DNA from: Eledone cirrhosa
Taxonomy: Eukaryota
Length of the DNA stretch: 64,000 nt
Assembly (NCBI GenBank): GCA_964016885.1
Contig: OZ024747.1
Coordinates: forward strand, 54,994,001-55,058,000
Reading direction: 5' to 3'
The notes beneath the pieces are model-generated. The model was not told the origin of the DNA and did not search any database. It was given only the letters and a program-made list of their open reading frames with translations. A program made the position numbers and the translations under genes. This document shows positions 1 to 64,000 of this stretch, piece after piece. Each line of letters opens with the position of its first letter. The stretch's first letter is position 1.

Positions 1-14
1 TATATATTTATATG

Positions 15-60
<46 letters not shown>

Positions 61-62
61 CT

Positions 63-174
<112 letters not shown>

Positions 175-909
175 GTTATAGAGTCATTTATATAAAAGTA
201 ACAGAACAAATTGCGTAAATTATGCCTTATATGCGAAAGAAACAATGTAGAATAATCTTCCACGACTTGACAACATCTCATCATTTCGCCATGTCATCTT
301 CACGTACATCATATTCTTCAAGTAAATCCATCAAAACCATTCCTCTCATTCATATCTGAAGCATACCCCAGCCACACAATGTATTAACATTTCTTATTTT
401 CATAATTACATATAAGGGCTAACTGACATCTTCAGAAACTAATTTACAAAATCATTACTGACTGACTAACAAAATGGCCGCCTTTTTTCTCAAGAATATT
501 TACGCTACAAAATACACAAAAAGAAACCAAACTAAAAAATAAACATATAACAAAAAAGCAAAAAAGCATGTTTAGCGGTAGAGAGACATGAATTTTCAAT
601 CTGTAATTAAACCCACATACTTTCGCCTTTATTGAATTTCACCAATATTTATTGTTTATTATTGTTTTTTGTTAAGTATTATTATTATTTATTTATTAAC
701 TAATTTGTTTATTTATTTGTTTGTTTATAGTATTTATGCTTATTGCTATTGCTTTATTCATAATGTTTTATTCATTGTACGCTTATATATATATATATTT
801 GTGTGTACGTGTTTATATATATATATGTGCGTGTGTGTGTATGTGTGTGTATATGTATACATATATTTATATATATATATGTACATATATATGTGTGTAA
901 GTGTGTATG

Positions 910-952
<43 letters not shown>

Positions 953-1887
953 ATGTATATGCGTGTGCGTGTATATATAAACTTTTGCATGGGAAATATT
1001 TCCTATATAATTGTTATATATAGTATATATTACAGTTATCATTAATATTATTATCTTTTATACATTCTTGGTGACGAGAGGAGATGATGAGATTGATTGA
1101 AGCGGGGGAGGAAACACACACACATACTCACAAATACTCACAAAAACACAGACCCCCACACACTCATATGTATATATGCATGTATGTATGTGTGTACGTA
1201 TTTATGCATGTAATTATATATAAAAAAAAAAACAGAACAGTTCGATGACTGCAACAACATTACCCTGCAGGGATGTTGTGAAGAAATACATTTAAAAAGT
1301 AAAAAATAATCAGAAAACTGGAATTATTAACAACCCTAGAAAGTTTTCTATAAATAATTGTCATCTGAACTAAAAGACTCACTTAACAAAATGGCGTATT
1401 TTTTCGAAGTCAATTTTTCATATACAAACGTTTGGAAACAAACATCTTTCTCTGAAGTTAGAGAAATAAATAGGGAGTTATATGTGTATTTATGCTGTCA
1501 GTGGGATATTTTAAGTGATTTTACCATGCATTTCTTTTCTATTTGTTTCCAGAAATGTCCATTTGTATTGAGCTATTTATTATTGTTGCTCATGTTTCGG
1601 TTATGTTGGAGTTATATGATGTTATGTTACGAGATGATATGGTTTCATTGTAATTATGCGTTTATTGTGTTATTCAATCTGCAACTTGCTTTCATAACCC
1701 TTAATTCGTACACTTTCATTTTCATTGGAATTATTCATATTCCACCATACAATACACACACATACACACATACACAGAGACACACACATGACCATACATG
1801 TTTACGTACATATATATAGACTGTCATTCATACAGACGCATACATTCTCTCTCTTATATGTATATATATAAATGTGTGTGTGTGTGC

Positions 1888-1922
<35 letters not shown>

Positions 1923-1931
1923 CGCACATAC

Positions 1932-2103
<172 letters not shown>

Positions 2104-2579
2104 GATAAACTGGTTTTAAGCACATATGTGTGGACATCATAATAAACCCCAAAACGTTTCAATGCAATAAGCTACATACATAATATACAAATAGATAATG
2201 CATACATCATTAACAATACTGCACCGCATATCTGTATAAACCAAACACTAAATGTATATATACATATATATATATACATACATTTTCCACTAGAACAACC
2301 CATATAGTTACACATAGAAAATATATGAATATACAAATATATATGCATAGAGAAAATCTTGACACAATTACAAATATTACAAAATTATAATTATAAAATA
2401 TACATATATATATATGTGTGTGTATGTATGTGTGAGTGTGTGTGTGTGGTTGTGTCGGAGTGTGTGAGTGTATATGTACAGATACATGTCCCTATATATT
2501 TATAACTAGCAGACATGTGAGTTGCTTCCCTTGTACGACGAAATTACTTTGTATGTCGAGGTCTCATACATGTAATAAC

Positions 2580-2768
2580 TGTTTCTAATTCTGGCACAAG
2601 GCCAGCAATTACTCAGTACATTACTGGTACTTTATGTTATCGACTCCGTAAGGATGAAAGGCAAAGTTGACCTCGGTGGGATTTGAACTCAGAATGGAAA
2701 GGGCCGTAACTCTATGCGTCAAAGCATGACGTCCGATCCTCTACCGATACTGCCAATCCACCGCTTTA
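2580..2768 (-). mobile_element. tRNA-derived SINE with target-site duplication
   Basis: A box tggcagtatcgg, B box gagttcaaatccc, core gcctttcatccttacggggtcgataa. TSD tcatacatgtaataac at 2564 and 2769. Confidence 0.88.
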
Positions 2769-3019
2769 TCATACATGTAATAACGTCCAGCTATCTTGGT
2801 TTTGCCAGATGATAACTAAACTAGCAGGCATAGAATATCTATGTTCTATGTTGTTTGAGGTTTGTGTTGAGATCTTATACAGATAATATATGTTGGCGCT
2901 TATTTTCTTTCATCGATCTATTTCTTCGGAAACTCTTGGAGCTATAAATCTTTATATATGTATATCGATATATTCCCTGCCCCTGTCTCTCTCTTTCTCT
3001 CTTTTTCACTCTCTCTCTG

Positions 3020-3144
<125 letters not shown>

Positions 3145-3413
3145 GTATGTGTGGTTAGAGAACTAGCAAAACGCCCATCTGACCTGTAACAGTTATAGAC
3201 CGACGAATAGGAAAATGATAGTATGCACAAAGGCATAATCAAGGCGGTTCTTTTTATAAGTATTCATTTGAATACTATACACGTTCAGGCACCGAAACAG
3301 TACCTCTCTACCCGCCTGTGCCACCATAGTTTGAAATCTTCATGGTAATTTTACAGAATGAAGCATAATATGAAGATCAAACTCTGTTCACAATGCATAA
3401 ATGTTTTGATCTC

Positions 3414-3597
3414 AGGATTGGCAGTATCGGTAGAGGGTCGGACGCCATGCTTAGCAGCAAAGGGTTACGGCCGTTTATGGTCTGAGTTCAAATCCCGCCG
3501 AGGTTAACTTTGCCTTTCATCTTTACGGGTTCGATAAAATAAAGCACCAGTAACACACTGGGATAATTGCTGGCCTTGTGCCAAAAGTAGAATTATT
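3414..3597 (+). mobile_element. tRNA-derived SINE
   Basis: Full match to the family seen throughout the window. Confidence 0.85.
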
Positions 3598-3860
3598 CTT
3601 TTTCTTAACTTACAAAGCCTATATTTTTTTCTCATTTAACTGTAAATATTGTTGAGTTTTTTTTTCTATTTTCTCTCTTTTTATATTCAGTTTTTGTTAA
3701 TGTCCTAACGTAGTACATTACAATTCTTAAAATATTTTCTGGTATGATAATACTTTTATATTTGCCGCCATCTTTTCTGGATTTATTTTTAACTATATTT
3801 CATTTTGAATTCTGAGAAATGGTGAAAATAAATATATACATAGAAAAATATATTAAAAAA
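3598..3860. repeat. AT-rich interspersed repeat; other copies at about 4720-4975 and 8762-8985
   Basis: tttaactgtaaatatt...acattacaattcttaaaatattttct...gccatc...ttttgaattctg is shared by three loci. Confidence 0.8.
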
Positions 3861-5069
3861 GGAAGAAATATATGTTTTTACGGAGAAACTGATTTTATGA
3901 TACATAAATCACAAAAAGAAAACAAAACAAGAGTAAGAAGCTTAAACAGTTTTTTTTTAGAAGAAAATATAATGTCGTTTTATATAAATAATATTTGAAT
4001 AACTCGGACAGAGCTCTGGTGCAAGAGAATGGAAAAAGTGGATAGAAACGACTGTGGGAATCGAAGCACTCATCTGCTGTATGATGGTCGACGGCGTCTA
4101 ATATTTTGCAATCTGATCCAAGAGAATGTAATTAACACACGCCTTGTAGCAATTCTCAATAGTGTTAATTTTTGTTTACATTACGGTCACCATAATTGGA
4201 TACGATTTGACTGCGCTTTCCTTTAAACTAGTTACCGGCACCTAGTTAGAAATCAGTATGGTTCTATTCACAGTAGAATACATGAATGTTTTCACCTTTT
4301 ATGCAGCTCTTGTTCTTTCTTTTTTTTTCGGCTTTACCTCTTTTAAATATATATATTTTTTTTAAATAAAAGAAATGTTCACGTAAAAAGAGAAAACAAC
4401 GTATGTGAAGTGAAAGAAATGAAAAACAACAACATGAATAACATTAGCAATAATAATAAAAATAATAAAATAATCAAGGAAAAAGTATAAAAATTCGGAA
4501 AAAAAATTAAGATACAACATAATAGAAGAAATGTTACAATTGGAAGTGTAATGTTTACAAGGTGATTAATTTTCAACTGACTGAAAATTCTGCACTGAAT
4601 TTCAAAGAAACCCAAATTTAGAGGTGAAATAATTTATTTTATATTTTTTTAAATTTTGTTTCGATACTTCATATTTATATCTTATTCCTTTCTTTAAACA
4701 CCATATCGATTTTTTTTTATTAGTATTTTCTATATTTATTCCTCGTTTAACTGTAAATATTATTCAGTCTTTTTCTAATTTCTCTGTTTTTATATTTTAT
4801 ATTTTTTTTATGTTCTGACGTAGAACATTACAATTCTTAAAATATTTTCTATATTATAATACTTTTATATTTACTGCCATCATTTCTGGTTTTATTTTTA
4901 ACTATATTACATCTTTGAATTCTGGAAAATGTTGAAAATAAATACATAGAAAAATATATAAAAAATGAAGAAATTTAAATGAAAAAATAAGTAATTTTAA
5001 AGTACGAAATGGAAAATTATCGTGTAAATATAATATATTTTTTATATTATATATATATATATATATATA

Positions 5070-5395
5070 ATTGGTGTTGGATGCTTAACGCGTCCATATA
5101 CGGTAGGCCGTATGAGCACTAGATGCTCTCATATAGCAGAGTAAGATATCACAGAAAAAAAGTGAATTAGTGTTGCGACGAATGGAATTTAATGGACATA
5201 TTACAATCGTTTCTCTGGTGACCAGCTCAAGGCACGATCGATGTGATGATCGAACCTAACTCTGAATTACGCAAGGTCCTCAGATACGTCTTGATTCTAC
5301 GAAGCAGACCTGGTCGCCAGAGAAACGATTGTAATATGTCCATTAAATTCCATTCATCGCAACACTGATTCTCTTTTTTTCTGTGATATTTATAA
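5070..5395 (-). mobile_element. Fold-back element, family J, with a decayed HHR 3' half
   Basis: Inverted arms 5146-5227 / 5308-5390 containing ctgg-tcg-ccag a GAAA cgattg TA; tail 5070-5145 ends in (TA)n. Confidence 0.55.
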
Positions 5396-5625
5396 GGTCG
5401 TTTTCTGTGATATATATAAGGTCGTTCTAAAAACAAAACAATACCTCCCACGTTAACCAAGAACTCCTAACCAACAACCAACAACTTAATTTATAAAATA
5501 ATTTTTTTTAAGAAAAAACTTTTTCTTATCCGGAAGAAAATTCTTTTTGGATTTTGTGAAGAAAATAAATTTGTTGAAAGCACAAGTGAAGCCATTTTTT
5601 CTTCCCCCCTGTCTTAATATATATA

Positions 5626-6150
<525 letters not shown>

Positions 6151-6151
6151 A

Positions 6152-6545
6152 TAATTGATTCTACTTTTGGCACAAAGCCAGCAATTATCCCAGTGATTTT
6201 CTGGTACTTTAGTTTATCGACCTCGTAAGGATGAAACGCAAAGTTAACCTCGGCGGGATTTGAACTCAGATCATAAAGGGCCGTAACTCTTTGCTGCAAA
6301 GCATGGCGTCCGATCCTCTACCGATACTGCCAATCCACCGCCTTAAGTTAAGAATAATTGTTTCTACTTTTGGCACAAGGCCAGCAATTATTCTAGTGTA
6401 TTACTGGTACTTTATTTTATCGACCCCGAAAGGATGAAAGGCAAAGTTAACCTCGGCGGGATTTGAACTCAGTCCGTAAAGGGACGTAACTGTGCTGCAA
6501 AGCATGGCGTCCGACCCTCTACTGATACTGCCAAACCACCGACCG
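6152..6545 (-). mobile_element. Two tandem SINE copies
   Basis: Copies at 6152-6345 and 6356-6545; agttaagaataattg duplicated around the first. Confidence 0.85.
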
Positions 6546-6631
6546 CCACTACATGATTGTTTCTGGCTAGTAATCTGCATAGCTAATCACCTCTCTCTCC
6601 TCCTGATTAGCTTACTTGCTTTTTACCTTAA

Positions 6632-6716
<85 letters not shown>

Positions 6717-6870
6717 TATATATATATGTGTGTGTGTGTGTATGTGTGAGTGTGTATATGTGTGTGTGTATGCGTGCGTGTGGGTAAAAGGTAAACAGAA
6801 ATAACAACACAATCGGTACGGTATATAGAAGAAATATATTAGCTTAACGCTTGCAAAAGCGGGAAAAGTG

Positions 6871-6906
6871 TCTTAACGTTTCGAACGCCAATCCTTCATC
6901 AGAAGA
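6871..6906 (-). ncRNA. Minimal PLE-type hammerhead, family H
   Basis: tctt CTGATGA a gga-ttggcg-ttc GAAA cg TT aaga, with an AACGTT palindrome at stem III; lies between microsatellites. Confidence 0.62.
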
Positions 6907-6915
6907 AAGAATGAG

Positions 6916-6953
<38 letters not shown>

Positions 6954-6955
6954 CA

Positions 6956-6991
<36 letters not shown>

Positions 6992-7028
6992 TATATATAT
7001 TATATATATATTATATGTATATATAAAT

Positions 7029-7097
<69 letters not shown>

Positions 7098-7218
7098 TAT
7101 ATATATACATATATTATATATATAATATGTATTTATGTATATATATATACATATATATTTATATATATATATATATATGCATATATATATTATATATATA
7201 TTATATGTATATATAAAT

Positions 7219-7299
<81 letters not shown>

Positions 7300-7357
7300 T
7301 ATATATATACATATATTATATATATAATATGTATTTATGTATATATATATACATATA

Positions 7358-7438
<81 letters not shown>

Positions 7439-7602
7439 CTGTGTGTATATGTATATGTATATGTATATATCTGTGTGTGTGTATATATGTATATATATAT
7501 ATATATATAAAGAGAGATAGAGATAGAGATAGATAGAGAGATAGAGAGAGAGAGGGGGGCAGAGATAGAGAGAGGGAGTGAGAGAGAGAGAGAGAGAGAG
7601 AG

Positions 7603-7666
<64 letters not shown>

Positions 7667-8128
7667 GAGGGAGATGTATGTATGTGTGTATTTTTTTAAA
7701 TCAATATAGAATCAATACTGACAGACAGATATATATGGCTTTAATAATATATTGGTGAATACGTAATCGTGAAATATTGACTTATCATATAGTATAGTGT
7801 TATATATGATTTATATTGATAAACTTTGTCTGTCTGATCGGTTGTAATGAAGGATTAGAGTTTATTTATTTGAAACCCTGACATTCAACGCGAGGGCTAC
7901 AATTTCAATCGATGGACAGCTTCATGAAACATTCAACATTGAAATCTAGAATCCATTTTGTCGCCTTCCGATTATAAACACTATAGTTTATTTACTTGAG
8001 TACTACGTATATTAATCGATATAAAATCCTAGTCTCACACACGCAAACACGCACACACAAACACATGCAGACACACACACACGCGCACATACACACACAT
8101 ACACACACACATATATATAATAATAGAA

Positions 8129-9172
8129 GGTCAATTAGTTAAGCCTTCATTACGTTTATTGGTTGGTGACGGGAGTTTCGCTATATCAGCTTATGGTTCG
8201 ATCTGGCCCGAATCTGGAATCAAAAGCTCGTCGGACCTCTGTCGTTGTAGTGTTCATTCTATCATTACAACAGCAGAAATCCGATGAGCTTTTGATTCCA
8301 GATTCGGGCCAGATCGATACAGATCGAACCTTGAGCTGATCAATAGCGAAACGCACGCTACCAATGAATAAACGTAATGAAGGGTTAACTAATGTCCTTG
8401 ATTGGCAGTATCGGGAGAGGGTCGGACGCCATGCTTTGCAGCAAAGAGTTACGGCCCTTGCCATTCTGAGTTCAAATCTCGCCGAGGTTAACTTTGCCTT
8501 TCATCCTTACGGGGTCGATAAAATAAAGTACCAGTAATGCACCGGATGATTGCTGGCCTTGTGCCAAATGTAGAAACAATTATATTTAAACTCGGTGGAT
8601 TGGCAGAATCGGTAGAGGGCCGGATGCTATGCTTTGGCGCACAGAGTAACGGCCCTTGCCATTCTGAGTTCGAATCCCGCCGGGGTTAACTTTGCCTTTC
8701 ATCCTTACGGGGCCGATAAAATAAAGCACCAGTAACACATGTGTCAAAAGTAGAAACAATTCTTTTTCTTTAATTACAAAGCCTATATTTTTTTTCTCGT
8801 TTAACTGTAAATATTGTTGAGTTTTTTTCTAATTTCTTTGATTTTATATTCAGTTTTTTTTTAATGTTCTGACGTAGTACATTAGAATTCTTAAAATATT
8901 TTCTGGTATTATAATACTTTTACATTTGCCGCCATCATTTCTTGTTTTATTTTTAACTATACTTCATTTTTGAATTCTGAGCAATGGTTAACTTAGCCTT
9001 TCATCCTTACGGAGCCGATAAAAATAAAGTACCAGTAATGCACTGGTTAATTGCTGGCCTTTTAGAAATTATATTTACACTCTATTTAGCTCTACACCTC
9101 GCTACAGACATGAACCTAAACATCGAGTGCTCACCTCGGTTAACCTACAATAACTTCACCTTACACTCCCTG
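8129..9172 (+). mobile_element. HHR fold-back element, family D, copy 1, split by nested SINE and repeat insertions (8400-9070)
   Basis: Inverted arms 8129-8250 / 8265-8399 with HHR-like folds at 8165-8237 (-) and 8278-8362 (+); stem II closes gct/agc. The tail resumes at 9072-9172. Confidence 0.7.
8399..9070 (+). mobile_element. SINE cluster (two near-full copies, one partial) plus an AT-rich repeat
   Basis: Copies at 8399-8582, 8594-8762 and 8986-9070. Confidence 0.82.
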
Positions 9173-9180
9173 TGTATATA

Positions 9181-9263
<83 letters not shown>

Positions 9264-9290
9264 GGGTGCGTATGATTGTGTAGAGAAGAT

Positions 9291-9686
9291 TATATTAATA
9301 AAAGGAATTCCAGCTTTATCTGATTTACTCGTTTTATTTACAATCCTTTAACATTTTATAATGGTATTAGAAAGCAATAGTATGGTAGAATATTAAATGT
9401 TAAGTGTTAATTGAACAAGTACTTTCATGCTTTCGCAATCTTCAGGTTCATTTGCTGTGGTGACAGTCATCTTTGCATTGTTCAACTGGGTTGAAAACTG
9501 CAAACATGCAAACTTGACTGTCACCACAGAATGTGAACCTGAAGATTGCGAAAGCATGAAAGTACTTGTTCAATTAACACTTAACATTTATATTCTACCA
9601 TAGTATTTCATTCTAATACCATTATACAATTTTAAAGGATTGTAAAATAAAACGAGTAAATCAGACAAAGTTGGAATTCCTTTTAT

Positions 9687-9693
<7 letters not shown>
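9291..9693. mobile_element. HHR fold-back element, family B (about 190-bp inverted arms)
   Basis: 9291-9478 is the imperfect reverse complement of about 9506-9693; the right end runs into (TA)n. Confidence 0.78.
9534..9572 (+). ncRNA. Minimal type I hammerhead, family B (mirror on the - strand at 9412-9450)
   Basis: tgaac CTGAAGA ttgc-gaaa-gcat GAAA gtac TT gttca. 5-bp stem I, GAAA-capped stem II, palindromic GTAC stem III. Confidence 0.8.
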
Positions 9694-9736
<43 letters not shown>

Positions 9737-9741
<5 letters not shown>

Positions 9742-10062
9742 TCTGAACATTAATCAGTATACACTGAGGAGGAAAATCTCAGAGCTGTATGGGAGCCTCC
9801 CAAAAGTCAGCGCAAAATTGACACAGAGGAGACTGATGTTAGCTGGACATGGTCACCGTCATCCAGAATTGACATTGCACTCAGTGCTCTTGTGGGAGCC
9901 CCTACATGGAGACACTGGAAGAGGAAGACCAAGGTAACGTATATTGATGCCCTAATGACAGATACTGGTCTGTTGGAGACGCAGGACATGGCAGCGATAA
10001 TGTGGGACAGAGACCGCTGGAGAGAACTCGTCCATGGATCTCGGAAATTTTACCCGCCCTAA
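9737..10062 (+). mobile_element. RTE-clade LINE 3' fragment
   Basis: Translation ELYGSLPKVS...RRLMLAGH.HRHPE...LLWEP.HG..GRGRP..TYID.L..DTG...DRDRWRELV is typical of the RTE C-terminus; flanked by (TA)n. Confidence 0.75.
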
Positions 10063-10063
10063 A

Positions 10064-10120
<57 letters not shown>

Positions 10121-10502
10121 CATATGTATGTTCGGCGTATAATGTGTATGCCTTATTGAGAATCTCCCCGTTAGTCTTCCACGGGCGACTGATAACATTC
10201 AGTAAGACCACAACCACCAACATCACCACCAGTACCAACACCACCAGTATTAGCACAAACACCTATTCAACTACCACCGTCACCACCACCACACCTGCCA
10301 TCACCACCACCATCACCACCAACATCACCGCCATCAACTCCACCGCCACCATCGTCTCAAAGAAGTTGGTAGAAACAGTTATCTGTGGTAATCTCCACCG
10401 ATCCCATCTTAGAGACACCTAGACACACACAACCACTTCTCCACCTAATACATATCACTATATATACTGCTGCTACTAATACTACTGCTCCTGCTGTTGC
10501 TG

Positions 10503-10553
<51 letters not shown>

Positions 10554-11066
10554 TTACTACTACTACTACCGCTGCTGTTGCTGTTGCTGCTTCGACAAAC
10601 ACCACCACTACTACTAGACATCTTAGCACTTCATTTCTACCTTTACTACCCAATCATACTAATCATTAAACCAATCTTTAATTAGTGCAATTAAAACAAT
10701 TAATTAGAATAAATACTAAGACATAAGGAAAATATTTGATAAAAATCTATCTCAAATTGTGTGTAGTAATAAAAGATACTGTTACCGGTTGTATAGCATC
10801 ATTATTGTTTGTTGTGGTGAGGTAGATGGCGTTTGGTTCTAATTGGTGTGGTTATGGTTGTAGAGCTATGGCTATTGTTCGTCCGCAGGTACATATATAC
10901 AAACGTACATCCAGACACTCACAAACACACGCATGTATGTAGATATATACATATACATATATATAAGCCTATATATATATATATATATACACACACATAC
11001 ACACAAACATACAAACACGCATACACAAACACACATACACACACACGCACATACACACATACACAC

Positions 11067-11114
<48 letters not shown>

Positions 11115-11519
11115 TAACAATAATAATGATAATAATAATAATAATAATAATAACAACAACAACAATAATAATAATAATAATGAGTAAAATCGAAGTTGCA
11201 GTTGCAATTAGCCTTTTTCGAAATCAATTTTCTACGGCTTGCAAAAGAACTCAATGAGTCCATGTCGATAAATCGAGAAATTATAGTTCAGAGTAATAAC
11301 AATATTTTATAGTGGGACACCGTGAACATGCTACCGGAGGCAAGTTGCCTACAAAGCCACTACAACAGCGAAAATACAAACAGGTTAAAGACGAACCTGT
11401 ATCAGATCGGCAGATATACAAATATCAAAAGCTACACTCCACGTTGCGTAACGTGCTAGCCAGTAATGTATCCTAAGCTGGAACGAGGATGTCCCTTTCT
11501 CAACAGGCGATTCGTTCCT

Positions 11520-11595
<76 letters not shown>

Positions 11596-11599
<4 letters not shown>

Positions 11600-11821
11600 T
11601 TTTGAGTTGACTTTTGGGAGGCTCCCATACAGCTCTGAGTTTTTCATCCTCAGTGTATACTGATTAACGTTCAGAGCCATCATCAGCATTCTCGTGTAGC
11701 ACCCATCCACCATCTGAGGAGACTGAGGTTAGCTGGAGATGCAGGATATGGCAGCGATAATGAGGGACAGAGACCGCTGGAGAGAACTCGTCCATGGATC
11801 TCGGGAATTTTACCCGCCCTA

Positions 11822-11822
<1 letters not shown>
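11596..11822 (+). mobile_element. RTE-clade LINE 3' fragment with a 5' inversion and an internal deletion
   Basis: 11596-11710 is an inverted upstream segment (DGCYTRML.MALN); 11716-11822 is forward and matches parts of 9826-10060. Confidence 0.75.
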
Positions 11823-11874
<52 letters not shown>

Positions 11875-12523
11875 TGTTTTGCAAGGTTTTTGATATGAAA
11901 TCGTGTGCTGAAAGAAATATTGTTATATTTGTGGAGGGTCATATTGTTTTAATATTGCCAGAAGTAGTAATAAAACACACTCAATGCCAGGCAAAGACGT
12001 GATGGTCATATAGACAACATGGAATTTAAAATAATATCTAAACATAGAAATGTCTCAACAGGTAGACGCATTAGAGAATTAACTGAAATGGATCTAAGAA
12101 AACCGAATCTGAGCAGAAAAAATGAATGGAATAACAACCACAACCCCACATATACACACACTAGTGAATAAAGATAGAATACAAACACACACCAAACAGA
12201 AAAAAAACACAAACGCATGCGTAAACAGAGACAAGAATATAAAAATAAATAAAAATAAAAATGGAATAGTAATTACAATGCAATGGGAGGAAAGAAAATA
12301 CTACCACTGATGATGTCACAGGTGTGTTATGAAAGAAATTTGATAGACTATATATGTATATTTATATCTATATATTTAACCGTTGGTCAATCAATGATAA
12401 TCATTGATTGCCAGATAAATTAAGTATATGGATATAATATATACAGCAGCGTAAACAAACGTAACCCTCCTTAAATATAATATATGTATATATAAGTTTC
12501 ATGTATACGATATATATATATTT

Positions 12524-13134
12524 GGCACAAAATTCTCTAAAAGGTTACAAAATAAATTCCCAGATACGGGCACGAAATTTAATGTACTTGTTCACGTGAC
12601 AGTATTAATTTCATTTATAACCAATCAAATTACATTTATAAAAAAAACCTTCCTGAGCCAGTTTTGTTAAAGTAAAAAGAAATTCAAACACAAAATGGCG
12701 CGTAAGCTGATATGCTTATTCACGTGACTGCATCAACCATCCAAACTTCACTCATATATGAAAAAAACAACCTGAGCCCACATAAAAAAAAACCACACCC
12801 TTTGTTTGAAGAACTTTGTAACGCGAACTGCCGCGAAATTTATTATACTTATTCACCAACCAACCAAATTACTTCCCTAAAAACCTGGCATTTGGAGCCA
12901 CTTTTTTCTATATGAAACAGAAGTAACATTCAAAGACCAATCAGATGTGAGAAAAACCACAAACCCTCCATCTCAATCCTACTTTTGAAAAGCAGAAGAA
13001 CTGCGAAACCGGTAAAGGAACCAAATAAATATATATATATTTTTAAAAATAAGACTCTAGCTGCATTTTCGATATCATCTTTTTTCCTTAAACTTTCACT
13101 CGTGTAGGACACCTCGCTTATTTTTCATTTTGTA
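12524..13134 (+). mobile_element. 3' terminal fragment of a related PLE, tail-to-tail with the 13149-16378 copy
   Basis: Similar to about 63280-63822 (aaattctctaaaagg...ttttcattttgtaa); flanked by TA tracts. Confidence 0.85.
12982..13017 (+). ncRNA. U3-A8 hammerhead in the PLE 3' fragment
   Basis: Identical to the 63668-63703 motif although the flanks have diverged. Confidence 0.72.
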
Positions 13135-13148
13135 ATATATATATATCT

Positions 13149-16100
13149 TAGAAAGTGAGGATTTTTTTACAAAATGAAAAATAACCGAGGTGTCCTACAC
13201 GAGTGAAAGTATAAAGAAAAAAAGATGAAATCGAAAATGCAACTGGAGTCTTATTTAAAAAAAATATATATATATTTATTTGGTTCCTTTACCGGTTTCG
13301 CAGTTCTTCTGCTTTTCAAAAGTAGAGTTGAGATGGAGGGCTGTGGTTTTTCTCACATCTGGTTGGTCTCTGAATGTTACTTGTTTTATATGGAAAAAAG
13401 TGGCTCGAAATGCCAGGTTTTTCGAGAAGTAATTTGATTGGTTGGTCTAAAATTATAATAAATTTCGCGCCAGTTCGCGTTACAAAGTTCTTCAAACAAG
13501 GTGGGAGCGGGGGTATCACAGGTTGTTTTTTTCATATATGAGTGTTTGAATTTCTTTTTACTTTAAAAAAAGGGGGCTCACGTAGGCTTTTTTTTTAATA
13601 AACGTAATTTGATTGGGTATAAATGGAATTATGGCAGTCACGTGAACAAGTTTTCATTAAATTTTCGCGCCCTTATTTGGAAATCTATTCTGTAGCCTTT
13701 TTAGAGAATTTTATGTCAAGAAAAGATAATGGTCAAGAGAAATTAGATGGGAGAATTGTTCTGGTTCAGAGAATATGCTTAGTTCGCTGGGGTATCAGAA
13801 TTCAGATTTTGTGTGTGTGTGGGAGTATGTTAAGATGGAGAGAATATATATATTTTGTGTGTGTATATATGTGTGTAGGAAAGTGATTCTATTAGTAGAA
13901 ATGGGAGTGGGAGTTGTGTGTGTGTTGGTGGGGGTTGTTATGTGTGTGTATGGGTGTTATGTGTGTGGGAGTATGGTTAACATGTTTAGATGAAGAGAAT
14001 ATATATATATATTGTGTGTGTGTGTGTAGGACAGTGATTCCTTTAGTAGGAATATTTTTGAATGAACATATTTTCCTTACTTATTCGTATTTGTTATGTT
14101 GTATTGTCAGTGCAAGCGTATGTTAAGGTTTATTTAGTTCGGGTTTTTATTTTCTAAAGTAGAAGGTTTTATGTGTGTGTGTATGTGTCTGTTTGGATGG
14201 TTAGCATGTTATGGTGTTGACATAATGTATATTAAACCATATTTAATGCAGATCTATATTTTTGAATAAACATATTTTCCTTATTTACTCGGATTTGTTC
14301 TGTTGTATTGTTAGCGCAAAGATAAAATGGGAAGACTTAGAATTTGGGTGTCTTATTACTTGCGCATATGTCTAGATGTGCGCTTAGTGGTATCTCTCTC
14401 GTGGTTGGATCTCGTAATTGTTGGCTATGAACTGTCATTCTGTTTCTGGGTGCGAGTTCAGTTTGTCCTATATAATCTTCATTGCATCCTTTACATTTAA
14501 TGGCATAAAATAGATTTTTTGATGTGCAAGTGAAGTAATTTTTTACAGTAAAATTTTGTCCCGATTTAAATGTATGCGTGTTGCCTTCAATGAGGTGAGG
14601 GTAGGTTCCACAATTAGAGCGACCACATTTTTTGACAGTTGGTTGTGGGTTTGTGGTAGGTAATTAGGCATTGGTGAGTAATGTTTTCAGTGATTTCGGT
14701 TGTCTTTTGCTTTTGATTATTTTGTGTGTTTCAAGGGCTTTTCTCATTCTTAGGTTTTGTTTTAGTAGTGGGATGTTCTTGTGAATAGTGTTCTAAGGTT
14801 CCGCATTTATTGGGTTGTGTGTTGAGATATATGATAGAATATTGGACGTACCTTGAATTTGTTTCTGTTTTCGTAATTAATCAATGCCTATTGCTTTAGC
14901 CCTTTCTATTCCATTATTTATTAGTAATGGTGGGTATTCTCTTTCGAGTAGAATTTCCTTTAATTCTTGAAGTCTTTTATTTCGCGTTTCATAATTGGAG
15001 ACAATTGTGCAAATTCTTCTTGCTAGGTTAAAAGGAATGTTCGTCTTCGTGTGCTTTGGATGGTTGGAGGTGAATAGCAAGTATTGTTTGGAATCTGTTT
15101 GTTTGTAGTGTATGTCAGTTTCAATATTCGTGTCTTTTTTTAAGATTAAGATGCCCAGAAATGGGAGTTGATCTTGGCTGTATTCCATTGTGAATTGGAT
15201 GTGGTTATTGATGCCGTTTATTAAGTTATGGAAATCCTAAAGTTGGTCGAGTGTGTGGGACCACATAATGAGACAATCATCCAAGTAGCGTTTCCAATTA
15301 TCTGATAAATATTTGTGGAAGTTCAATCCGTATTTTGATTTGGACTGTTCATATATCTGGACTTCTATGTATGCCATGACTAAGTTGGCATAAGTTGGAG
15401 CGGCTTTTGTACCCATCGCAGTCTCCGATATTTGCCTTTAAGTATTGCCATCGAAATCAAAAAAGTTGTTCTGAAAGATGAATTTTAATCCCTCGGTGAT
15501 GAAGATTTTTCTATTCTGCCAGGTATCTCATTGGGATATTTCTCTAGCCAGAATCCTATTGCTTCTAGTCCGTATTGGTGTGGGATCGTTCTGTAGAGAT
15601 TCATTACATCGAAAGACACAATAATAGTGTCGTTGTTGACATGTTTAGGGAGGTGGTTTCAGAGGTCCAGATCAAGGCTTGGTATGTGTTTGCGAATTGG
15701 TTTTAGTAGTATATCTATAAAGTTGCTCAGTCTGTGTGTTTCACATTGTGGGCCCACTACAATTGGTCTTAATTTAAGGTCTGTGGGGTATTGTGTGTTC
15801 ATGCAGACTGAGGTGGTTTGTTTACAGGCATCGGTAATTATTTTACACTTGTGGATCTTCGGAAGTCCGTAAATGTTGCTGGTTTTGTATTCAAAATGTG
15901 TTAAATAATCGCGTTCCTTTTTAGTTAGGTCTTCCTGGTATCGATAAATCAGTGTGTTTAATCTGGTCATTGTTTTTGATTGCTGGTAGTTTTTTACTCT
16001 TTCATAGTAATTAGCATTTTGTAAGAGAGAGAACATAGAATTTTTATATTTTTCAGCCTCCATAATGACAACAGTACTTCCCTTGTCCGCTTCCTTAATT

Positions 16101-16378
16101 ATAATGTCCGTATTGTTTTTTAGTTCATTGATAATCTCCCATTTCCTTCGACTCGTGTTGGGTTTGGGTTTAGGTTGCGGTAGTTCATGGTATCGGAAAG
16201 TAGCTATGTGGTCACAAAATGTGTCCAGAACTCTGTTTCTACCTTTTGTTGGGATTAGCTGCTTTTATTCCGTACAATTGATTCGTCGTTATTCTCCTTG
16301 TCAAAGAATTCCTCTGTGAGACGTAATTTTCTACAGAAGTGTGAGATATCGTCATTTAACTCATTGGGGTTAGAGTAT
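13149..16378 (-). mobile_element. Second decayed copy of the same PLE family (RT, GIY-YIG, 3' region), 5'-truncated
   Basis: ORF fragments 15659-16063 (YGLPKIHK, LRPIV) and 14877-15188 (LPFL, thumb region) match the 60-62 kb copy. The 3' end at 13149 abuts a TA tract. Confidence 0.92.
13287..13322 (-). ncRNA. U3-A8 hammerhead in PLE copy 13149-16378
   Basis: Reverse complement of the 63668-63703 motif. Confidence 0.72.
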
Positions 16379-17029
16379 ATAAATGGAGTCATTAGACTAA
16401 AATTCTAACTAGGAAACCGAATGATTCTCCGCTTCAGAGTTAAGAATAAAGTAAATAAAATACAATACAGAGGTAATTGAAATGAAATAAATACATACAC
16501 GCGTCCAAATACGTACATACACAAATATACGCGAAAACACTCGCCATAGGTATACAAAACCACGCACATATAAATATGTGTGAGTATGTGCGTTTATACA
16601 AATAAATAAATAATTAAATAGACGTATATAAATAAATAAATACGTATATAACAAGCGCACACACATACCTACATGTAAATACACAAATGTTCGGAGACGT
16701 ACGTCAACCAAAACATGAAGTACGCATACACACACCCAACATACGTACGAACCCGCATACTCACACTGACGCAAAACTCCTGTATACACATAACCAAAAG
16801 CATCTGTACCAGAATATATAAAAATATATGCCATAACATATACAATCAAATATACGTACGAGAAAGTATATGTACCTTCACAAAATATACAGGTAATATA
16901 TAATTACCTATGCAAATAAGTAATGGTTTAAACATAACATATACTTAGCTACCACATCAAGACGTAAAATATCCCCGTATAGATCGTACTATCCGTTAGG
17001 GTATAATGTGGGGCTGTAATAAGGAAAGT

Positions 17030-17544
17030 TTTGTGCAATTTAGTCTATGACTTCAGCTATACCATTTAAGGGGTTTTGTCTTTGCGTGCAATTGTTCTCC
17101 ACGCTCCACATATGACGTATTATCGTCGTTTTTTCCGTTCATTGCCAGAGGACGTCTCTACGAACCACCTAAGAGAACATTAGTCTACGACTTCTTTTAT
17201 ACCATAAACGTGGTCCTGTCTTTGCGTGTAATTGTTTTCAGCGCTCCTATTAATGACGTATTATATTCGTTTTTTTCCCGTTCTTTGCCAGGGAACATTT
17301 CCACGAACCAAAGTATCGTCTTCCTGTCTTCCTCCGGTTGCAACGTTTTTTGAAATATCCACTTCTGCGTTTCAGATTGACTTTGTTAGTTTCAGAAGAT
17401 TCCGTTAAGGGTGAAAGCAGCGATTCTTTGCTTAAACTTTAATCTGTTATTTTAATAAATATTTGCTCTACGGTTCTTATATATTTGATATATATTTTCC
17501 TTATCGAGCCCTCTTTGGATTTTAGTCTTCAAATTTATTATTAT

Positions 17545-17548
<4 letters not shown>
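17030..17548 (+). mobile_element. Family K element with about 140-bp internal subrepeats, an HHR-like fold and a tail ending in (TA)n
   Basis: Reverse-complement homolog of 5735-6150; a further fragment lies at 16377-16448. Confidence 0.7.
17388..17438 (+). ncRNA. Hammerhead-like fold with an A4 core variant, family K
   Basis: agttt CAGAAGA ttcc-gttaa-gggt GAAA gcag-cgattct-ttgc TT aaact. Confidence 0.6.
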
Positions 17549-17596
<48 letters not shown>

Positions 17597-18789
17597 AAGA
17601 TTCCTGTATACTATATATATATATATAAGTTATATATATATACATGTGTGTGTGCGTGTGTGTGTATTCTATTTTATTTCTATTATTATTATTGGGATTT
17701 TTTCGTGCAATGACCATACTCAATAACGAGGGGGCAGCCATCATGTACATATGTATGCATGTATGTATGTATGTAGGCTACGTGGGATATTGCTGCCGAA
17801 TGCGCGAATCATTGTCAACTTTGTCTATGAAAAATGACACGTGTGAGTGTTTGTGTGGTTCTTCGTGCGCACAGACGTGTTAGTGCATCTGTTAGGATGG
17901 TTGGCTACATGTACGTATGTAACAAAGTGTTTCCTTTTTGTGACGATTGTCATCGAAATGTCCGTTCTTCTCCATCACCGGACTGCCATTTTCCTCTGAT
18001 AACTCTGAATGCCAGCATTTCGATTGAGGAAGGAACCCAGTGAAGTGGAATGGCTGATGTAGCGGATATCACTGGCTGTTTTTCACCTGAATTCTTTTAC
18101 CATATTTTCTGCTGGGTACAGCTCAGTTATACCATCCAGCCAAGGTGTAACCTATTTTTACGTTCTCTGTTTCATCCTTTTTTCCTTTTTCATTCATTCA
18201 TTCCTTCATTCATTCTTTCTTTCTTCACTCCTTTCCTTCTACTTTATTTTCTTTCTTTTAGTAATTTTCATTTTACTAATTTTTATTTCTCTTTCTCAAA
18301 TTTCTCTCTTTCTTTTTTTATATGATTATATTGGTGAAAATGAAATTATGCTGTAAAAATATCTGATGGTTGTTCATCTCAAAGTATTTACCTTATATCA
18401 CCAGAAAATACTTTGACTATACTTTGCTCTGTTTGTTTTAAGTTATAACATTTCATATTTCTTTATTATATTAATATATGATCGTTGATAGCAGAATTTG
18501 TAGAGTGTCTGACAAGTTAAATTGTGGATTTTCTCCCGCTCTCTCATTACTAGTTTCAAACTCCATCTATGTCAACTTTACCTTTCATTATTCCGGTTAC
18601 ATAATACATAATACCAGTAATGTACTGGCGTCGATTTGATCTACAACACCTCTTCGAAATGCTGGTCTTGAGCCTAAATTAGAAAACATTACATTAATAT
18701 TGACTTCTTGAATTAGATCAAAGTCACGCATATTTGGGTGAAAGTATATCTGATAAGATCGAACACGTATTGCTGTGATGTGTTATTTT

Positions 18790-19060
18790 ATCGACACTCC
18801 AGCCCAGCTGATTGAAAGGGAATGTTCAACATACGGTGGAAATTTCTGGTGACCTTAGCCCAAGGACAGTCACCCAACTCAACACCATCGGCACTTTGGT
18901 GGGCTATGTGCAGGTATGAGTCTTCTCTATTCTCTCCTTCGGAGCCGCGGAATGGCCACCACATGGACCCCCATTTGTTAATAATAGTAGGAGATTGCGA
19001 GAGCGAGAGAGACGGAGGTAATGGCAATGGGAATTTCATTCTATGGTGTTCAGACACAAT
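18790..19060. repeat. Unclassified repeat of about 260 bp; diverged copy at 32205-32445
   Basis: Shared cagctgatt...ggaccccatttg...gcgagagaga.gg...gtgttc.gacacaat. Confidence 0.6.
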
Positions 19061-19793
19061 CTATATGTATATATTTATTTGACACTAAGTGTAAATGTAT
19101 ATACAAGAAACATTAGGTACATCCTCACTATTACTATTACTTCATTATTAGATTCCTGTAACAACTTGTTCTCTAAATGAGACAAACAAGAAATGTAGCT
19201 AACTAATAAAATATATTATTGCCCGATCTTCAACCGTTTTTCAAAATCTAACAACAATATATTTGTCTTTTTAATAACTCCGAGTTCATTCCTATCTTTT
19301 TCCACTCCCTGCGACTTGTCTTTTTCTATCACCTTACTACTATCCTCTTTCTCTCATCCCCCTTCTCTCTCCTTGTACCTCTTATTTTCATTCACCTCCT
19401 CTGCTGGTCACACTCTGTCAGCTGGCCTCTCCCTCAAACTTTCACCCACTCGCTCTCTGCTACTCCTCCTCTCTCACTTCCTCCCGTCTGACCTGTGTGA
19501 AATCCTTTTCTCGCTCACATTTCGCAGGTTTCGGACGCGTCTGTCGTCTTCTCGTCATTAATTTGCTAGAACTTAAGTTCACATGTATCATTGACTTGTT
19601 TTCTCAATTTCCTCGCTTTACGTTGCATTACCATTTTGTTTGTTTACATGTCTCTATTTCTCCACCTATTCTTCGTGTCCCAATAACTTATTTTAGTTAT
19701 TGTTCGCACTGACTTTGAGGTATCTGGTCTTTAATGTGAAGAAATACCGATGATAATCAGAAGATCACTGATGATGGACAGCCCTGTTTATTG

Positions 19794-19876
<83 letters not shown>

Positions 19877-20084
19877 GTACATGTACACACATACCTATAC
19901 AGATATATTTCATGTTACAAAGGAAAAGTTCCATAGTTACTACGAAGTTTCAGCAATAGTACGCCACCTGGTAATATAACATTTGGCAATATCGAGGATT
20001 TTTGTTCTTCGACGAATATCCATATCGAGGTTGAGAGAGTAAGAGAAAGAAAGTGAGAACGAGAATTATACAGACACACTCGCA

Positions 20085-20122
<38 letters not shown>

Positions 20123-20125
<3 letters not shown>

Positions 20126-20527
20126 AGGGAGTGTAACTTGGAATTACTGTAGGTTCACCCGGGTGAGCACTCAATGTTTAGGTTCACTTCAGTGTCGAGG
20201 TGTAGAGCTAGACAGAGTGTATTATAGTGAAAAGGTAACAAGGACGATTGGTTACTCCTTTATTACATTTATTTGTTGGTGACGCGCGTTTCGCCAATGA
20301 TCAGTTCAAGGTTCGATCTGTATCGATCTTACCCGGCTCTGTAATCTGCGGATCGTCGGACCCCTTTTCTACTAGCTTTACAATGGGTCTGACGAGCCGC
20401 AGATTACAGAGTCGGGTAAGATCGATATAGATCGAACTTTGAGGTGATCAATGGCGAAACGCGCATTACTAACCAATGAATTTAAATGAAGGAGTAATCA
20501 AACGTCCTTGTTTTCTTATCACTATAT
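20123..20527 (-). mobile_element. HHR fold-back element, family D, copy 2 (full arm and tail on the - strand)
   Basis: Inverted arms 20224-20364 / 20385-20527. Tail 20123-20223 is the reverse complement of 9072-9172. TA tracts on both sides. Confidence 0.75.
20278..20362 (-). ncRNA. Hammerhead with an approximately 54-nt stem II insertion, family D (mirror on the + strand at 20386-20470)
   Basis: Consensus of the two arms: ggt C(C/T)GACGA gcc-[insert]-ggc GAAA cgcgcg TC acc. Confidence 0.62.
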
Positions 20528-20533
20528 ATATAC

Positions 20534-20626
<93 letters not shown>

Positions 20627-20795
20627 TTCAGATAGATAGATAGAGAGAGGGAGAGGGAAAGGGAACGGGTAGAGAGAGAGTGGTAGTTAAAGAATTAGGC
20701 TGAGAGATCGTGAGATATCAAAAGGAATATCTCAGACATTTTCAAAATGCAAGAATATCTCTTCGTGAGGAAAAACGAAATACGTAAACACATAG

Positions 20796-20906
<111 letters not shown>

Positions 20907-21018
20907 TAAACATATATACACACACACACGTACACACACACACATATATATATATATGTATATACATAGATATGTATATCTGTCTGTCTCTGTATATCCC
21001 TCCCACCCCCTCTCTCTT

Positions 21019-21068
<50 letters not shown>

Positions 21069-23860
21069 CGTGCGTGTGTGTGTGTGTGTTCAACATGAAT
21101 CTTTAACTGGAATATCTATAACACATTTTTATTTCCTTAAAGTTACTGAAAAGCAAGAGTGTGCTATCAAACTTGGTAATTAATTAAGTACTGGCATCAG
21201 ACGGATTTCAATTGAGAATGGTAGATGCCGCTAAAAACACTGCAAAACATCTTGTTCTACACATAATGATTCTGCCAATCCACCGCTTTACTAAAATACT
21301 TTATCTATGTACTCTGAAATTATGTAAGTTGACTTGCATGGGATTTGATCTCAGTACGCAAACTGCCTGAACAAAACCGTTCTACCATTTCTAACAAATC
21401 ACCCCCATGTTCTTGTCCCTCACACATCCAAATTCCCTACCTTTCAAACCAATATGCTTATACACACATCTTATATTCAATACAAATCGCTGGTAGTTTA
21501 ATAGCATTGGAAACATCAGTTTATTTGCGTTGAAGATATCACACCTTTTACATTCTACTCAGATATTCCACCGCCAAACACAGAATGTGATGTCTCCTGT
21601 TAGAATATCAATTTTTCTGATAGCTAAATAACACACTCTTATTAACCCAACCCATACACACCACAAAACAAAACAGAACAAAACAATCCTAAACATCAAC
21701 GAAAACCTCAACTCACTCTTAATTACTCACCACTAAATGTTCCAACTATAATCTCTAATAAAAATGGAGAACAATTCTCACCTGCTGATCTCTTTGTGGG
21801 ATAATAATTACACATAACGTTAAACATGAAGTGCTAACCGATCAACATAACATTGAATCACAAACCGAAATAAATTCTTGCAGAAATCATGCGTGTTTTA
21901 TTGAGATTCTTTAGAAAAAATAAATGAAAATAAATGAAAATGTTTTTATATTCACTGCTATATATTTATGTATTTATCTATCTATTTATATATGTTTATA
22001 TATTTACTGGTATATTTATGTCGTCGTTGTATCATCCTATAATTGCACACTTCATCCATTAATTCTTTTGATTTACATTTGTTCACCTGACCTTAAGTTG
22101 TCTTTCTGAACGATGTCTCATGGTGCAAATAGGTTTATGATTTATATTCCTACCACACCTAAACAAAACCCCTTCCCGTAAAAAAAAGGGCGACGATGTT
22201 CACTAAAAGAATATATACATAATAATATTCTAATATAAAAACAAAATATAACATTTTAAAACATAAAAGCTAGAAAATATAAATAACATCTTCCTAAAAA
22301 TAATATGAAAATTATGAAAAAATATAAAAGTATTTCACAACACTTTCATATATTTCATATTTTTAAAGGTTTTTACATAATAATAATAATAATTATTATT
22401 ATTATTGTTGTTGTTGCTCTTGTTGTTATTGTTGTTGTTATTGTTGTTGTTATTGCTGTTGTTGTTGTTGTAGGTTTCTGTTGTTACCGATGATATAATT
22501 TTGTTGAAGTTATTTCAATTTTCTTTTCATTGGCCGTGTTTCAAAATCTCATTCAATTCATGCTCTTCAAATGTTTTCACAGTCTTCCTGTTTTCTCCCC
22601 CATTTGCATTCCTCTCCCGTGTTTTTCTTCTTTATTCCCCCACTATTCACCTCTACATCAACACCGCCACCTACCCATGGCATTATTACCACTGCTACAA
22701 CAATAACAACTACCACTATCGTGGCTAACACTAACACTACCACAACCACTTCCTTCACCTTTAGCTTAAATGTTCCTTCTCTTGGCTGAGCAGAATTCCG
22801 TATGAAGGAGGAAGCAGAAGATGATAAAACAAAATTCCTGTATCGAGGTGTCTTTAAAAAATATATAATAAATAAAATATAATATAAAAATATGAACTAA
22901 GAATTAAAACTAAATAAAAAACAACTTTATAAATATCAACATAAACAACAACAGTGGCAAGGAGGAAAAGACGAAGAAGATGAGGCATAAGAGATGGTAG
23001 GAGAAAAAGGGGAAGAGCAATGTTTGTTCTGTTCGTTATAGAGGTCTAATAGGATTTTATCAGTGACAGGAACTACGTAATAATGCTAAATTCACTTAAA
23101 ACTGTCTGTCAGCCACAAACGACCATAATTAGCTTGTCAGATGTGAACTGTGAGTTTACAGAGTTGGGCGGGGGCTTTTAAAGTTACAACAAACTACAAA
23201 AAAAATTTGGAAGAAAAAATATCAGACAAAGAAAAGATAGCGAACGAAAAACAGAAATAAATATAAATAGAAACAAACAAATTTTAAAAGTAAACAAAGA
23301 AAAACAGTGTAGGAGAGAAAAATTGCGAAAATCTAAAAGATTCAAACATAAAATCCAATAAAACATTAGAGAATTTAAAATATATAAAAATATAAAAATA
23401 CATCGAATAAAATAGCAGAGCATGAAAGAGGAAAAAAAAGGCAAAATAGAAAAAGAAACAAAATGGCGGAAAGAAAGTGAAATGAAACGAAATGAATAAT
23501 TTTAAAAAAGAAGATACAAACAGAAATGTAAAGTAAACTAATATAAAATAATAAAAAAAAACATTAGTGAAACCAAACGAAAGGAAACATAAACCACAGA
23601 TAAAGAAAAGAAGAAATAAAGAATAAAAAGAGTAAAATTTTCAAAACCTGTAAAATATGGAGAGAGATAAAAAAAATTAAATAGTGTGAATAAAATATTA
23701 ATGAAACGTAAATACTAAATAAATATAAAATAAAATAAAAAATGATAGCAAAAATAAATCAATAAATAAACTCAGAAATGTAAATAGAGTAAATAAACAT
23801 AAAATAGTGAAAACGTGAAAGAAAAAATGGAGAATAAAAGAAAATTAAAATAGACCAAAG

Positions 23861-23926
<66 letters not shown>

Positions 23927-24332
23927 CATATAGATATATATGTATATATATGTATAATGATATGGATGATGAAATAAATAAAATAAATATTTTGAAATGT
24001 AAAAAATATATATAATAAAGAATAATATGAATAAAAACATACATATATATATATATATATATATGTTCGATAGAAGCGTAAACGAAAGATCCTGAAAGAG
24101 TAGAGGGGGCAGGTGAATAGGTATATGCATATATTATGTGTGTATGTGTATGTGTGTTTGTGTATAATGATCTGTAAATAATTAAAGGGTCATAAATAAG
24201 TACCTAATTTATATGTTTGTATGGCTGGCTGCGTGTAAATATGCGTAAATATATATTTACGTACGTGCAGCTATCCATCTATTTATGTATGTAAATGTGT
24301 GAATATATATATATATATATATACATATATAC

Positions 24333-24453
<121 letters not shown>

Positions 24454-24555
24454 CGTATATACATACATTCACACAGACACACGTACATACATACACACAC
24501 AGACACTTACACACACACAGACTCACACGCACACACTCACATATATATATATATA

Positions 24556-24617
<62 letters not shown>

Positions 24618-24949
24618 CACATATATATACACACATACATGTGTCTATAAAAGTGTTAAATTAATATGTTGACATTACTCTTAAAGACAAGATGATCTTC
24701 AATGGGGGCAAGTGTTAGGTCGTGGTGGTATTTGTGGTTGGGACGGTATATGCTATTAGTGATGAAGTTGGAGGTGGTGGTGTTAATGGAGGCTGGATTG
24801 TTGATAGTGTTGGTTGTGGTAGGAGAGGAGGTGTTGGCTGTGGTAGTGGTAGTGGTAGTGGTTGAACGTCAGATCATAATGATGTTCGTAATTATTGTGA
24901 TGTTGAAGGTATGTTTAATACCGCTGGTTATGATTACAATGTTGGTGGC

Positions 24950-25800
24950 GGTATTTATGATGGTGGAAGATATGATGTTATTATCCGCCTATTTATAGCT
25001 GTTCGTGCTGCGATTTTGTTTAACCCTTGGTCAGCTATAACCTGGCACATTTATGATCAAAAGCCTTAACGGAGTGACCAACACAGTGGCTGTGGTAGTG
25101 GCGGTGTGTATGGTGGTGGAAGATATGATGTTATTATCCGCCTATTTATAGCTGTTCGTGCTGCGATTTTGTTTAACCCTTGGTCAGCTATAACCTGGCA
25201 CATTTATGATCAAAAGCCTTAACGGAGTGACCAACACAGTGGCTGTGGTAGTGGCGGTGTGTATGATGATGGAAGATATGATGTTATTATCCGCCTATTT
25301 ATAGCTGTTCGTGCTGCGATTTTGTTTAACCCTTGGTCAGCTATAACCTGGCACATTTATGATCAAAAGCCTTAAAGGAGTGACCAACACAGTGGCTGTG
25401 GTAGTGGCGGTGTGCATGATGGTGGATCATATGATGTTATGGTGGATTGGCAGTATCGGTAGAGGGTCTGACGCCATGCTTTTCAGCAAAGAGTTACGTC
25501 CATTTATGGTCTGAGTTAAAATCCTGCCAAGGTTAACTTTGCCTTTCATCCTTGCGGGGGTCGATAAAATAAAGTACCAGTAATACAGTGGGATAATTGC
25601 TGGCCTTGTGCCAAAACTAGAAACACTTTTTATCTGCCTACTTATAGCTGTTGGTGCAGCTATTTTGTTTAACCCAAGGTCAGTTATGACCAGGTACATT
25701 TATGATCAAAATCATTAAAGCTGTGACCATCCCAGTTGTTGTTTTGGTGGTGGTCGTGTTTATGATGGCGGACCATATTGTGTTAATAGCTGCCTACTCA
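24950..25800. repeat. 153-bp tandem repeat (three near-identical units plus two diverged)
   Basis: gatatgatgttattatccgcc at 24969, 25122 and 25275; the fourth unit is interrupted by a SINE. Confidence 0.9.
25441..25626 (+). mobile_element. SINE inserted into the 153-bp tandem array
   Basis: Family match; the interrupted array unit resumes at about 25630. Confidence 0.85.
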
Positions 25801-26631
25801 AAGCTGTTGGGATTGTTATTTTCTTTGGATTGGCAATGGCGGTGAATTGGCAGTATCGACACAGCTTCGGCCACCCTGCTTCATGACACAGAGTTACGGC
25901 CCTTTACATTCGGATTGTAAGTGTATTTAACGTGATGTTGGTGGTGGTGGTGGTTCTGATGTTTGGGGGTTGGGTTATTTTTGTTGTCGCAATGTAGATG
26001 CTGCTGCTGCTGATGATGATGCTGGTGATGGTTGTTGTGTGCTAATGGTAGTGGTGATGGTCATTGCGTGGATGTTGTGTTGTTGATGGTGATGGTTATG
26101 GTGTCGTTGTTATGTTGGACGTGGTGATGGTGATGGTGATTGTTATGGTGTGGTTGTTGTTGTGTTTATGAAGGTGATAGTGATGTCGATGGTTATAGTT
26201 TGGCTGTTATGTTGATGGTGGTAATGGTGATTGTTATGGTATGGTTGTTGTGTTGATGATGGTGGTGGTGATAGTGATGGTTACGGTGTTGATGTTGTGT
26301 TGATGATGGTGATGGTGATGGTTACGGTGTGGCTGTTATCTTGATGGCGGTGATTGTTATGGTGTGGTTGTTGTGTTGATGATGGTGGTGGTGATGTTGA
26401 TGCTGATGCTTATAGTGTGGCTGTTATGTTGGTGATGGTGATGGTGATGGTTAAGGTTATGGTGTTACTATTATGATGATGTTGGTCGTAGTGATGTTGA
26501 TGCTGACATTGAAGCAAGAACGTAGGTCTTAATTGCGAGGGTTTGTGAAAGGCAGGGATATAAACTTAAACGTAAGACGAAAGGTCAACCACAAATTAAA
26601 TAACACTAATAACAACAACAACAACAAAAAC

Positions 26632-26713
<82 letters not shown>

Positions 26714-27454
26714 TTTTCATCAACAACAACTACAACAATAACAACAACTGTGGGTAACTAAGTGGGTATCTAAGTGGGTCAACCATTCGTAATGCACAAA
26801 AGTAAATGCTTAATATGTATATTTGATTTAAAGGGCCTGGATACGTTTACTTTTATATATTTATTTATGTATTTATTTATTTAAATAATCCTTATTCCAG
26901 CTTCTTGTACAATCTTTTCTTTTTTCCTCTTCATTTCACTGTCTTTCTCACTCTAATCTACTCCATCGCTTTCTCCCTATTCCTGCCTCTCTTTCTTTTC
27001 ATTAATGTCTCCCACTTTAGCACCATCTCCCCCCCCCCCCTCTTTCTAATATATTCTTCCTTGTTTCTTTTCAATTCTCTCCTCCTTTCTCTCCATCCCT
27101 TCAATTCTCTCACTCCCTCTCACTTCCTCCTCCTCTATTTAGTCATCTCTCGTTCACTCTTTCTCTCCCTTTATACATCTTCCACTTTACTATATTCCAC
27201 ACTATTTTGCCGTCATCGCCATAGCTCTAGCCCTCATTCTTTTCAACCCTTATTTTCAGGATGTAAATTTCCTTTATTACATTCTCTATTTTAAATTCCT
27301 CACGTCCCTTCTCCTTAATATCCTTCAACGTCAAATAAAATACTTCTTTATTCACGACGTTCTAGCAATCCATTCTCTTCAAATTTGAATTTTGCTTTCT
27401 CTGTATATACATATTTTTAATGTCAACCCACTATGTTAGCATTTTTGTGAAGGA

Positions 27455-27755
27455 ATAAGGATTACTGGTTTGTGTTCTTGGTTCATGATTGTGAGATTGT
27501 GAGTTTGATTCACAGCTACACAATGTGTCATTAAGTAAAACATTTCACGATGCTCCATTCCACTAAGCTGGCAAAAAAATGATTTCTCCATGTAATTGAA
27601 AAGGGTTAGCTTTGTGTCATGCTGTAACTCCCTAAAAATTACGTTAAGGCTACACGAGTTTGTGGAATGCTCAATTACTTGCACGTTAATTTCTAGAGCA
27701 GTTAGTTCCTTCGTTCAAACAACGAGAACTCACGTCGTCCGAAGCGACAGAGTTA
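27455..27755 (+). mobile_element. Decayed SINE of a second family, possibly CORE-type; related fragment at 48845-49010
   Basis: Shared agctggcaaaa...ctccct.a.aa.tacgt.aa...gtttgtggaa...tgcacgtt.attt between the two loci; degenerate tRNA-like head upstream. Confidence 0.5.
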
Positions 27756-28004
27756 GAACATATTTCTTTCTGCACCAATCTTTTCTTTCTTTTCACACCT
27801 TTATTACCTACACCCAACTTCTTTCTCGTGACTCTCTCACCTCTCTATAGAGCAAGTCTCACTTTACACACATTTCTATTCATCTCTTACATTTGATCCC
27901 GTACACTTCTCTCAAGTGTCTCCACCTCTCTTCTGTTTCATATTCATTTCATGTTCTTCGTCCTCTCCCCTTCTACACACTCTCATTCTTTCCAGTCACC
28001 CTCA

Positions 28005-28080
<76 letters not shown>

Positions 28081-28309
28081 CTCTCTCTCTCACACACACT
28101 CCCTTTCTCTCTCTCAGTCTATGTCGTCTCATTCTATCCCTTCTCTCTGATGCACTTTATTATTTCTGTCTTTCAGTTCCATTCACTCTCTCACATTTCC
28201 CCATGTATCCTCTCTCTCAGTCTATGTCGTCTCATTCTATCCCTTCTCTCTGATGCACTTTATTATTTCTGTCTTTCAGTTCCATTCACTCTCTCACATT
28301 TCCCCATGT

Positions 28310-28447
<138 letters not shown>

Positions 28448-29343
28448 ACCTGCTGTCCAACGTTATCCTCTTTCTCTCCTCTGTCACATTAACATTCTCT
28501 TCACTTTTATCTCTCTCAGATTCCTTCTCAACCTCTCTCTTCTTTCATTTTTTTTCTTTCACTCCCACTACTCTCGGTTACCTCTCGTTTCTCTCTTTCC
28601 TTCTCATTCCATACACCTATCTATATTTCTCTCTCTTTTTCTCACACATCGCTCATGTCTCAATGTATTCTCCTTTCTCCCTTTCTCCTCTTTCTTTGTC
28701 TATCATTCATTAACTCCTTCATTAACACTTTTCATTCCTTCATCCTTTCTCTGTCTTTCTTTTCTGTATTTCTTCCACAAACTATGATTCCATCTTTCAC
28801 TTGTTTGAAACTAATTCTCTTTTGTTCTCTCTATTTCTCTTCTTTCTTTAATGTCCTTCATTTTTCTCCTTCAGAATTTTTCTATCGCTTCTTCTTCTCA
28901 GCCTCCATCTTTTCATCTCTCTTCACACTTAAATCTTTCTCTGTACTCTACTTCCAACTAAAGCCATTTCAACCCATTCGCCACTACCCCTTTTTTCTAC
29001 GAATTCTCTTTTCCCTCATTCAAGGCAAGGTTTATTTTATAATTCAATATTTTATTTATTTATTTATTTATATATTAAATTCTTTATTTCATTTTATAGT
29101 TCTTCATTTAACTTCTTTTTTTATCTGTCGTCTGCCTTTATACTGGTTTATTTTCGTTGTGTCAAATGTGTGTGGTGATTTGTCAGACAACGTGAGTGGG
29201 GTGCTAAAATAAAGACAGTCTCGAAGGAATAAAGCTGGTTGAGGAAGTGTGACATAGAGATCGTATGTAATTGTGAACTGTAAGTATATGTGTGTTCATA
29301 CGTATGTGTCAGTATTTATGTATCCGTCCTAAAAATACATTCT

Positions 29344-29382
<39 letters not shown>

Positions 29383-29383
29383 T

Positions 29384-29446
<63 letters not shown>

Positions 29447-29582
29447 CCTTCATGCACACATATACATATACAAATATACATATACATATATACACAGAGA
29501 ATGAAAAAGAAAGAAAGAAAGAAAGAGAGAGGGGATGTATTTCAAGAACTCACACGTGTGGGTATGGTTTTATGTTTGTGCA

Positions 29583-29625
<43 letters not shown>

Positions 29626-29799
29626 ATACACACACACATACACACCCACACCCACACACACATACACACACACATACACACACACATTCACGCACACACA
29701 CACACACACACACATACACACACACCCACACACACCTACACACACACACATACACACACACATACACGCACATTCTCACACACACCCACACACACTCAC

Positions 29800-29833
<34 letters not shown>

Positions 29834-30188
29834 TTTGATGTGAAAGGAGTTGAAATTTAATTTGTGTGTATGCAGTTACGTGTAATTGTATACACGTGTA
29901 CTCGTGCATGATCTGCATGTAAATAATACATCTTTTTCAGGAGAAAAGGAATTCCAGCAGAGCTAAGTAAAAGAAATCCTTTTAATGGTGTTGCTCCGGT
30001 CTAGGCCACTTACATCGGAATATATAAGTCAAGGAGTAAAAGAGAAAAAGCGTAAATGAGTAATAGCGATCAGTTCATCTTTCTTCTTACCAGACTTTAT
30101 TTAAGAATTTTTTATGAAATATTTTGTATTATTTCAAGACACCGAACCCTTGTGGTTAATAAAGAAAGCATCATTTCAAGATGCCCAC

Positions 30189-31527
30189 GGCAATGGATTG
30201 GCAGTATCGGTAGAGGGGCGGACGCCATGCTTTGCAGGATAGAGTTACGGCCCTTTTTGGTATGAGTTCAAATCCCGCCGAGGTTAACTTTGACTTTCAT
30301 CCTTAAAGTACCAGTCACGCACTGCGGTTGATTTAATCGACTTTCCCCTGCCCCAAAATTATTGGCCTTGTGCCTATACTAGAAATGATTATTTCAAGAT
30401 GCCATCTTATAATTTGCATGATATGTCGTTACTATTTCTAGCCGGTGGGGAAGACAATCATTGGGTCCCTTCATATAACGCATTCTGATTTAGTCACAAG
30501 GCCAGTTAATAAAAGAAATAGCTGTGTTTAGATCCCGGGATTAAACAAGGAAAATTATAAAAAATATAAAAATCATGATGATAAACATAATTGTTACTAC
30601 GTTTGACACAAGGCCAGCAATTACCCAGTGCATTACTGGTACTTTATTTTATCGACCCCGTAAGGATGAAAGGCAAAGTTAACCTCGGCGGGATTTGAAC
30701 TCAGAATGGAAAGGGCTGTAACTCTTTGCGTCAAAGCATGGCGTCCGACCCTCTACTGATACTGCATAAAAATAATGATTTCTGATTTAAGCACAAAGCC
30801 AAACATTTTGGATTAGTTCGTCAGTCAATTAAATCGCCCGCAGTGCATTACTGGGACTTTAGCTTATCGACCCCGTAAGTATGAAAGAAAAAGCTAGCCT
30901 CGCCGGTATTTGGACTCAGAACGTAAAGGGCCGTAAATTTATGCCATAAATCATGTGGTCTGACGCTCTCCAATACTGCCAATCCACCGCTCAAATATAA
31001 TTGTTTCTATAATTTGGCACAAGGCCAGCAATTGTATCAATGCATTACTGGTACTTTATTTTATCGACTCCGTATGGATGAAAGGCAAAGTTAACCTCGG
31101 CGGGATTTTAACTCAAATCGTAAAGTACCGTGAGTTCAAATCGCACCGAGGTTAACTTTTCCTTTCATCCTTACGGGGTCGTTAAAATAAGGTACCATTG
31201 CCCTAATATAATTACATGTGGTGTAGAAGAATGTAAGTATATAAATATAACTGTTTCTACGTTAGGCACAAGGCCAGTAATAATCCAGTGTATTACTGGT
31301 ACTTTATTTTATCGACCCCGTTAGGATGAAAGGCAAAGTTAACCTCGGCGGGATTTGAACTCAGAATGGCAAGGGCCGTAACACTATGCGTCAAAGCATG
31401 GCGTCCGACCCTAAATATAATGGTGTTTTCTATTTAAGACATGATTCAAACAACTTACATTCATGTCTGCCTGCTGGTCTTCTGAAAATACACACACCAC
31501 ACACACATATACACACAAACGTACACG

Positions 31528-31609
<82 letters not shown>

Positions 31610-32142
31610 CATATACACATATACACATACACAGGCACACAAACATACACACATATATGCACATATACACATATATATATACACACACACACACCCACAA
31701 CACACATACCTACATCACGCACACATATACACACACATACGCACACATGCACGCATATATACAGATGGACACACGCATTCCCATGTACACATGCACACAC
31801 ACATACACATAAACACATGCACACACACATACACGCACACAATCATGGTCTGGCCTGCATGATTGAGAGCAACTTTCAAAGTGCAGATCCCTCGTGTCAC
31901 GAGACAAGGGTCTCGCTAAATTCAGACAAAGTAATGAGAGTATGATAATTATTAATGTTACATTTGAAAGGGCGGTGGATTGGCAGTATTGGTAGATGGT
32001 CGGACGCCATGCTTTGCAGCAAAGAGTTACGGCCCTTTATGATCTGAGTTCAAATCCAGCCGAGGTTGACTTTGCCGTTCATCCTTACGGGGTCGATAAA
32101 ATAAAGTACCAGTAATACACTGGGTTATTGCTGGTAGAAACA
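30189..32142. mobile_element. Cluster of about seven SINE copies in both orientations
   Basis: 30189-30390 (+, TSD atttcaagatgcc); 30588-30765, 30775-30992, 30998-31130 and 31250-31412 (-); 31129-31197 (+ partial); 31968-32142 (+, TSD attaatgttacatttga). Confidence 0.85.
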
Positions 32143-33101
32143 ATTAATGTTACATTTGATTGTACTTTCTTAGATTACAGTTACATTTTCACTATTTCAA
32201 GTGTTAGCAAGACAGCTGATTATATTTGGATGTCGTGGTTTTAAGCAAAGGACAGGTATACCTGCCTTACCATCACACACTCCCTTACCATCCTCCGGGG
32301 AAACCCCTTGTCCATTCTGTCCGCTGAGACTGTGGGGCGGCCAGCACGTGGGACCCCATTTGCTCACTATAGAGAGATATGGGGAGGGCGAGAGAGATGG
32401 GGGCGATGACAGTGGGAGTTCGACTCTTCCGTGTTCGGACACAATGCACCTGTCAAGAGTCTATTTTCATACTTGTGACGAACATAGCTTCACCATATAA
32501 CATGGACAATATATCAGTGTTAGCTATTTCCACCTACTAATATTGCTATAGTAGCCATCTAATAATGGATCCTCAAGGACCAGCAAGGATATATTAGACA
32601 AGTCTTTCATCTACTCCATCATGATGGTACCTCCTGGTGCACATTAAATGAGGTACATTTGAAGTTGAATACTCTAAGAAGAAATGGCTTTGTTATGGAA
32701 TAACGACCACCCTCCTATGATAATTTATATTATTCAGAGTTTCCGATAATAGTGGAATGATGGCGTAGCGTTATCCTCTAACAGGAGTCCTTGTTGATTG
32801 GCTTCAAATACAGATAATTCGACTAAATATACATATAAATCAGGCGGTGGCGTTTAATCAAGTGATTGAGAAATGGTTCTGTTCATGGAACTGATCAATT
32901 TGGATTGACCTGTGGCTAAAAAACGAGTACAGCTCAGCTGGTATGAGGAGAGTGTAGTTAGTGTGTTTAAAAAAGGCCCATCAATTAAAGTGTATCGCGC
33001 TGTTTGTCCTGTATCCAATCATGTCAAAGATAACTATCTCGTTTATTATAAAAATGGCATATTATATAAGGCTATGCTTATATATCTATTTATCTATGAT
33101 C

Positions 33102-33152
<51 letters not shown>

Positions 33153-33211
33153 GTGTGTATATATATATGTGTGTGTGTTTATATTTATATATAAATATAT
33201 ATGTATACATA

Positions 33212-33273
<62 letters not shown>

Positions 33274-33827
33274 CACATACACACACATATATATATATAT
33301 ACACACACATATACACATATACACATATATATATACACATATATATATATATATTTGTGTGTGTGTGTGTGTAAATAATAGTATGAGTATTTATGAAGTG
33401 TGGAGATAATGTGAAAAAGATAAAAACCATATATGGTTGTTAGAGTGCTTTTAGTTGGGGGGCAGCTGAAGTCATGCCGAGCTTAATAGCATTAGAGAAG
33501 TGTATTAGTAGCACACTCTCTGAGTAATATACATAAATATTCAATGATTATATATTTATCACATAGACAATAATCTGATGCTATAAAGTATCATTGGGGA
33601 AACAAACATAGCTATTTGCTACTCTTCTTTCGTATCATCCCATTTACAGGTATTACTGAATGTTGATATCTGATAAACTACAAACGAGGGATGTTCCTGT
33701 TGTTTTGTCATAGTCTACGTAGTGGATGCTGCTGTTGTTGTCATTGTAGTTGTTGTTGAGAGTGCTTTTAAAATAAGTAGGGATTAAGTCTGAAAATATT
33801 TATGAATTTTGATCATAAATCTCCTGC

Positions 33828-33860
<33 letters not shown>

Positions 33861-34180
33861 TTGTATTAGGTAAAGTAAATTCTGCCTTGCAAAAGAAATG
33901 TTAATAGATGTCATGTCTTGCACCCCTTTCTGTTAAAATTTACCCAGATATGTGGTATAATACTATGAACATTTCCTTTCCTTTCATCTCTTGGAAAAAT
34001 GTGTATCAATTCCGAAATATTTAATGGCCACACATGAATGACAGTACGGACAGGAATGATTCTTGACACTTCCTCAATGGCTGCGTGACCTGTTGTCGCA
34101 CCCACTTATTCAAGACAGGGTCCTTGCTAGTCCTGTCAAAAGCAACCGTCTCTAAATAATCCTGCTGGATCCTCATGTAT

Positions 34181-34278
<98 letters not shown>

Positions 34279-34651
34279 GAATGTATATATAATGTATTTT
34301 GCAATACACTTTATGCTTAATTAAAAGCACTTTGAAGACCGCATGCTATTGTTTTAGAGTAGTGACAAACTCACTTACTTTAATCTCAGCAAACAAGGGG
34401 AGATAAGCCGACAAGGCCTTGTTTCGTATTTATTGATGCTTATCAAGGCTAACTACTCCCTCCTGTCTACTGAGATCACTGATGTTATATTCTTATAGAA
34501 TTCTAGTAAATAATCAGGAACTGATTATACAGAGCGGTTGCCGGTCAGGTAGAAATTAAAAATTAGAATTGGAGCTCTGAAATATCAATATATATATGAA
34601 TGTATATATAATGTATTTTGCAATACACTGATGTTATATTCTATAAGAATA

Positions 34652-34842
34652 TAACTGTTTCTACTTTAGGCAGAAGGCCAGCATTTACCCAGTGCATTAC
34701 TGGTACTTTATTTTATCGATCCCGTAAGGATGAAAGGCAAAGTCAACCTCGGCGGGATTTGAACTCAGACCGTAAAGGGACGTAACTATGCTGGAAAGCA
34801 TGGTCTCTGGCCCTCTACCGATACTGCCAATCCACCGCCCTC
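34652..34842 (-). mobile_element. SINE nested in the family C fold-back
   Basis: Family match; atattctataagaatataac duplicated on both sides. Confidence 0.87.
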
Positions 34843-34895
34843 ATATTCTATAAGAATATAACATCAGTGATCTCAGTAGACAGGAGGGAGTAGTT

Positions 34896-34940
34896 AGCCT
34901 TGATAAGCATCAATAAATGCGAAACAAGGCCTTGTCGGCT
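34896..34940 (+). ncRNA. Type I hammerhead, U3-A8 variant, family C (mirror on the - strand at 34406-34450)
   Basis: agcc TTGATAA gcat-caataa-atgc GAAA caaggccttg TC ggct. 10-nt palindromic stem III, GUC site. Confidence 0.8.
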
Positions 34941-35052
34941 TACCTCCTCTTGTTTGCTGAGATTAAAGTAAGTGAGTTTGTCACTATTCTAAAACAATAG
35001 CATACGGTCTTCAAAATGCTTTTAATTAAGCATAAAGTGTATTGCAAAATAC

Positions 35053-35104
<52 letters not shown>

Positions 35105-35125
35105 ATATATATATATGTGTATATA

Positions 35126-35242
<117 letters not shown>

Positions 35243-35259
35243 TTACCACATTTCCTTCG

Positions 35260-35301
<42 letters not shown>

Positions 35302-35303
<2 letters not shown>

Positions 35304-35440
35304 CGAAGGAAATGTGGTAAGGAACCAGATGGACCATAACGCACCGAAGTACTCAATACTTAGGCTAGTAGAGTGAGTAATAGGAACGAGTAGGACCCCG
35401 ACGGCTGAGCCCAAGCTGTTTCGACGGGGTCCTACTCATT

Positions 35441-35442
<2 letters not shown>
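35302..35442 (-). mobile_element. Family E element with only the 3' half of a hammerhead
   Basis: Reverse-complement homolog of 36387-36527; short inverted arm at 35425-35442; in (TA)n. Confidence 0.7.
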
Positions 35443-35498
<56 letters not shown>

Positions 35499-35501
<3 letters not shown>

Positions 35502-35757
35502 TTAATATAGATGAGATTCTACAGGACTAGAACTGTTTCATTCATTAGAAATCATCAGGAATCTGGGTATCAAAAAAAAAATATAAAAAAATAAAAAATA
35601 AAAAAAAAATAAAAAAAAATACCCAGATTCCTGATGATTTCTAATGAATGAAACAGTTCTAGTCCTGTAGAATCTCATCTATATTAAAACTTTTATACTC
35701 TGCTATGTATTGAGTACCTTACTTACTGTGGTTACCTCCGATTCAACCCGGAATAAC

Positions 35758-35760
<3 letters not shown>
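35499..35760 (+). mobile_element. HHR fold-back element, family A, copy 1
   Basis: Perfect inverted repeat 35499-35570 / 35619-35690 around an A-rich spacer, plus a 70-bp tail; embedded in (TA)n. Confidence 0.8.
35625..35675 (+). ncRNA. Type I hammerhead ribozyme, family A (mirror copy on the - strand at 35514-35564)
   Basis: agattc CTGATGA tttc-taat-gaat GAAA cag-ttctagtc-ctg TA gaatct. Canonical core, 6-bp stem I, GUA site. Confidence 0.85.
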
Positions 35761-35805
<45 letters not shown>

Positions 35806-35982
35806 TGTATATCTGCGCATGTATTGTTTTTTTGGCGTTAATATACTTCCTCATTTTTGAATTAGTTTGAGTATTTCTTTAGAACTGCTGGAGTAGCAAC
35901 CTAACATATATCTCAGACTCGGATGGTGATTATCGCTAAATACTGATATTGGTTGGATTATCAATATTAGTATTATTGGGTA

Positions 35983-36109
35983 CCCACTGAAGAGTTATAA
36001 GAACCCACTTGAATATATATCTGTTGATCTTATACGAGCTCCTACATAAATTGGTATAATTTCACCCAAATTGTAGGAATCTTATAATGAAACGAGACGT
36101 CCGTCTGGG
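35983..36109 (+). ncRNA. Hammerhead with a 77-nt stem II loop insertion (family F, element about 35805-36280)
   Basis: ccca CTGAAGA gttataaga-[77 nt]-tcttataat GAAA cg-agacgtc-cg TC tggg. Internal hairpin tcctaca/tgtagga. Confidence 0.7.
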
Positions 36110-36279
36110 AAGAGATATATTCGATATGTCTCATATGAAATAATACAGCCAATTTTCCACACAATACATTTAGTTAGGACCCCGAACGTTTAATTAGGAA
36201 TATACTCACTTATTTCCTAATGTTTGTTGAGTGAGTTGGAATTTGGCCGGAGTATCGCTAAAAGCTTTCTCCGATAATG

Positions 36280-36527
<248 letters not shown>

Positions 36528-37333
36528 TATATATATATATATATATATATATGCGCACCATCTATTGATAGACATATCTCGTTAATTTAAGAGTTTTATA
36601 AATGCCGATATATGACTAAAGAGATGGTTATAATTATGATGGAGATGATGACGATGATGACGATGATTTTGGCAATGATGTATGATGACGACGATGTTAG
36701 GATAAACAGGAGGTTCATCTTTGTTCCTTCGTTATTTATACCATGAACATAAGTATGTTCAACCCCAGCATCATCGACGTCACCAAGTCCACTTCTACCA
36801 TCACTATTGACACCACCATCACATTCATCGAAACGACGATGAAAGTGACAACCGTCCCTACCACTACAGCTATGAACTACTACAACATCAATATGACGAT
36901 TGCTACGAATTCCATCACTACTAGCACCACTGCCACCATTTACGATAACCGCAAACACTTCATCCACACCCACATTAAACATACATACAGAAAAACCAAC
37001 ATCAATAAGAGGACCAGCACCGACAACATCACCATATGTAACTACAACAAAAACCTCCACAACTACAACCACATACACTACCAATAGCGCCACTCCACCC
37101 ATTACCACGACCAACACAACCCTAACACCCACCTCACTACCAACACAGTATGTTGTATATTACGCTCCACCCTACCAAAGAGATAGTAATAAGCAGACAA
37201 CGGTATGAAACAAAACTATACACTGAAAAGAAATGGATTTTTAGTGTTTCCTTTGTTAGCTATGTTTGTCGACATTGTCTTCTAACAGTTAGGGACAATT
37301 TATATACGGCCATTTTTTTGCGTTCACATGAGA

Positions 37334-37387
<54 letters not shown>

Positions 37388-37442
37388 CATATATATATAT
37401 ATATGTGTGTTTGTGTGTATGTAAATATGTATGTATACATAT

Positions 37443-37504
<62 letters not shown>

Positions 37505-37561
37505 CATATATATACATATATATATATATATATGTATATATATGTTCATATATATACATAT

Positions 37562-37603
<42 letters not shown>

Positions 37604-38900
37604 AGTGTGTGTGTGTGTGTGTGTTTATATAAATATATATATATATTATATATTATATATATATATTATATATATATATATACATACATATTTACATACA
37701 CACACACACACACACATATATATGTATACACAGATATTTACATATATGTATGTGTATGTTATTGTTTCGTGTGAGAGTATAGGTGTGCATACTTAAATAT
37801 ACGTGTTGATGTGCTTACAAATATTTATCTATATAGACGTGTAAGCACATCCGAATATATATTTATATGCATGAACACATACCTATACATACATACTCGA
37901 CTGCATACATATACATGCCTATATATGTTAATATATATGTGTGTTTGTGTGCGTGCACGTTTGTGTGTGTATGCAAAAATATAAGTATGTCTAGGGTATT
38001 CCTGAGAGAGTGAGAAAGAGAGAGAAAGTGAGAGAGAGAGGGAGAGAGAGAGAGAGAGAGGGGGGGAGAGAGAGAATATGGCAGAATCTAAGAGAATGAT
38101 TCTGGGTTAAAATAGGAAAAGAGCGGAAGAGAAAAATAGACAGAGAGTGAGAGAGGGAGAGTCTGTCAGAATGAGAAAAAGGTAATGTGACAGACAGGGG
38201 GAAAAGAGAGAGAGAGATAGAGAGGGGAGGGGGTGCAAGAAAGAGTAAGAGACAGGAAAATGGTGTCAAGGGAATAGTAGAAGCGAGGGAGAACATAAAC
38301 GAGAGTTAGAGTACTGAGACTGGCTGAAGGGAGGATCGGGAAAAGATTGGCGGGAGAGAAATAGAGAGAGAGCGATAAAGAGGTAGCAGCCGGGAGAGTG
38401 ATAAAGAGAGTAGTAAGTGAAATAACAAGAGAAAGAGAGAGAGCGAAATAATTATATAGAGAGATAACTGAGTGACAAGAAGAGAAAGAAAGAGAGAGAA
38501 AGAGAGAGACAGCGAGAGACAGGGGAAATAAAACGAAGCACGAAAGTAAGTGAGAAGGGGGAAGAGAAATAGAAAAGAAGAGAGAGAGCGAAAGAGAGAG
38601 GGGTACTGACAGGCAAAGCCAGAGTGAGACAGATAGAAACTGAGAACGAGAAAGAAACAGTGAGAAAGACAGAGAGAGGGGGTAGAGAGATCAAAAGAGA
38701 AAGCCAGAGGCAGAGAGGGCGAGAGAGATGGTGAAAGTGAGAACAAAAGAGAAATAGTGAGAAAGAGAAACAGGTAGAGAGATAAATAGAGAGGAGAGAG
38801 AAGAAAGATGACAGTACTTCAACTTTTCCTTGGGTGGAGGGATAAAGTTATATATGTAAAAAACATTTCTGTTGCTTATGTCAATTCTAGTAGCAGCAGC

Positions 38901-38937
<37 letters not shown>

Positions 38938-38938
38938 A

Positions 38939-38976
<38 letters not shown>

Positions 38977-39289
38977 CTAGTCGTTGTTGTTGCTGTTGTT
39001 GTTGTTGTTCTTACTCTAATAGTTGCATTTGTTATTGTAATCGTTGTTGCTGTAGATTTTTTTTTATTGTTGCAGGTGTTGTTTTATTCATATTTTTGTT
39101 TTCAGAATGATAATGTTGACAAAATTATCGTTGTTATACATGTTGTTATTATTAATGGTTTTATTATTTTGTTTTGTGTATATTTTTGTAGTTGTCCTTG
39201 CTAATATTGTTATTCTTTCTTTTTTCTTTATTTTTTGGTTTATTATGTTAACTATTGCAATAGTAGTACAGTGTAAATTATTCTGATGA

Positions 39290-40520
<1,231 letters not shown>

Positions 40521-40816
40521 ATGTGTATGTATATATATACACATATGGATATCTTTATGTAATTGTGTCTATATATGTGTACTCGGCTATATGAACAATG
40601 AAATCTATTATGCTACACAAAGACGTTGCATTGCTCCTCCCCACATCATAATGAATGACCAATATCTTTATTTTACTTTGCAGCCATTTTATGTTTTAGT
40701 GTCATTCGTCCCCCCAACTCGTCGACATTATAATCACCACCACTAGCAGCATCATCATAACCGTTGTTATATCCTCATCATCCCCATATCACCTTAAACC
40801 CACCACCGCGGCCACT

Positions 40817-40878
<62 letters not shown>

Positions 40879-40994
40879 TATCATTCATCATTATTATTTT
40901 CCTAATATGTTATCACCACCAACGCCATCATTAAAAGCATCATCATGATGTTGATGATGATGATGATGATCATCATCATTATTATTATCCTATA

Positions 40995-41178
40995 GATTGG
41001 CTGTATCGGTAGGGGGACGGACGCCAGGTTTTGACGCATAGAGTTACGGCCCTACCATTGTGAGTTCAAATCCCGCCCAGGTTAACTTTGCCTTTCCCCC
41101 CTTACGGGGTCGATAAAATAAAGTACCAGTAATACACTGGGTTAATTGCTGGCCTTGTGCCAAATGTAGAAACAATTA
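40995..41178 (+). mobile_element. tRNA-derived SINE
   Basis: Family match. Confidence 0.82.
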
Positions 41179-41389
41179 TTATGCTAATATGCTATCACCT
41201 CCAACACCATCATCATCATCATCATCTTCTTCTTCCTCATCGTCTTCGTCATCCTCAACATCACCATAATCATCATCTTCAAAAACATCAGCATCATCAT
41301 CATCAAACTTATCAACGTTATCGTCACATCCGCCTGTCACTAACTTTATCATCATCATCAACGGCACAGGCCTTTACTTTGTCATTGTA

Positions 41390-42545
41390 TTCAGCATTAT
41401 CGGTAGAGTATCGGACGCCATGCTTTGTCGCATAGAGTTACGGCCCTTTATTATCTGAGTTCAAATCCCGCCGAGGTTAACTTTGCCTTTCATCCTTACG
41501 GGGTCGATAAAATAATGTACCAGTGACGCACTGGGGTCGATTTAATCTACGTTTCGCTTTGTCGCATAGAGTTACGGCCCTTTATTATCTGAGTTCAAAA
41601 TCTCGCCGAGGTTAACTTTGCCTTTCATCCTTACGGGGTCGATAAAATAATGTACCAGTCACGCACTGGGGTCGATTTAATCTACGTTTCGCTTTGTCGC
41701 ATAGAGTTACGGCCCTTTATTATCTGAGTTCAAATCCCGCCGAGGTTAACTTTGCCTTTCATTCTTACGGGGTCGATAAAATAAAGTACCAGTCACGCAC
41801 TGGGGTCGATTTAATCTACTTTTCGCTTTGTCGCATAGAGTTACGGCCCTTTATTATCTGAGTTCAAATCCCGCCGAGGTTAATTTTGCCTTTCATTCTT
41901 ACGGGGTCGATAAAATAAAGTACCAGTCACGCACTGGGGTCGATTTAATCTACTTTTCGCTTTGTCGCATAGAGTTACGGCCCTTTATTATCTGAGTTCA
42001 AAATCTCGCCGAGGTTAACTTTGCCTTTCATCCTTACGGGGTCGATAAAATAAAGTACCAGTCACGCACTGGGGTCGATTTAATCTACTTTTCGCTTTGT
42101 CGCATAGAGTTACGGCCCTTTATTATCTGAGTTCAAATCTCGCCGAGGTTAACTTTGCCTTTCATCCTTACGGGGTCGATAAAATAATGTAGCAGTCACG
42201 CACTGGGGTCGATTTAATCTACTTTTCGCTTTGTCGCATAGAGTTACGGCCCTTTATTATCTGAGTTCAAATCTCGCCGAGGTTAAATTTGCCTTTCATC
42301 CTTACGGGGTCGATAAAATAAAGTACCAGTCACGCACTGAGGGTCGATTTAATCTACTTTTCGTTTTGTCGCATAGAGTTACGGCCCTTTATTATCTGAG
42401 TTCAAATCCCGCCGAGGTTAACTTTGCCTTTCATCCTTACGGGGTCGATAAAATAAAGTACCAGTCACGCACTGGGGTCGATTTAATCTACTTTTCCCTC
42501 CCCCCCAAAATTGCTGGCCTTGTGCCTACATAAGAAACCATTATT
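41390..42545 (+). repeat. Single SINE with an internal 134-135-bp segment amplified to 8 tandem units
   Basis: tttgtcgcatagagttacggccc recurs near 41423, 41557, 41692, 41826, 41960, 42095, 42229 and 42364; one head and one tail. Confidence 0.9.
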
Positions 42546-42584
42546 TAAACATCATGTCCTCCCCTTCACCTCCCTCCTCCTCAT

Positions 42585-42920
42585 TATCATCATCATCATC
42601 ATCATCATCATCAACATCAACAGCCCTAATGACATTATGACTATCGCCATTCCTATTCTCCATCGTTATTATAATCATTATTATCCTTATTGTTTTTCAT
42701 TGTGGATTGTGTCATTAGCAACAACAATACCGTAATTGTCGTTATCAGCAGCAGCAACACCAAAACCATCATCATTACCTCCAACACCACCACTACCATC
42801 AGCAGTAGCAGCATCATTACCACTACCACCACCATCATCATCATTAACACCACCATCACCATCATCAGCGTCACTAACATTACCATCGTCATCATCATCA
42901 TCATCATCACCATCACCACC

Positions 42921-42954
<34 letters not shown>

Positions 42955-43634
42955 TCATCATCATTATCACTACCACCTCCACCACCATTATCATCATCTT
43001 TACCACCACCACCACCATTATCATCATTATCACCACCACCACCATCATCATCATTATCACTACCACCACCACCACCACCACCACCACCATCATCATCATT
43101 ATCACCACCACCACCATTATCATCATCACTACCATCGCCACCATCAGCAGCATCACTACCACCGCCACCACATCAGCAGCATCACTACCACCGCCACCAC
43201 ATCATCAGCAGCATCCCTACCATGCCACCACATCAGCAGCATCACTACCACCGCTACCACATCAGCAACATCACTACCACCGCCATCATCAGCAGCATCA
43301 CTACCACCGCCACCACATCAGCAGCATCACTACCACGGCCACCAACAGCAACATCATTACCACCACCACCACAGCAACATCACCACCACCAACACCACCA
43401 CCACCACCATCATTATCTTCATTACCTCCACCACCATCATCAGCGCCATTACCATCACCACCATTATCAACATGATAATCATCATCATCAACGGCCTCAT
43501 CCTAAGTATTCTCACCATAGTCAACGCCTTACCCTTTCCCTCCAACACAAATTATTTTCTCGTTTCATCCCTCTTCCTCCTTCCTCTCTTCATTCTCTCC
43601 TTACTTCCCCATCCTCCTTCTGTTTGTCATCATT

Positions 43635-43667
<33 letters not shown>

Positions 43668-43720
43668 GTCGTCGTCGTCGTCGTCGTCGTCTTCACCACC
43701 ATCATCATCATCAACATCAT
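42585..43720. repeat. (CAT/CAC/CAG)n low-complexity trinucleotide tract
   Basis: Direct inspection; similar tracts at 25935-26510, 10200-10620 and 40820-40980. Confidence 0.9.
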
Positions 43721-44044
43721 CAAAATATAAGGAACCCTGTTTATATAATTGATATCACCAATAAGTAACAATCTTCCATATTTATTATTTATATTATTGT
43801 TATTGTTATTATTGTCATTTCTCTCCATTTTTTCCCATCTTGTTATTGTTTCATCGTCACATACTTTTCTTCCTATTGTTGTTTCATGATGTACCTCTGT
43901 GTTATTATTTACTCACACTCCACCTTCTTTGGAAAAAAAAAAGAACAGGAAAGGAAACGTCATGTTATTGTTGTTGTTGTTTCCTTAACTGTTGTCATTG
44001 TTATCAACTTTTTAACACCATAGTTATATTCCAGCTTGCTCATG

Positions 44045-44130
<86 letters not shown>

Positions 44131-44299
44131 GAGAGGGAGAGAGAGAGAGAGAGAGAGAGGGGGGTGGGGAGAGATACATACATAAATACATACTTGCATA
44201 TACACGTGCATAAACAAAGCATTTCGAAAATCAATGTCCCTGAGATAACATCGTTTGTACGATGACGGCTGAATTTTTTAATTATTTGCTTATGTCCCT

Positions 44300-44622
44300 T
44301 TAAGTTCAAATCTTACACTGATCCACTACTCGAGGTTGACTTTGCCTTTCATCCTTACGGGGTCGATAAAATAAAGTACCAGTAATACACTGGATAATTG
44401 CTGGCCTTGTGCCTAAAGTAGAAACAATTATGGTCTTTGGTGAATTGGCAGTATCGGTAGAGGGTTGGACGCCATGCTTTCTAGCATAGTTACGTCCCTT
44501 TACAGTCTGAGTTCAAATCCCACCGTGGTTAACTTTGCCTTTCATCCTTACGGGGTCGATAAAATAAAGTACCAGTAATATACTGGGTAATTGCTGGCCT
44601 TGTGCCTAAAGTAGAAACAATT
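44300..44622 (+). mobile_element. Two tandem SINE copies
   Basis: Copies at 44300-44430 and 44438-44622. Confidence 0.82.
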
Positions 44623-45263
44623 ATTGTCTTTTTGTATCCTACAAAATTAGGACATTTCAAACTCTAACTAGTATAATTGCCGACTGAATTGTTGATATTG
44701 TCCCCTATTACCCCCAGGCAAAGAAATCTTAAAGCTGAATATGGTTTTATAGTTCAAACAGGTAATAAATACTGCTCCCATTCGAATTTTAAAATACGTG
44801 AGGTATTTATTTATTTGTATTTGATCGATTCTGAAGAGTTATTCTTGCAGGAATGGAATATTCTTGTCTCTCTATTTAAATGGGAGTAAAGCTATTAAAT
44901 TGTATACGAATAATCCTTTTTTACTTTTCGTTTACATGAACATAGACAAACACGCACACACACACACACACATAGCCACATGTGCGACTATGCGTATATA
45001 TATATGGTGATACTGCGGTTTTCCAAATTTAAGCGTATATATATAGATATATAATAGAAAAAACGAGGAAATCTCGTTTAAATATGAAAAATAGCTATTG
45101 TGTATCAACCTGTTACGCGCGTTTCGCAGAGGATTGCCTCAAGGTGACCCATAGGAGATATGGACCCGACTCCATTATATATTTTCTCCCCAGGCTGGTG
45201 ACGCAACAAAATATATATGTATATATATATATATATATATGGATGTATATGAGAGCTCCAATA

Positions 45264-45326
<63 letters not shown>

Positions 45327-47917
45327 ACCGTCCTTATTCCAGCTATAGAACACTACATGATTCAGCCCACATTTTTATGCGTAAAATAATTAGAATTACC
45401 TCAATTTAACTAGATACACCGGACAGTTGAATATGTTGTCTTATACACAGGTAATGTGTCTTTTATTTATTTACTCATTATCTAACAAACGATGTTGCAT
45501 AGAGGAGGAAGCGAAAGGAATCGAGCCTGAGGTCAGACCAAGTAAAGAATGTTTGCATTGGCTTTCCATTATTCATAACATATGCCGGTAGCAACTCCTC
45601 GTTGCTCAGTGGTTAAGAGCTTTAGCTTCTGCGTTCGATTAAGAGATAATTCTAGATAAACCACAAAATATTTCGACTATGCAAAACATAGCTTACATTC
45701 TGATAAACATTTGTACAATATATTTAGTGGAGAGCATGTTAACTCACGCAATAAGAGAAGGTCGTCGTGCCCCAGTAGACAGAGGAGGTTGAGCCAATTA
45801 AGAACGTAAGCGACTAAACAGAGGTATATACATATTTAGTAAGCATGTCCGATCAGAAGGTACATATTTATTAGAAAATAATACCGAATTCCTGATCGAA
45901 AAAAAGTATTGGTTGTTGACCAGAATCTAGTTCCGTTAAATGTTTCAAAGATACTACTTCCGGAACGTTCGATATCGTTGATCGAGCATGACAGCAAGAT
46001 TCCTGTTTGATCTTCTAAATCTGAAAACAATTTGGGTAACTTTATATGTTGAATTGGCTAAATAGTTTGAGCGTTTGATGAGATAGTTTTGAGCATTTAT
46101 TCTGACTCCGGCCGTCCTGAGTTCAAATCTTGCTAAAGTCAAATTTAACTTTGAGTCTTTAGGAAATCGATAAAATGAGTATCAGTCCAGGGTGTCGGAT
46201 GAGCGGTGTTGTTAAAGCTATTGATGTGATGTATCTACATATCTCAAAATCTTTGTATTCTACGTTTAATTCACGTTGTAGCATGAGAGAGTTGTATATT
46301 TAATCCATTGATTGAATAAGTATTCCTATCTCCTTCTTTTGCAAAAGTCAGGAAGGCTCAGGCAATTGTTTTGGGTACAGCAGTCATCCATGATTAAACA
46401 GTAAATTCAAACAAAGACACACATACATACATATGTTTGAGTGTATATATATATGTCAGGTCACCAGTTGGTGCTACTGGTAACATGTATCCCAGTACAA
46501 CATGTCTCATGGTCGGATCGTTGGCGACTAAACTGGCAACCCCACCAAGGTTTCTTAGTGAGGAGGGTGACTTTGGACATCCTGCAGGACTAAAAACAAA
46601 ACCTGTCAAAGGGCAAAGGACCTCTTAAGAGTCAATGGCCATCCAAAATCACCGAGAGAGATGACCCCTTAGCCTTTGTCAAGGCAGAATTCTAGGAGAA
46701 GGAAAGCTCTGATATAACACCTGCAACCCTGATGGTATCCAATGATGTTGACTTGTTCTCCATTTTGGTAAATATCATCTTGGTTAAGAGAGTGGGACTG
46801 GCTTTGTGCAGTGCCTTTGCTCACTATAAAAGCTTCAGGGCACAGGCATTGCTTTATATCTGGAGATCTCTCTGCCCTTGTCGTCAAATGATACCATGGG
46901 CCCAGCACTATGTGTCAATAATTGTCACAAGTGTAGTGTTTGTACCAGAGTTTTCAAGTTGCTGGCTGGACTAAAAATTCACACTCGTTCAGCGCATCGG
47001 TAGGGGTTCTCCTACATGGATATAAAGTAGTGGCCGTACTCGAAAACGAGTTGGCAGCCACCATATATATATATATATATGTACTTGTACACACATACAC
47101 AGGTGTATATATATTATATAATATCTGGCACTAACACATCATATTTACCGCAAATCTCATTTTCAAATCACAAATCAAAATGTATGAATCAATAAAGATT
47201 AAATATAATGACATAAATAAAGAATAAATTTATCAAATATATAAAAAAATAAAAGCTTACCAAATCAAAGCAATACATTATTTTAAAATATAAAAGGAAA
47301 TGATAAATAAGAAAATAGTATAATAAATCATTCAATAATATAAAGGTCTCCAATATATAATGATTTCAATAAGCACAAACAAAATAAAAGCTTGTAGTAG
47401 TATTATTGTAATATATTTATTTATATAATTTACCAAATGACTTGAGGTGAATCAATTTGAGCAGCCATCAAATTAAACAAAAGTGTTTTATTAATTTCTT
47501 ATAATAAATATTATTATGTATTTTTATGTAGTTGACTTTTAATGATTTAGTTGATTAATTTTCTTCGTTTTTCTTTGTTCAGTTTCCATTTAACATTTAA
47601 TTAAATATTTACTTTTTGCGTTTTAGGAATTGTCTAAGTCTGCGAGAAATAAAGAGTTTGTTGAAATAATTTGTCATCGGCGGAATTAAAGAATTGCAAA
47701 GAGTTGCATAATTGTTTCAAAATTATATGTAGCAAACAACGTTTCTTTGCGGTTTGTTGATTTTCTCAAATTTAATTATATATTTTTTTTAAGATGGATG
47801 AAAGATTGAAGAAGAAATAGATGACTAAGTAATATATTCAGGTGATGAAGAAATCTACGTTGACACACACACATATGTGTACAGATACACACAAACACAA
47901 CTCCATCCCCACACACG

Positions 47918-47959
<42 letters not shown>

Positions 47960-48026
47960 TGCATATGTATATATATGTGTGTGTGTCTGTAGGATTGCAT
48001 AAACATATATATATATGTATATATGC

Positions 48027-48106
<80 letters not shown>

Positions 48107-48175
48107 TTGTATGTATATATCTATATATGTATACACACATATATATATATATATGAGCGTGTGTGTGTTTGTATG

Positions 48176-48219
<44 letters not shown>

Positions 48220-48451
48220 TATGTATATATTATGATTGTGCCCATATCTGTGTAGTCTGAATATTGTCCATTTAAAAATACATATTTAAAATATGTAAAA
48301 TTCCCCCAATCTATTTTCGTAATATTAAGTTATGAAGTTATTTAATAAAATGTACAAAATGGAATATAATTCAATTGTTGATTCTAATGTTTAATGGATA
48401 AATAATTCCTGCTGATGGATTATTGCATACATACTTTATATGACTATATGC

Positions 48452-48512
<61 letters not shown>

Positions 48513-49430
48513 TATGCGTGTGTGTTTGTGTGTGTACCTATGTGTGTGTACGTCTGTGTTTTGTTGTGTATGTCTGAATGTGTGTGTGTATAATATGTTA
48601 TAATATAATATATCTTATACCATTGAGAAGAATGGCCTAAGCGGAAACTAATGAACAAAACCTCAAATGTATATATTCTTAATGCTACATACAGAATTGA
48701 TTGAGCTAAGTCAGTGAATCTCATGAATTTAAACAAATCTATTTATGACTAATTTACATATGACGTGAATGCACATAGCTTCGTGATTAAGATTTTCAAA
48801 CGGCCATCCTAAAGACGTGAGTTCCATTCTTGTATATGGCGCTGCAGCTGGCAAAAGTAAAAGTTGTTCCTGTAATTCAAGTAGCAAGCCTTGTCATATA
48901 TTTTATCATGTTGAATCTCCCTGAGAACTACGTGAAATGAGCAGCTGTTTGTGGAACACCCTGTTACGTGCACGTTGATTTTACTAACAGACTGGCCAGC
49001 TGATGAAACAAATGTGGGAGACATCTGCGGAAATACTGGAGTTCCAACACCAACAAATAATGCACTTTAAACCTATATAATTAATTGATATTTGTTTAGT
49101 ACATTCCTGCAAACAGAGTTCAAACATTCTTGTTTGAAATTTTTGAAATTACATTTTCTTTTAAAAATACTTAGAAATTACGATACGTCTGATTTCCAAC
49201 TCCAGTTAAGTGTGCTAGCTTTAGTTAAAAATGTCAGACAAATGTATTTGTGGCATTAAGTCACTTCACTTTAGGTGTTAAGTTCAAATCAGACCGTTCT
49301 CAATTTGTTTTCAGGATTCTTCGGTTGACAAAATATATCAGAATTCAAGAACTAGGGACGATATATTCGATTTCCTCTCTACGAAATTTGTTGGCCGCTT
49401 GACTTAATAAAAAATATCATTATTAACCCT

Positions 49431-49617
49431 GTAGCGGTGAATTGGCAGTATCGGTAGAGGGTTGGACGCCATGCTTTCTAGCATAGTTACGTCCATTTAC
49501 AGTCTGAGTTCAAATCCCACCTAGGTTAACTTTGCCTTTCATCCTTACGGGGTCGATAAAATAAAGTACCAGTAATGTACTGGGTAATTGCTGGCCTTGT
49601 GCCTAAAGTAGAAACAA
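49431..49617 (+). mobile_element. SINE with target-site duplication
   Basis: attattaaccct duplicated at 49419 and 49617. Confidence 0.85.
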
Positions 49618-49966
49618 TTATTAACCCTCTAGCATTTACATTATTCTATACTTACTCTTGTATTTTCACGGTAAACGCTTAAACTCACATAATTATCTTA
49701 CATAATATCGAATCTACAAGATTTTAATATTTATTTTGAGAATAATAGATTAATGTTAGTATGAGTGACCAGTTATGGCTACTTGGAACAGACATTCCAT
49801 AATAATGATATGACTCTAACTTTGATATGCTCCGAAAGCCACTTAACACTTTAGCATTTACACTGGCCATATCGGGACAGCAATCTCTCACTTCTTTCTG
49901 TTCAAAGTAGCCATAACTGGTCACTCATATTAACATTAATGTATTGTTCCCAAAATAAATATCAAA

Positions 49967-50152
49967 GGCTGTGAATTGGCAGTATCGGTAGAGGGTCGGA
50001 CACCATGCTTTCCAGCATAGTTACGTCCCTTTACGGTCTGAGTTCAAATCCTGCCGAGGTTAACTTTGCCTTTCATCCTTACGGGGTCGATAAAATAAAG
50101 TACCAGTAATGTACTGGATATTTGCTGGCCTTGTGCCAACAGTAGAAACAAT
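49967..50152 (+). mobile_element. tRNA-derived SINE
   Basis: Family match. Confidence 0.85.
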
Positions 50153-50822
50153 TTTTATGGAATGTCTTTGCTACTTATAACGAATTTCCGACTGATGGAA
50201 CTACCTGCAATTTCAGGCAGTTGGATGGGAACGGGTTAACAACTTTCTTCAGAATTATTACTAATATATGACTGTTATTGGTAAAATTTAGATTATAGAT
50301 AATCCTTAGTCGGCTATATTTATATTGACGTATTCACTACCATCGGCACGGTGGTAGCTACACGCAGATGTGAGCTTCACAAGCTTAAATGGGTCTTCGA
50401 ACGCGTTTCCCTCACGATCGTCCGGGAAAACGCCTTCTGTATTCTTTACACCGGCGTCGCGGGGCACCCAGTGCGTGTACTAGCATTTGCTCAAAATAGA
50501 TAGAGATGGGGAGAGCGAGAGAGAGGGAGGCAGTAACTATAACAGCATTGTGATGTATCTTGTAGAGTTTAAAGGTACAGTAGAGATTAACCGCTTCGTT
50601 ACTATATTTCTAATAAAAGACATTACACCTAAATATTTCCAATAGATATAATTACCTTACGTCATCATTTGTTACAAGACACCCGACGGTAGTAAGGTCG
50701 CTTCAATTGAAAACATCAGTCTATATACAATTGATAGGAGCACGTCTTCTTTCAAAGCCAGCACATCGCGCACTATTCATCATTACGTACATGCAGAGAT
50801 GCATACATATATACCTACATGC

Positions 50823-50869
<47 letters not shown>

Positions 50870-50895
50870 CGTATATATATATATATATATATACG

Positions 50896-50967
<72 letters not shown>

Positions 50968-51111
50968 TGTACGTGTGTGTGGGTGTCTGTGTGTGCATGC
51001 GTGCAAATACAGATATAGGAATGTATGACTATTATTGTCTCGGTGTTCATGGTTGCTGCTATGCTCGTGTCATCATTTGAGCGTTGACATGTACATATAC
51101 ATACACATTTT

Positions 51112-51179
<68 letters not shown>

Positions 51180-51315
51180 CGTGTGTGTGTATGTACTCAT
51201 GTGCCCACCCATACACGGTTTTAATAATCACGTTATTGACTAAGCCTATATACAAACATACACCCGCATAAACACACACAAACACACACACCACACATAC
51301 ACACACACACACACT

Positions 51316-51374
<59 letters not shown>

Positions 51375-53311
51375 GATTTACACATAACGATGGCACGGAC
51401 ATTCATATGTATTTTACACCTGCCGTGATGCTATCATGTCAACAACACAATGGTTAATGAATTTCCTGTTTTGCTTAAGAAATTGTTATTTCTTTCTTGC
51501 ACCAAATCACACCAAAACAACGTAGGTAAACAGTAAAAAACAAATGAGATACATTCTCATTATCTTCAAATCTCATTCCATTGAATACAATACCAGAATT
51601 ATGTAATAACTCATTCCACCCTAAATAATATCTCCGCCATTATACTAATATATTACGAACACTATTAGATCAAGCTGTAGAACATTACACTAAGAAAAAC
51701 AATTGAAAATCTCTAAGAAAAAAGAAAAAAACAGTTGAAAAACATTACTTGCCAAATATAATTTTTGCAGACGATGATTGGGAGGTAGTGAGAAGAAACA
51801 AACAAAGAAATTTATAAAGAAACCAGTAAGAAAATAAAATATATAAACTAAAATAATTGATGAACCTGACAGTTATAGTGAAATGATTTTAGAAAATCCA
51901 AATCAACAGAGATGATGGGATTGATTCAAAAATTTCTCGAGATAATTATCATATATAAAAATACCATATGTTCTATCACTAATGAGTGACGGAATTTAAT
52001 TATTTACTACAAAAGCAATGCAATTAGGAGAATTCTGCTGATGAAAAATACTCACAACAAAAAGAATATAAATCAATAATATAAATGTCTTTTATTCATC
52101 TACATCATACTTTTTCCTTTTCAAGACAAAGAGACAAACAGACAGATAAAGATAAGAACGAGTGACAAAGAAAGAAAAGTATCAATTAAAAACAGAAAAT
52201 AATGAATGCCGTGTGCGAATTAACGAATGCTGTTAATAAATTTAATTGTCCACATGCTAGTTGCTAACATGAACCAGTATCTTAGTAGTGGAGTATCAGA
52301 TAAAAAAGTTTATTTAATCAGGCGTCTAATTTAGAAGTTTGAAAAGTGAAGGCATTCAAAAATCGTTTTCTAATTCGTCGCGAGGACAAGTTAAATATAT
52401 CATAAGAAACCATAAAACATATATATGGCGTCTGAACCTACTTGAATCAACAACATAATCTATCTTCAATCATGTGATATTTTCATGAGGAAAAGGAGTG
52501 ATACGTTGCCTAATGTAATTCCAGATAAACTATGACCGAAACAAACACACATTAATAAACACATACTATATAATCATAAGCCCACTATTGTTGTTGCTGT
52601 TGTTTAGCTCTAACTCACTCCTAACTCAGAAGATGAATGGCGCAAGGCAGCCATACTTTCGCCTTTACCAGCCATACTTTCGCCTTTCATCTTTACGTGG
52701 TCCATGAAATAAAGTACCAGTAATGCACTGGTATAATTCCTGGCCTTGATAGTCTAACATGATTTTAGAAATGGTTCCTTTCTGTTTCAAGGAAATTGAC
52801 TTAGGATATAATGGACTTCTATGGGGCTTCCTCGATATTCCCTCAGTGTGTGTATGTCAGTGAGTGAATGGATGTGAGCCCTTTTATTATTGTTATAAAC
52901 ACTGGATAGAGTCTTATCTACTATTTTAACGTAGACGCCATCATTTTTCATAGAAGGGAAAATCTAGTGCGTGTTATACCTCCAATATTAGAAATGCGTA
53001 ACATTACTACCCACCACAAGACCCGAGGAAAGTTTATTGGGGTCCAATTTGTTGCAATTATATATACCAGGTTGCTTCCTCAGGGTAATTGTTAATATCA
53101 TAGAGACTCGAGGGGCACTGAAAAATGGTAATGTGAACTGCCCCTCATTAATAGTAATACATAGAGGTTTTACTAGCTTCCGGCGACACTGTCAATGATG
53201 TGAGGGCTGATGATCACATGACAAATCCACTGAAGATGCACAATTCATGTAAGCCGGAAAGCAAGAACAACACATGGTTCCACATGTAAAACTTATAAAG
53301 CGTATTATTTA

Positions 53312-53485
53312 CGGTGGATTGGCAGTATCGGTAGAGCGTCGGACAACATACTTTGTAGCATAGGGTTACAGCACTTTAGGTTCTGAGTTCAAACACCGCC
53401 GAGGTTAGTTTTGCCTTTCATCCTTATGGGGCTGATAAAATATCCCCAAAATTGTTGTCCTTGTGTCTAAACCAGAGACAATTGT
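53312..53485 (+). mobile_element. Diverged SINE
   Basis: Family match with an internal deletion. Confidence 0.75.
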
Positions 53486-53921
53486 TCATGACTTTTTCAG
53501 GTAAAATGGGGATATCAAATATATTTACATTGATGGTTGTTTCAAAACCAAGACATGATTTAAAACTATTTTATACCTACAAAAATGTTATTTATATTGT
53601 ATAATCATTTATGTTATACATAAATAGGGGATCGAACGAATACAGGTACACTTTCCATTTTATGACATGATTGTTCAGCTATAATTTTCACTTAAGGAAT
53701 TTAAAGTGTCCTTAACACAGTACGACAAATTATATATTATTGTATGGATGTTGTTGCCTTGATTTGCAAATTTGCAACAATACCAGGCGTTATGTGGGTA
53801 CGTCTGGACTAGCTGTTGAAACGACAAGAACTAAGCCGACTGTTTGTAATATAACCATAAAATACTATTCCAAGTTTCAAGTACTCTGTTGGGAATGGTG
53901 TAACCAGTATCAAATTGAATC

Positions 53922-54252
<331 letters not shown>

Positions 54253-54629
54253 TCTATATATATATATATATCCGCTCGTGTAAGGCATTGGACAGGATAG
54301 AAATAATGTAATTTGATTCATTAAAACTTTTTGATAACGACATATTTTCTCTACTACAATACATGCAATAGCGCGCATACTCACGCACAAACACACACAG
54401 ATATATATACATATGTATATATATATATAAATGTGTGTGTGTGTGTGTGGTGTATGTTGTGTGTGTGTGTTCGTAGCTATGGATGTATGTATATATATGT
54501 ATGCATGTGTGTATGTATGAACACAACGTGTTCACCCTTTGAAACTCGAAAACTGGAAAAAAGTATTAAATTATAAATCAAATAGAATTACAGAATATAA
54601 ACTACTCATCAATACACATACATAGACAC

Positions 54630-54702
<73 letters not shown>

Positions 54703-55496
54703 CATACACACACACACACATATATATATACATATATATATATACATATGCATAAATATGTATGTGTGTTTGTATGTATATATATTTATATATATATATA
54801 TGTGTATGTGTGGACGTGTGATTGTGTTTGTATATGTATATGTATATGTATAAACTAAAGCATTGTATCATGGTGTATGGAGGGTAAAGAAATTGCGAAT
54901 GAACATTAAAGGCAATTAGATTGTACGGGTTGAAATTAATTCAGAAATTATCAACATTAAACGATTTTATTAATCAGAGAGATTAGAAAAGATTAAAAAT
55001 GAATAGAATAAATATATTAATATATAACTGAAACAAATATAAATAAGAAGGACAATAAAACATGAATGAATTTTTAGGATTTTGAAGTAATTTTATAAAT
55101 TTTTCAAATATTTTCCTTTAATTTTTCTTTGTTTTAAACATCTGAGTCGCTATTGTAGTCTAAAAGTAGGAGGCGAGGAAAGTGACAATAATCTACCAAC
55201 GCCTCTTCCTTAACGAGCAAAAATATTAAGGCTAATGAAATCAAGAGTCTGCCAGTTTTTGGTAATCAAAACTGTGACAGTTACAACAACGAGTACAACC
55301 ACAGTACAGTGATACCGTCACCGACCACATCGACAACATTAACTACATCAGAGAAAAATGGAACAACTTATCATAACAACATCATTAAGAATTTTTGAAA
55401 AAAAAAAGAAAAAAAGCAAGAACGAAGAACAATAATATTCTCCAATGGTAAATACAACAATATTAACTATATGAAATATTTCAACATAAATTACAA

Positions 55497-55681
55497 TAAC
55501 TATTTCTACTCTTGGCACTAGGCCAGCAATTAACCAGTACATTACTGGTACCTTATTTTATCGACCCGTAAGGATGAAAGGCAAAGTTAACCTCGGCGGG
55601 AATTGAACTCCGATCGTAAAGGGACGTAACTATGCTGGAAAGCATGCCCGACCCTCTACCGATACTGCCAATTCACAGCCC
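55497..55681 (-). mobile_element. tRNA-derived SINE
   Basis: Family match. Confidence 0.85.
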
Positions 55682-56547
55682 TAACAGCAATAATAAGGAA
55701 AACCATGCTTTGTAATTCAGGCACAAGTTTAGAAATTTTGTGCGAGGGTAAAGCTGATTATATTGGCCCTAGTATTTAACTCGTCCGGATGAAATACGAA
55801 GCTAATCTTGATAGTATTTAAACCAACGATATTAACGTATCCATGTAATATTAATATTACATCATGATAGTTCCAGTAGCCTTAGGACGTTTGCATCAAA
55901 TATCATTAAAACTGAAAAGGTATGTTGTGTAAATAGCCCCCGAAATCAAACATTCTGGCCTACAAAATTGTGTGTAACACTGCATACGCACGGGAAAATA
56001 TAACGTTTCTCAGGTCATTTTTGTGACTCGAAAGATGGTAGAATATACAGTAATCATCATATTTATTGTGCAGGCCGTTCATAGTGTTTTTAATTTAGGC
56101 ACAAGGCCAGAAAGTTTGGTAAATGGGAAGGTCGACTAAATCGGCTTCAGTAACGACTGGTACATGAGAAGTTAACAACACAGAATGTAAATAACCTTAA
56201 CTAAATACCGCAAATGGTTCGCAAGTCCATATAAATTAGCAAACATCAATAATAATAATAGTGATAATATATTGTGCATCTATAACATTATTCCTATTGT
56301 CACTCTCCCTACAATATTACACTAACATTCAAAAGAAAGTCTTTCAATATCCCACACTCTCATTAGACCTGGGCTTATCTTGATGTTGTGTAGATCATGA
56401 TGAGGAGTTATATCATCTTAACATAGACATGTTTATCTAGAGAGATATAATCAACACACTCTTAAATACACACACGCACACACAGGCACACACGCACACA
56501 CGCACACAGAGATATATGTATATATGTACATATACATATATATATAC

Positions 56548-56657
<110 letters not shown>

Positions 56658-58340
56658 AATATGACCAAAAGTTAAACAAGGTTCATTGACTAATCAATGA
56701 ATATAGTTTTACAATAGATTAGAAGCACTCAACTGTTAAAAAAAGTTTTCTGGAGTTATTAATATTAATTCAAAATATTGTTTCAAAATACAGTCTTGGC
56801 AGCCAAGACTGGAATTGAACCATCAGCACAGGTGAGGTATTTCACACATCACTTTATCTACAGATACTTTATCTACAGATACTGCCAATCCTACAAAATA
56901 TTGAGTAACTTTTTTAACTGTCGTTTACCTCTTATCGACACAGGTTATATATATATATATATAAAAATATATACGATATTAAATAAATGGAAACTATATT
57001 TATAAAACCATATTTATTTCATTATATATATTTCAGGGATATCATATTAACAATATGCTATGCCTTCCTCAGACAAAATACAATATAAACAGTTTTATAG
57101 ATAAATAGATTTGACATACCGTACAACATCGACTTGTATTTGAAAAGTTGAATTGGCAGTGAAAAAAATGTACACAGAGAGAAAGAAAGAGAGAAAAAAA
57201 GGAAAGAAAGACAGAAAACGAAGAAAAAGAAGAAAAAGAAGAAATGCATGGAACAAAATAGAGAGATGGAAAGATAGATAAAGAGAAGAACTTCATGTAA
57301 AGAAACAGAGAGAGAGAGATATATATATAGAGAGAGGAAATAGAGATAGATATATATATAGAAAACTAGGTAGTGGGACATCCGTTGAGTAAACATATCA
57401 ATGATACATTTATTTATTTATTTATTTATTTAGCTCTAGTATTAATGTAAGGGAGATATATGTGGTTAGGAGAGAAACCAGCTGTTATATAGAGAGAAAA
57501 ATCAAAATTAACCAGACATAGGCGAGGCATAGAGGTATTAGTATGTATAACAACCAGCCACTATATTGTAAATATCAGTATTCCTGAATGAGACATGTAT
57601 CCATAATGTGTGAAAAGTAATGATCTTATGTTTAGTTTTTTAAAAAAAATTCATATGTTTATGTGATAACTACAAACATCTATGTGAATTTACATGATCA
57701 ACTCAGCAAACCCTAAGTTCACGGAAAACATTCTCATTGTGCTATAAAAATTTAAGTATACATATATGTGTATATATATACACAAATATGTATATATAGA
57801 GTCTATATTACTACTATTCTTGTCTTTACTCTACAAGATTATCTATCAAGCAGAAATAGAGAGCAGATTTCAATATATTAATAAAAAAATATATATCAGA
57901 AACAAAAACCAAAAAATAACAATAATAATAATAATAATAAATAATAATATTTAATATCGTAAATATACTCCAAATACTTGTCGAGTGCTTTTATATCAGT
58001 TATAAATATTTACTAGTTGTAACCCAACAATTTAAATATAACTTTCCATATAAAAATATATATATATTTATTTATTTATCATCATCATTTAAAGTACATT
58101 TTCCATAGGATATACAGTAGATTTGGTTTCTACTGAGGAAGGTGGCAATATTAGCACTATATAATATAACAGTGTATAAATTAAGACTAAAAACAGGAGG
58201 TTTTTATTGATTAAGCTCAGTTACATAGGTTTAACATATAGGTGGCTCTGGATCAATTCTTGTGTTATAGACTCGACTCAAGCCCTAATCAACTCATTAG
58301 GTTTGTTGGGATTCTGGTTTTGTTTGATTAAGAAGTCCAT

Positions 58341-58413
<73 letters not shown>

Positions 58414-58416
<3 letters not shown>

Positions 58417-58609
58417 TTTTAATATAGATGAGATTCTACAGGACTAGAACTGTTTCATTCTTTAGAAATCATCAGGAGATTCCTGATGATTTCTAAAGAA
58501 TGAAACAGTTCTAGTCCTGTAGAATCTCATATATATTAAAACTTTTATACTCTGCAATGTATTGAGTACCTTACTTACTGTGGTTACCTCCGATTCAACC
58601 CGGAATAAC

Positions 58610-58611
<2 letters not shown>
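58414..58611 (+). mobile_element. HHR fold-back element, family A, copy 3
   Basis: Near-perfect palindrome centred near 58478, plus tail, in (TA)n. Confidence 0.8.
58476..58528 (+). ncRNA. Type I hammerhead ribozyme, family A
   Basis: gagattc CTGATGA tttc-taaa-gaat GAAA cag-ttctagtc-ctg TA gaatctc. Confidence 0.85.
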
Positions 58612-58656
<45 letters not shown>

Positions 58657-58762
58657 CGTGTGTGTGTGTTTGTCTGTGTATGCATATATATATGTGTGTG
58701 TGTTTCAGCACGAATGTGCGAATGTACGTAACTCTCTCTCTGCCCGTATGCCTGCATGACTT

Positions 58763-58860
<98 letters not shown>

Positions 58861-58934
58861 TATAAAATAAAAGATGAAATCGAAAATGCAACTGGAGTCT
58901 TATTTTAAAAAAAATATATATATTTATTTGGTTC

Positions 58935-58970
58935 CTTTACCGGTTTCGCAGTTCTTCTGCTTTTCAAAAG
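58935..58970 (-). ncRNA. Same U3-A8 hammerhead in the inverted 5' arm of the PLE
   Basis: Reverse complement of the 63668-63703 motif. Confidence 0.72.
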
Positions 58971-59922
58971 TAGAGTTGAGATGGAGGGTCAGTGGATTTT
59001 CTCACATCTGGTTGGTCTTTGAATGCTACTTGTTTTATATGGAAAAAAGTGGCTCGAAATGCCAGGTTTTTAGAGAATAATTTGATTGATTGGTCAATAA
59101 TTATAATAAACTTCGCGCCAGTTCGGATTACAAAGTTCTTCAAACAAGGGGGTGGAATCATAGGTGAGTGTTTGAATTTCTTTTTACTTAAAAAGAACGT
59201 AATTTGATTGGTTATAAATGAAATTATGGCTGTCACGTGGACAAGTTTTCATTAAATTTCGCGCCCGTATTTGGAAATCTATTCTGTAGCCTTTTTAGAG
59301 AATTTTATGTCAAGCAAAAGATAATGGTCAAGAGAAATGGGATGGGAGAATTGTTCTGGTTCAGTGAATATGGTTAGTTCGCTGGAGTGTCAGAATTCAG
59401 ATTTTCTATTGAAATAAAGTAAAGATATATATGTTTATTTGTGTGTGTGTGTGTGTGTGTTTGTGTGTGTGTATAGGAAGATGATTCTATTAGTAGAAAT
59501 GATGGAGAGAGTTTTGTTTGTGTGTGTGTGTATGGGTGTTGTGTGTGGGTGGGGGAGGATGTTAAGATGGAGCGAATATATATATTTTGTGTGTGTATAT
59601 ATGTGTAGGAAAGTGATTCTATTAGTAGAAATGGGGGAGGGATTTGTGTGTCTATGAGGGTGGGGGTTGTCATGTGTGTGTATGGGTGTTATGTGTGTGT
59701 GGGAGTATGGGTAGCATGTTAAAATGAAGAGAATATATATATATATATTGTCTGTGTGTGTGTAGGAAAATGATTCCATTAGTAGGAATATTTTTGAATG
59801 AACTTATTCGTATTTGTTTCCTTACTTATTATTTTCTAAAGTAGCAGATGTTATGTGTGTGTATGTTTTTGTTTGGATGGTAAGCATGTTATGGTGTTGA
59901 CATAATGTATATTAAACCATAT

Positions 59923-62239
59923 CCCAGAAAAATCATTTTTTACACCAAGGCTACAGGACCCACGACACCCGGTGGCACAAACCGATTTTCAAAAACCGAA
60001 AATAATCAACCCTTCAAATACAAACCTCTCAGCCCAACAAGTAAACATTCTCTTCAAAGGACTGAAATTCACACCAACACCACAATACTCTAACCCCAAT
60101 GAGATAAATGACGATATCTCACACTTCTGTAGAAAATTACGTCTCACAGAGGAATTCTTTGACAAGGAGAATAACGATGAATCAATTGTACGGAATAAAA
60201 GCAGCTACAGCCCAACAAAAGGTAGAAACAGAGTTCTGGACAAATTTTGTGACCACATAGCTACTTTCCCATACCATGAACTACCGCAACCTAAACCCAA
60301 ACCCAACACGAGTCGAAGGGAATGGGAGATTATCCATGAACTACAAAACAATACGGACATTATAATTAAGGAAGCGGACAAGGGAAGTACTGTTATCATT
60401 ATGGAGACTGAAAAATATAAAAATTCTATGTTCTCTCTCTTACAAAATACTAATTACAATGAAAGAGTAAAAAACTACCAGCAATCAAAAACAATGACCA
60501 GATTAAACACAGTGATTTATCGATACCAGGAAGACCTAACTAAAAAGGAACGCGATTATTTAACACATTTTGAATACAAAACCAGCAACCTTTACGGACT
60601 TCCGAAGATCCACAAGTGTAAAATAATTAACGATGCCTGTAAACAATCCACCTCAGCCTGCGTGAACACACAATACACCACAGACCTTAAATTAAGACCA
60701 ATTGTAGCGGGCCCACAATGTGAAACACACAGACTGAGCAACTTTATGGACATACTACTAAAACCAATTCTCAAACACATACCAAACCTTGTAAGAGACT
60801 ATCTAGACCTCTTAAACCACCTCCCCAAATATGTCAACAACGACAGAATTATTGTGTCTTTCGATGTAGTGAATCTCTACACAATGATCCCACACCAATA
60901 CGGACTAGAAGCAATAGGATTCAGGCTAGAGAAATATTCCAATGAGATACCTGGCAGAATAGAAAAAAGCTTCATCACGGAGGGATTAAAATTTATCTTA
61001 CGGAATAACATTTTTGATTTCGATGGCAGTATTTACAAGCAAATATCGGGGACTGCGATGGGTACAAAAGCCGCTCCAACTTATGCCAACTTAGTGATGG
61101 CATACTTAGACCAGATATATGAATAGTCCAAATAAAAATACGCATTGAACTTCCACGAATATTTAATAGAGAATTGGAAACGCTACTTGGATGATTGTCT
61201 CATTCTTTGGTCCTACACACTCGGCCAACTGAAGGATTTCAAACCTTAATAAACGGCATCAATAACCACATCCAATTCACAATGGAATACAGCTAAGATC
61301 AACTCCCATTTCTGGACATCTTAATCTTAAAAAAAGACACAAATATTGAAACTGACATACACAGCAAACCAACAGACTCCAAACAATACCTGCTATTCAC
61401 TTCCAACCATCCAAAGCACACGAAGACGAACACACCTTTTAACCTAGCAAGAAGAATTTGCACAATTGTCTCCAATTATGAAACGCGAAATAAAAGACTT
61501 CAAGAATTAAAGGAAATTCTACTCGAAAGAGAGTACCCACCATTACTAATAAATAATGGAATAGAAAGGGCTAAAGCAATAGACATTGATGAATTACGAA
61601 AACAGAAACAAATTCAAGGTACGTCCAATATTCTATCATATATCTCAACACACAACCCAAGAAATGCGGAAGCTTACAACACTATTCACAAGAAGATCCC
61701 ACTACTAAAACAAAACCTAAGAATGAAAAAAAGCCCTTGAAACACACAAAATAATCAAAAACAAAAGACAACCGCAATCACTGAAAACATTACTCACCAA
61801 TGCCAAATTACCTACCACAAACGCACAACCAACTGTCAAAAAATGTGGTCGCTCTAATTGAGGAACCTGCACTCACCTCATTGAAGGCAACACGTATACA
61901 TTTAAATCAGCACAAAATTTGGCTGTAAAAAATCACTCCACTTGCTCATCAAACAATCTATTTTATGCCATTAAATGTAAAGGATGCAATGAAAATTATA
62001 TAGGACAAAGTAAACTCACACTCAGAAACAGAATGACAGTTCATCGCCAACAATTACGAGATCCAACCACGAGACAGATACCACTAAGCGCAAATCTAGA
62101 CATATGCGCAAGTAATAAGACACCCAAATCCCAAGTTTTCCCCTTTTACCTTTGCGCTGACAATACAACAGAACAAATACGAATAAATGAGGAAAATATG
62201 TTTATTCAAAAATATAGACCAGCATTAAATATGGTTTAA
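59923..62239 (+). pseudogene. Disrupted PLE polyprotein: reverse transcriptase, C-x4-C-x2-C linker, GIY-YIG endonuclease with CCHH motif
   Basis: Stops at 61124 (TAG), 61133 (TAA), about 61294 and about 61859, plus frameshifts near 61240 and 61730, where the 13-16 kb copy has sense codons. Linker KCGRSN(C)GTC; endonuclease NLFYAIKCKGCNENYIGQS...RNRMTVHR. Confidence 0.92.
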
Positions 62240-62785
62240 TATACATTATGTCAACACCATAACATGCTAACCATCCAAACAGACACATACACACACACAT
62301 AACACCTGCTATTTTAAAAAATAAAAACCCGAAATAAATAAACCTTAACATACGTTTGCGCTTACAATACAAAAGAACAAATACGAATAAGTAAGGAAAA
62401 TATGTTCATTCAAAAATATTCCTACTAACGGAATCATTTTCCTACACACACACACACGTACACACACACAATATATATATTCTCTTCATCTTAACATGCT
62501 ACCCATACTCCCACACACACATAACACCCATACACACACATAACAAACCCCACCCCACACACACACAACTCCCTCCCCCATTTCTACTAATAGAATCACT
62601 TTCCTACACATATAATCACACACAAAATATATATATTCGCTCCATCTTAACATATTCCCCCACACACAAACACATAACACCCATATACACGCGCATACAC
62701 ACAACTCCCTCCCCCATTTCTACTAATAGAATCATCTTCCTATACACACACACACAAACACACACACACAAGCACACAAATAAAC

Positions 62786-63074
62786 ATACATATCTTTACT
62801 TTCTTTATTCAATAGAAAATCTGAATTCTGACACTCCAGCGAACTAAACATATTCACTGAACCAGAACAATTTTCCCATCCCATTTCTCTTGACCATTAT
62901 CTTTTGCTTGACAAAAAATTCTCTAAAAAGGCAACAGAATAGATTTCCAAATACGGGCGCGAAATTTAATGAAAACTTGTTCACGTGACAGCCATAATTT
63001 CATTTATAGCCAATCAAATTACCTTTATTAAAAAAAAAGCCTTCGTGAGCCCCTCTTTTAAGTAAAAAGAAATT

Positions 63075-63156
<82 letters not shown>

Positions 63157-63450
63157 TATCTTTGCTTTCTTTATTTCAATAGAAAATCTGAATTCTGACA
63201 CTCCAGCGAACTAACCATATTCACTGAACTAGAACAATTCTCCTATCCCATTTGTCTTGTCCATTATCTTTTGCTTGTCATAAAATTCTCTAAAAAGGCT
63301 ACAGAATAGATTTCCTAATATGGGCGCGAAATTTAATGAAAACTTGTCCACGTGACAGCCATAATTTCATTTATAACCAATCAAATTACGTTTATTAAAA
63401 AAAAGCCTTCGTGAGCCCTTTTTTTTAAGTAAAAAGAAATGCAAACACTC
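62786..63450 (+). repeat. Approximately 370-bp direct duplication within the PLE 3' region
   Basis: catatatctttactttc...aatagaaaatctgaattctgacactccagcg recurs near 62786 and 63154. Confidence 0.8.
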
Positions 63451-63667
63451 ATGTATGAAAAAACAACCTGATCGCACCCCCCCCCCCCCCTTGTTTGAAG
63501 AACTTTGTAACGCGAACTGGAGCGAAATTTATTATAATTATTGACCAACCAATCAAATTACTTCTCTAAAACCTGGCGTTTCGAGCCACTTTTTTCCATA
63601 TAAAACAAGTAACATTCAAAGACCAACCAGATGTGAGAAAAACCGAAGACCCTCCATCTCAACTCTA

Positions 63668-63703
63668 CTTTTGAAAAGCAGAAGAACTGCGAAACCGGTA
63701 AAG
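63668..63703 (+). ncRNA. Minimal type I hammerhead ribozyme, U3-A8 core variant, in the PLE 3' region
   Basis: ctt TTGAAAA gcag-aagaa-ctgc GAAA ccgg TA aag. Stem I ctt/aag, 4-bp stem II, palindromic CCGG stem III, GUA site. Confidence 0.75.
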
Positions 63704-63865
63704 GAACCAAATAAATATATATATATATTTTTAAATAAGACTCCAGTTGCATTTTCGATTTCATCTTTTTTTCTTTATACATTCACTCGTGTAGGACACC
63801 TCGGTTATTTTTCATTTTGTAAAAAAAACCTCACCTTCTAATATATATATATATACATTATATAA

Positions 63866-63967
<102 letters not shown>

Positions 63968-64000
63968 GTATGCATATATGTATGTATATATGTATATATG

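Follow-up and report, generated by a model that had tools for sequence, protein, structure and literature searches.

Twin covarying RNA stems beside the copy ends of Hydra-clade Penelope-like elements in Eledone cirrhosa

The repeat families A, D, E, J and K found in the analysed DNA (the window, a microsatellite-rich stretch of 64 kb from the 3.0-Gb genome of Eledone cirrhosa) are end-stubs of related Hydra-clade Penelope-like elements (PLEs), and they carry a stem that is a real covarying RNA signal. The motif has the form RCTC-(variable hairpin)-TN-GAGY, with a lower stem of 4 bp, a bulge of 2 nt and a covarying upper stem, and two such stems are present per Hydra element. The position of each stem is tied to a copy end that lies about 6 nt upstream of it, and not to the 3' end about 50 nt downstream. 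The original prediction had described a conserved covarying cis RNA element for recognition or priming by the reverse transcriptase (RT), lying about 50 nt from the 3' end. A conserved covarying cis element linked to the RT start was indeed recovered, while the anchor point 50 nt downstream had to be given up. The features of the window are listed in Table 1.

Table 1. Positions of Penelope-like features in the 64-kb window
Feature	Position	Strand	Remarks
Family A, inverted short arm	35499-35564	-	
Family A, insertion, long arm	35621-35763	+	
Family A, putative type I hammerhead core	35631-35664	+	upstream of stem; read from sequence
Family A, stem 1	35697-35715	+	ACTC 35697-35700, 3-bp upper stem, GAGT 35712-35715
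Family A, stem 1, TT bulge	35710-35711	+	
Family E, stem 1	36456-36479	+	short arm ends 8 nt before stem
Family E, insertions	36387-36527; second 35303-35442		
Family D, stem 1	9079-9128	+	long upper stem, TC bulge
Family D, second copy	adjoins 20124	-	
Family K, stem 1	17465-17509	+	first pair in G-C form
Family K, second copy	adjoins 5735	-	
Family J, stem 1, corrected register	5118-5142	-	one changed 3'-arm base in window copy
Additional Hydra family, stem 1	57967-57986	+	absent from original prediction; about 70 nt from element end
Family F, atypical stem	36205-36232	+	
Family F, hammerhead core	from 35987		very long stem II loop
Large Neptune-like PLE, 5'-truncated	59906-63840	+	RT, linker zinc finger, GIY-YIG
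Large PLE, inverted arm	58865-59922		
Large PLE, minimal hammerhead	63671-63700	+	U3-A8 core variant
Large PLE, P1 (outer helix), predicted 5' strand	63749-63757	+	
Large PLE, TATAC	63776-63780	+	first copy end; short arms stop there
Large PLE, P2 (inner helix), predicted 5' strand	63787-63792	+	includes gtgt of the original prediction

Families that carry the stem

According to PMC8557442, Hydra proteins have an RWK-type motif and not GxKF/Y, DKT and not DKG, a CxCX5C linker and no CCHH, and they end in an endonuclease with terminal CxxC and CxH. The elements studied here share these protein motifs as well as the (TA)n targets, the hammerhead in the terminal repeat, the partial tandems, the inverted arm and the one-sided tail described there. 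In family A, tandem copies at 5 of 30 loci extend beyond the usual end, through a second stem (GCAC/GTGC) about 6 nt past the long-arm end, into an ORF that encodes RWR and DKT motifs. Searching the genome by pattern for the N-terminal motif of Hydra proteins gave 1466 matches (control, 0), and the tails of D, J and two further families of the window were found upstream of Hydra-motif ORFs. An RWR or RWK motif was present in the ORFs past the junctions of A, D, J, E and K, and DKT, as opposed to DKG, was read in A, E and K. The full ORF of family E has the CxCX5C linker, the terminal CxxC and CxH, and no CCHH. All five families are inserted in (TA)n and bear a hammerhead in the terminal repeat, some of the cores being variants.

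These families had been described as unrelated. They are homologous, protein identity being 34-65% across 20 families, and their treatment as unrelated non-autonomous families was rejected because tandem copies run into ORFs. A non-LTR retrozyme origin was also ruled out for A, D, E, J and K, since they continue into ORFs. In a recent preprint (bioRxiv 10.64898/2026.07.22.740005), metazoan non-LTR retrozymes are short hammerhead repeats related to PLE terminal repeats; the five families differ from them in being truncated autonomous elements with an ORF in tandem copies. The carriers of the stem are one clade of autonomous elements.

The second stem of families E and K was predicted first and then found. 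The junction was searched for as the family end followed by 6 free bases and RYWC, which gave 326 matches for E (control, 0), a single identical junction accounting for 96 of the first 100 listed, and 492 for K (control, 0), where a single identical junction accounted for 84 of the first 100 listed. The predicted junctions contained the bulge and a GAGC 3' arm and were followed by a Hydra ORF, all of which lay outside the search pattern. A DNA search with the K tail had given no match, the K junctions being found later by the pattern search, and no tandem junction was present among the 30 best-matching loci listed for E or the 30 listed for J. Family E copies are also arranged head to tail, repeating about every 3.54 kb, in arrays that include an intact ORF (C1:91476611-91487267, same genome). 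In one Hydra copy, the 5' end begins at a TA tract that precedes stem 2 by two bases.

Family F fits the Hydra stem model poorly. The 9-bp register proposed for it is the best fold of the window copy and is not kept across F subfamilies; in another subfamily the second GAGT is absent and TT-GAGT is retained. Two of 30 loci extend into more F sequence, with no ORF there. F has a hammerhead and occurs in tandem units without an ORF, and it is possibly a retrozyme mobilised by Hydra proteins. An imperfect second stem lies past the end of F (window copy, 35805-36279).

Fold of the Hydra stem and position of the copy ends

The scored set comprised 38 stems from 20 families, two stems not being identifiable. 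Five references were left out before counting (three near-duplicates, F and one disrupted), and some of the 5' arms were selected manually, for certain families with the copy ends in view. The first pair of the lower stem was G-C in 20 stems, A-T in 13 and other in 5 (38 stems; Fisher p 1e-7), while pairs 2-4 are nearly invariant and hence provide no test of pairing. The first base of the bulge was T in 37 of the 38 stems. Among the 35 stems in which the lower stem encloses 7 nt or more, upper pair 1 was Watson-Crick in 31, pair 2 in 32 against a permutation mean of 9.6 (the permutation test ignores kinship) and pair 3 in 18. Upper pair 2 occurred as G-C (12), A-T (8), T-A (7) and C-G (5). With bulge sizes of 0, 1, 3, 4 or 5 instead of 2, the counts at the first two upper pairs dropped to between 1 and 8 of 35; the genome background at random sites was 0.33.

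Two-sided swaps were found between the well-supported sister families H58055/H56644, c5/c13 and c6/c15 in a protein tree of this genome's families. G-U pairs are present in some stems, the 3' arm is near-constant across aligned TA-adjacent tails (TY, then GAGY), and the upper helix is absent from the second stem of family A. When the published Hydra consensi in the supplement of PMC8557442 were inspected by eye, the stem was clear in three of six (sea cucumber, coral), one of these three having both stems; it was imperfect in two, and in the remaining one it lies beyond the consensus end. Single stems fold weakly (z from -2.2 to +0.4 in 8 of 8 window stretches), so that the support for the stem is comparative. 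No Rfam family was recorded at its gathering score among the best 150 of 272 weak matches.

The six arm pairs first proposed (A, E, D, K, F and the large PLE) were all found at their positions, with 42-52 nt between the 3' arm and the TA tract in each case, and for A, E, D and K the proposed helix is the true lower stem. For J the stem itself held and its ctc/gag register did not: the family copies have ACTC/GAGT with a 6-bp upper stem, and the first base of the 3' arm is changed in the window copy. The YGGW motif said to follow the stem is enriched after stem 1 (11 of 19 families against 4.2 expected, a figure that ignores kinship among families), in a variable place. In a tail sample of 958 kb (the window, 80 stretches of 10 kb and 30 loci picked for family A), the TA-adjacent tails formed 864 groups, and TYGAGYR peaked at 50-59 nt with 11 groups against 0-7 in the other bins and 2 groups in that bin for the reverse-complement control. 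Counted by copies, the peak comprises 65 of 1308 tails, a figure inflated by the inclusion of 29 loci that had been picked for family A.

Contrary to what had been supposed, stem 1 does not keep a fixed distance near 50 nt from the long end. The distance ranges from 42 to 109 nt in 13 families, eight of which fall inside 40-60 nt; it is the length of the tail, the spacing between the two copy-end sites (42-109 nt). Copy ends from a random genome sample and the window were mapped next to TA tracts on junction references. As many as 72 of these 84 ends (11 families) lay at most 14 nt 5' of a stem, against 6.9 if uniform, 30 of them at stem 1 and 42 at stem 2, and 63 of the 72 were at 6-9 nt; the other 12 ends fell elsewhere, and for 9 of the 20 families the random sample yielded no mapped end. 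With all loci counted, search-chosen ones included, 302 of 332 ends were stem-linked. The modal ends are all on a TA-like stretch, overlapping the (TA)n target by a few bases. The insertions consist of a short arm and a long arm placed head-to-head. The twin stem sits just past the long end, and stem 2 is not present in the inserted long arm whose end it marks. In the window copy of family A, the last base of the short arm is the match of 35690, 6 nt before ACTC, and a TA tract follows.

Between the arms of this insertion (35565-35620) lies an A-rich filler of about 55 nt, which resembles the reverse complement of a T-rich stretch that precedes the ribozyme in longer copies. Two A tails (35736-35754 and 54230-54254) bear a second small hairpin near the long end, one pair longer in the diverged copy. 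Elsewhere in the window, other TA-inserted repeat families (9739-10071 and 11597-11823) lack TY-GAGY near their ends, and at positions 41422-42496 an abundant, putatively SINE-like repeat forms eight tandem units of 134 bp.

The large Neptune-like element

The large PLE of the window is Neptune-like, and not Hydra, by its protein motifs; it was also set by eye against published alignment rows. Its coding region is interrupted by stops and frameshifts. KGLKF, DKG and CCHH-type residues were found in it, in place of the Hydra combination of RWK, DKT and no CCHH, and its GIY-YIG domain lies above the Pfam cut-off. The linker cysteines are present, one of them having decayed in each of the two copies read. 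These motifs match those listed for Neptune-type PLEs in PMC8557442, namely a C-terminal GIY-YIG with CCHH and a CX2-5CxxC linker.

A stem common to the Hydra-type tails and this element had been proposed, but the PLE belongs to another clade and the proposed form is not shared. Its tatac/gtgta helix was 65% paired in 12 Neptune-like sequences, against a shuffled mean of 69%, with no two-sided changes. The idea that the loop varies while pairing is kept found its covariation in the Hydra stems and none in the PLE helix. The 11-mer common to D and the PLE (CACCTCGGTTA) was present in 1 of 41 D-type copies, only the window's own; its sharing is a coincidence, and chance accounts for both the 11-mer and the PLE pairing. 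A Hydra-type twin stem past the long end of the PLE was also considered and rejected, being absent from 7 of 7 junctions printed.

The ends of the large PLE fall on TATA stretches, 14 of 36 at the first site (TATAC) and 18 of 36 at the second. Copy ends were mapped in the Neptune-like families of this genome, both ends being observed for N1, N3 and N5 and one end well for N2 and N4; the metagenome elements contributed the fold only. The predicted Neptune fold consists, from 5' to 3', of an outer helix located at the start codon or over it, a U-rich single-stranded stretch ending in TATA(C), a few bases, and an inner helix with a further TA stretch in its loop, a few bases upstream of the 3' strand. 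The comparison drew on five Neptune-like families from this genome together with metagenome elements (of 78 loci retrieved, 35 were examined and 13, with a ribozyme upstream of the ORF, were folded; 7 of the 13 had an identity of at least 40%). Unconstrained folds gave the inner helix in 12 of 13 junctions and the outer helix in 12 of 13; the stretches for these 13 junctions were cut by hand, and their z-scores are therefore favourable. All seven close metagenome junctions take this fold in stretches set by rule, which extends the prediction to related elements of other animals. In six distant metagenome elements (about 30% identity) the motif was not seen by eye. The sequence of the inner helix varies between Neptune-like families.

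In the large PLE, the partner strand of P1 overlaps the start codon in tandem copies and is missing from the window copy, while the partner strand of P2 lies about 12 nt past the long end. With the outer helix closed, the minimum-energy fold was the local hairpin of the original prediction and not P2, which appears only in a stretch that excludes the 5' strand of the outer helix. It is comparison that points to P2 over the local hairpin as the likely choice in this family. In the predicted fold, TATAC is likely to be a single-stranded priming site.

MAFFT with RNAalifold returned no consensus for three mixed Neptune-like sets, and automatic consensus folding succeeded on close Neptune-like sets. 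A five-row alignment, one row of which was a wrong stretch, gave the inner helix with 4/6 two-sided changes and is not counted as support. The covariance model R1, built from three metagenome sequences, found one further junction and none of this genome's own. A looser Neptune pattern yielded mostly the same families among the first 100 matches listed, and 16 extra stretches provided two more Neptune-like junctions. The predicted Neptune-like fold is likely, and less firm than the Hydra stem.

The hammerheads of the Neptune-like families N1, N2 and N3 have the U3-A8 core swap, a variant that was reported for Schistosoma (PMC4209133). In a Neptune-like family, the first ORF and the RT ORF are in different frames, and the RT ORF lacks an obvious start of its own. 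The predicted outer helix covers or abuts the start codon in Neptune-like junctions, and folding for copying and translation may be mutually exclusive in these elements.

Proposed priming model, rival explanations and known systems

The twin hairpins in the Hydra terminal repeat probably hold the RT and so set the start of copying on the (TA)n target. The observations behind this reading are a fold that covaries, two stems and two copy ends for each element, ends that share TA-like bases with the target, and arms set head-to-head. The element RT would bind the bulged hairpin, the cut (TA)n end would pair with a short UA stretch lying immediately 5' of the hairpin, and from this stretch copying would proceed towards the 5' end of the RNA. 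Used on the two sides of one break, the two sites would generate a short and a long arm head-to-head, and only one arm of the inverted pair would bear the stretch between the sites, which is the tail. This would explain why stem 1 is seen about 50 nt from the long end and why stem 2 is never copied. Protein binding, internal initiation and the priming of both break ends at one site each are steps that we infer.

The Neptune-like PLE is likely to handle the same task with a different fold. Site 1 would be located 5' of the long helix and site 2 in the helix loop, each followed after about 10 nt by one of the two helix strands. A tentative extension, which we hold to be possible though doubtful, is a telomerase-like RNA scaffold with two target-pairing sites, each a few bases 5' of a helix, on which a protein dimer would prime both break ends. 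Hydra would build this scaffold from two direct-repeat bulged stems, and Neptune from one pseudo-symmetric helix in which each strand follows a priming site.

It is unlikely that the stems are RNA-processing signals, with a nuclease cutting about 6 nt before each of them and copying beginning at the RNA 3' ends so produced, in the manner of ordinary non-LTR elements. Such processing would be expected to give identical copy ends, and the stem is lost from the copy in both views. However, the product of a Poseidon element was unchanged by a longer RNA 3' end, which points to internal initiation (PMC11167929), and the overlap of the ends with the TA target by a few bases is what primer pairing predicts. 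Alternatively, UA-rich microhomology alone might set the ends, the stems serving cis-preferential packaging or translation of the nearby ORF; each modal end is on a TA-like stretch, and stem 2 and the Neptune outer helix are near or over the start codon. We consider this quite improbable, as these AT-rich repeats are full of TA stretches and yet 63 of the 72 stem-linked ends are at 6-9 nt, and stem 1 keeps the same spacing at a distance from the start codon.

A signal acting as DNA, read by the endonuclease that resolves the insertion intermediate, would agree with the suggestion that the tail is a product of endonuclease resolution (PMC8557442) and with the report, cited in PMC11167929, that the D. 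virilis tail is necessary for endonuclease recognition. The G-U pairs in the stems suit RNA, however, and stem 2 is missing from the inserted long arm it delimits, which makes this reading very improbable. Chance pairing, or sequence kept by descent without structure, could be argued from the short and weak helices and the nearly invariant CTC/GAG. For the Hydra stem it is contradicted by the four pair types in the upper stem, the swaps between sister families and the two predictions passed (E and K), and it retains hardly any probability. Copying set by the twin hairpins is the reading that we prefer.

LINEs and SINEs carry 3' stem-loops. Like these stem-loops and the alignment region of telomerase with its template boundary element, the Hydra stem is a small RNA structure at a set distance from the primer-pairing region. 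It differs from them in occurring twice and in being placed 3' of the start site, from which it is not copied, whereas the boundary element of telomerase is located 5' of the template and halts copying (10.1101/2025.10.16.682844).

PAc, the Poseidon PLE of Anolis, has two internal start sites in vitro with the tail between them, and its protein is predicted to dimerise (PMC11167929). As proposed for the Hydra elements studied here, its two internal starts are downstream of the hammerhead and flank the tail, and one of them is inside a stem-loop, as predicted here for Neptune site 2. The accessible text of PMC11167929 deals with this single element and contains no comparative structure and no twin bulged stems; PAc priming was reported there as non-homologous to the target, whereas the ends observed here overlap (TA)n by a few bases. 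For the Hydra clade, the accessible text of PMC8557442 describes no RNA stem downstream of the ribozyme and ascribes the tail to endonuclease resolution. PLE stubs, minimal hammerheads, the U3-A8 core, (TA)n targets, inverted arms and tails are all in print (PMC4209133, PMC8557442). The proposed two-site priming differs from the self-priming model put forward in PMC3846280. The literature searched, in which most subscription journals and Repbase reports were not covered, described neither the twin bulged stems nor the Neptune two-helix fold, and a term search of the main text of an octopus repeat annotation (PMC13282606) returned no mention of ribozymes or stems.

PLEs are the closest relatives of telomerase, and one element has so far been studied in vitro for the choice of start. 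The minimal motif, its presence twice per element and the 6-9 nt rule define exact mutants for the existing assay. The Neptune-type fold suggests that the clades meet the two-start problem with different RNA scaffolds and, if true, the scaffold model would be a general explanation for the inverted arms and the one-sided tail. The motif also identifies the clade behind thousands of short unannotated repeats.
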